From Octopus sinensis (lineage: Eukaryota), in assembly GCF_006345805.1 (NCBI RefSeq), contig NC_043012.1:39618001-39682000 (forward strand): a DNA stretch of 64,000 nucleotides. Direction: 5' to 3'. Shown piece by piece: positions 1 to 64,000 of the stretch. The notes beneath the pieces were generated by a model. The model searched no databases and was not told the DNA's origin. It saw only the letters and a list, made by a program, of their open reading frames with translations. A program made the position numbers and the translations under genes. Position 1 is the first letter of the stretch; each line of letters opens with the position of its first letter.

Positions 1-329
1 CAAAGCTTTGCGCTCTTAAAATATCTATTATCGCCTCTACACAAAATTCATATGGTAAAAGTATGTTGATTTGGCGGCAGGCACCAAAAACACTATAAAT
101 ATTCTACAAAAAGTACTATTTTTTTTATTAGCATGCTGGGATGTACGGACCTTTGCCTCAAATACTTTATCAGCCACAGTTACTTCTTATAATTGATTGA
201 TTAGCGGACCAGTTGCGGCCTTTAATGACATAAGGAGAGCCCAGTCATTACATAAACCTCTCGTATCCTATTCTGGTCACCTCGAGACATTGCAGTTAAT
301 TAGTTATCCTCATGCTTTCATTGCCAATG

Positions 330-700
330 GGGCAACAGCCTCATAAATGCTGTGCCGTGCTGCTCTGTCTTCAGCACAGGAATGTCTTCCTTCCGATATG
401 TCTTTCAGTTCTTTCTGTATTGTTTTCCATCTTTTTTTTTTTGTTTGTATATATAAGTCCTGTTTCACGATTTCCAACTATGACACAATTAAGACATGCA
501 AAATTTAAATATTTCTCAACATCAGAGCAATAATACTCCTTACGTTCTGCCCTCTGCAAAATAACTTCGTTAGAAACCCTGTCATGAGTTTTGTACTTAA
601 CGATCCATCTTGTCTTAACGTATAGGGGGTAACGATTTCTGAAAGGGACTGGGTCGTAGAACCATCAGATTAGAGTATAGAAAGATTGTCTCAGATATCT
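330..700 (-). mobile_element. Decayed RTE-clade LINE, ORF2 C-terminal fragment
   Basis: Minus-strand frames give HDRVSNEVILQRAE and AEDRAARHSIYEAVA. These resemble the RTE post-RT motifs W.DRV.NEEVL.RA and AQDR..WR. Frameshifted. Confidence 0.5.
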
Positions 701-1100
701 GACAAAGCGTCTTTCTAAAAGTCACATTGATTTATTAATAAAACTCATTCTTGAATCAGTAAAAGCTCGTAGATTTATGGTAGAACAGCGCTCTTTGACA
801 TCACATTATTGTGTAATAAGGGCTCCAGTTGATGACAGTTAACTCTGTGTGTGCGTGTGTGTGTTGATTGCAAATCCCCCCTTAATCAGCTAATGCTTTT
901 CTCTCCGTTTACTTATCTATTTGTCGCAATATGTTAAATAATTGTCTTTCAGAACACACTTTCATGTAGTCACAGACAAACGTATGCTTATCATCAATGA
1001 CGGAGATAGTTGTACACGAGCACACTCATACACACACGAATACACAGTTACATTTCTGTTTTGTGATATAATTTTTTATTTGAAGACGCGAAGCATCACT

Positions 1101-1104
<4 letters not shown>

Positions 1105-1149
<45 letters not shown>

Positions 1150-1422
1150 CTCTCTCTCTCTCCGTTCTCCTGCGCCTCGGGTTGCTCATATATATATATT
1201 TATGTGTGTATGTTGAGTATTGTCTGCGCGTGTTTGTGTCTGGTTTGAGTTCAAGTTTTTCACATTCATGACGGATATTTCCTTTAAAACACATCAACCT
1301 GGTTTGTGTGTATGGTGACTTTTAACGTCTTTCGAGCTTTTATCAGAACACACACACACACGTTATCTTTATTCCTCTCTCTCCCTCCCTCTCTCTCTCT
1401 CTCTTTCTGTATATATATACGC

Positions 1423-1502
<80 letters not shown>

Positions 1503-1925
1503 GTACATATATATAGGTATATACTTTTCTCTCTCTCAATTTCCCTTTTTCTCTCTCACACGTTGTTGATGGATTGAAAAAGAGTACTCAATGCAGCTAT
1601 AGAGTATATGTAGGTGTATTAAGTAAATGATTTCTTTATAGCTTCTCACTTGTAACATTCATTCTACTACAGAAAGCGATGTTGGAACAGACTGCGTTAC
1701 CTGGCATCACACGCCAGATTACTATTGAAAACTTACTTTATACGCAGTCCAATGAGCGAGCACGAGAAAATCTAGTACATTGATTTTAGGTGCCATGTAT
1801 GTTTATATGTGCGTATGTATGATTATATATATATATGTGTGCGCGTTTGTGTTGGTGTATGTGCGTATGCATATATTTGTACGTGTGTATATGTATGTGT
1901 GCATATCTATATGTATGTGTATACA

Positions 1926-1978
<53 letters not shown>

Positions 1979-1980
1979 TT
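1105..1980. repeat. Cluster of (CT)n, (TA)n and (TG)n microsatellites
   Basis: Directly visible dinucleotide tracts at about 1105-1161, 1437-1501 and 1925-1977. Confidence 0.95.
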
Positions 1981-2059
1981 TTTCGTAGTCCGAGAAAGAC
2001 GGTTCTGCAATTACTTGCGAAACAATCTGCACAAGTGGTTTGTTTCGTAGTAATCAGAT

Positions 2060-2260
2060 GTATGTGCTGGACATTAGCTCAAACCCTCCGTCAAATTGAC
2101 GTTGTCTGATCACGTGCAAGATGTGTCTCACGTCAGGTGTCGAAGTGATTGCTGAGCTTCGCAGTGCAACGTGAGATGAAGTGCATCACTCAGTCCAGGA
2201 ATTGAAACCACGATCTCACGATTGTGTGTGCAACACCCTCACTACTAGGCCATGTACCTT
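2060..2260 (-). mobile_element. tRNA-head SINE fragment (family C-like head)
   Basis: Reverse complement begins aaggtacatggcctagtagtgagggtgttgcac...gtggtttcaattcc, with A- and B-box-like motifs. Similar to the heads at 41734 and 49707. Confidence 0.5.
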
Positions 2261-2269
2261 TACTATATA

Positions 2270-3306
2270 TATCAATATCTAGAAAGCTGAAATGCGAAAA
2301 GTTTGTCTCATTTGGGGATTGGAACGGGTTAAGGGGCACTAGATGGGGTCGTATTGGCTCCAAAATTTACAAGGCCAGGTAAAAAGAGGCGAGGAATTGA
2401 GTGGACTAGATTAGAAACCCATATCTCAAAAGCTGTGGTTACCAGGGCAACAAAGCCCACACTTTTACAAGTGTTGTCGTTTCTCTCTTTCGCATATCAC
2501 ACTCTCTTTCTTCGTCTCTCTCTTTCCTTCCTTCTTTCCCTCCACTTTCTCTCAATAACGACGTTTGACAGCTTCGCCGTCTCTCTGTCACTCTTTCTTC
2601 CACCACCTCTCTCACTGTACGTCTGTCTGTATCTATAGAGAGAAAGCGTTGACAGCCGCAAAAGTTTAAATATTCGCGCCACAGGTCTTTTAGAACGGTG
2701 AATTATTATGTTGATACAAATTGGATTTTTATGTAAAAAGGGGTCTAAATGGTGTTGGAAGGGGATTAAAATTTACAGGAGTGGGTGTTTAGGAATTCTC
2801 TGTTAATCGAGCTAAAAAATTGGCGCCAGCCTTTAAATCGTTGCTGTCCGTGGTTAAGATGTTTTCAATGCCAGCCATGGTGAGTCTACTATCCTCAGAT
2901 TCTATCCTTTCAAACTTTAGTTTCCAATATTTTTTTTTATTCAGCTCGCAAGTTCGTCTGTTCCTTTTAAATGTTAGTGTTTTGCTGTCCGCATTCAAGC
3001 AGACCTTTCCGTTGTCACTACCTGATATCTTTGATTGATCTTTCAAAATATTTTCCTGATTGATCTTTCAAAATATTTTCCTTCACGACTTACTCAAGAT
3101 CTTGTGTTCTTTATAAATGGGAGAGAGAGGGTGAGAGAAAGTGAGGAAGAGTCCGAGAGAAAGGAAGAGTAAGAGAGTAGGAAAGTGAGAGAGAAAGAAC
3201 AAGAAACAAAGAAGGAGAATGTGGCGATAAGAAACAGAAAGGAAGCAACAGAAGGTAACAACCACACCATCACCCGTGCGTAGAGCAGGTTACCTTATGC
3301 TAGTAT
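2270..3306 (-). mobile_element. Helentron/HINE-like non-autonomous rolling-circle element (candidate)
   Basis: Right end cccgtgcgtagagcaggt...tgctagtat is the reverse complement of an ATACTAGC...CGGG subterminal hairpin end. Left end atatctagaaagctgaa resembles the opposite terminus. Same architecture as 36036. Confidence 0.4.
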
Positions 3307-3325
3307 ATACATATATATATCAAAT

Positions 3326-3702
3326 AGGTGAAGTCGTAGCAATGTTGTAAGACGTTTCCTTCCTATCTACAGGGTTACGGGTTCAACCGCACTGCATTGC
3401 ACCTTCGGCAAGTGATTTTACTACAGCTTTGGGTCGACCAAACACTTGTGGGTGGATTTGGAAAAACTGAAACTAAAATACCACAGTGTATAATTTATGT
3501 ATGTGTATGTGTGTCTCGCCTCTGCTTGACGGTAAGTGTTGCTGTGTTTACGCCTCCGTAATTTTACCGTTTGGCAAAAGAGACTGACAGAATATATACC
3601 AGGTTTTGAAAAGTTACTGACGTTGATTCATTCGATTAGAATTCTCAAGGTGATACCCCAACATGGCTGCTGTCCAATGACTGTAACCAGTAACGGATAA
3701 AA

Positions 3703-3703
<1 letters not shown>
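3326..3703 (+). mobile_element. SINE family A (tRNA-derived, internal microsatellite), old copy
   Basis: Colinear with 41368-41710: ggttacgggttcaaccgcactgc, gtcgaccaaacacttgtgggtggatttgg, tail catggctgctgtccaatgactg. Confidence 0.6.
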
Positions 3704-3760
<57 letters not shown>

Positions 3761-3955
3761 CACACACATACGCACACACGCATATGTACACACATTATGG
3801 CATTCATATATATATAAATGAAAATAGTCCACAAAAAATAGCAGAGATTGCATAAAATATACAGTACAACAAATTTTAAACAATAATATAAAAAATAATT
3901 TTATACAGCATCTAAAGGTTAAAAGAACTTGAGAATCACACCATACCGTGGGTAT

Positions 3956-4010
<55 letters not shown>

Positions 4011-4724
4011 TGTGCTGTATGACGTTAAACCTAATGAGATGAACTTAGTCATCTTGAAAGAAAAAGCTGCACGCTGAGTGTACTGAGTTCATGAACAACA
4101 TTTAAGTTGTAGAAATGCGACAAATCGTAGCAGGAGTGTAAAATATTTCGATTTTTACTTAACTTCAATATGGTTAGGCTACAAAATCACTGAGGAGAAT
4201 TGCACTGAAGCGGAAGCATGTCTGGAGTTCGTTCCCTTGTTGGAGAATGTAATACTAATAATAATCCTAGAATTAAATTTTCTCTGATTTTTTTTCCCGA
4301 CACATTTGCTGTTTCATTCAATGATTTTTGTAATGATGCAAGTAACAAATATGGTGACACCATCATGCTTTGAATATGTGTCTGTGCGTGTGTGTGTGTG
4401 TGTGTGTGTGCGCGCACGCTCATATATTTTTATATTAATATATGTATGTATGTATGTACATATTTTTATAGATGTGTGTGTGTGTGTGTGTAAGCGCATA
4501 TGTTTCTGTGAGGGTAAAATTACGAAACCATCTTCCTTTAGCAACGAACAGTTGAAACAAAATATCTTTGCTAATATTGGATTTTGAAGTTTGGACTGTC
4601 TTTAAATATTTGTCTACTTCACTGATTAAAGCCTTTAGTGAACAATAGCGCACCGAGTTAGACATCGGTGACTACATTTAAGACTGAAAGAGTAACAATT
4701 ACTGGTATGTTATACAAAGGTTGA

Positions 4725-5137
4725 GGATCTTTTCGGTTTGAACGGCAGGTTTTTCTAGCGGTGTCATATGAAATTTTCACCCATAATTATGACCCTAGTA
4801 TCGATCTATTGCATTTCAATCTGTTTTAGGGTTAGGGTTACTTAGGGTTAGGGGTGGGGGAAGGGTATCTTTTTTTCTTCACAAATGTAAATGAACCCAA
4901 TCTGTTTCTTATATTCATACGGTACAGAATGTTTTTTTACCTCAATAGACGTCAGTGATTGGTTGAAATTGCAGAAATTGAAGAAAAAAACAACAAATAT
5001 CTTGCAAACTATAGAATTTTCTCAATAAAGCCAAGAGAAAAAAATGTTTTATAAACACATTCTATCAGTATACGAAGTTTAAAATTTTTAGTTTCCTAGA
5101 AATTATGTAAAAACTGCCGTTCAAACCGAAAAGATCC
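4725..5137. mobile_element. MITE with 24-bp perfect TIR and 8-bp TSD, carrying TTAGGG repeats
   Basis: TIR ggatcttttcggtttgaacggcag / ctgccgttcaaaccgaaaagatcc. TSD aaggttga at 4717-4724 and 5138-5145. Confidence 0.9.
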
Positions 5138-5596
5138 AAGGTTGAATAAATAGCACAGAAAAATCTAGTTTACGAAGCATTGAAAAGTCAGTGCTTTCGA
5201 ATAAATATACATCGGTGAAATACATAATCACTCACATACACACACACAAACGTATGGCCATGTATGTGTGTGTACTCGACAGGCCTCCGCGTATTGCCCC
5301 TCTAACAGCTTCTGCTCCCAAGCCATTGGTCATTCCAGGATTTAGTGTCCAAAACCCTCAAAAGCCAGATGATCACGATATTGTATAGGTTAAAATTGGA
5401 TCCTCAGGGTTGTGAGGCGAACCTTTTAAGTTATTCCTGCATCCATTAAGTATCCATAAAGTCGACCAGAGTAGGAGTAATTTGCACATAAGAGTTTTCA
5501 TTTCTAAAAACACACTTTGTTTACATTTATTTTAATTTTAATTTAATATAAAAGCTACATTTATAAGTTCAAAAATTGTGAATTAATTTGTCAGTG

Positions 5597-5667
5597 GCCA
5601 GTTTAGCTTAAGGGTGAAGCACTTGGCTGTTAATCGCAGGATATGAGTTCGACTCTCGTGGCTGGCT
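5597..5667 (+). tRNA. tRNA-Asn(GTT)-like gene or pseudogene with non-canonical sequence
   Basis: Acceptor GCCAGTT/GGCTGGC, D stem GCTT/AAGC, anticodon loop CTGTTAA, T arm ATGAG-TTCGACT-CTCGT, A and B boxes, T5 at 5677-5681. Anticodon stem has two mismatches. Confidence 0.55.
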
Positions 5668-5901
5668 GCTGACAAATTTTTCCGCAAAATATGGATATAT
5701 TATCTTGTTCTTGCTGTTCTGTCAGCATATTATTCTGCGTTCGAGAATAAATTATCTCCTCATCTGTATCTTTCAATGCATCTCAGTGCTTCTAAAAGAA
5801 AACTTTGTTTACTTTTATCATAATTCGAAGAGTTTTATGTTTTATGTCGAGAACTGACTACGGATAGACGTAACACAATCTATGAATAGTGTCAGAAAAG
5901 A

Positions 5902-6120
5902 AGGCAGCGATCTGACAGAATCGCTAGAATGCCGGGGAAAATGATTATCAGCATTTTGTCCGTCTTTACGTTCTAAGTTCAAATTCCGCACAGGTCGACT
6001 ACGTTTTCATCTTTCTGGGGTTGATAGCATTAAAAAAGTACCAGTTGAGCATTGGTGTCGATGTAATCAACTTACCCCCATCCACCGAAATTACTGTCCT
6101 TGTGTCAAGCTTTGAAAGCA
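5902..6120 (+). mobile_element. SINE family B, diverged copy
   Basis: Family B core: gtctttacgttctaagttcaaattccgcacaggtcgact...aagtaccagttgagcattggtgtcgatgtaatc. Confidence 0.65.
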
Positions 6121-6951
6121 GTATCATAAGAAAAGGAGAAACTACACGTACAGGCGTATTGAAACCTCGGCTACTGAAATAATTACTGATTTACTACCTT
6201 CGACTTAACTGACCCAAGCGCAATACATGCTTACCTATAGTGAGATTATTTCCTGCCTGTGTGCCATTATCGCTGGTGATGAGTTACTTGTACATAACAT
6301 ACAGCTATGCATTACATACCGCTTGATTTTAATCTGATAACATCGAACCTGATCTATACCTATGGTCATGCCTCGAGGAGGCCGTATTTTCTCCAGATTT
6401 TCAAGGCTAAAATTTTAAATATGTAACCACACCAAGTCTATCGCAGGGATAACTCCCGGTGCCATTCTCGGTCTAAGAATGACCACCACGCCATAAATAT
6501 TATGTGCCTAAGACTCTATAGCGATGATATATTTGTGCGTGCGTGTTTGTAAGTAAAGCTTGGTTAACGCCGTCAAGTCTTCTCGACACCTTGTTACGAA
6601 GTAGAATATTCACTAGTTTACTTGGCTCATTACAGAAATGATTTGCAATTAACGTCCTTCACAGTTCGATCTATTCCACGGTAGTAAACTGGACTTTGTC
6701 GATTCGACGGACACTCATCCACCTAAATTTTTCCGTAAATTAAATCAGGACTATAGAAACACGGAACACACCTTGCAGTGTAATCGAACCTGACGCAGGT
6801 GGTGCTGTAGCGGATTTCTTCAGTATAAAACTGTGTGTGTGTGTGTATGATAGAAATACAGAAATAGTATATATCTGTGTGTGTGTGTGTGTGTGGTGTG
6901 TGTGTGTGTGTGTGTGTGTTTGTGTGTGTGATACAAATACAGAAATAGTAC

Positions 6952-7137
6952 TTCCTGTTCGTCAGCTGACTGTGCGACTATGAGGATTGGGGTGTATATT
7001 TTATATAGGATTTTGTATTGTGTCTCCAGCGTCAGGTTATCTTGCTTGCGGAAACGTAATTCAAAGCGTTTAGACTTCCCCTTCTTCTTTACGTAAGGTA
7101 GTAAGTTCTCCACTTCCGGTCTGATGAGTTTTATAAT
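6952..7137 (-). CDS. Candidate 186-nt phase 0/0 exon, product unrecognised
   Basis: ttatcaacAG acceptor, 62 open codons (IIKLIRPEVENLLPYV...SADEQE), weak donor GAA|GTACTA. No homology recognised. Confidence 0.2.
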
Positions 7138-7639
7138 CTGTTGATAAAATATTTCTATAACTTCCACAACCACGCTTTTCTCTTCCTCTTTATTCTCCAT
7201 TCCTTTCTTTTTTCTTCTTTTCATTCACCACAAAGCAAAACCAAAACCATCACTTGCACGGATACTACTACTACTACTATCACAGCCTTCATTACATCCA
7301 TGCCGCCGCATTTCCAATGAACCGAAAATCGATGTAGACATGACACCGAATATTAGTCCGTTTGATTAAAAAGTTGTTTGATCGATAATCGAGTTGGTGT
7401 TGTTGTAGCTGTTGTCTCTGATATTAACTGTTGTTGTTGTTGTAATTGTTCTAGGTTGTCGTTAGCATAACGGTGTGTGTTGGTTGTTATTGTCGTATTT
7501 GTTGCTGCTGTCCTAGCTTAATTTGTTGTTGTGGAAAAGTTGTCCTCTTTTTCCTCTTTTTTCTCATTTTCGTCTTCCTATATTCTCACCTTGTGTAAGA
7601 ACTATTCACTTTCTTTCTTTCTTTGTTTCTTATTATTAG

Positions 7640-7955
7640 GCCTCCGTTGTCTTTCACCCCTTCAGGGATCGATGAAATAAAGAATCTTTCAGGTACTGGG
7701 ATCGATGGCATAGACTAACCCCATGCCCTCAATCAAAATTGTACGCCTTGTGCCCCAATTAGAAACCAAAAGCAGCGTGCTAGAAGCGGCATTTCGTCCG
7801 TCTTTATACTCTGAATTCAAAATTCCTCAGAGGTTGACTTAGCATTGTATCCTTTCGGAAACGATGAAATGAGTACCAGTTGAGCACCATGCTCAATGTA
7901 ACCGATTTTCCTCATATGACAATATTGCAAGCGTTGTGCTTATATAACAATGAAT
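7640..7955 (+). mobile_element. Two tandem truncated SINE family B copies
   Basis: Two partial family B cores: tttcaccccttcagggatcgatg... and gcggcatttcgtccgtctttatactctgaattcaaa... Confidence 0.55.
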
Positions 7956-8126
7956 TATTATTATTTGCCATTGCCCTTCTCCGAAGCATTACACCGTGTA
8001 ACACCAGTTTTGTTTTCCAGTGTTTCTTGCTGTTATTCTTTTCCTGTTCTCAAAAAATGCCCTGATATTTTGCCTACCATCAATAGTTTAAGAAATAATT
8101 AGGGTTTCATATTGGAAGATGAAAAC

Positions 8127-8336
8127 TATAGTAATCCCTCGACAAAATCCGCGAAGTAGAAACAGTACTGTACTGCATATTCTTTTATTATGTTTATTTG
8201 TATATATTTATTTTATCATAAATGCAAAACAACACCACGGAGGAATCGACATAAGCTTAAGTAATAAACCGCGATAGGGGAAACGCGATAGGTGGACCGC
8301 GATAGGTGGACCACAATATTGCGAGGGATTACTATA
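8127..8336. mobile_element. Tigger/pogo-like MITE with TA TSD
   Basis: TIR ta|tagtaatccctcg ... cgagggattacta|ta. A second copy lies at 49413-49615. Confidence 0.85.
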
Positions 8337-8724
8337 CTTTGTTGCAAAAGTGGTTTATTGACTTTATTCATATTGTGTAACAATATCAATGAAGTAATAC
8401 TTTTGTATTATTTTTTTGCATTTCACTTTAAGCTAATCAGAAAATGTAAGTAGGCATTCGATGAGTTTACACTAGAAAGGCATTAAAGATCATGTGAGCT
8501 CATTTATATTTACGGGTAAGTGACCGTATATGGTCTCCCATTATGGCAGTGTCCCATCTAACGTGGTATCTCTTCCCCCATTGCAACAATGTCCCGATGG
8601 AATTTCTCACCACGTTCCTCACTGCCCTGACCTAAGTTTTTAGGAAAGATGTCTAACCGTGAATGCAATAAGTTCACCTTTAAGGACATTGTTACAAAAT
8701 TTTACCCAAGATTCCCACACAGAA

Positions 8725-9120
8725 CTTTGCGTGTCATCTTGGGAAAGTGTTTTCTAGTAGAGCCTCGGGGCCGAGCATAGTCTTGTGAGTGGATTTTGTA
8801 GGCGGAAACTGAAAGAAGCCTGTCGTATATATATATATAGGTGTGTGTGTGTGTGTATAGTGGCTAGATAGATAGATAATGTGTGTGTGGGTATGTTTTT
8901 GTGTCCCTGTCTGGCATCACCACTTGACAACCGATGTTGGTCCGCGTAACCTCTGGTTTGACAAAAGGTAGCGGTAGAATAAGTACCAGGCTTTAAGAAG
9001 ATGAAATAAGAACAGTGATGTGGGTGGGGAGAGGGCGATTCGTTCGAACTGAAAATTCGTCATGGTAGTGTTCCAGCATGGCCGGACTATAATGACTAAA
9101 GCGAGTAAAAGATAAAGGTA
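8725..9120 (+). mobile_element. SINE family A, 5'-eroded
   Basis: gtgagtggattttgtaggcggaaactgaaagaagcctgtcgtata...cttgacaaccgatgttgg...ccagcatggcc. Confidence 0.7.
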
Positions 9121-9338
9121 TAGTCCCAATGCAGTGATTTACTATTTTTGTTCCTTTATATAATCTTCCTAATTCCCTAAAACAACGTTAATTAGGTAAC
9201 GAACATATTGGCAATGAAAAAACGTTCTTGAAGTCTTGGATGGTGTCAGCAATGTCGCACGAGGTGATCCACACTTTGTCGAGTATATGAAATAGTCGGG
9301 AAGCAATTTACAATGTAACAGGATTGGGGTACTGCGAA

Positions 9339-9361
9339 GGGGTTAGGGTTAGGGTTAGGGG
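9339..9361 (+). repeat. Interstitial telomere-type repeat GGGG(TTAGGG)3G, G-quadruplex motif
   Basis: ggggttagggttagggttagggg, four G-tracts with TTA loops. Confidence 0.9.
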
Positions 9362-12212
9362 TGAAGGTAACTAGGGGCGTTAGATTCGCTGTTCTAACCC
9401 TCATGATCCCTTTTGAGCCGCGTTTTTCGACTACCCCCTCGACCCACACATACAATTTGAATTTGAGCAAGTTTATTTGAGAAATTGGCTAGAAAGTTTT
9501 TTTTGTAAATATAATTAAAATGTCTTTAACAATACCTGTTTTTTTACCAGTAAAAGGCTATATTGATTTCCATAAATCGATTTAGATTTCATAGATTTGA
9601 AATTCATTTCATTGCTATTGTTTTTATTCCTGCACCACTATGTCTGGGGTTCCATGGGACCGAAGCGACGATGCTTTGAAAAAATAAAAACTGTTCTGAA
9701 GAAGTGAAGCAAACCGAAACTCCACTCACCGTCAGAGTCATTCTTCAGTCTAATGTTAAGTTGCTTTCTTTTTTTTATATAATTTTACATAACAAAACTC
9801 GTGCGCGTCTATGTACGCATATACCACCCAACTACATACACACACACTCACACACACACACACACACACACACAAATATAATCGAATTTGAAACTACGTT
9901 TCGCATACTTGACTAAGTTGTATGGGATGCATACGCATAAAACAAAATAGATGCTTTTTAGAGACCTACATGCCGTTCTCAGGGTTATTAAGCTTGTACA
10001 AGTTTGCTTATCACCGAAGCGAATAACATTCAACGATATCTCTACAGTCCTTTTCTGAATCGTATCAAAACGACTTTTTTTTATTCCTCTTACAGTTTGT
10101 TTATCCGAATTTGTTTTAAATTTCCCTTGTTTTTTTGTTTTTTCATTTTTTCTTTCAATAAAATCTACAACACTAATGGACATTGAAGAAAATTAAAGAC
10201 GTTAAATTTGTCTTAATGTCTGATAAAATTCTCTCCGACATAAATCTATTAGTTCAACAATTTATTACTTTTTAGAACCGCAACTTTTTTTTCATTTTCA
10301 TTTGATAGAATTCGGAATCTTACTGAGTATATATTTTGCAACTCTGCCAGTGTCACGTGATCATAAGCCCATAAACCATTATATGATGAAGGGGGACATA
10401 TTCGGGCCTGTAACCTGAATCCAGATATCTAAGAAACAGTCTGTCCGCTTATTGTTTCTTGTATATTTAAATATATATAATTTTTGTTATTTATTTATAA
10501 ACTTAAAACACGTGAACTTGTAATCTCAACAGTAAATCAGAAAATTTCTAATGACCCACGATGGCAATTTAAGATTTTTAATGACGAATTTTCGTTTGTT
10601 CAATTTAATTAATAATTTATCTTCTGATTATTTCAAGTTTATGTTAGTTTATATTTTTAACTGTTTTTATTTTCTCTTTGATTTGTTTCCGTCACAGATG
10701 TTTCCGGATAAATAAATCATTAAAACAAGCAAAAACATGCAAAAAATAACACAATATAAATATAATATAAATAATATAAACAAAAGTGATAGTAATAGTT
10801 TCTTTAGTAAACACCGTAAGAGAGTTTTACGACGTTTATTAATGGCGAATCTTGTGGAAAAAAAAATAGATTAATGTTTGCTGAAAAAAAGAAATCAGAA
10901 ATAGACGAAGAATTTAGAGCGTTCCTAATATATCTGGTTCCGAAAAAAAATATATATAGATGCAAGGAACTTTGACTCGAGGAACAATTTTATTTACCAT
11001 TTACTTTATTGAAAATATTTTTGCAATCATTTATTTGTTTCTATAAATCACTTGAGTCAGGTGACCACTAGTGACTGAACTGTGTGATATATGATATATT
11101 TGGTACAGTTCAGTTCGTTTTAATTGAATTTAAACAGCGTTGTGGACAAAATGCAGCCGAGAGTAGATATAAATTACCTCAGCTTATTTCATCTCCACTC
11201 TTCTCTCAACATACCTCCGACACTGTCATGAAGTCTAAACAGACGATCTAAGCAGAGTTCAAACCACGTGGTGTGAATCAATATCAATCAACGAGATATA
11301 TCTTTTTTCCAAAGTCAAGTAATTTCTGTTTATGTTCAATAACTTATTTGCTTTTGTACGCCCTGCTAAATACATACATTTAAAATAGCGATTCATTACA
11401 TATGTAAAGTGACTCCAATTTGTTTGAACATACACAGTCGAATGAAATCATCTGGCGTGTCTGTTAGCTGGCTTATGAAACCCAGAGTTGTTAAAAGTTA
11501 AATTTCTCGTGGCGAGATTTGTACTTGAAACATTGAGCCGGATTAGATGGTTTATATCTTTTTTCAGTTATGTTCTGATATAAACTAAATTTTTTGAATG
11601 CATTTCTTCAATATATTATTCCATCAATATTTATATTATTCGTAAATATATGTGTTTTTCATAACTTAGGTAGCGGAAAGCGATATCTCACGAAACTTAA
11701 GAAAAGTCATGTAATTGAAGCAATCCTCACTTTTAAATGCAGATTTTTATCCAATAAGATTTCAGGCTTTGTCTTTATATAATTCGTAATCTCTCTGTTT
11801 GGCAATTCGCTATTCATCTCCGTCGGTCATATATTTCCAATTACCTACATTCCTGTACACTAGCAACAATTTGTTCAGTTCATTCCTCGTAAGATAGATT
11901 TGTCTTTAATTCGGTATCTAATAGTTTAGTTTAACAGAGAGATTTTTATTGAGTCTTAACAAACACAAAACTTGTCGGAAAATTCTCGCTTTTAATTGCT
12001 GACGCGCCGCTAGTTGGTCCACGGTTAATTAGATGTGCGGTAGACATTTTATATTGTTTTTCTGACTGTATGTACGAGCGCACACCGCCGGTAAGAGTTC
12101 GTCGGCCACGGCAAGGATGTGAAGCCAATTCACTTAAACCTCAGGCGTTCTTTCTCTTCCCACATTCTTTGTCATTCTGTTTGACAATTTCTCTCCGTCT
12201 CTGACTATCTGT

Positions 12213-12257
<45 letters not shown>

Positions 12258-13009
12258 AAATACTGTTTGCGATCATTTCACTATATCTACGTGGATGGCA
12301 CTTATATAAAACAATGATATACTGTTTTCCCTCAAGCCAAGATATCGAAAACAAAGCTATTCCAGCCATGAAAATCCCGCTTTTTGTATCTTTCTGTGTA
12401 ATTTTTGTTTTAAGACAGCAGGGTGTGTTTTGAAACAGCCAATCATATTTGCTTTGATGAAGAAGAGCAGATACGGTAGTTTTGGTTGTCATAAAGAAAT
12501 GTCATAAATAAATTAATAAGAGAGTTGAAAAAGAAATTCCACTGACTTAGGTTTGCAATATTTTTCATTCTACCTCACAGCTCCTTATCCCTTTTGATAC
12601 CACCACCCTGGAAAATGCCCTCTGTTCTACGATACAAACTCTCTATAAAATGATCCATCAAAATGTCATGGTATGTTCCAAACCCCAGCTTGATAATGAC
12701 AACATTATTTTACTAAATTCGTCATTAATATCAAAATTAATTGAAGTAATGACAGGAATATGGTTACAAAGGGATTAAATGCGTATCAAATGGATTTACT
12801 AACGAATGCTGAAGAAACACATATCTTATAAGCCTAAATTAGGCATGATACGAAAACAGTCTCGAATCATTTTACTTGGAATTCAAGAAGAGGCATTTCA
12901 TTCTGAAGTCACTATTGCATTCATACTGCACGTAGAAGAAAAGTTTGGCAGGTTCCCATCTCGTCATCGAAACCAAAACTATTTCGCTGTGCATCACCAT
13001 TTATCATCT

Positions 13010-13260
13010 TCGGTTAGTGAATGGAATCCAATCCTATGTCCCCTCTCAGGTTGTCAATAAATCTTAGACGACGATATCTCCCACGTTGCCGGTATAATTC
13101 AACGTGCCACAGAGAACAGATTTTGAGGCTGCTTTTTCCTGGTGCTACATGGAATGACCTGATATACGAAGACGCCATTCTCTAATACTGTGGGTCACTT
13201 TTAGAGGGTCTATCGAGAGAGGCTCGCTGGTTATATGCTGCTGCCATTTGTAGAAAGAAT
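13010..13260 (-). mobile_element. Decayed RTE-X-like LINE ORF2 C-terminus
   Basis: Minus frames: WQQHIT; LKVTHSIREWRLRISGHSM*HQEKAASKSVL; RLRFIDNLRGDIGL. Matches RRLRFAGHC.RH...ASKL.LW...RGRP.L.F.D.L..D.GL. Confidence 0.75.
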
Positions 13261-13529
13261 ATTGTGTTTGCAGACTACAAATAACAAATACGAAGTTATC
13301 AGTGGGTTAATTCGAATAGATGTTTCCGAAAACATTAGACACTGAAAATGACTTCCATTTGAATTTGATAAATAAAACAATCTTTGTTTAATAACAAACT
13401 GTAAAAGGGAGTAGAGAGAGTTACATGCTGTATCTCTTCTTATCTTAGGAACAGGAGTCGACTTTGCTTATAATCAACTGAATTTGTCACACAGCTACAG
13501 TCTGAATGTGATGTGATTTCAGTTCCAAG

Positions 13530-13587
<58 letters not shown>

Positions 13588-13785
13588 ATATATGTCTGAC
13601 GAAATGATGGGGATAAATGGCTGTTTAGATATATTGATAAATAAAGTAACACATTAATAGGTAAATATAAGGAATGTTAAATGGTTCCACAGATGGGGGG
13701 AGTTAGAGGCGGTGGGTAGAATAAATTCTCAGATTCCGATATTGTTAAAGACAGTTATATGGGTAACTAAGCTGGCTGATTAATA

Positions 13786-13816
<31 letters not shown>

Positions 13817-13859
13817 GTATAGTGATACATGTTCTCTCTCTGTCTCTCTCTCATACACA

Positions 13860-14250
13860 CACATATATATTTATATACATACATATATATATAGATATAT
13901 GTATAGATATATGTATATATATATAGATATATGTATATATATAGATATATGTATATATATAGATATATGTATATATATATATATATATATAGATATATGT
14001 ATATATATATATATATATACATATATCTATATATATATACATATATATTTATATACATACATACATATATATATATAGATATATGTATAGATATAGTATA
14101 TATATATGTATATATGTATAGATATATGTATATATATATAGATATATGTATATATATAGATATATGTATATATATATATATATATAGATATATGTATATA
14201 TATATAGATATATGTATATATATATATAGATATATGTATATATATATATG
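13860..14250. repeat. (TA)n-derived minisatellite, unit about tagatatatgtatatatata
   Basis: gatatatg interrupts the TA run periodically, roughly every 20 bp. Confidence 0.9.
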
Positions 14251-14529
14251 AAGAAACACATACATAACAAAGCTAGACAGACAGGGACATGGCACAATAC
14301 AGAAATAGACATGAATAGCAATATAAAACTTCATAGGAGTCTTAGTGAAATCCATACCCATCGCTCCCGCCGCCACCACCACCCGACAGTCAAAAAAAAA
14401 TTACATAAAATCAAAAGTATTCAATTTAATGTATTTTTTCTGTATCTTCCTTTATTGTCACCCCAAACTATACATAATCCTTTTTATCTCGGTAATAAAA
14501 AAATAAACGAGAACAAAATGATACATATT

Positions 14530-14569
<40 letters not shown>

Positions 14570-14910
14570 AACACACACACACACTCGCACAAAAAAGTAT
14601 CTATATTCAGTGTTCATTTTGTGATATGGTTTCCTCTTTCAAAAAAAAATCTGATATATTTTGCTAGAATTATATTTTTTAACAGAATACCGACTGAAAG
14701 TATTCAATGAAGGATAGTTTTTTTTTTATATGTGTATATATATATATATGTATCTATATTTTTTTATATCAACTGGTGAATATGCTATATTATTAAACAC
14801 CCATTTTCTGAACCTGTGTACTATGTATGTTTTTCTGGTGAAATTGTGCACATATATATAGAGGAATATATATATATCTGTGTGTACGTAGGTGTGTACA
14901 TCCATGTATT

Positions 14911-14956
<46 letters not shown>

Positions 14957-15679
14957 GCATGTAAGTATATAGTATATATATGTATGTATATATGTATATA
15001 TATGTATGTATATATGTACATATTCTGGGAGTTGTATGTATGTGTGTACACATACATCTTCGTGTATATAAATAATTGTTCATGATGCATATGTGTATAC
15101 ATGTCTTAGTGTGTGTAAACGTGTTGTGCGTTCGTACTTCACGGGGCATACACACTGCAAAGACGTATATATATCCCCAAATAGATTTATGACTCTGTGG
15201 ATGTAAGTATATATATATATATATGTGTGTGTGGTGTGTGTGTGTGTGTGTGTGTGTATACGAGTAAATACGTGCATGTACGTGTGGCTGTTTCAGTTAT
15301 ATGGAGCACCAATCGGAGATTGAAGTAATTTTAGGAATATCACAAGAAAGGTTGTTTGCTGACGTCGTCGTTGTCGTTGTTGTTGTTAGAGCTTCATTGT
15401 GAAGCATATCCTATAAACATACGACTAACACATGTAAAGACGAAATATGCACACACACACATAATTACACAACATGTGTATAAACTGATCATTCACCAAG
15501 AGATAAAAAAAAACATGTAAATGATTGACTAACTGCAAGATATACTCATAGATGTACGTACACACATACACACAAGTATTGTATATGCATATACAGTGTG
15601 TACATATATATAAAGTTTGTTAACATATGTTTATAGATTGATACATATATATTGTTGGTGAATGTTTTTGTAGATGAGA

Positions 15680-15757
15680 TATATATATATATATATAATA
15701 TAATATATAGATATATACATAATATATACATATGTATATATATATATATATATTACA

Positions 15758-15819
<62 letters not shown>

Positions 15820-15952
15820 TATATACATATGTATATATACATATATATATACATATGTATATATATATATATATATTACATATATATATATATATATATA
15901 TACATATATATATAAAAACAATATATGTAATATATATATATATACATCTATA

Positions 15953-16019
<67 letters not shown>

Positions 16020-16041
16020 CTATATATATATACATATGTAT

Positions 16042-16084
<43 letters not shown>

Positions 16085-16280
16085 ATAGGTATTACATATA
16101 CATATATATATCATATATGTATATACATTACATATAATATATACATATATGTATATACATTACATATATTATACATATATGTATATACTAACAATATATA
16201 TATGTATATATGTATATATATATAATATACATATAATATTATATATATATATATACTGCATATATATATATATATATACA
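15680..16280. repeat. Long interrupted (TA)n tract
   Basis: Directly visible; source of the YI-repeat ORFs. Confidence 0.95.
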
Positions 16281-16910
16281 GAGAGAGAGAGAGAAAGAGA
16301 GAGAGGAAATAGAAGGAATCAGAGTGAAGACAGAGAGGGTACGGTGCTAAGTGTTGAATGAATCTTCATCAATGTACAAGGAGTGTGTTGTTAAATTGCC
16401 ATCAGTTTCACAAGAAGAAACCAGCAGAAATAAGATAACGGAAACCGACCAAAATAAAGAACAAGCCCCCACCTCTACAACCTCTCTCACTCACATTCCC
16501 CTCGCTACACCAACGGCAGGACGACAATTCTTTAGAAATCTTGCCATACATATCTGCATATTAAGTTTGTCTGTGTATCGATATAAACGTATTTGTCTGT
16601 GCATGGATATTGTGTATGCTTGTTAGTCGGTACATTCCTTTATAAGAATGGATCATATATATTTATATATTATATAATATTATAATATATATATATACAT
16701 ACATATGGTGTGGTGTGTGTGTGCATTATAATAGCTATTTGTATGTATATGAGATTTTTGTGTGTATTTATGAATGCTTATACTTATATATGTGCATGTA
16801 TGTATATATACATATATTTGTAATGTTTGTAACTACAATTTTCTATATATAAATATGTGTGCATTCATGTACGTGTGAGTATGTTGTGTCGATGTATTTA
16901 TGTGTGTGCG

Positions 16911-16950
<40 letters not shown>

Positions 16951-17099
16951 GATGGGTGGATTTGAGAAATATACAGCGTAAAATATAAAAAGTTTAAGAG
17001 AATATCAGACAGGAAAAAGAAAGAAAGACAGACACTGAGGGAGAGAGATCAAGCTGAGAAACGGAGAGAAACACATTGAAGCAGAAAGAGAGAGAGAGA

Positions 17100-17154
<55 letters not shown>

Positions 17155-17334
17155 CGTGTGTTGGGTTTGTGGAAAGCTGGAAGGCTACAAGTTATTATAA
17201 CATGTTATAAATTTTAATGATTTCTCTGCAGTGAAAGGCTCCAGACATATCGACCGATTGTTGCTCTTTTGACATTTTGCTTAAGTAAATGCAAATGCAG
17301 ATGACTAAATTTTAATCTTTTTAATATGCCAAAT

Positions 17335-17379
<45 letters not shown>

Positions 17380-17524
17380 AAGAGAGAGAATGAAAGAGAG
17401 GCAAATCTATAAAAGCAATGCCAGGACATGATATCAGTGCAGGAATTCTGTAACTATTTTATATTAACATTTCATATTTCCTCTCCTCAATTGATGATAT
17501 CAATTTTCATTTCCTTGACCTCTT

Positions 17525-18000
<476 letters not shown>

Positions 18001-19832
18001 GCACGCACGCACGTTCTTCGCTTCATGAATGACAAAGTACTCGTTACACGTTGTGGAGTACAGTTATTTCATGTACTCGTCTGGTGACATCTCCGTCGTC
18101 ACTTGTGCTTTCAGTTTATTCATGTTTCGACTGCCAACGAAGAATATTCTATTTTGGAAAATCTAAAATTATCGAAGACGGCGCCACAATTTTCGCATTC
18201 ATTGGTTATCCCAGGTCACTTGATTCCTTTCCAAAAATTTTATGGGAGAACTTCATGTTGCGGGAGATAATTCATAGCGCGTACATTGTATTGTTATTTA
18301 TCAGTCGAAATCACTTATAGACATTTTCTTTGACCTTAAAGCTGAAATAACCACCTTTTACTGACATTTTTTTTTTTTTACTTTTTAAGAAATATTAAAT
18401 TCTATTTTATTTTCAGTTTTATTCTCTCTCTAATTCAAATGTAACTAATATAGCTGTATTTCTAGTTTGCATTTTTTTCCTATGTAATAGGCAGAAAATG
18501 CTGTTTTTCTCCAATGCAGGATGATAGCGGATATCGTTTGTCTTTTGAATTTTGAGCTATGCATAAATTGCGCTGGCTACAAAATCTGTAATACTTATTC
18601 ATTTCTCGGCGATGTTTCACTTTGTGTGTATTTGGGGCTGTTTATTTCGTCTGCTTTCGCTGTATTATTTCCGCTACAGTAATTCAATAAGTGGATATGC
18701 TGAATATATCAGGTTCTGATGGTCTTATATACAGAATGTGTGTGTGTGTGATCGTTCCGAAATTATCGCTTCTCTATAGCGTCATAGTCGTAGTTCAACA
18801 GTTATTTCTCTTAAGAAAGTATTTCATTGTATATCTATAGCCGCATCAGGTTTGTAATGCTTGAGGAATTTAGGAAGTCGGTAAGATTTGGAGAGCCGAT
18901 ATGATGCAAACAACACTAGCTGAATTTTATTGACTTAATATTAAATATTTTGTTGTTTTCTGTTAAGAGAACTGTTTACATTTCAGAGTCACGAAGTAAC
19001 TATGTTTCAACAACTAAATACATCATATGGATATATTGCATTGTAATAATTTCCTGTTTGTTTTATTTATTAGGGGTTGTATTTCACTTTGTTATTGGAA
19101 ACACTGTTGTCGAGGCAGAGGCAGTTTTATGTATTTCCGAATTTCATTATGTACACAATATTAACCAGTATACTTCATGATAAGTTTTATAATTGTTAGC
19201 ATAGGATTTCAGCCCTAACTGAAGTATATTATTTGCTCGTTTGATTTTCAGTATATCTGCCTGGACTGAGCAATGTCATAATGTAAAAATTTACTACTTT
19301 GCGTTTGAGATTACTGTGAAATCTACGTTGAAAACCTTAATGCGGCTTCTGAAACTGTCTCTGCCGTATCTATTTATATTATGAGCAAGGTATGGTCAGT
19401 CCTTTGTATCTGTATAGGTTTAGATTATACATATCATTATATATTTTTGTGTGTGTCTTATATTCAAACAACCTGTATCTGACGTTTCAAATTCATTTAA
19501 GCGTTTCTACTGCTCATCGAAATAGTCAATCGGCTGCTGTAGTGTTTTTTTGAAATCTAACGATTGAAGTAAAAGTCTTTTAGAAATTATATAATATTGT
19601 ACAGTATTGGACTGAATCAGTTTTTAATTACATTTATTTCCAATGTTGTTAAAATAATGTTGCGCCTATATTTGTTCCACTGTATTAAGCTTGCTATAAA
19701 GTTAAGAGTTAACGGACGTCACGGCGTTTACAAAATCTGCCTGGCTCAGTTGAGTTGACTTAATGTGTCAATGTGTCTACATTTCAACTTTGCTCTCATT
19801 GTAGATATTCACGTTAAACATTTTGTGTGTGG

Positions 19833-19983
19833 AGTCTTTACGTTCTGAGTTCAAATTCTGCTGACTTTGCCTTTCATCCTTTCGGGGGTCGATAAATTAA
19901 GTACCAGTTGCGTACTGGGGTCGATCTGATCGACTGGCCTTTTCCCCAAAATTTCGGGCCTTCTGCCTAGAGGAGAAAAAATA
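19833..19983 (+). mobile_element. SINE family B, 5'-truncated young copy
   Basis: tttacgttctgagttcaaattc...ctttgcctttcatcctttcgggggtcgataaattaagtaccagttgcgtactggggtcgatc. Confidence 0.85.
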
Positions 19984-20156
19984 TCACATCTCACAGTCTA
20001 ATGAAGATGATTAGATTTTGCTCCATATTTCTATTTCTACATATATTATTACTGCAGGGTTCCAGGATTTGAAGTGTAAGGTCCATGCGAAAAGCCATTA
20101 GAAGGCCGTACCGGGTCCTAATATGTTTTACAAATGTCACTTCAGTTCTCCCTCTT

Positions 20157-20201
<45 letters not shown>

Positions 20202-20231
20202 TACACACACACATACACACACACACACAGA

Positions 20232-20284
<53 letters not shown>

Positions 20285-20292
20285 GTGTGTAA

Positions 20293-21176
20293 ATGTAAAA
20301 AAATACAAACTGGGACAAGAACGTGAAACATTTAGAAGACGATGCAAAAAACACGGACGGGACATTCGAAGCCTTCAATCTTCAGTCAAGAACCGGATCA
20401 TCTTCGCAATTTCGGCTGATTAATCTTGAGATTGCTCCGATCTGGCCAGCCCCAAAGCAAAATCTAAACCTAGCGCATAAGATTCCTTGGAAGAAAGCCT
20501 CGAATGTATACAAAACAAGGACGGAAAAACGGACGATGTTACACGAATAAAAATACAAAAATACGTAAAAACAATAATGGTAATAATAATAACAACAAAA
20601 ACAGGACGTCTCAGACAAGCGTCTTTTCGACAGGACGAGTAAATTTTTGAGCTGGCGTTAGAAGAAAGCCTTAGGGCTACAGAGAGGCAAAAAAGTGTAT
20701 CTTGCCGCAACGGCTGCTGGCCACGAAGAGGCCAGCAATCGGTGGCTAGTCACGTGAGGGAAAGAGAGAGGAAAAGAGGGAAAGATGAAGAGAGAAAGAA
20801 GGGGAACAAGGAACAAAGGAGGAGGAGAAAAGAGAGAGAGAGAAAGAGACAGATCAAGTGGAGTGCAAAGTGTGAAAGGCAGAGAAATGTAGGAGAGGGG
20901 GGAGAGAGACAGTGTTGTAGAGCCGTACCATGTGTTAAAGAATATATACTTACGTATAGGATCAAAAAGGGTACGTCCTCGCTTCTATATATATGTAAAA
21001 AAATACAAAATGGGACAAGAACGTGAAACATTTAGAAGACGATACAAAAAACACGGACGGAACATTCGAAGCCTTCAATCTTCAGTCAAGAACCGGATCA
21101 TCTTCGCAATTTCGGCTGATTAATCTTGAGATTGCTCCGATCTGGCCAGCCCCAAAGGAAAATCTAAGCCAAGCGC

Positions 21177-21178
<2 letters not shown>
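20293..21178. mobile_element. Non-autonomous element with 186-bp direct repeats 700 bp apart (Penelope pseudo-LTR-like tandem or TRIM)
   Basis: 20293-20478 and 20993-21178 differ at 6 positions. (TA)n on both sides. A short reverse fragment occurs near 45995-46040. Confidence 0.6.
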
Positions 21179-21241
<63 letters not shown>

Positions 21242-21320
21242 GTTAAGCCGATTAACCGATTAATTGCATTAGATTTTCTAAATATGTCAATTTTTGAAAA
21301 TTCTTCATTTTTTTTAGCTT

Positions 21321-21487
21321 AATAATCTTTTCCACTCTAGGCACAAGGCACGAAATTTTGGGCGAGGGGACTTGTCGATTAGATCAACCCCAGTACGCAA
21401 CTGGTACTTAATTTATCGACCCCGAAAGGATGAAATCAAAATCGACCGAGGCGGAATTTGAACTCGGAACGTAACGGCAGACGAAAG
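21321..21487 (-). mobile_element. SINE family B
   Basis: cccagtacgcaactggtacttaatttatcgaccccgaaaggatgaaa...ggcggaatttgaactcggaacgtaac. Confidence 0.85.
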
Positions 21488-21979
21488 GATGTGTGTCTTC
21501 ATCCACGCGTAGCAAGTCTAGGTAACATGGTAGTCATTTGATTTTTGTTCTTTTAATGATACTGCAATTTTTTGATGTAACTACATTTATTGAAAATCTG
21601 ATGTAAGTAAGCATTATAGTAGATGCGATATTTTATCTTTTAACCGTTTTAGTTCTAGTCCATGCTAAGGCCCCGCCATTGGTTTTGCTACAATTTTATT
21701 TAGCCACTTTTTATAGTCAATATCTGGTGATTGAGAGAGTCTGATGTTGCCACCCTCATTTGAGTTTTTTGTGGCAAAGGTGATTCATCCGGGACAAATA
21801 GTAGTAGTAAGGATCCAGTTTTGTTTTCAAGACATCTGCATTGACTCCATGTGGGCCTCTCGGGTCTTTTGGAAGGATATTGTGACCCCTTGAATCCCAA
21901 GTCGTTGGAGTATCTATTCAGTATTTTGATTGTAAGGGTGGAATCTTTGATATTCTGTATGTATGCCTACACACACAAC

Positions 21980-22039
<60 letters not shown>

Positions 22040-22459
22040 CGAACTTAAATGAAAGAATCAAATTATATTTATATAAATATAACATTAACCCAAACCCAAA
22101 TAACTGCGTTTCTACATTTGTATATACGCTTTATATAGCGTTTGTCTGCATATTCAGGACATCAATATTTCGTTAAACACATCCAATCTACTGCACGTAG
22201 ATCGTTGTGAGTAGGTCTAAGTCCTTTTTAGGCAACAATAGCGTTTGCGTATCAATTTTTCTGTTGTACGTGGTCACCTCGGCCCCTTAAATAGAAATCA
22301 ACAACATGGCTGGAATAGAGAAGTATGATTATTAATGTTTATTACATATTATACATGTCTGTCCACTCAATTCAATGCATTGAGTTCTGCAGTAAATAAT
22401 GTCTGATATAAAGTAACGTATTTTTATAACTTCATAGCTCTTCACTTCACAATAAACCC

Positions 22460-22920
<461 letters not shown>

Positions 22921-23361
22921 ATCGAGATGAAATATTTAGCCATCTTCTGTAGCTCATATCTATACTGTGTTGTGCAACACAATGAAGACATATCCATCAA
23001 CAGGTTAGTAGTTCGCTGAAGCAGTAAATTTGCATTTGCTTCACACTGCTTTTCTCATTGAATTTATTGTAGCAAAGGAAATATTTATTTATTGGTGTAC
23101 GTCTGTGTATATGTAGCCATTATTAGAATCTGTGTGTGTGGTGATGCTATTTGCGGGTGTAGTTCTTTTGAGTACAGAAGTATGTATGTACGGCTACGTG
23201 TCTACGCTTCCTAGGATCCCTGCCCGGTGAGAAAACTAGCAATGACAGTCAGCCACGACGCTTCCCAATAGACACATTAAAATAGGTTACACCATAAACG
23301 CTGCGTATTAGGTTCTCTCCTTCTCTCTTAGTTTGGTGTGTCTAGTACACCGCAAGTACAC

Positions 23362-23399
<38 letters not shown>

Positions 23400-23598
23400 G
23401 TATAGATATATTGTGTGTGTGTGTAAACTATGTATGTATAATATGTAGAGAAAAGTACACAAGAGAGTGCTTTTATGTCGGATTAAACTGTGTGTTCGTA
23501 ATTCACGACACATGATTGTATGTGTGTGTATACACATGTTTAATGTATGCGCACAAACACTCACACACATATGTACATACATACACACACACACACAC

Positions 23599-23650
<52 letters not shown>

Positions 23651-24259
23651 ATGTGTGAATGTGTTCATCTATATGTGTATGTGTATATATGAACATATAT
23701 ATGTATATTTATGCACGCACACATATATGTATATATGTGCAGAGGCATATATATATATATATAAAGTTGTATGTCTGTGTTTATAGCTGTATGTGTACGT
23801 CTACACATCTATGCAAACTACCAGCATAACATGTTTGTGCTCAAGCGGCATTAAGAACCTGGCGCGGCTTTTAATCAGGGTCCTTTTGATGCGGTGTTAA
23901 TAAATGTTCAAACAGTAAAGTTTGCATAACGTTTGTGTTCTTTGAAGATTTCCCAGAAGGCAACATTTTAGCGATCAACCAACACAGCGTCCAGTTTCTA
24001 ACAATAGTAACAAGACATAAACTGTTCTACTTGAAGAGTTTTAAATATCTATATGGTTTAGTTAGGTTCTGTTTGTGTGTGTGTGTGTATACACACACAT
24101 AGATATGTACGTGAGGGAGACATAAATCAAACATATATACACATATGTCTACATACATATAAACGTGCGTAAGTACGCACGCACACACACACAAACACAT
24201 ATTGCTACGTATTTTTTTTGTCTTTTATTGTTTTTTTATAACTCAGACGATATTGAAGA

Positions 24260-24460
24260 AAAATCGTTAGCGTGTCGAAAAACATTCCCTGCGGCACCTG
24301 TTCCGGCATTTTGCGTTCTGAGTTCAAATCTCGTTGTGGTCAACATTTCTGCTTCATCTCTCTGGAGGTCAATAGAAATGCCAGTCCATTACTTGGGTCG
24401 ATGTAAGCGACGACCCTCGCTTTGAAATTGTTTGCCTTGTGTCAAAAATTTTAAACAATT
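24260..24460 (+). mobile_element. SINE family B, strongly diverged
   Basis: aatcgttagcgtg...ttgcgttctgagttcaaatc...cttgggtcgatgtaagcgac...gccttgtgtc. Confidence 0.5.
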
Positions 24461-24961
24461 ACCATTATTTTTCTTTTGCTGTGTTCTGAAGATAATCACC
24501 AGTAAATAAGAGAAAGTCGGGTCATTTTTTTTTTGACATTCTCTGTTTCGCATCGGAGATTTGTAAACAGCATGGCAGCAACAACAAAATATACCTCCAT
24601 AACTATAAATGAAAAAACAGTCAACAAACAAAATTTTAAAAAAAGATGTACTTGCATAGCAAGTGACCTAATCTGAGATCGTGTGCTGAAACAAAGTGTG
24701 GAAGGTGTTTATAAGCTATTTAAAAACACACAAAAACCGTTAGATTCACTTCAACATTTAAATTTAATTTGCCAAAATATTTTCGTCGCTTTGAGACCTC
24801 GACCTGTTCACTGAATTTTGTCCCGCTGAAATTGTTTTGTGTGTGTGTGTGGTGTGTGTGTATGTGTGTGTGTGTGTGTGTGGTGTGTGTGTGTGTGTTT
24901 GTGTGTCTATATATATATATATTATATATATATATATATATAGACACACACACACACAATA

Positions 24962-25123
24962 TTTTGCTTGCTTCAGTCATTATACCAGGGCTATGCTGGA
25001 GCACCGCCTTGATGAGAATTTAGTCAAACAAATCGATTTATTTTGCCGAACCGCTAAATTACAGGAACGTTAACACACCAATTGACAAGCGGTAGTGGGG
25101 GGGGGCAAGTAAGGACATAAAGG

Positions 25124-25154
<31 letters not shown>

Positions 25155-25300
25155 GTATATGCTACACGCTTCTTTCATTTTCCACGCGTACCAAATCTAC
25201 TCGGCCAGAGGCTATAGTAGAAGACACTTTCCCAAGTTGACTTGCAGTGGGATTGGACCCGGGACCATGCGATTAGGAAATAAGCTTCTTATCACACATA
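24962..25300 (-). mobile_element. SINE family A
   Basis: atgctggagcaccgcc...ttttgccgaaccgctaa...gaggctatagtagaagacact...gcagtgggattggacccggg. Confidence 0.75.
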
Positions 25301-25625
25301 TGTTCAATATTATCCGGTTATCTGAGTAACAAACTTCATAACATGCATTTAAAAGCTTCGATACTGTTATCTGTTACCATCTGGAGTTCTTAGGTTTGTT
25401 GCTTTTAAAGCCGAGTCTTGAAAGCAGCCTACCTGATGAAGTACCGGCAAACGGCTGCTACTGGATCATATTCATTTACGTAAATATTTAGAAAATAATT
25501 TATGTAACGGTATGAGACCGAAAACTTAGCAACTCGCAACTGTTGCCACCCTATTTAAAGCTTGTATTTAAGGCCTGTTTAATCCATCTTCTTGTATAAA
25601 TTTACATATGTATATATATGTAGAT

Positions 25626-26300
25626 ATACTAGCAGCTAAGCCCGTTTTGACCCGGTTGGTTTGGATGATGCGGCTGTAAAACCTGCTCTGTATAACCATT
25701 CGACTTGTTTGGGCACGTGTACGTTAAAAAACAATTTCAGAATGAATTTTTTCTGTCAAAACGCTAATAATAACTGATCAACAAAAAAAAAAATCAACCA
25801 AAATTCAACCAAATCAATAAACAAACCCAAATACTAAGCGAACAAAGATGAACCATCCCCCTGCCATGCGCACGTGCACACACACATACACACACGCATT
25901 CACATACCCTCCTTTTACATATACACAAATTTACATAGAGTTGAAACGCTGTTTGATTTATTCTTTCAGCTTACAATTTTCATCATACCACTACCAAATA
26001 CGGCATTACCAATTCCTTCCTTATTCATCTATCACCCCTCCCTTTCTCATTCATAAACACAAGAGTATTATTATAGCAGATTATCTCGGTAAGCTATGGA
26101 AAAATACAAAGCCCAGCAACACCACCGGATCATTCTGCACATCTGCGTAATTCCACCCAGCCGTTTGACCGTGAATACCAAGACAAGAAAGAATCGCCCA
26201 TGTCAAATTTATATGTATAGACATATGAGAGAGAGAGAGAGAGTGTGTGTGTGGAGGGGGGGTCGCTTGTCTGTATGTACGCAAATAACGTATATCTATA
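25626..26300 (+). mobile_element. HINE-like element (candidate; right end uncertain)
   Basis: Starts atactagcagctaagcccgttttgacccgg, the same terminal pattern as 36036. Confidence 0.35.
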
Positions 26301-26791
26301 AAGTACATACATAAGTTTATATTTTCATACCGTGTGTGTATGTGCGTGATTATCTAGTTGCTGGTTTATCGGGTTTCACGATAATTATCGATGGGGTGGG
26401 CGTGGCAGAAGTGCCCTTCATCAGTTTTCCTATACATTAATAATCCATTTACATGATGTAACACCGACCGCCACGACCCCGCCCCTGTTTTTAAAATATT
26501 TCCTTTGTATATTGTCTTGCTTCTGTCCATAATTTGGACTCTTTGATTCGAAAAAATGACACCATCATCATCATCATCATCATGATGCTTGTTTGACAGA
26601 ATCTTTAGAGCTTTGCTCAAACTGTTTTGCGGTATTTTGTTCTTGTTCTTTACATTGTGAGTTCATCCATCTGAGTTCAATAAAAGAGAATACCAGAGGG
26701 GATTTCATCCACTAAGGTCCCATTCTCCGAAGTTCTAGGACTGTTGAAAACAACTTTATTATTATTATTAGTAGTAGTAGTATAATTATTA

Positions 26792-26867
<76 letters not shown>

Positions 26868-26868
26868 A

Positions 26869-27099
26869 GGCGACGAGAAAGCAGAATCGTTAGTACGCTG
26901 GGTGAAATGCTTAGCGGTATTTCGTCTGCCGTTACGTTCTGAGTTCTAATTCCGCCGAATTCGACTTTGCCTTTCAGCCTTTCGGGGTCGATTAAATAAG
27001 TACCAGTTACGCACTGGGGTGGATATAATCGACTTAATCCGTTTGTCTGTCCTTGTTTCTCCCTGCTGTGTTTAGCCCCTTGTGGGTAGTAAAGAAATA
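26869..27099 (+). mobile_element. SINE family B, full length (left arm of palindrome)
   Basis: ggcgacgagaaagcagaatcgttag...gccccttgtgggtagtaaagaaata. Confidence 0.9.
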
Positions 27100-27333
27100 C
27101 CTATTTTTTTACTGCACACAAGGGGCTAAACAAAGAGGGGACAAACAAGGACAGACACACGGATTAAGTCGATTATATCGACCACAGTGCGTAACTGGTA
27201 CTTATTTAATCGACCCCGAAAGGATGAAAGGCAAAGTCGACCTCGGCGGAATTTTGAACTCAGAACGTAAAGGCAGACGAAATACCGCTAAGAATCTCGC
27301 CCGGCGTGCTAACGATTCTGCCAGCTTGTCGCC
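27100..27333 (-). mobile_element. SINE family B, full length (right arm of palindrome)
   Basis: cctatttttttactgcacacaaggggc...gctaacgattctgccagcttgtcgcc, reverse complement of 26869-27099. Confidence 0.9.
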
Positions 27334-27659
27334 TGAAGAAACCATCTATATCATCATCCGCTGTTGTTTACCACTTGTTCGATTTGATTTACTCTTTTTT
27401 TTTATGTCTATATATTTATTATTTTTTGTCTTTTACATCCATTTCTTTGCTTTATTGTTTACTTTTGTTCAAATGGCAGTTACTGACATGGCGAACAATT
27501 CCGAACATCTGTCACGAGAAATTACTAAGACTAGGTTCTAAGTTTGGCATTTCTGTACCAAGTCTTTGTGCAAGTTGGATATTTTTTCTCTCATACTTTT
27601 TAATGTTGTTGTTGGCCTATTTTATGGTTTTTGTTTCTTGTTGTGTGTGTGTATGTGTC

Positions 27660-27711
<52 letters not shown>

Positions 27712-27891
27712 TGAGTCTGTGTGTGTGTGCGTGTTTGTAAGTTCTATGTACTAAAAGGTTATTCCTTTTGACATTATTGTGGGGGTAAAAGAAAAATTCC
27801 ATTTGTCACCAATGTAATGACATCAACAAGAGCAACAAATATCTAGCTAGCATCCCTATTATACCACACCCAGAAGGCATTAAAAACATCT

Positions 27892-27922
<31 letters not shown>

Positions 27923-27990
27923 TGATGACGACGATTTCTTTTATTTGGTACCAGGGCGCAGGATGAGGGAGACAGTACAACTGGTTAGGG

Positions 27991-28028
<38 letters not shown>

Positions 28029-28239
28029 GTGAACAAAAAGGACACAATCAAATGCTGTCCTTTAAACTCATTTGCAGAGAAGAACAAATACAAAAACAAA
28101 ATACAGAGCAATAGATAGAGATAACGATGGTCGATGATATGCGAGAAGTATGGATGCCTGTGTAATTATATCTTCACTTTTGACAGAATGTCTTTGAGTG
28201 GGATTACGAAATAGCATTGACCCAAATCTTTAGAATGAG

Positions 28240-29340
28240 ATGCAAACGTGCAAAAATCATCATCATCATCATCATCATCATCGTCGTCGTCGCTAGCGTC
28301 AACACTATTATGATCTCCATCATCATCACCGACAACAATGACAATGTTATCGCCTCAAACAGCATTAGCATTACCTATAACAACGGCACCGCCAACAACA
28401 CCGCCCACACGACCACCAGCTTCATCTGTACCAACTGCAGCATTACCAATATCAACGTCGACTGAACCACCACTTATACTAGCACCTATACTCGCACACT
28501 CGCAATGCCACCACCGTTTTTAACGCCAACCAACACGTTCGGTACTACCAACAAGACCACCATTGCATTATGGCACCAATCCTCACTACCGACACCCACC
28601 AAAACATTATTATCATCACCAACAGCACTGCTACCAATACTACCACCACCACTACTACCAACAGGTCTACTACTACTACTACTACCAACAGCAACATCAC
28701 TACCAAAACTTCCAACACCACTACCATCACCATTACCACTACCAACACTATTGTCACCACCACTACTACCAACATTACCACTACCAAAACCATAACCACC
28801 AACGCCATCACTACCAACGCCGCCACTACCACCACCATCACCACCACCGCTACCGCCACTACTACTACTACTACAAACACTACCACCACCAACACCCATA
28901 ACCACCAGCGCCTCCACTACTAACGCTGCCACTACTAACATCACTGCTACTAGCACCACCATGACCTACACCACCACCACCATCACTACTAGCACCACTA
29001 CCATCAACACTAACCACACCATCCTCCCCACCACCAACAGCAATACCATTACTATCACCAACCACTCCACCACCGCCACTAGTATCACCATCTGCATCAA
29101 CTACGCTACCTTCGACGAGACCGCCTTCTCTATCGCCATCACCAACACCACCCACCCCCAACGCCTCCTTAAAAGACCCTATAATTTATATCTCCACCAA
29201 ACTTGTGATGTCACTAAATGGATGTCATTCCTTCACTTATTTCCCACCAAATTAGTTCACTCCTATTAATGCTACTAACACCACTTCCATCATCACCTCT
29301 CCCACCTCTCGCACCACCACCGCTATCAAGTAAATACTCA
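28240..29340. repeat. Cryptic trinucleotide low-complexity tract (ACC/ACT/CAT/CAA)
   Basis: Poly-Thr, poly-His and poly-Pro ORFs in all three frames with frame switches. Confidence 0.85.
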
Positions 29341-29525
29341 GGTAATTATCAGGTGAAAAGATTTTTATATTCTTAGTTTTTTTGTGAGAATTATTGGGTT
29401 TTTTTTCTCATAATATATCTTTAACAAAAACAACAAAAACTGAAATAAGTTTTCTCATTTTACTTTCGTAAAAGATATATTATTTCACGTTGCTGGTATT
29501 GTTGCTCTTGTCACTTCTAGTGTAA

Positions 29526-29566
<41 letters not shown>

Positions 29567-30037
29567 TTCTTTTGCCTCTCGTCTACTGTCCTCAGGTCTT
29601 ATCCCTGTCATTCTAGGAGAATCTCTCATTCTCTCTCCCTCTTTTCTCTCTCTTATCTTCTCTATTGTCCTCAGGTCATGTTCCGTTAATTTAAGGTTGC
29701 TAAAAAAGTGCAGCTTGCTCTCACGTAGATCGGATTAAAATAATCTTAATATCTGAGTCACTGTAATGTTAGGCTTGGATCTGTAGCCCAAAGTGAACGC
29801 AATTTACTGCAAATAAACATAGACGGCCACTAACATAATTGCCATCATGAAATACTGTGTTGTCTTTCAAGTAGGAACGGTTCAGTTCGACGTTATTGTT
29901 TAACCAATTGTATTTTATGTATCGTGGCTCATTTTACCTGTTAACACGTTCTTGTCTGACTCTTTACGTTATAATACTTTCTTTAATATATTACTTCATA
30001 AAATGATCGGCTTTTAGCATATCTAACACATTTCCAG

Positions 30038-30087
30038 GTGCAACATTCCTCATAACAATAGTCTCATGTTCTCAAAGGTGTGATTAA
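30038..30087 (+). pseudogene. Candidate short exon (GATFLITIVSCSQRCD*), paralog copy 1
   Basis: tctaac...atttccAG acceptor. Homologous to 33775-33824 with the same acceptor and stop position. Confidence 0.3.
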
Positions 30088-30239
30088 GCTAATCGAATGG
30101 ACAGTGGCGCCATTGTGGTGCACGATTGTAGTCCAGTTTGTAGCAAGTATTTCAGCAAGGTCAAAGATCTTCCTTTTATTGAGATTCCCAAAGTATTTTG
30201 GCACTCCAACGCCATCTCGAACTAATTCACAAACTGACG

Positions 30240-30277
<38 letters not shown>

Positions 30278-30430
30278 TACACACAACACACATACACACA
30301 CACACATACACACACCACACACATACAAACGCACACGCACACACACACAAATGCACATACTGTAAAGACTACTTTATTTCTTTTTAGAATGTTGTTTTAA
30401 AATTTTGTTTTAAATAACACACAGAAACAT

Positions 30431-30597
30431 AGACAAGACGGGCTTCTTTCAGTTTCCCTCACTCAAATTCACTCAAAAGCCATTGGTCGGCCTACAACTA
30501 TAGTAAAAGCACTTGCTCAAGTCACCAGGAAACGACCCGGAACCGGAAGCGATGCAGTTGCGAAGCAAACGCCTTACAACGTGGTCATGGTTGCACT
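30431..30597 (-). mobile_element. SINE family A, 5' half
   Basis: gacgggcttctttcagtttcc...ttggtcggcc...ctatagtaaaagcacttgctcaag. Confidence 0.7.
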
Positions 30598-30825
30598 TAT
30601 CCGCTTCCTCGCCATCTTTTTCTTTTACATTTTTGTTTGTTATCTTTCCTCTTTCCTTGGTTCCAGACAATTCTATCCCAACTTTTTTTTCAATTAGCCA
30701 GGTTTTCTTTAGATGGTATGTGTCTTTAAAGACTTTGGGACGTCGGTGGTTGCCTTATTAAATAATATATCAATGTCTGAAACTAAACTACATGCATTTT
30801 AGGAATAATACTGTTAATTTGTTGT

Positions 30826-31579
30826 GTTGACGGTTTGTCACTGGGGGACAAATTCTCGATGCACAATACCCCGGATGTCGAAACAAACGATGAGCATCTC
30901 TTGATGGAATAGGAGCTCTGTCGTGCCTACCTCGGCCGTGCCCATAGATCAAACTCTCGTCACAGGTGACGAAGGATGTGTCGGCACATTGACGACGAAC
31001 TTAGGAAACTTAGACACGATGTTCTTTCTTTTCGGTAATCATCAGGTGGGGGAGAAACATTGCAAAGATACCCCACATATTCAATTCACACGTTGGGCTT
31101 GATTGCACCATCTCATACGACCGACCAACAACATAAGCAATGTCATTTGATTGACCGCTGATGATACACATGCATAAGCTGAGAAGTTTTCCTCCACATT
31201 TCCGTGGGTGACGCTCGTGGCAGCTCTTCCAAATTGCTCATTTCCTCCTAGTGACGGACTTTCGCTTTTTGAAGTGCCCGTGCCACTCGAAACCTTCCAT
31301 ACGGCCCATTGCCTCGTCGCCGTAAACCTGCCGAAGCCTGCTCAATGTCTCTCTAGAAGTCTTCCCAAGTTTAAGTTCAATAACAATATCCCCGACAACT
31401 GCATGTAAGTGATCACGAAAACACTCATTTGAAAACTTCCGAAGTAACCACAACGGCGATGTCAACGCCACGCTGCTTCATGAAAGTCAATGCTACCTCA
31501 CACTGCGTAAGCAACAGTGTCTGCAATCTCTTGACTCGCTACAGAACTAGTCCGGCAAAATGTTTGATACAGCCCCGTA
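30826..31579 (-). mobile_element. Mariner (DD34D) element, 5' half: TIR, HTH domain and first catalytic D
   Basis: KLGKTSRETLSRLRQVYGDEAMGRMEGFEWHGHFK, then VTCDESLIYG, then MLIVCFDIRGIVHREFVPQ*QTVN. TIR-like end aaaatgtttgatacagccccg|ta at 31579. Confidence 0.9.
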
Positions 31580-31587
31580 CACATACT

Positions 31588-31750
31588 CACGACAGGCTTC
31601 TTTCAGTTTCCATCAACCAGATTCTCTCAGCCATTTGTCGTTCACTGGCTATTGTAGAAGACACTTGCTCGAGCCACGAAACGGTGAGGCTGAACTTGCA
31701 GCGATGTGGTTGTAAAGCAAGCTCCTTACCACACAGCCAAGCCTGCACCT
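31588..31750 (-). mobile_element. SINE family A, 5' half
   Basis: acgacaggcttctttcagtttcc...agaagacacttgc...ttaccacacagccaagcctgcacct. Confidence 0.75.
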
Positions 31751-33196
31751 AGTTACCCCCATCCCCTAATTTTCTTGATATTGTTATTATTTCTCTTTTA
31801 TTAGTTCCAGGCAATTCTAACAGAAAGTTTTTCTAAAGAGTACGATTTTCTTTAGATAGCAACCGTTTTTGAAGGTTTCTGATCAACAATCACTGTATAT
31901 TTAAACAATCTATGGAAAAATATTTCAAGCAGCTGCCTGTAGTTTAGGATTGCTTAAGTGAATTTCTTATTACTCTTAATTTATTAAACGTTATCGTATA
32001 TATTTATATATACATACATGTACACATAAAATGAATGTCTATGTACCCACACGGTGATCATACACCATCTTTACAATAGAAATTGAGCATCAGCTAGACG
32101 TGTTGCGTGCATCGAATGGAACCCACGTGCAATTGTTCTGATATTTCTAATAAATCTTTATCTCTTTGCCTATGCTTTGCACTAAACTCTGCAAACATTG
32201 CGATATCACATCACCTAAACTTACATTGGAATAAACTGCGTTCTACGAATTGTTATGTTAAGGAGTCATTTCCCATTTGAATCAAATTTCTTGACGAGTT
32301 TAAACCTCTCATTCTTTTTTCACACGCAGATCCTCTCCAAATATGTATAACCGTATTAATACAAGTAGAAGTTTTTTATCCGTCCGCCACGTTGACGACA
32401 CATTCTTCTTTCCAGTGTCTCGTTTAGGATATTCAGTTTAACTGCTTTCATGACAGTGGCATTATTCTTGAAGGTTTCCCTTAGATACTTTATGACAGGA
32501 ACAGAAACAGCTTGGATAATCTGTTGGTTTTCCTTATTTTTGTCTGTCCATCACCTGCGGTCCAGTACAGCCTATGTAGATTTTGAGATATCAAAAATTG
32601 TTGTCGGTTATGATTTTATATATTGCGTTTTATTTTATATAACATAAAATTACAAATTCATACGTAAAATAATGCAAAAATCGTTGTAGAATCATAAAAG
32701 GTTAAAAAAGACGGCCGGTAAAAGTTAAAGGACGGCCTGTAACATAATTGGATATCATTAACATTCTTACCACTCAGCCAAGCCTGATCCTTACCTCCTC
32801 ACCCTATTTTTCTTGTTGTTGTTTTTTCTCTGTTATTAGTTCCAGACGATACTAATAGAAATGTTTGTAACGAGTAGGGCCTACTTTTGAATGCATTGTT
32901 CCTCGAACGTTTTTTCATCAGCAATCGTTGTATACTTAAATAATCTATGGAAAATAACGTAACTCCCAGCAGTGAAGCATTAATTAAGGTGTTATTAATC
33001 TTAGTTCATTACACATTGTAATATATATGTACATACATTCAAACATACAATTTGAGACCCCGAAGTGTTATGGCACCGCCACTCAATCTCGAAATAATTC
33101 ACAAAGTGACAGACCCCTACACGCACAAAGAGTAAATAGTTACCTTATTTCTTTCAAGGATATTCTTTTAATATTTTGTTTTAAATCACACATACA

Positions 33197-33637
33197 TACA
33201 AGGTCGTATCCAAAAGTTCTATGAGTAGTAATACTGAATAGAAAATAACTTATATAATTTTAACATCATCTCCTTTAAAATAGTCACCTCACGCAGTATT
33301 TCACAGGTCCTAGCGTTCCTGCTGCCTTTCGAATCCGGCCCTGAAGTCGTTTTACATAAGCAAGTGGAGAACTATCTGTGATTCACTATGGATGTCGACA
33401 ACTGTTAAAACGGTAACCTTTGAGCGGCCTTTTCGTCTTGGGGAACAAATGAAAATCTGTAGATGCTAAATGTAGCGAATAGGGTGTGTGCGAAAAACAC
33501 AGCATGCTTTGAGGGCGAACAAGACACTCACAGGCGAGGAAAGTTCGGTGACGGGGTGCATTGCCGTCGTGAAGAATTCAATTCTTTGCTCCCCACAAAT
33601 CCGGTCGCTTTCGACGAATGTTCTCCCTCAAACGCTT
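33197..33637 (-). mobile_element. Mariner element, 3' half: catalytic domain end and TIR
   Basis: KRLRENIRRKRPDLWGAKN*ILHDGNAPRH, PYSLHLASTDFHLFPK (degenerate YSPDLAP.D), GDYFKGD. TIR ta|caaggtcgtatccaaaagttc. Confidence 0.9.
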
Positions 33638-33774
33638 CCTTTAATCACTTTGTTTTCTGCATCCTCAATCATTTTAGTTCACACGTCCGTGTCGGCCCCT
33701 TTCCAATCTGTTACTATCTCTATTCTGTTCCTGATTAAAATCACAGGCTTTTACCATATCTGCCCCATTTATAG

Positions 33775-33824
33775 GTGCAGCATTTCTAATGACAGCAGCT
33801 TCTTATTCTCAATGGAGTGATTAA
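33775..33824 (+). pseudogene. Candidate short exon (GAAFLMTAASYSQWSD*), paralog copy 2
   Basis: ccatttatAG acceptor. Block 33640-34065 aligns with 29910-30420. Confidence 0.3.
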
Positions 33825-34065
33825 ACTAACCGGAACTGACAGTAACCCCCCCATTCCCCACTACGACGCCTCATTGCAGTTTACTTTACTGCAAGTATTC
33901 AATCAACGCCGCATATTGATTCTACCCAACAACATTTCAAGGTGCTGCTACTCAATCTCGAACTAACTCACAAAGTGTCACACACACAAACACACAAACT
34001 GAATAATGAGTTTCGTTAGTTCTTTCTAGAATATTGTTTTACAAATATGTTTTTATATTATTAGG

Positions 34066-34447
34066 CCCACTCATGGCTATGTCGAGAAATTATTTTCTAG
34101 CCACGAGATTTCACGATTTCACTCTGTGTCACTTTAGGCAAGTTTCTTCTGATGTCGCCCCACTCGACCAGTGCCTTGTGAGTGACTTTATTAGACGGAA
34201 ACTGTGTGGAACCTCTTCGTATGTATGTTCATGTTTGTCTATATTTGTTTTTGTTTCCCCACCCACAGCTTCACAATCAGTGTTTGTTAATCTCCGTAAC
34301 TTAGCGTTTCGACAAATAAAAATGACCGATAGAATGATACAAATTTATTTATAAGTACTAGGGTCGATTCAATGGACTAACACTTGAAGTGTGTTTGGTA
34401 GCATGGCCGCAGTCCAATGACTGAAACAAGTAAATGCAAAGGATAAA
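34066..34447 (+). mobile_element. SINE family A, old copy
   Basis: gccttgtgagtgactttattagacggaaactg...ccgtaacttagcg...gaccgatagaat...agcatggccgcagtccaatgactgaaacaagtaaa. Confidence 0.6.
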
Positions 34448-36035
34448 TTTTCATGAAACATTTAAAACTATTCTTGGTCTAGCTTTCACTAAAATCATCC
34501 AATCCGGAAGCTTCACACATTCGGAAAAAGAAAAGCGAAAGAAAACACTTGGAAATGAAACGAGTCTGATGTAAGGTGGAGAAACAATTAATGCGAGGAA
34601 ACTACTTGTATTTTTGATTTCTATTAAACCCAACTAAATGTGATTTCCATTAGAAGATCGAAATCATTAGAGCAACATCCACAGTCTTCTTTCCTGGTGT
34701 AGAATTCTCAAGTAGAACTTCTTTAACTATAGAAGGTGTTTTGTATTTATGAGGATTCATTTCAATTTCCCATTTACAGTATACAATTACACTTTTCATA
34801 GAATCGATCCAGCAAGAGGTCTTCCACTTAGTGACTGCAACTGGTTCAAATAGCTGCAAATCACCCACCGACTCCGTCCTGTCGGCGTAAAGCATTGCGT
34901 GCTACGCTGAATAATGTAGTCCCTGAGATCCGTTTCTACACAAAACTACGGCCTGTCCACAGTCTGAAGCTTTTTAACTCCTGGCACTTTTACAAACAAT
35001 TTATCTTTTATTTGGTTCAGTCGATGGAATGCGGCCATGCCGGGGCCCAGGCCTTGAAGTGTTTTTCGTCGGACAGTAGTAATGATACCTTTTTACTGAA
35101 AGTAGAGTAGATTATGAGAACTTGCGTGGAGCTCTAAATCCATGAGAAGCTGTCGTATATTTAATTATACACGCAAGAAATACTGTACAGCGTTTATGTT
35201 ATATTAGTTATGCTTCGAGTAGTTTAACTCTTCCCAGATCATCGACGCTGATTGTTACTACTACTACCATCACCGGAAACATTACACCTCACCACCATTA
35301 CAAATTTTACAATCAAGCCAACTACTACCACAACTACTTACTATATATAAGTATATCTATCTATGCAACCAAATCTACCTATAGACATATCTATCTATAA
35401 CTATATATACCTTTACAACCGTACCTAGGTATAAATCTCACAAGGGCAAATGTTACAATGCTATAAAGTTCTCAGTGATGACAGGCTGCTGGCATATTTT
35501 CACTTTCTAATATTAAATATAGACATTCTAAAGAGAAATCGTGTGAATAAGTGCCACATTTGGCACAGTGTGCCAGAGGTGTATCCAATATCTCAATATA
35601 TGTAGCCAGTTATTACAGAATAGTTTGCCGTTTCCGTGGTGTTTCACTGGAAATTTCTTTACCGCGTCTTGAGTAGATTTCCAAGTTTGGAAGCTTTATA
35701 TATTTATTGAAGAAGTTTCTTTCCTGAACTGATCCCGTTACTTCATATTTGATCTTATCGCTAGCATTGTGTGTGCATCTTTCTATCAGTTTGTCTGTCT
35801 GTGTAACATACAAACATACGCAAAGATGCACAGATATATATAATTAAATTTTTCTGCATAATATAATGTATTAGAAAATGTATAGTAAACTTCAAATAAT
35901 CTATCTACCGATTTGAAACCTGTTGTCAGAATTGAAACCGATGTAAATTCATTTCGTAGTTCTCTTCAGACACGGAAAAATAAAGGAAATATATATATAT
36001 ACATATATATATATTTATGCATATATATATATATA

Positions 36036-36404
36036 TAGCAGTATCGCCGGCGTTGCTCAGGTTGTAAGGGAATACTATAAAGCATTTTTAGAGAGTTATA
36101 GCCAAAAATAGCAAATAATGGAAAAAAATGATGGTAAATTTTTTTTTTGAGAGTAAAAAAGGTGAGTTGCGTCCCCTAGACAGTCTGTGGTTTGTTTTTT
36201 TTTATTCTCGACCCTATGTCGAATTTATCGATTTTTTTCAGAACTGGGGGAACTTTTCAAAATTTTCGCTGCGTTAGTTTTGAATTATGACATTGGGCTA
36301 TGTGTGTGTCAAGTTCATCAGAATCGGTTGAAAGCCGTGGTCAGGGTGAGGGTACAACCAAACGACACACAAAAACACGCACAGACAAACTGCCGTTTAT
36401 ATAG

Positions 36405-36406
<2 letters not shown>
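36036..36406 (+). mobile_element. HINE/Lep1-like non-autonomous Helitron-Helentron element
   Basis: 5' tagcagtatcgccggcgttgctcagg hairpin, aagttcatcagaatcggttg motif, acagacaaac near the end, 3' tttatatagat. Inserted in (TA)n. Confidence 0.65.
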
Positions 36407-36460
<54 letters not shown>

Positions 36461-36858
36461 TATATATATATATATATATATAGATCTATATATATATATA
36501 TATATATATATGCATATATATATATATATATTATATGCATATATATATATATATAATATATATATCATATATATATACATAAATATACATTATGTATATA
36601 TGCATATATATAAATATATATATATATATACATAAAATACATTTATGTATATGCATATATATAAATATATATATATATATATACATAAATATACATTTAT
36701 GTATATGCATATATATAATATATATATATATACATATACATTTGTATATATATACATATACAATTATATATATATATACATATACATATACATTTGTATA
36801 TATATATATATATATATATACAATTTATATGTATATATGTATACTGAATACGCACACA

Positions 36859-36990
36859 TACACCCACACCACGAAATGTTTGGTGGGATAGTCTGGCTAG
36901 ACATACGTATATGCATATATATATATATATATAGACACATACATATGTCTATCTATACGACCCCACCAAACATTTCGTGGTGTGTGTGTA
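36859..36990. mobile_element. 132-bp mini-MITE, TA-bounded, near-palindromic
   Basis: Perfect 23-bp inverted repeat cacaccacgaaatgtttggtggg (36865-36887) / cccaccaaacatttcgtggtgtg (36962-36984), extending to TA with one mismatch. Confidence 0.8.
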
Positions 36991-37364
36991 CGTATTTATG
37001 TTAATGCTTATGTATACAGAAATATGTATATGTATGCGCATGCCTATTTACATAAAACAATACTTCTCTGGAGATCTCTCGTATCTGACGCCGTCATTAT
37101 TGAATTTGAGAATATAATCTGGTGTGTGTGTGTGTGTATGCGTGCGTGTTTCTACCTATTAGCTCATCTGTGATTAGTGTTGACGTCATATTGCTGTTGT
37201 ACCAATTTCTTTTTCTTGTTCATTTTCTCGGCATTAATCTGCAAGTTCTTTGTTTAACCATGGAAACCAAGAAAATTCATTTCGAATTAAAATACAATAC
37301 ACACACTCACACAAACACACACCACATGCCTGTGTAGATATTAGAAGATGTATAAATGTACATG

Positions 37365-37429
<65 letters not shown>

Positions 37430-37530
37430 TATGTAAATTTACAGATGTGTGTGTGCTCGTGTATGTCTGTATATATATGCGTGTGTGTGCGTGTGTGTGT
37501 GTTAATATACACAGTCATATCTAGAAACTT

Positions 37531-37800
37531 GGTCTGATCAATAAGTATCCGGACTATTGCCATAGAAACGAAGTTACAGCATGCAGAGTAAAGCTGCTTG
37601 GCACAGATTGACCATGTACTCTACTGTGCATGCGTACTATGTTTTAACGTTCTAGCTCACTTCTGCTGTTTACAGTAGTGCTTGGAAGGAAGGTGTGTCG
37701 CGTGTGATTGTCACATTGACTAAGGTGAGAAAATTGAGCAGAGAATCTGCATCAAATCTTGCCAAAAGCTTGGTGATATCTGTTCAGAGGCCTAAGCAAT
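37531..37800 (+). mobile_element. Mariner 5' fragment (TIR, leader, start of transposase)
   Basis: ggtctgatcaataagtatccggac TIR; EKIEQRICIKSCQKLGDICSEA. Confidence 0.85.
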
Positions 37801-37889
37801 GTTTTCAACAGTTCTTGACACAATCAAGGAGATCTTGTGTAACTGAAACCCGGGTGTGTTTTTGGTCTGTTTTATTTTTTAATTTTCTT

Positions 37890-38379
37890 TTTTCGTACAA
37901 GCTTGGCAAACACGCATCTCGTACCCAAATCTTCACAGATAATGGACTGAACTGAACCGTAACTAATCTGCACATCCTCTAATAATTCACGGATGGTGTT
38001 TCGACGATTTCTTCTCACAGCTGCTCGCACATCCACGATGTTTTTCTCAGTTCTGCTGGTTGCAGGTTCTTACAGAACGTTTGTCAATATCGACATTTTT
38101 CGGCCATTTTGGAAACGTATATGTGTGCGGCTCATATACTCCCCTTCATACACTTTCTGCAACTTTGCGTAGGCCTCTGAGCAGGTAACGCCATGGCAAC
38201 TTCCTTTGTCATGGTCAATGCGACGATCACACGCTACACACCTTTCTTCCAGGCACTGCTGTAAACAACGGGAGTGAACTACAACGTTAAAGGTCAATCT
38301 TTGCCAAGCGGCTTCAGTCTGCGTGCTTTAGATTCGTTACCATGCCAAAAGTCCGGATACTTATTGGTCAGACCTCGTA
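37890..38379 (-). mobile_element. Mariner 5' fragment of the same family, inverted
   Basis: TIR gtccggatacttattggtcagacctcg|ta; CSEAYAKLQKVYEGEYMSRT; ATSRTEKNIVDVRAAVRRNRRNTIRELLEDVQISYGSVQSIICEDLG. Confidence 0.9.
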
Positions 38380-40038
38380 CGTAGAAATATGTATGTAACA
38401 GAAAGGTGAGATTTCTGTTACATGAATGAATATTTATGACATATTGCCATTGATCTAACTGTTCATTTACTAACAGGTGTGGGTAGGCACCGAATTATAT
38501 ATATACTTAGAAACACACACACACACACACACAGAATGAACACTCCCGAAAAGTAGATGGTTGTAGTTTAACCGGCTGATTGTGTTTGCCTAAAACACAT
38601 GGTTCGTGCGTGAGACACACAGAGAACAGGCCCAAATGATTAGATATTATATACGTTTGTAAAGCAAGCCCATCAACTTCAACAGTTGGTGTTTGGAAAC
38701 CAAATCACTCCAAACTCCATTACCCAAACGAAATCCGCTCCAGAATACATTAATCTATAATCGTACAAAAGTTTCGATCAAGTGATCTTGCTAGTGTTAT
38801 CTCCCTTTATTGTTTTCAGGACACCACCTAGGGGCATGATTCCTCTCTCAATTGCTTAGATAATCTAAACTGGCCCCAATGTATATCTGTTGTCTGTTTA
38901 CATCTGTTGTCATCTTTACTTTGGCTTACAACAACTCATAGTCTATAAAACAATCAGAAACTATGTATTGGGGTTTATATATTCAACACAGAATCTAGCT
39001 TACAAAAACGTTTCCTTTTCCATTTATTTTTCTATAAATGAAAAAAAAAACATTTAGACTACTTATTCCCCTCCGGCATATTTCATTCTTTCTACTTAGT
39101 TTCACCCCTTTCCTTTTGTGTTTACATTGAGAGAAAGAGTGGCCGCGCATTACTACGTAGCACTACTGTCTTTGACTGCTCCATTTTATCCGTTTTGTTA
39201 TGTCTTTGTTCAATAAGATGTTACTCACCTGTCACTCAACTCTTCACCGTTATTAAATAAATGGTGCCTGAGAATGATCTCCCTCGACCCTTCTCGTGAA
39301 GTAACATGACCAACTGTGAACTACAAGGTGGAGAGAAGGGAGGAAAATAGCCTCCAGTACTTGTCTAGTACTTTATTTATCGATCCCGAAATGAGAAAGA
39401 GGCAAAATTTTATACAGTCACCTATCAGTATTAGTTGTAGCCACGACTCCAGACATTCTGTTCACGCCATACTTCACTCCGGTTCCAGCATTCAAATATC
39501 TCCTATTTACACCTTCCTTTTGCTCGCATTCCTTCCGCTTTCTCCGACGTCTTCGTCCGGTGTCGTCTGCTTTCATTGAAAATAGTTTTGTACATGGCGC
39601 CAAGCAAAATTGTCTGAAAGCGGTGAATCTCCAGAGCGTCTACGACTTTAGCGCCCTCAATCTACTCAATTTCTTCTCTTTTTTTCAATTTTATTTATTT
39701 TTCTTCGCTTATTTTATTTTTACTCCATTGCTGCCTGGCCTTCACATTTTCTTTCTCTTCAGAATTCTTTATGACTTCGGGAGGAACTAAACGTGTTCAT
39801 TCATAACGTTGGCTTGTCCTTTGTTTATTTTTGGTTCTGCTTTAGATTTCGTTTATCTTTTACATTTCTTATCTCAGTCAACATACTTCCTTGCAGCATC
39901 ACACATGCACACGCACACGCACACAGAGAGGAAAAGACAGACGGACACCTGTATAGATGTATTGACATACATTCCAATAAACACATGCACCATTATTTTC
40001 TCACATCACTGATGGACAGATAGAAGATAAGTAGTTAG

Positions 40039-40081
<43 letters not shown>

Positions 40082-40395
40082 CACAACATGGTTTAGCATT
40101 TTAAGTGTTAATCCAAAGATTCAAGCCAGAATTAAGCAGTTGTTGTTGTTGCTCGTCTACTTCTTTCTCTTTTCCGCCGCCGCCGCCATTCATTTTTTCT
40201 TGCATTTTTATTTGCTTTTCTCTTTTAACTTTCGTATTTTATTGTTTTCTTGGTTTTCTCTTTACTTTCTTACTTTCCTACGTCCGCATTTTTATCACCT
40301 CCTGCATCTCTCCTCCCTCTCTCCCTCCCTCTCTCTCCCTATATGTATATGTCTGTGTATGCGAGCGCGTTTGTGTTTTTGCTTACTCCCCCCCC

Positions 40396-40443
<48 letters not shown>

Positions 40444-41367
40444 ATAATCGTTGAACCTGCCGGTGGGCCATGTTGTGTAAACCGAACTAACTTGATCAGG
40501 ACAAAACACGAACTTTCTGAAGTTCGAACACACAAACGCGCGCTAAAACATATAACACAAAACAGTCGTTGATAGGCTTACATGCGTGCATTTGTTTGTG
40601 TATGTGTATGTTTGCGTATGTTTGTGTGTGTTTGTGTGTGTCTATATTTATGTGTGTGTGTATGTATGCGTATATTTTTGTGTGTGTGTGAGAGAGAGAA
40701 AGAGAGAAAGAGAGAGAGAGAGAGTGTGTGTGAGTGTGTGTGTGTGTGCGTGTGTGTATGTGTGTGTGTGCGTGTGTGTGTGTGTGAGAGAGAGAGAGTA
40801 AGAATTGTTGATGAATCTAATACAGCAGCAAAATGCATGAAACAGTTGATCGATTTTAGTGTATTTACAGATTTTGGGATTTGTAAATAGGTATAGATGC
40901 AGAAGAGGAAGATGTTTTGATAGACACACAGTTTAATCTCAAGTTCAATATTGACTAACGGCAACTACATCATTTGAAATCAGTCAAGGGTTTCTCTGAA
41001 ACACATCCCACATAGCTAGTAACTATTGCAGGTTAATGAACGCCGCTCAACAAACTCCCTCTACCTGTTTGATATTATACGAAGCCCAGTTCCCCTCAAA
41101 TATATCCCATCGACTTAGAAATGTGACGACATGTTGAACTACAGATAATTCAAATGGCAAGGATGTTTACAGTTTTTATGCTATTTCTTATATATTTCAT
41201 ACATTAGTACTGGCCTAGGGTTAAACACAAGCCATAAGAACTAGGAGAGAACCAAGAACAAAATACACCAACCACAACTACAACAACCACAGCAACAGCA
41301 AACACATGATCCGAAACGAAGAGCACAGATCCTCTGTACAATATTTAAGTTTTAGTCTCTGGTTTAT

Positions 41368-41710
41368 AGGCGCAGGCGTGGCTGTGTGGTAAGTAGCTTG
41401 CTCATCAACCACATGGTCCCAGGTTCAGTCCCACTGCGTGGCATCTTGGGCAAGTATCTTCTACTATAGCCTCAGGCCGACCAAAGCCTTGTGAATGGAT
41501 TTGGTAGACGGAAGCTAAAAGAAGCCCGTCGTATATGTGTGTGTGTTTGTCTCCCCAACATCACTTGACCACCGATGTTGGTGTGTTTACGTCCTCGTAA
41601 CCTAGCGGTTCGGCCTAAGTACGATAGAATAAGAACTAGGCTTACAAAGAATAAGTCCTGGGGTCGATTTGTTCGACTAAAGGCGGTGCTCCAGCATGGC
41701 CGCAGTCAAA
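41368..41710 (+). mobile_element. SINE family A, full length (reference copy)
   Basis: tRNA head aggcgcaggcgtggctgtgtggtaag...ggttcagtcccactg, internal (TG)n, tail ggcggtgctccagcatggccgcagtcaaa. Confidence 0.9.
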
Positions 41711-41733
41711 TTTTATTTTCAATTATTGTTGTT

Positions 41734-42057
41734 GTGAAGGCGCGTGGCTTAGTGGTTAACGTACTCCGCTCACAATCTTATGGTTCTGAGTTCGATTCAC
41801 GAAAGCATGTAGTTTTCTTGAGCAAGATGCTTCACTTTACATTACTCCAGCCCATTCAGCTGGCAAAGATGAGTTATACCTTCATTTCAAAGAGGCAGCC
41901 TTGTCACATGTGTCAGGCTGAATCTGCGTTAGAACAGTTTCAAGGGGTACGCGTGTCTGTGGAGTGCTCAGCCACTTGCACGCTAATTTCATGAGCAGGC
42001 TGTTCCGTTCATCGGATCAACTGGAACCCACGTCGTCGTGACCGGCAGAATGCCAGA
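41734..42057 (+). mobile_element. SINE family C, full length
   Basis: gtgaaggcgcgtggcttagtggttaac...gagttcgattc head; colinear with 49707-50027. Confidence 0.75.
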
Positions 42058-42277
42058 TTGTACAACCCAAGGTTACTCACAAACAAAAAGATTCATCGTT
42101 TATGTTTAAAAGAACGTTTGTTAACACTTATTTTGAATGAGATGGTGATGGATAGGAATGGTAAATTCTGAAGACCGAGAAACAAACATTGAGAGAGGAA
42201 GATGCATAAATAAACTTGTTTGTAATGTTCTCTAGGGTTTTATCGATGGTTTTTGGAGAAAGATCGGGATCTGTATG

Positions 42278-42489
42278 TATGAGGGGCTGCTGAAAAAATT
42301 CATGGTTTTGGGAAAAGAAAATTGAGGAGGATTAGTTAATTATAATTTTATTTAACATATTCCCCTCCTAGGATTCGCACACGGTCCTTCAGTTTTTCTA
42401 GGCCCTGTAAGAGAACTCGGAAGGTTGGGCCTCCAACTAGGCGTTTTGCGACACCCTTAAAGTCAGGAACTTTTCAGTACCTCCTCGTA
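42278..42489. mobile_element. Mariner-derived MITE with TA TSD
   Basis: ta|tgaggggctgctgaaaaaattcatgg ... gtcaggaacttttcagtacctcctcg|ta, imperfect TIRs. Confidence 0.75.
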
Positions 42490-42702
42490 TTTCATATGTT
42501 TCATCAAATTCATTATGTAGTCCAGTGATTCTCAGCCATTTTTACCTATAGACCCCGTCGATTCCTATTTTACTCGACTGGACCCTCATAGCGAGTGGAC
42601 TTTTTAAAAATTCCCTTTAAATTTTCAGAATTATTATTAGGAATTGTATAAGTCAAGATATTTGGAGTATTGAAGAATTATAAGAAACTCGTTCTCTTTT
42701 AC

Positions 42703-43145
42703 TCTTTTATTTATTTCAGTCATGTGACAGTTGCCATGCTGGAGCACCGCCTTTGGTCCAGCAAATCGACCCCAGGACTTATTCTTTGTAAGGCTAGTAC
42801 TTATTCTATCGGTCTCTTTTGCCGAACCGCTAAGTTATGGGGACGTAAACACACCAGCATCGGTTGTCAAGCGATTTTGTGGGGAGGAGAAACACAGACA
42901 CACAAACATATATACACACATACACACACACACACACACACTTATATATATATATATATATATACATATATATACACTCATACGACGGGCTTCTTTCAGT
43001 TTCTGTCTTCCAAATCCACTAACAAGGCCTTGGTCAGCCCGAGGCTATAGTAGAATACATTTGCCCAAGGTGCCACGCAGTGAGACTGAACCCGGAACCA
43101 TGTGGTTCGTTAGCAAGCGACTTACCACACTGCCACTCCTACGCA
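42703..43145 (-). mobile_element. SINE family A, full length
   Basis: Reverse complement of 41368-41710 with a longer internal microsatellite. Confidence 0.9.
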
Positions 43146-43269
43146 TCATTGTACATAAATTTGAGCAAAAAGAATCTTGTATGGACCCGCAAGGATCATG
43201 TGCACTCCTGTTGAAAATTTCTGATCTGACTTAATGACGGTTTTAATTGTAGGCTGTTATCAGAAATAA

Positions 43270-44230
43270 TACAAGTCGATGGTTTATACTCTGTATGTCA
43301 ATATTTTGCGGATAGGACATCTTCTGCAGGAAATCTCCAGAGATATGATGTTTTGAGCTGATTTCTTTGTTATGTAGTGTTTTTTACCTGAAGGGTTGCT
43401 TTGCTTGCGCCGGAACGTGTTGCTCTAGTAGCCTATGAGCGGCATATAACTTGGTTCTCTCATTATATGGGCCGGTCTTGCTAATTATGATAGCCTTGTT
43501 TAGTGGCCACAGGGCACGTTTTTATTTTGCCTTATCACCAAAAAATTATATATGTGATTACATCTACTTTCACCCCATTATCTGAAGAGTATTGATTATT
43601 AATTAGATCCAGTTCTATTGTACTTTGGTTAATCTTCAGCTTCAAGGCGAGTTGTTTCTTGATTCAGCGCATTTATTCCTCCAAGCAATATATTTTATGA
43701 ACAGTAGCCCAATAGGTTTAACGGAAACACAAAGTTTAAGTTATCGCCCGACGTAAGACCCTTCTTGTTATGTATAGTGTAATATACACTTGTTCTGTTG
43801 TCACACCTGAGAAGTAAAGTGGTAAACAAAGTATTGGTTGGGTGTACAATAACAACTACAAGTGATTGTGTAATATGGTAATCCTTCCATGGCGTATACT
43901 CTCAAAGCCTCTCTGTTAATCTAGTCATGCTTCTTAAGACAAATTCTTAAGATTATTTACTGCATTTTTTGTTTAGTTTTATTTTGTTGCTGAATATCTG
44001 ACCTTTACAGACCTTCACCGCCTTCTTTCTTCTCAGTTTCCTTAGATATCACACAATAATTTTCGCGTTACAATGTTGCTATAAGAACAGATTGAAGGTG
44101 TCCACTATGTTCTGAGAGTTTCAGTTAGAGTAGTTTGGTAATTATGGGGAAGAGGAGGTGAAGATTTATGGCAGCGAACACACTTTGAGGTACATATCGC
44201 TCATTCCTCTTTTAGACTGTGTTATCGAAT
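43270..44230 (-). mobile_element. Decayed DIRS/Ngaro-like retroelement fragment (RNase H region)
   Basis: YHITQSLVVVIV...LLLRCDNRTSVYYTIHNKKGLTS resembles DIRS RNase H HIN.LEL...VL.R.DN.TAV.YINK.GGT.S. Downstream frames resemble DIRS only weakly. Confidence 0.4.
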
Positions 44231-44328
44231 CTCGTTCAGAAGAAGCGAGATTTTATATATGTGTATCTATGTATCTATTTATGCATGTATCATTGTATTT
44301 CATGTACGCACCTGTTTATGAATTTATA

Positions 44329-44344
<16 letters not shown>

Positions 44345-44387
<43 letters not shown>

Positions 44388-44460
44388 AGAGAGAGAGAGG
44401 AGAGAGAGAGAGCGAAGAAGGAGAGATATGAATATGTCTATACTATAAATATATATATAT

Positions 44461-44491
<31 letters not shown>

Positions 44492-44508
44492 TATGAATAT
44501 GTCTATAC

Positions 44509-44557
<49 letters not shown>

Positions 44558-44628
44558 ATGAATATGTCTATACTATATATATATATATATAAGAGAGAGA
44601 GAGAGAGAGATATGAATATGTCTATATC

Positions 44629-44682
<54 letters not shown>

Positions 44683-44777
44683 GAGAGAGAGAGATATGCA
44701 TATGTCTATACTATATATATATATTATATATATATATATATATAGAGAGAGATAGAGAGATATGAATATGTCTATAC

Positions 44778-44809
<32 letters not shown>

Positions 44810-45088
44810 TAGATATGAATATGTCTATACTATATTAATAATATATATATATATGAGAGAGAGAGGAGAGAGAGATATATATGTCTATATAGATATATAT
44901 ATATATATATATAGAAAGAGAGAGAGAGAGAGAGAGAGATATGAATATGTCTAACTAGATATATATATTCTATATATATATATAGAGAGAGAGAGAGATA
45001 TGAATATGTCTATACTATATATATATATATATATAGATATATAGAGAGAGAGAGAAGAGAGATATGAATATGTCTATACTATATATAT

Positions 45089-45154
<66 letters not shown>

Positions 45155-45180
45155 TGAATATGTCTATACTATATATATAT
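44345..45180. repeat. Compound minisatellite (GA)n-gatatgaatatgtctatact-(TA)n, about 12 units
   Basis: Core recurs every 50-90 bp between variable GA and TA tracts. Confidence 0.95.
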
Positions 45181-45856
45181 AGAAGTATATGCATATAATA
45201 TATATATATATGTTTATATAAACATGTATATGAGTTTATGCATGTACACTTAAATGTGTGTATATGTGTATATGACTATGAATGCGATATACATGTATGG
45301 AAGTGCATGTATGTAAGCATGAGTCGCCGTAGTGTGTATATACAGGTACAAACGTGGAATGCAACAAAAAGCTAACGAGATATACCAATACATTTCACAG
45401 TGAATTGGTCTCCATGTTTCAAAATTCATAACCAGTGGAGTGGGGGGGGTAGCAACAAAGATACTTTTGTGAATTCCATTTCAGATTTTGTATTTTACCT
45501 CCAATATTTTATTCATCAAATTACTTTAATGGAAACAAATCACAATTAAATGTCGTTTTTAATCAAGTTCGTAAATGCTTTCATTTTTTTTCTTTTCTTT
45601 TTTTTTCTCATTTCCTCTGATTTCTTAAATATCCGATTAAGAGAAAACAATAAAACGTGAATAGTTTTCTTAATCCGCTAAAATGAAATAATCCATATTT
45701 GAAGACTATAATATAATCTGGTATTAATATTTCATGAATATTTTAATCCAGCGACAAAGTACCTATGAAATTTAGTCGTTTGAAAACGATTGAAGTGATC
45801 GCCGATTTCTAGCAGTCAATCAATTTCATTGGCTAAAAGCCCTCTTACATACATAT

Positions 45857-45974
<118 letters not shown>

Positions 45975-46071
45975 TATATATACATATATATATATTTGAA
46001 TGTTTTGCGTTCTTGTCCCATTTTGTATTTTTATATATATTTTTATACACATATATATATATAAGAATATA

Positions 46072-46113
<42 letters not shown>

Positions 46114-46202
46114 ATGTGTGTGAGGATGTGCACGCGTGTGTATATGTGTTTGTGTGTGTTTGTGTGTGTATATGTGCGCGCGTGTGTATATATAATATAA
46201 AT

Positions 46203-46403
46203 ATTGGGTTTCAAATTTTAGTACAAGGCCAGCAATTTCGAGCAGTCCGGGGGTGGGGCTAGTCGATTAGATCGACGACAGTGTTTAACCGGTACTTGTT
46301 TCATCGACCCCAAAAGGATGAAAGGCAAAGTCGACATCGGTGGAACTTGAACTCAGAACATAAACACGAACGATGTGCTAACGATTCCACCAACTCAACG
46401 CTT
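46203..46403 (-). mobile_element. SINE family B
   Basis: catcgaccccaaaaggatgaaaggcaaagtcgacatcggtggaacttgaactcagaac. Confidence 0.8.
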
Positions 46404-47916
46404 CACACACACACACACACACAAATAAACAGTGCATGTATATATGTATGAGTGTTTCTGTGCGTATGCGTGTGCATAATGTATGTATATGTTCTTTGGC
46501 TCATTCGTTATTATAGCCAAGGCTTAGTAGCCATAACGTGATCGTTTCTATCCTCAGTGTTTTGGGATTGAATCATTTCTCTCTTAAACTTTCAAATGAT
46601 TTCCCTGGGAGATTTTAAAATTATTTTTGAATTTTCTTCACTTAATTTCTCTATACTTCAAGTGATATGGGGAAAAAAGGCACCGGGGGGGGGGCAATAC
46701 TTACCCTGTGCGAACACAAGGATAAAATAAAATTTAATTTAATAAAAATATTCTCAAACGAATTCATATTTCAACAAAGTGACATCAAGAGTTATTTCTC
46801 CTGCTTATCGTTTATACATTTATAACCAAGAAAAATGACATTTTGATTCAACCGTCCGCCACGTTTGGCGATAATAAAACCAAAATTTAATGAGTTCGAG
46901 CCACTCTTCCAATGCGTATTTTCGCCAAATTCGATGAAAATTCGTTCTACCATTTACCAGCAATTTTTCAAACACAGACAAAGAAAGACGTGCGAAGCAG
47001 GGTTATTGTAAGGTTACTAAAATTTATTCTTTGCCGAAATGTGAAAACGAAATCCATCTTACATTTTGGTTGATATGCTCTTCAAGTGACTGCGTTATTG
47101 CAAGTTCTCTCATTCAATTCGTTGATTCATGGGATCGAACCTAAAAAGAAAGATAAATAAATAAAGGGGAAATATACAGCTAAAAAATTATTTCGGATAA
47201 ACTTGGCTGCTATTTGATCAGATACAAGTTCAATTTGTTTTCTTCCATTAACACCTCCATGTGTATTCCCAACAGGGTGTAACTAAAATAGGGATAAATG
47301 CATTGAAATATGATTACTCTACATAAAGTCCAACGACTTAACCATTCATCGCAGACCCGCAGGTTTTCTACACTATCGTTGGTACGAAAAGAACCCTTGC
47401 AAAGAGGAAATCTCGCAGTTACTACGGGCAAAATTTGTCATATTTTAAATTCTACTGATATTCTTCACGTGTTTTCTTTGTTGAATAAGTTTCGACAATA
47501 GGCAAAATGATACCTCTCTTTTACAAGACAATACAATTTTAGTAAATTACTCGGTTAAAGTTGAGATTTACGTTTCTTAAGATTTATTTAGGTTTGTGAC
47601 AGATTCTTATCAAACACATTTTTGGAGAGAGAGAGGGGCGGAGAGAGAGGTTAAGAGAAACAACGAGGTACGAGATAGCCAAAAAAAATGTGTTATAGTC
47701 CTTGTGAAGCTTTTATTTAAACTCAAACAAGGACTGCCAAAAACTTATATTTCGTGAACCATAGTGTAGCAACGCCGAGGGAAAAATCTGCGTATCATTG
47801 ATAATTATATTCTATAGTGTATACTGAGTAATTTTCTCTGATTGGTGTAAATAAAAAACGCATAGATACTTCTGCGTATAAGGTACAAGTAAACAGATGT
47901 GTGTGTGTGTGTGTGT

Positions 47917-47952
<36 letters not shown>

Positions 47953-48964
47953 TTGAGTGTGTGTGATGAAGATACGGCCTTGAAAGTACAATGACAACTA
48001 TATTATGACATCATTAATATGGCCACACTTCACGTCATTTTAAAATCTGACTCCGTTCTGAAGTCATTCCCTACTCTCTGATAGTCACTTGACTCATCCG
48101 TGTCACACACACGAACACAATGCTACGTAATGCTAAGGGAGAGCTAAGCATAAGGAAACATCAATTTTAGTGTGTGTGACTAAATGGAAACTGTTAAATG
48201 GTTGTCAGTTTGATGTCCACTCGTTGTTCCTTTCTGTTAGAAAAAGCTGAGGGTGAAACTCAGTGCAGACTCGCTTCTTTTCATTTATATATATATATAT
48301 ATATACGCTTTAGTCAACATCATATTGAATGCTATTGCAGATAATGCATTAAATACAATTTTATATACTTTAGGAAGCTCAGATTACGATACATATTGTG
48401 TATTCGTTTCTTTTTGTATCTGTGAATAACTATTGATCTTCTATAAAAACGAGGCTGCATCCCTTAATTTCCTGCTTTTCTATACGCAAACCCAGAAGGT
48501 ATCTTGCGTAACAGTTATTATTTTAACCAGATACATCTTATTATCACCTGAGAGACACATCTACACCGACGGATACTCCTAAACCAGTTGTTAAGTATCC
48601 CATCCGTGAGTGATCGACGCGAAATGGGTCGAAATAGTTGTAATGATTAATAAGCATTCTCGTATCTTCCATCTTCCGTCGCTCATTCATCATATATATA
48701 CACAGGTGTATGTGTTTAATTTACTATAGAGCAATCCATGGACGGGTGAAGAATATCGCTATCTAGATGGGATTTGAGCTCAGTGTATGAGGGGCTGCAA
48801 CGCATTTAATGCCAGTATTTGACTAGTACCTTGTCAGTTGACACCAAAAGCACAGGACGTTTGAAAAGCAAACTTCCTGTGGTGTGGGAGCCAACTGGAA
48901 AAAATAATAATAATACTAAAGGGACATAACTGAATATAACAAGGCGTTTAATCTGGCTCTGTAC

Positions 48965-49385
48965 CAATTTTTAAGCACAATATGGGTGTATAGGGGAGGA
49001 GGATAGTCGACCACATCGACTCGGTCAGTTAGTACTTATTTTATCGACCCTGAAAGGATGAGAAGAAACGTTAACCTTGGCGGAATTTGAGCTGAGAACA
49101 TAAAGCTGGAAGAAATGCTGTGAAGCATTTTCTCCGGCAAAGATAACGGTTCTGTCCGTTCGCCGCCTTTTCAATTCAACTAATAAAAGTTTCCGATTTT
49201 GGCACAAACCCAGCAATTTTTTTACGCAGGGAAATTAACCGATTATATCGACGCCAGTGTCCGAGTGGTACTTATTTCAATCGGCCCCTCAAGCATGAAA
49301 GGCAATGTCGTCTTCGGTGGCATTTGAACTCAGAATGTAAAAGCTCAAAAGAAATCCTCTAATTATCTTCCAGCTTGCCGCCTTA
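48965..49385 (-). mobile_element. Two tandem diverged SINE family B copies
   Basis: Two cores: tacttattttatcgaccctgaaaggatg and tacttatttcaatcggcccctcaagcatgaaaggc, each ending in gccgcctt. Confidence 0.7.
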
Positions 49386-49412
49386 ATTACCTAAATGATA
49401 AGAAAATTAGTG

Positions 49413-49615
49413 TACAGTAATCCCTCAAATATCGCGGGTGTTACATTCCAAAAATCCGCGAAATAGAAACAGTACTGTACTGCGTATTTTTATAATTTTA
49501 TAATTTGTATTTATTTACTTAATTATAAATGCAAAACAACAACACAGAGAAAACGATGTAAGCTTAAATAATAAACCGTAATAAGCGAATCGCGATATGG
49601 CGAGGAATCACTGTA
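49413..49615. mobile_element. Tigger/pogo-like MITE, same family as 8127-8336
   Basis: ta|cagtaatccctc ... gaggaatcactg|ta; shared interior tagaaacagtactgtactgc. Confidence 0.85.
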
Positions 49616-49706
49616 CATTTCCGGTCCCAAGTCGATCCACGGTTGATTTGAACTCAAAACGCCCAGTTACATGTACAAGTGATTTTTCTGGTGCAACAAC
49701 AATAAT

Positions 49707-50027
49707 GTGAAGGAGCGTGGCTTAGTGGTTAGGGCATTCGGCTGACGATTGTAAGGTCGTGAGTTCAGTTCCCGGCGGGGTGTTTTGCCCTCGTGTAAGA
49801 TACTCTCTTTGACTTTGCCCCAATCTTCTCAGCTGGCAATTATCAGTGGTACCTGTAATTCAAAGGGGGATAGCCTTGTTACATTCTGCGTCGCGCTGAA
49901 TCTCCCTCAGAACTACGCTAAGGTTGCGCGTGTCCGTGGAGTGTTCAGTCATGCTAATTTCACGCGCCAGCTGTTCCGTTGATCCGAACGACTGGAATAT
50001 TCATCGTCGTAACCGACGGAGTGCCAG
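49707..50027 (+). mobile_element. SINE family C
   Basis: gtgaaggagcgtggcttagtggttaggg...gctgaatctccctcagaactac...ctgttccgttgatc. Confidence 0.75.
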
Positions 50028-50686
50028 TTAGTAATAACCATCATAATAAACCATCGCCATCTATAATACATTAATAAAATTTCAAGTATCTAGAGCGGGT
50101 TGTGTAGAATGTTGAATGATTTTTAATTCGCTCAAAATAGACCAATATTTTAACCTTTTCGATGTACATCCGCCATCAGAAAAAGATCTGGTGAGAAATG
50201 GTAATGTTTTGTCCAAGAGAGTTAAGAAACGGTGACAAAGGAATGGACTCAATAACGCTATGACGGAAATGTGTTATATTGAATACGTGTTCAAGCCATA
50301 AGAACATGGACATGAAACGGATATTAAAATGTCTTATTTTTCTACCACTTCGCCCTGATTAACATCCAGAGATATTCGTTTCTATTGAATCCTGCTACCT
50401 GCTTAAAACTATGGCATGGAGTTAATTATGTAGCTACCAATGCAAACACACATAAACACATGTACACCCACCCACACTCAAACACAGGTACACACACACA
50501 CACACACACACACACGCGCGCACGCGCACACACACACACACACAAACACACATATATATGCATGTGTGTGTGCTACCGTCACTCTGTTTATATACATGTA
50601 GGTTACCATATATTTTAATATGTGTGTTTGTGCTAGTGTACATGTTCTTGTGTGTTTGACTCTGTCTCTCTCTCTCTTTCGCTCTT

Positions 50687-50720
<34 letters not shown>

Positions 50721-50949
50721 GTATACATATATATCTGAGTGTGTGTGTATGTGTGTTTATTCTTTTCTATTTAAGTGTGAATATGTATATATGCATTCTG
50801 TATAGACATGAATCGTTTCTATTTCTCTCTCTGTCCACATACGCGCGTTTCATTGCGTGTTAGGACACACTGTTCAGAGTTTTCATTCAGACTGAAGCAG
50901 CGTTGGTCACTTGGCACCTGATGTGGACAAAATCTACTGCAGCGCGATG

Positions 50950-51330
50950 CTTTATTAAACTTTATTTTAAAATATTAGCCACCAATTTCTATAGGTGTCA
51001 TCTTCATAAACATCCAGAGCAATCACGGACAATTTTCTTGAATAACACTTACGTTGATGATGTGTCTGTTGACATATTCTTCAGGATTTTCAAAATCGTA
51101 CTTTAAACAATCCTCTCTTTAATCTGATTCAACTGTAGACAAATCTCTATGAAAGATTTTATGCAAATTAGTAAGAGAATTTCACACAAACGAGTTAAGA
51201 TTCCAAGTAATTCATTGTTCAATTTGCTAAAAATTACCAAGAACATTAATTATACATTGGCTTCGTCAGAAAAATTGATGACTAAGCGACGACAGTTTAT
51301 TTACTCATCATAATACTCAGAGCCACCAAA
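50950..51330 (+). mobile_element. Decayed BEL/Pao-like LTR retrotransposon RT fragment
   Basis: HLHKHPEQSRTIFLNNTYVDDV (YVDD), then STVDKSL, VREFHTN and TKRRQFIYSS in the order expected for BEL/Pao RT. Confidence 0.55.
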
Positions 51331-51645
51331 ACACGGTTCCTCATGTGTGAACCGGTCACATCGCCGGGTGACCGCACGAGTTTTAAAGATAGCTTTCTTT
51401 TTAGACATACTCTGTGTGTGTACATGCATGTGTGCGCGCGTGACCGTGTGAACGTAGCATCTGCGTATGAAAATGCGCCTGTCTATATGTATGTGTGTGT
51501 GTGTGTGTGTGTGTGTATGTATATGTCGGAAGGACATACTGCAAAACTGAATATCAGCTAAGTGAATAAAGCTGATTTTATGTGCGTGTGTGTGTGTGTG
51601 TGGTGTGTGTTAATGTATATCCAACACATTACGCCAATCCTGCTT

Positions 51646-51707
<62 letters not shown>

Positions 51708-54037
51708 ACACTCTGTTTTTCGTCTTCTTTATTCCTTGAAATAAATCAACAAGTTAACCTATTGATGGATATTTTTCCTTGATCAATGATCAATTAATGA
51801 TTTCCCTTTGATTGCCAAATCGCGTGAGCGCAACTTTCAGTGTTCTTGTGACTGTGTGCGCGTCAGTGTCTGTTTGTTTGTCTGTACGTGTGTGTATACG
51901 CGTGTATGACTGTATTCGTGTTAGTCAGCTCTATGTCTATCGACATATTTGATGTCATTCCAGGTACGAGTGCGTCGTCGTCATTTCTCTTTCATAGCTC
52001 ACTATTTTTAGATTAACAACAACGCATAATGACAACGTTATTATTATTACTGTTGTTGTTGTTATGTTCATTAGTAATAGTTGTTGTAGTAGCAGTAGTA
52101 GAGGTACATAAATGGAATCGATTTAGGCTTCTTTTTCTAAAAAAAAAAAAAAAAAATTAGTCCATACTGGTTTAGTTCTCTGCTGCCATTAACATTAAGA
52201 ACGCGAAACCCGTCTCTTTGAATCAAAGAACTAAAAAGTATGTAAAACAAGTGCAGCAGAAAAATAAATATACACAAAAAAATAACAAAAAATTACAAAG
52301 AAATACAGCAAAAATCTATGAATAGTCTATCCATTAAATTCCATTTAATGCCTAAAAAACATCACACTTGATTATTCCAAGCTAATAAACATTATTCGAT
52401 ACATTTGCTTCGGTTTTCGTTTCTAGCTTCGATATTTTTCTGTTTTATTTATATTTATATATTTTTTCTTAACAACGGTTCCCCCTTGATGATTCGCTAA
52501 GATTGGTTTTGATTACATTCTCTGAAAGACGTAACGCTGAATTTCTATCCGAAATCAATCTAATGGACATGTTCGAGTTATAACAATGGAATAACAACGC
52601 TTGTTATTGACCAGAGAATAGCGGTTTTGCCTTGCAACAGAAAACTATTGAATATTTACCGTATTTTCATATTTTCATGTAAAGATAGTTTCATACTTTA
52701 TACTTGATATATTCAATTCATTCTTCAATCGTATATATTCCACTCAGAAGTCTTTCGTATGAAACACTATGGCGACAGACTTTCTCTTCCATTTCGTGTC
52801 AAAGCAAATTATTACATTTGCTCGATATTGTAGACTTCCTTCGTTACATTCTCAAGATCGTCTGTTTTAATCAACTGAAGAAATGTTAGAATTGGTTTCA
52901 AAATCTGGATTTCAAATCAGCAATTATTTTACTGCACTCGTACAGTGTTTATCATTAAGTACAATAAAATATATTTGTGTAATTTTAATATCATTAAAAT
53001 AATGCATTACTTTTTTTTTTCTTTTTTTTTATAAGTCTCTTCAAGTGCCACTGATCGTCAGCTTTAATCAATCGGAGACATGTCGGAATTGAGATAAATT
53101 TTGACTTCAAATCAATGGTGATTCTAGTTTACTTCTACAATATTCTTCATTAAGAAAGAACAATCGCGTCAATCCATTCCATTCATTTATTTATTTTTAA
53201 TATCTTTAAGAGCTGTAAAATCGATTGTCTGCTTTAATCAGTTGAAAAGGTGTCAAAATTTTGTGTAATCTTTAATTTAGTGCAATCAACCGAAAAGTGA
53301 TTCTAACTTTATTTCGACAACATTTATCATTTAAATATACCAAAACCAACAACTTGCAGGTAAGAACGACAACGTTTCGCAAATCCCTTTACTGACTCCT
53401 AATTAAATATCACTAAATAGACGCGACATTAATCCAACGGTTGAATAAGGCGACTGTCTGCTTACTCTCCTAGAACTGATCTATTGATTTTAATTAACTA
53501 TTCCACTAGTAATGCATAAGAGCTAAAGATGCACGCTGCATCATCGTGAAGAGTCCATTTTCGCCTCATTTTTTTAGTCGTAATTTATATTATTGCTGTA
53601 CAGTAAATGCAAACTTTTGGTAAATTAAGTGAGCAACATTTCAATTCTAGTATGAATCCCGTTCGCAACACCAACATTGTTAATAATCATTAGCAAGGCT
53701 CATCAGTTGCAGCGGATCAGCTCATCTACTCATTTACTGGATCAAGAGAGCAATGACTATTTTAGCAGTCAACTCTCGGAAGGACAACACTCGGTACCAC
53801 ATTTCTTTGGCTTCTTAAGGCATTTAAATGTCTTTTACAGTATGTACGTGAAAGAATAATTGTTACAGAATCCCAATAACCAATCAAACCAAAACAAATT
53901 TCTGGCTATCTCACTAATTCCAAAATCTTCAATGATTTTCAAGAAAATGAGAGGCACAGATTGCAGGAGACGTTAGAAAGTCAAACTAAAATCATAATAC
54001 CTTTTCTTTTCCTCTTAGTTGACAGTTCGAATCCCAC

Positions 54038-54546
54038 ATAACGTTTTGCGTGGCCCATCGTTTTGCAATTTGCGGGGAAGGGCCAAAACTTTGCATTATG
54101 TTCTCACTTTTCACAGCAATTAAATGTACAAAATGTTGAATCTTTTAAATTTCTATTTATGCCTTTCATAGATAGAAACAATGTTCCCGAAACAGTTGGA
54201 TTAGAATTTATCAGCCTTAATCCAAGGTCAAGGACGGTTTAGAGTTCAAAAAGACATTCTATTTATGAGCCGTAGGGACACCGTATTTCGTTATGCAAGC
54301 ATAATATACCACGCCTATTACCATTGTTCATTTTCGATCGCATTCTTGTCTACATCAGACGTCTCCGACACGAAAAGTCGTAACAAAAGTCTGAAGCAGC
54401 TATGATTTCTATAGAAGATCTACAGAGATAACCTTAAGAGGTAAAAAACATTTTGTACATTTAATTGCTGTGAAAAATGAGGACATAATGCAAGGTTTTG
54501 GCCCTTCCCCGCAAATTGCATAGCAAGGGGTCACACGAAACGTTAT
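54038..54546. mobile_element. Fold-back element with about 100-bp TIRs
   Basis: 54038-54137 is the reverse complement of 54447-54546 (core tgcaatttgcggggaagggccaaaac and tttcacagcaattaaatgtacaaaatgtt). No TSD found. Confidence 0.8.
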
Positions 54547-55332
54547 ATTCTTTACAGATAATCACTAAATATTTTCAGAACTTCATAGCATGTAGACTAA
54601 ACAGACAACTCGTAAATTAGGTCAGGCCCGAGAGAGTGAGGTTAGCAACTGGTTGGTAGAGTACCACACTGGATTTATTCCTCAATCGTTCCTCAATCTA
54701 GTCTCTCTGTTCCAATCACTACGCAATCGACCGCCACATATTGTTCCACTGTTTTCAATAGAATCATATCCTGCTGAACGGTGCATGGCGGGTAGGTGAG
54801 CTGCATACTCGATACCCTTGCTATAATCTAGTTTATTCCCTTCACCTTACTTTTTAATACTGCCAGATACATAAAAGGATTAACAATAGAACGAAAATGT
54901 TTCTTATTGACAATAATTACGGTTTCATTTTTGTATTCGATAAAATAACTATCAGGCAAGTAGTGGCTGTCCACAAAAGGTACCAAAGTCGCTTTCCAAT
55001 ACATATGTGTAGGCCAAGCTCTTGGTGTGTGTGTGTGTATGTGGAGTGTTTGCGGAAATTTGTGTACGGATGTATATATTTGTGTGTGTAGCAGATCAGC
55101 TTCCTATTTATCTATGAAATCCATTATCAATGAATCAATTCATGTTATCCGCCCCCTCTTTCTTTCCATGACTCTCCTCTCTTTCTCTCTCATTCTTCCC
55201 CCCTTTTTCCATCTTCTAATTCCTTTGTTACCCTTGTAATTCTGCCTCTCTCTTCTCTCACTCCATCTCCATGAACATAGTTATTAATATCTCACTCTTT
55301 CAAGATTAAACGCGCGCGCATAGATATATATA

Positions 55333-55415
<83 letters not shown>

Positions 55416-56039
55416 GATCACCAACCCTTTAGGTATCAGCCTTATGCTTATCGATCTTTCAATCAATTGATCTATCTGTGAATATATAAATACATCTATC
55501 TGTCTATCCACATATATTTCCATACAGTAGCCTATTTGGGAACACATTCTCATATTTCTCTGACTATGAAAGCACACACACACACACACACACACACAGA
55601 TATATATGTTCGTATGTATATGGATGAATGTATATCTCTATATGTGTTTGTTATATATAAATGTGTGTGTGTGCATGTTATATATGTATGTCTATAATCT
55701 GTATGCGTATGTACGTCTATCTGCCTGATTGTTCTAATTAAATATTTCACTTTCGTGATATACATCTATTATTCTATCAAATTTATCTATCAAACAATTG
55801 ATCTAGATGAATATTTATTTATCGATTAATGTATTTATATTCTATCTATCAATATACCGTTATATCTAGCTATATTGCTGTCCTTGAATTTATTTGTATA
55901 TCTATCAATGATTCTACCTTTCTGTTTATCAATGTAGCTGTGAATCAATCAATCTATCCATTTTTCGGTCTATCTATTATCTATCTGCTTATAAAATTTT
56001 CGAGAGATATAACTATATATATTATCGATCTGACATGAG

Positions 56040-56358
56040 TCTATCTACTAATCCATCTGTCTAAATATATATGCATCTACCCATGTTTCTATCTATCCAT
56101 CCGTTTATCCACTTATCTATTCGTCCATGTATCTATCTAGTCACCCATCCATGCATTCATCTGTTCATCCATCCGTTTGTTCTTCCATCTATCTCTTTAT
56201 GAATCCATTTATCCATCCATTTCACCTTCCATCTGCCCGTCCTCATCTATTTCTCCATCCGTCTATCAGCTCATCCAACCAGCTATCTATCCAGTCATTC
56301 ATCCCCTTTCACCTCTCTATCTGCCTATCTATCGATCTATCTATCTATCTATCTATCG

Positions 56359-56414
<56 letters not shown>

Positions 56415-56470
56415 GCCTATTTATCTGCTTATCTATCTATCTGCTTATGCATCTATCAATCTATCTATCA
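56040..56470. repeat. (TCCA)n grading into (TCTA)n tetranucleotide tract
   Basis: Directly visible. Confidence 0.9.
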
Positions 56471-58333
56471 AGAATAACTGAACGTTGACTGTTGGTGTAA
56501 TACTTTACTGACTAATATAGAGTTTAAAATATTGTGTAGTTGTTGACTGGAATTTCATTCCGCGTATAAACTTGTTCAAGCCTGTCTGTCTGTCTAACTT
56601 CACCGCCACCACCACCTCAGAGGTATATGTATAGTGCGTGTGTGTATGTGTCCCTGTAAATATGTGTGTATACGCATTTATGAAATATGTGTGAGTAAAA
56701 GAATGTTGAAGAACGAGTAAATCCGCGAATGATATGATGACGAAATCGAATGAATGTGATTGAATAAAGAAGAAAATGCATAGAAAAAAGAAAGAAAGAA
56801 AGAAAGAAAGAAAGAAACAGGAAGTTAGAAAACGAAATATTCTCGTTCAAATGGAAAAGAAAATTTTGTTTTCTTTCTCTCTTTCTTTCTTGATTTCTGT
56901 TTTTCTTTGCAGGGTGGGTTATCTGTAGTTTTTTTTTATATCTATTTATATTTGTCTGTTGTGGCTTAGTCTTTCCATGGAACCTTCATTAAAGTTGCAT
57001 AATAATAATAATAATAATGATAATAATAATGATACTAATAATGATACTAATAATGATAATAATAATAGTGTATAAAAACCAAACCAAGACAGTATGATTT
57101 AATTAACTTACATTCTTTACAAGCAAGAAATCCAATTGGAAATTGGAATTAAATAAAAAAAACAAAATGGAAAAGGAAGACCCAGAATGTGTGTCGATCT
57201 GTCTGTGCATCTTGTTCGTGTTGCTGTCTCAATAGTGTTGTTGTTTTAGTGCGGTTTCTACGTTTCTTTTTGTGTTTATTTGGTGTTTTGTATGTATTTC
57301 TTTTTGTTGTTGTTTAATTTTGTTCTTTTTTTTGGAGTACGGTGGGGTGAAGCAAGAGTAGACTATCTAACAAATGGTTTGAAGAACAAATTGGATTTTT
57401 TTTTTTTATTCCGAAATAAAGATCTTCATTGCAATAACGAAATGGCCGACATATTGCAATGACTTTAAGCTGTCAAAGCTAACCATTACTGACCGTTGGT
57501 TAAAATACACGTAAACAACGACAGCAATTCATTCCTACTTCCTTTTATAGTTGTTGTTGTTGTCTCTTCACTGTTACTACTCCTTTTTTTATACTTTGTC
57601 TCGTTTGTTATTGATTCTTTGATTTTCTGATCATGGTTTTTAAAGCTTATTTTACTTTTTTTACAATTTATTTCATTCATTTCAATTAAAATTTTTCGGT
57701 TTTATCATTATTGTTATTGTAGTTACGGCGGATTCCAAAAGTTGTAGTTTTTGTTGTTTGATGCGCGAGATTCTGTTTTTAGTCTCTCCAGTTTTTTAAA
57801 TCATTAAAATTAAATATTTCTACGTTCTTCTCCTTAACTTTCATTTTCTCTGCCCACATCTCTCTCTCTCTCTCTTCCTCTCTTTCTCTCATATATAAAT
57901 GTGTGTGTCCCTTTATCTCTCTCTCTCACTCGCTCTCACATATATATATATATTCAGTCACTCATAAAAAGTGGCAGCTATATATTCACTCATATCACCA
58001 TTATGATAACCATAATAATGGATTGTAATTTTCGAAGGAGAGGGGTAAGCCGATACAGTCAGCATCAGTACTTCGCTGGTATTTCATACTATCGACCCTG
58101 AAGGAATGTTAGGCAAAGAAGGCCGCCATGTGATATACAAACTCCAAAAGTAGAAAGTCGGAAGTTATACCACAAAGCATTTTATCCAACATAATCACGA
58201 TTCTACGCATCTGGCATAATAATAATGCATGTGCCTGGTACAACCTTATCAGACGGGTAGTCATGATGGGTATACAAGGTTTCGTATATTTTACTCCAGT
58301 GTCACTTGATGGCATGCGCTACTCTCTCACTCA

Positions 58334-58373
<40 letters not shown>

Positions 58374-58384
58374 TAATCATAGTG

Positions 58385-58791
58385 GTTTCAAATTTTGGCA
58401 CAAGGCCAGCTGTTTCGGAAGAGGGTGTAAGTCGATTACAAGGATCCCTGTGTTCAAGTGGTACGTATTTCATCGACCCCGAAAGGATGAAAAATAAAGA
58501 AAGTACTAGCGGCACATGAACTCAGAACGTAGTGTCAAAAGAAATGCCGCTAAGCATTTTGTGCGGAGCAGAAACAATTCAGCCCGGTCTCCACCTTAAC
58601 AAATAATAACAATAATCCTTTCTAATAGATGCACAAGGTCTGAAATTTTGGAGGGGGAGGATAGTCGATTACATCAACTCCACTGGTATTAAGCAAAATC
58701 GACCCCGGCGGCATTTGAACTCAGAACTAAGGACTGAAGAAATGTCGCAGCGTGCTAACGATTCTGCCAGCTTGCCGCCTTAATAATAATG

Positions 58792-58830
<39 letters not shown>

Positions 58831-59089
58831 TAATAATAATAATAATAATAATTGTATACCCGTGACGTCTACAATAATAATAATAATCTAGGTACAAGGC
58901 CAAAACTTTTTGGGGAGGGGGCCAGTCGATTAGATCGACCAAAGTACGCAACTGGTACTTAATTTATCGAACCTGAAAGGATGAAAGGCAAAGTCGACCT
59001 CGGTGGAATTTGAACTCAGAACGTAAAGACAGACGAAATGCCGCTAAGTATTTCGCCCGGCGTGCTAACGATTCTGCCAGCTTGCCGCC
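58385..59089 (-). mobile_element. Head-to-tail array of three SINE family B copies separated by (AAT)n
   Basis: Copies at about 58385-58598, 58615-58781 and 58888-59089; further fragments near 58020-58200 and 59450-59565. Confidence 0.85.
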
Positions 59090-59129
59090 ATGATGATGAT
59101 GATGATGGCAATTGTATACTGTATAACGT

Positions 59130-59430
59130 CTATAATGATAATAATCATCATCATTGTTTGACCGTGGTCGAGACAATGGAATTTACTATGTTACGCCAGA
59201 TTTCACGGTCCATCATAGCATTACGGAGGTCCTGTTGCTGGATGCCTGTATCCCTGGAGATTACATCAGGGTAGGAGAGTGTGCGCCCTCTGGTATTGCG
59301 AGTAGATGGCTTCCAGAGGAGAAGAGTAGAAATTACTTCTTTTTCAGCTCTACAACAATGTCCAGCAAACTGGACTCTCCTACCTTTCACAAGAGATGAC
59401 ACAGGTGGTAATTTCCCATATATTTGCATT
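59130..59430 (-). mobile_element. RTE-X-like LINE 3' end with (ATG)n tail
   Basis: ORF 59151-59429: YGKLPPVSSLVKGRRVQFAGHCCRAEKEVISTLLLWKP...RGRTLSYPDVISRDTG...AMMDREIWRNIV. Confidence 0.9.
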
Positions 59431-60624
59431 TTGGTAATAATAATAGTAATATAGGGACAAGGCCTGAAAATTTGGTGGCGGAAGTGTGGCTAGTTGATTA
59501 TATAGAGGCAGTACTTGACTGGTATTTTAGATTATCGATCCCTAAAAGGTAAAAAATGGTATTTGAATTTGTCAGGTAACGAGTCTGAAGAATCTAACGA
59601 CTATTCGTTTTCATAAGAGCAACAACAATAACAAATAATAATGATAATAATAAAAATAATTCCAAATACTTCTAAACTGTTGCTCTATATAAGCAGATGT
59701 AGTTATTGTAAACGTTTCTGAATTTTGTTCATCGACGCACAGACATATTGCTCAGCCATACCCACGTTCTAACATGCGAACGTTCACATATTCCTACACT
59801 TATACACGAATCGAATAGGAAAGGAACACAACAGAGATATGTATACACATATATTCCATGCATGCGTGCATGTATGCACGCGCATTAACACACTTCTCAG
59901 ATATTTTGCGAATGGAAAAATCACACACACAAGCTTAGATATCCAGTTTCACGTTCAAACACCACCGCCTCTCTCACCACACAGTAGCATAACCACCACC
60001 ATATTAAATATGCTACTCCATCGTCTACTCTGCAGCTACCTGAGGACCTAACACTACTTCTATCACAAACAACACCACTACCCACACCGCCAATTCTATC
60101 TCTCATACAAACTCTCAACCCTAACACTACCACCACCAGCATTACCGCTACTTGTACACCACCACAATTTCTTGGTCTCTAATCTAAGTCTGAAGAGCTA
60201 AAGTATAATCCGCGGCATTTAAAGAGAATACAAATCGCTTTTAGGGGGCTGCAGATTAATGGAATTCTCCTACAGCTAATCCTTCACTCGACCCACTCCT
60301 CATTACAGCATTAACTGATCTTTTGTAGTAACTGAAAATGCCGCATATACAAATATTCACATCCATACGGATACATATACGAACACGGTACGTCATGTGT
60401 GGATGTTATATTTGCATAGAGAGATAGATATTTCTCAAAATCTCTCTTGAGTTATATTTTATGGAAGAGAATCGAGTTGTTCTCGCTGTAATGTAGAATC
60501 ACTATGATAACATAATTTAATTAATCTATGTAACGATGAGCTCAAAATACATGTTGACATACAAATATTAATACTGAAATAGATTGCAATATTTTCCCTG
60601 TATCACACCGGAAAACCTGCTGAG

Positions 60625-60760
60625 TTTACGTTCTGAGTTCAAATACCAACATGGTAGTCTCGGCAATAAGATAGGAACCAGTTGAGCACTGGTGCCAATG
60701 TAATTGACTGAGCGCCTCTCCGCAAATTGTTAGCCATGGGCCAAAATATGAAATCCATAT
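60625..60760 (+). mobile_element. SINE family B fragment with internal deletion
   Basis: tttacgttctgagttcaaatacc...accagttgagcactggtgccaatgtaattgact. Confidence 0.55.
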
Positions 60761-61105
60761 TTTCCCCCATACAAAAGGGTTTCATCCAGCATCGTTTACT
60801 CATCAGCAAGTATAAAATGTCAAGTTGAACAATACTTGTGTTTGTATGAAGAGTGTGGTCTGTTCAAAGCTCCCAAACACACACACACACACGCACGTGT
60901 GTGTGTGTGTGTGTGTGTGTGGTGTTAGATGTGAAGCTAGGTAAATTATTCCAGGACACGGTTTCGTACGTTACGCTGATTAGTGCAACGTATGTGAACC
61001 TCCGATCACGTGTCACATATTGAGATTTACAGTTAAAGAAAAGTTTATATTCCTCTACACACACAAATTCACATTCATGTGTGTGTGCGTGTTTATAGTC
61101 TTATA

Positions 61106-61460
61106 CTCTTTTACTTGCTTCAGTCATTTGAATGTGGCCATGCTGGAGCACCACCTTTAGTCGAACAAATCGACCCCTGGACTTATTCTTTGTAAGCCTA
61201 GTTCTTACTCTATCGGTCTGTCTTGCCGAACCGCTAAGTTATGGGAACGTAAATACACCAACATCGGTTGTCAAACGATGGTGGGGGCAAAAACACTGAC
61301 ACACAAATACATATATATATATTTATACACACAACGGGATTCTTTCAGTTTCCGTCTACCGAATCCACTCACAAGCCTTTGGTCGGCCCAAGGCTAGAGT
61401 GGGAGACACTTGCCAAAGGTGTTACGCAGTGGGATTGAACCCATATGGTGGCTCCACTCC
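61106..61460 (-). mobile_element. SINE family A, near full length
   Basis: atgctggagcaccacctttagtcgaacaaatcgacc...gccgaaccgctaagtta...gaatccactcacaagcctttggtcggccc. Confidence 0.9.
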
Positions 61461-61739
61461 TTTTACTGTAAGAGAGATTTATTTTTTCTCTCCACAATAA
61501 CTGCAGTGAATTTGCCTTTAGAAGATGAAATATGTCAGAAACATATTTAAGCTAACCTAAAGTTCGCGTATGAATATACTCTACACACACACAAAGATAT
61601 GGGCTTTGCTCGTGTGTATAAACATGCGTATATGTAAGTATGTATGATCGATAGAGTATTTTGTAGGTAAATACGCATAGAGATATTATTTTGCTATATA
61701 GTTAAATAGAATGATAAATACGCTGAGATATACCAACGG

Positions 61740-61797
<58 letters not shown>

Positions 61798-62461
61798 GTT
61801 TTTCTTGACATGCCGTTCTCTCCACGTGAGCAAACTTATACATAAGTAGCTTAATCTAATGAAAGAACACAAATCTAAGAAATTAGGTATGAAGTATTCA
61901 GTGAGGCAGCGATAAAAAAAATTGCTTTTCTCCACTCTCGCTATTCTCTCTTTCTTTGCTCAAGTTCTATTTTTAAAGTGGCCCCTCATAGTTTTCTTTT
62001 GTTTTCTTTTCTTTTCTTTATCTGTTTTCTATGACCGAATGGATTTTTTTTTGTTTATTATTTCTTTTTTTTTATTTATCATTATTATTATTTCCGTTGT
62101 TGCGATATCGTGGTTGTGTTATCGATTTAAAGGTATCTGTTTTTCATCCGTTACTTTCACCACAAAGGTCGGCAAATAGTGGAGGAATGGGCAGACAGGG
62201 GGAATTTGAAGTAGGAAGTGGTGGGGAGGATATGGAAGAAGGACATGTGGATCGGACGGAGGGTGAAGCGTGTTGGTGGGAAGGAAGAAATAAGGGAAAG
62301 AAAATTCAAAAGTAAAAAAAGGTGGGAGAGAGAGATGAAGAAATACAAATATAATGGAACAGTGACAAAAATAAAATTAACTTCTTAAATAAGTGAGAAT
62401 GTGATTGAAACTGAATGGAATTATATATCTAAAAATATAAAAAGAAAGATTTGTGTGTGTG

Positions 62462-62515
<54 letters not shown>

Positions 62516-63479
62516 CACACACACATTCATGTATGTACACGTATATATATATATATATATAATATATATATATATATATGTATATATATGTATGTAAGTG
62601 TGTGTGTGTGTGTCTGTGTGTGTGATGTGCACACATTTAAAGAAGTTGAACGAAATGAATTTGACTGAAACAGAAAAATTGAGGAAAGAATATTTCAGGA
62701 AGGAATAGATGAATGACAGGAAGAAATGGCGAAGAAGGAATGATTGATGAATGAAGGAAGAATGCATGGTGGTGGTGGTGGGTGAAGGAAGAATGCATGG
62801 TGAAAAATGGAGGAATAAGCAATATGTTAAAAGGAATAAAGGAAAGAGGTGAGTGAATGAAAGCGGAATAGGATGTAGAAGGGGAGGGAGAAGCATCTAG
62901 AGAATATTGAGAGAGAGAGAGAGAGAGTGAGAGAGAGAGATTGATCATTAGGTAAGTCGTATGGGTCTATAGACATATGTGTATAAATGTGTGTGTATGT
63001 GTCCGTGTACACACCCAAACCCTCACATATGTATCTACCGTTTATATTATAGATGTATTGTAAAATTGTGAAGGTAGAAAGGGGAAAGTGTTGACAGAGA
63101 AAGATGGATAGGAATATGTGTGTGTGTATAAGAAAGAAAGTGAGAGAGGGGTGGGGTGGGGGGATCGGAACGTGTTTGACTGACATGATGGAATGGATTT
63201 GAAGTTTAATCGAAAAGAAAAATCGTGAAAAGAAAGAATTGCTTTCTTGAAAGGGAAGAAGTAAGAAAAATAGAGAAGGGATACAGAAGAAAACGTTGTA
63301 CACAAAATGGGAGACAAAGAAAAGAAATATTAGATATAGATGGTGGTACTTTGTTTGAAAAAGATATATTGAACGAAATCAGAACGAATGGAAAGAAGTT
63401 TGAAGAATGAAATGAGAAATAAAAAGAAAAAATGGAGGAAAAGGGAAGGAAAACGTTTATTACTTAACAGTTAACATTT

Positions 63480-63536
<57 letters not shown>

Positions 63537-63739
63537 GTGGAAATGTGGAAATGTAGAAAATACAAGAAATGAATAAGGTAAAAGAAAATAGATAAAAAAG
63601 AAGTAAAAAGTGTTTGTAAACCATCTGTAGCCAACTTAATTATTCTCGCAGCAATGGACGGCGTTAGAGTTTCTCCAAATCAATGAAATCCAGACTGCCG
63701 TATTGATACTTTGTGAGAAATAACTGATTTAGAAAGTAC

Positions 63740-63945
63740 AGCAGACGATAAGGAGCTATGGTGTAAGAGACGACAGGGAACATAGTATTGCAATAGCAGA
63801 TGAGAAGAAACTATGGGTAACCATAGCAGACGATAAGGAGATATAGCATGGCCAAGCAGACGACAATGAAGTGTGTGCAACAATGTCAGACGAGAAGAAG
63901 CTATGGCTAGCCGTAATAGACACTCAGGAGATATGACGTAGACAC
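63740..63945 (+). repeat. Degenerate 30-bp minisatellite (agcagacgagaagaagctatggctaaccat-like)
   Basis: Units start at 63795, 63825, 63855, 63885 and 63915, with looser units before and one at about 63976. Confidence 0.8.
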
Positions 63946-64000
63946 AACCACTAACAAGTGAGAATGTTTAATTATAGCAGACGATACAGTAATGTATGTA

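What the first reader, a model, noticed from the sequence alone, without database searches (positions are those of the whole stretch)
30826..33637. One mariner split into complementary halves in circularly permuted order: possible re-integrated circular DNA
Seen: the 5' half (30826-31579) stops at ...EFVPQ*QTVN and the 3' half (33197-33637) starts at KRLRENIRRKRP. They do not overlap, and only about 8 codons are missing relative to typical mariner transposases. Both are on the minus strand, but the 3' half lies upstream of the 5' half. Joining the two TA-bounded flanks (taaatcacacataca-TA-cacatactcacgacaggcttc) rebuilds a site matching the empty paralogous site at 30411-30443. Inference: a segment containing the intact element was circularised by recombination between local repeats and re-inserted after opening inside the transposase gene.
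Basis: partly seen in the sequence, partly recalled or inferred. Interest (0 to 1): 0.75.

Follow-up and report, generated by a model that had tools for sequence, protein, structure and literature searches.

The report
Old mariner transposon with swapped halves
A long-dead mariner transposon lies in two exactly complementary halves in swapped order, marking an old local break-and-rejoin rearrangement (possibly through a DNA circle) in repeat-rich non-coding DNA; it is tidy but not a new kind of event.

Summary
On the minus strand, a mariner 5' half (30826-31577) ends at ...EFVPQ*QTVN. A 3' half (33199-33637) starts at KRLRENIRRKRPDLW. Against intact relatives exactly 8 codons are missing, with no overlap. 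The 3' half lies upstream of the 5' half. Each terminus keeps a TA, and the two outer flanks joined align colinearly (75%, 201 bp) with an unoccupied local paralogue (about 30339-30535). No other mariner copy is in the window.

The best reading is one old insertion whose host segment was later broken at three or four points and rejoined, so two adjacent blocks (874 and 1,940 bp) changed places without inversion. A 2.8-kb circle cut and re-inserted gives the same product as direct rejoining of two linear fragments. This sequence cannot separate the two.

Rivals remain: two duplicated copies truncated independently (needs a 2-4% coincidence), template switching, and misassembly. The element is about as decayed as the local duplications, so event order is uncertain. 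No reads or orthologous loci could be reached.

It is another example of a known kind, of modest interest.

The parts
30826..31577 (-). Mariner 5' half. It runs from the 5' terminal inverted repeat (element base 1 = 31577), through about 160 bp of leader, the HTH domain and the first part of the catalytic domain, to ...EFVPQ*QTVN (the N codon is 30826-30828). It is decayed: 4 in-frame stops, a frameshift, and about 53 bp missing near 30898-30937.
   Evidence: (HTH_48 E=3e-4)
31578..31579 (.). TA next to the 5' terminus (target-site duplicate).
33197..33198 (.). TA next to the 3' terminus (target-site duplicate).
33199..33637 (-). Mariner 3' half. It runs from KRLRENIRRKRPDLW (the K codon is 33635-33637), through HD(G)NAP and TDFHLF, to GDYFKGD, then about 57 bp of trailer including the 3' terminal repeat. 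It has 5 in-frame stops and one frameshift near 33406.
29899..30825 (+). Block alpha, an unoccupied paralogue. It holds A (29899-30258), a (CA)n run, B (30339-30429), C (minus-strand SINE-like repeat, about 30416-30600 plus its flank) and D* (to 30825). The empty target site is near 30423-30429. The block ends at junction J1.
31580..32032 (+). Block beta: C and D, the right half of the occupied target site. It is 61-68% identical to alpha.
32033..32765 (+). Spacer X, unique in the window. Its last 35 bp (32731-32761) resemble 29822-29851, which lies 47 bp upstream of A in alpha. The spacer ends at junction J3 (32765/32766).
32766..33196 (+). Block gamma. It holds a 286-bp copy of the tail of C plus D (32766-33051, 75% identical to beta, sister to it). 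Then, after junction J4 (about 33051), come the end of A and B (33052-33196), which form the left half of the occupied target site.
33640..34053 (+). Block delta: A and B, 66% identical to alpha. It starts at junction J2 (33637-33639/33640) and is followed by a plus-strand copy of the SINE-like repeat.

Best explanation
One mariner element inserted long ago at a TA in the CA/TA-rich tail of a SINE-like repeat. That repeat sat inside a small cluster of old local duplications (blocks A, B, C, D).

The element then decayed. At some point one break-and-rejoin event cut the DNA inside the transposase gene, between codons about 220 and 229, and at two or three nearby host positions. Two neighbouring blocks were rejoined in exchanged order without inversion:
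- the left target flank plus the 3' half (now 32766-33639, 874 bp);
- the 5' half plus the right target flank plus spacer X (now 30826-32765, 1,940 bp).

About 24 bp of the element was lost at its break, and probably a few tens to a few hundred bp of host DNA at the others.

This is topologically the same as excising the 2.8-kb segment, closing it into a circle at 32765/32766, opening it inside the mariner and ligating it back into the gap. Whether the intermediate was a circle or two linear fragments is not decidable here.

Shown: the anatomy, the complementarity, the shared target site, and the non-homologous junctions. Inferred: a single event, its order in time, and the nature of the intermediate. 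The structure has no present function; it is a scar.
For: The halves are complementary to within 8 codons, with no overlap. They share strand and family. Their ends resemble each other as terminal inverted repeats, CRRGGYYGTATC(C)AAA..., and each has a TA. The joined outer flanks are colinear with an empty paralogue. There is no other mariner DNA in the window.

One break inside the element accounts for both junctions J1 and J2 at once. The end of spacer X resembles the sequence that precedes block A in the alpha copy: 25/31, reached by 3 of 500 shuffles in a 150 x 150 bp comparison. That is expected if X once abutted block A of delta, that is, if the 874-bp block now lies inside a formerly continuous stretch.

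The junctions carry no long homology and no target-site-like duplication, as expected of end joining. Order reversal A-B to B-A with orientation kept is a published signature of such events (PMC7450558).
Against: The inferred ancestral neighbour of alpha's D* (the C-tail of gamma) is not a natural continuation. Those two copies are also not each other's closest relatives: beta=gamma≠alpha at 54 sites, against 22-23 for the other pairings. An extra lost fragment or an earlier event must therefore be assumed.

The X-end match is short and was found after the fact.

Nine in-frame stops in about 340 codons imply roughly 12-35% substitutions since activity. That is similar to the divergence of the local blocks (pairwise identity 61-75%). 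The element may therefore predate some duplications, which opens the two-copy rival.

No independent assembly, read or orthologue was available.
Confidence: 0.55

Rival explanations
1. Two paralogous copies of the same insertion. In this reading the repeat unit carrying the mariner was duplicated in tandem, for instance by unequal crossing-over in the local array, giving ...B-M-C...B-M-C.... Two later, independent deletions then removed the 3' part of the left copy with its upstream flank, and the 5' part of the right copy with its downstream flank. The 1.6 kb between the halves would then be host DNA in its natural order.
For: The locus is a cluster of old duplications with several odd junctions. 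The element is as decayed as those duplications are diverged, so it could have been copied with them. In the present order the host blocks C-D ... A'-B can be read as one period of a tandem array. Tandem duplication and deletion are common events.
Against: Two independent deletion endpoints must fall within 24 bp of each other in a roughly 1.29-kb element without overlapping, about a 2-4% coincidence. At least three events are needed beyond the insertion. No remnant of a second copy exists: no overlap, and no further mariner DNA in 64 kb. The resemblance of the X end to the sequence upstream of block A would be a second coincidence.
Confidence: 0.17
2. Replication-based template switching (FoSTeS/MMBIR type). 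A stalled fork copied the blocks in a new order through serial jumps within a few kb, producing the permuted arrangement in one replicative event.
For: Four unusual junctions lie within 3 kb: 30825/6, 32765/6, about 33051 and 33637/40. A 286-bp block is duplicated next to the spacer (gamma versus beta). There may be an imperfect ACG(C)TT microhomology at 33632-33637 against 29890-29895.
Against: The mariner material is conserved almost exactly, with each base present once and only 24 bp lost. A copying mechanism would have to leave and re-enter the element at the same point by chance, whereas break-and-rejoin gives this for free. The duplicated 286-bp block is 25% diverged from its sister, but nothing can date it against the permutation junctions, so it need not be part of the same event.
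Confidence: 0.1
3. Assembly artefact. Under this view the true genome carries a colinear element, and the assembler mis-ordered two blocks in a repeat-rich stretch.
For: The region is rich in microsatellites and SINE-like repeats. No reads could be inspected.
Against: The local paralogues are only 61-78% identical, far too diverged to confuse an assembler. The mis-join would have to fall twice inside unique mariner sequence, lose 24 bp, and create a third junction in unique DNA.
Confidence: 0.06

Closest known systems
Segmental rearrangements attributed to circular DNA intermediates (A-B/C-D to B-A/D-C order reversal; Chicote et al. 2020, PMC7450558). The cattle colour-sidedness KIT translocations (Durkin et al. 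2012) are cited from my own knowledge; the alleles are described in PMC12235870.
   Same: A segment is present in circularly permuted order with orientation kept. The breakpoints show only microhomology or none. The circle is inferred from order alone.
   Different: The scale is 2.8 kb rather than tens to hundreds of kb. The segment appears to have been put back at or next to its own locus and is not duplicated elsewhere in the window. The event is very old (junction flanks 25-39% diverged from their paralogues). A split transposon, rather than a donor copy, provides the evidence for the original order.
Mariner-like elements of the Tc1/mariner superfamily (Mos1, Hsmar1/SETMAR transposase domain).
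   Same: TA target duplication, short terminal inverted repeats, an HTH_48 N-terminal domain, and a DD(34)D-type catalytic domain with the motifs HD.NAP and DFxLF. The reconstructed length is about 1.27 kb.
   Different: It is a dead copy: 9 in-frame stops, at least 2 frameshifts, about 53 bp of internal loss, and a probable D-to-G change in HDDNAP. It is split and permuted. It is only about 31-50% identical at protein level to the nearest database relatives, so the family consensus is unknown.
Small germline complex rearrangements by multiple double-strand breaks and end joining (chromoplexy- or chromothripsis-like 'shuffling', local insertional translocation).
   Same: Three to four clustered breakpoints, copy-neutral exchange of fragments, small losses at the joints, and no homology at the junctions.
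   Different: Only two fragments are involved and both keep their orientation. That is 1 of 7 non-original outcomes under random rejoining, which slightly favours a circular intermediate or a constrained repair.
Nested insertion, in which a transposon is split by a later insertion.
   Same: There are two non-overlapping fragments of one element on the same strand, with foreign DNA between them.
   Different: In a nested insertion the 5' fragment precedes the 3' fragment and the internal break ends face each other. Here the order is reversed, and it is the terminal repeats, each with its target-site half, that face the intervening DNA.

Membership tests
Tc1/mariner (mariner-like element) | TA target-site duplication at both termini | tested here: met
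   TA at 31578-31579 and at 33197-33198, directly outside the two termini.
Tc1/mariner (mariner-like element) | Short terminal inverted repeats | tested here: met
   The first ~25 nt of the 5' end and the reverse complement of the 3' end align as CGGGGCTGTAT-CAAACATT / CAAGGTCGTATCCAAAAGTT, about two thirds identical. They are decayed but recognisable.
Tc1/mariner (mariner-like element) | Transposase with an HTH_48-type DNA-binding domain and a Mos1-like DDE/D catalytic domain | tested here: met
   Pfam HTH_48 E=3e-4 (21.2 bits, just under the 24.1 cut-off) and a weak Transposase_1 match. Mos1 and SETMAR structures match at E=3.5e-9 to 2e-8. P0001, which carries PF17906 and PF01359, matches at E=1.6e-30.
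Tc1/mariner (mariner-like element) | Intact D,D(34)D catalytic triad | tested here: inconclusive
   The motifs LHDGNAP and TDFHLF are present in the 3' half. By eye the second D of HDDNAP reads G and the spacing is 35. The first D region is in the degraded 5' half. The copy is dead in any case.
Rearrangement through a circular DNA intermediate (eccDNA re-integration) | Segment present in circularly permuted order with orientation preserved | tested here: met
   The 3' half lies upstream of the 5' half on the same strand, and the two target-site halves face inward.
Rearrangement through a circular DNA intermediate (eccDNA re-integration) | A novel joint between the two original ends of the segment (circle junction) | tested here: met
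   32765/32766 joins spacer X to the middle of the SINE-like repeat, which lacks its head there. The same joint is also expected from direct exchange of linear fragments.
   No homology between the sequences joined at 32765/32766, nor between the host flanks of 30825 and 33640.
Rearrangement through a circular DNA intermediate (eccDNA re-integration) | Direct evidence of the circle, or of an ancestral colinear allele | not testable with these tools
   No reads, population data or orthologous loci. Look-ups of junction-spanning ORFs found nothing.
Tandem duplication followed by independent truncations | Remnants of two copies: overlap between fragments, or further element DNA nearby | tested here: not met
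   No overlap (8 codons missing). No other mariner DNA or protein similarity in the 64-kb window.
Nested transposon insertion | Colinear order of the two fragments, with internal break ends facing the insert | tested here: not met
   The order is reversed, and the terminal repeats face the intervening DNA.
Transposase-mediated alternative transposition (sister-chromatid or reversed-ends) | New junctions formed at the element's termini | tested here: not met
   Both termini keep the two halves of one target site. The new junctions lie inside the transposase gene, at no TIR-like sequence.

The most novel reading that the evidence does not exclude
The scar records a germline excision of a 2.8-kb extrachromosomal DNA circle and its re-integration, in what appears to be a cephalopod genome (species not verified). 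The split transposon acts as a built-in barcode for the original order. If so, 'complementary transposon halves in permuted order with a shared target site' could be used as a genome-wide, assembly-only signature. It would let one count ancient eccDNA re-integrations and compare their rate with simple deletions and duplications.
Probability: 0.3. Interest if true: 0.5.

Novelty: new member of a known kind. Interest (0 to 1): 0.3.

Why it matters
A transposon inserted once has a known internal order and a known target site, so a permuted copy proves that the surrounding DNA was rearranged and fixes the breakpoints to a few bases. That makes this a clean small-scale example of copy-neutral block exchange, or circle re-integration, in a germline. 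Such events are hard to recognise in anonymous non-coding DNA. On its own it changes nothing about how such events are thought to occur. It lies in decayed, repeat-rich, apparently non-coding sequence and has no evident functional consequence. Its value would come from a systematic count of such signatures.

Tried and rejected
(1) Independent copies of the locus. The look-up of encoding contigs with the 110-aa ORF across 33637 and the 107-aa ORF across the 5' terminus found nothing on record. A protein search with seven junction-spanning ORFs concatenated scored no hit. The species therefore seems absent from the protein and contig collections.

It was run with P0001 instead, which gave 150 mariner transposases used as rulers.

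(3) Same subfamily test. The rank correlation of reference scores for the two halves was uninformative (Spearman 0.10, p=0.26). The segments are short and all references are about equally distant. P0001 and P0069 are in the top ten for both halves.

(4) Could the 5' half extend 24 bp further (TTN*QYYS, suggested by gapped tblastn)? Rejected. Those bases match the paralogous host blocks beta and gamma, and the extension needs a 3-codon insertion.

(5) Homology of spacer X, or of the region upstream of alpha, to any other block: none, except the 31-bp match at the X end.

(6) Target-site-duplication-like similarity between the host flanks of the two mariner breakpoints: at chance level.

(7) Dating the insertion against the duplications from stop-codon density: too imprecise, 12-35%.

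(8) Rfam, tRNA and long-ORF scans of the window: nothing bearing on the finding.

(9) Rejected on anatomy: nested insertion, alternative transposition and autointegration.

Full report
**1. What is in the sequence**

The stretch 29.5-34.5 kb was read and translated. On the minus strand, 31577 down to 30826 encodes a badly decayed mariner transposase N-terminal and central part. The HTH region is ...IELKLGKTSRETLSRLRQVYGDEAMGRMEGFEWHGHFKK... (Pfam HTH_48, E=3e-4). After a frameshift it continues ...MLIVCFDIRGIVHREFVPQ*QTVN. On the same strand, 33637 down to 33199 reads KRLRENIRRKRPDLWGAKN*ILHDGNAPRHR...TDFHLFPKTKRPLKGYRF. After a one-base frameshift near 33406 it continues ...GDYFKGD, then about 57 bp of trailer.

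The stitched translation matches Mos1 and SETMAR transposase structures (E=3.5e-9 to 2e-8). It also matches a 312-aa mariner transposase, P0001 (E=1.6e-30). There is no other mariner DNA or protein similarity in the 64-kb window.

**2. Complementarity**

P0001 reads ...EFVPQGQTVN KDFYLTVL RRLRENIRRKRPDLW.... P0011, P0007 and P0069 read TVN KEYYLQVM RNLRE. Mos1 reads TVN AARYQQQL INLNRALQRKRP. The window's 5' half stops at the N and its 3' half starts at the K/R, so eight codons (24 bp) are missing. Five of the seven references whose alignments end exactly at both breaks give a gap of 8.

A gapped tblastn alignment suggested that the 5' half might run on as TTN*QYY. This is rejected. Those 24 bases align with the paralogous host blocks at the background level, and the last seven bases before 30826 match both paralogues best.

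The reconstructed element is about 752 + 24 + 439 bp, plus about 53 bp lost internally near 30898-30937. That totals about 1.27 kb, a normal mariner size.

**3. Termini and target site**

Both termini are followed by TA, and the two ends resemble each other as inverted repeats. Ninety bases left of the 3' terminus, joined to TA and to 120 bases right of the 5' terminus, align colinearly across the join with 30339-30535. Identity is 150/201 and the score is 92, against 11 +/- 2 for shuffles.

The right part of that site is a dispersed, roughly 180-bp SINE-like repeat in minus orientation. Other copies lie at 41367-41552, 42982-43135, 61325-61413, 8769-8832 and 34120-34240. The left part (block B) is local and not part of that repeat. 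The empty site is therefore a true local paralogue, not just a repeat consensus. The insertion was into the CA/TA-rich tail of the repeat.

**4. Local architecture**

Self-comparison shows old paralogous blocks:
- alpha, 29899-30825: A, (CA)n, B, C, D*.
- beta, 31580-32032: C, D.
- X, 32033-32765: unique spacer.
- gamma, 32766-33196: tail of C, D, end of A, B.
- delta, 33640-34053: A, B.

Identities are 61-78%. For the C-tail/D part, beta and gamma are sisters (75%) and alpha is the outgroup (61%). Beta=gamma≠alpha holds at 54 sites, against 22-23 for the other two patterns. For the A'/B part the three copies are about equally distant (66-71%).

Reading left to right, the order is: alpha | mariner 5' half | beta, X | gamma | mariner 3' half | delta.

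There are four unusual junctions:
- J1, 30825/30826: D* joined to mid-mariner.
- J3, 32765/32766: X joined to mid-SINE.
- J4, about 33051: D joined to the end of A.
- J2, 33637-33639/33640: mid-mariner joined to the start of A.

**5. What happened**

A single break inside the element explains both J1 and J2. Undoing the permutation gives gamma(B)-TA-mariner-TA-beta(C). This is exactly the arrangement that the empty alpha copy predicts.

The minimal change from that ancestor is an exchange of two adjacent blocks without inversion:
- [gamma + 3' half], 874 bp;
- [5' half + beta + X], 1,940 bp.

This is equivalent to excision of the 2,812-bp segment, closure at J3, re-opening in the mariner, and re-ligation.

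One observation favours an in-place exchange. The last 31 bp of X resemble the sequence lying 47 bp upstream of block A in alpha: 25/31, reached by 3 of 500 shuffles in a 150 x 150 bp comparison but 26 of 500 at 300 x 300. This is what one expects if X originally ran on into delta's block A. That evidence is short and post hoc.

The junctions show no homology between partners and no target-site-like duplication. At most there is an imperfect ACG(C)TT microhomology at J2. This points to end joining, not to recombination between repeats.

**6. Loose ends**

In the inferred ancestor, alpha's D* would abut gamma's C-tail. That is not a natural continuation, and those two copies are not sisters. 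So a further fragment must have been lost (a fourth break), or an earlier event preceded the exchange.

The element carries 9 in-frame stops and at least 2 frameshifts in about 340 codons. In a simple simulation this corresponds to roughly 12-35% substitutions. That is the same order as the divergence of the local blocks. The insertion may therefore predate some of the duplications.

This keeps a rival alive. The mariner-bearing unit may have been duplicated in tandem, and two independent deletions may have left complementary halves. That history needs two deletion endpoints within 24 bp of each other in 1.29 kb without overlap, about 2-4%. It also needs three extra events and leaves no remnant. 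I rate it well below the single-event reading, but not negligible.

Template switching is disfavoured because the mariner material is conserved almost exactly once. Misassembly is disfavoured because the paralogues are far too diverged to confuse an assembler, and because the joins fall in unique sequence.

**7. Comparison with what is known**

Order reversal with preserved orientation and microhomology-only junctions has been used to infer circular DNA intermediates in human segmental duplications (PMC7450558). From my own knowledge, the same signature was used for the serial KIT translocations of colour-sided cattle (Durkin et al. 2012; the alleles are described in PMC12235870). Re-integration of eccDNA is widely discussed in reviews.

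The present case is a small, old, local and apparently copy-neutral example. Its one attractive feature is that a transposon supplies the proof of the original order. It is not a nested insertion, because the order is wrong. It is not a product of alternative transposition or autointegration, because the termini keep their original flanks and the new joints lie inside the gene.

**8. Limits**

No reads, no second assembly and no orthologous locus could be reached. Exact-ORF look-ups and a similarity search with junction-spanning ORFs returned nothing. The other collections hold no animal genomes. The species was not verified; the repeat content looks cephalopod-like, from memory only. The family consensus of this mariner is unknown, so the two halves could not be dated separately. 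Their stop densities, 4 in about 215 codons and 5 in about 127, do not differ significantly.

**9. Verdict**

It is another example of a known kind of rearrangement, with modest interest.

Noticed in passing
window 34075-34255 (+), next to block B of delta (ends about 34068): At the position where the alpha copy has the SINE-like repeat in minus orientation directly after block B, the delta copy has a copy of the same repeat family in plus orientation (inverted-repeat pairs I1, I2, I4; BLAST 30417-30489 vs 34238-34165). This is either an independent insertion at a paralogous site or an in-place inversion.
   Followed up: partly
window 32766-33051 vs 31725-32032: A discrete 286-bp copy of the repeat tail plus block D is bounded on both sides by junctions (J3 and J4). 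It is clearly closer to the beta copy (75%) than to alpha (61%). This later local duplication lies 1,035 bp from its sister, and its origin is unexplained.
   Followed up: partly
window 5596-5669 (+): A tRNA-like sequence (Rfam tRNA, 36 bits; ARAGORN reports an irregular 4-base anticodon 'gtta'). It is probably a tRNA pseudogene or the head of a tRNA-derived SINE.
   Followed up: no
window 28617-29036: A CCA/ACC-rich minisatellite with nested periods of 15, 21, 27, 45 and 111 bp. On the minus strand it gives a 158-aa Gly/Ser/Val-rich ORF (28486-28962), which is most likely not a gene.
   Followed up: no
window 13.8-18.1 kb, 45.8-46.2 kb, 62.4-63.3 kb: Long (TA)n/(TATG)n-type microsatellite tracts give spurious ORFs of 130-220 aa made of Y/I/C repeats. 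The whole 64-kb window shows no convincing protein-coding gene.
   Followed up: no
window 30898-30937 (minus strand, inside the mariner 5' half): About 53 bp of the transposase gene are missing between reference residues about 164 and 196, with a frameshift. This is an internal deletion separate from the split.
   Followed up: partly
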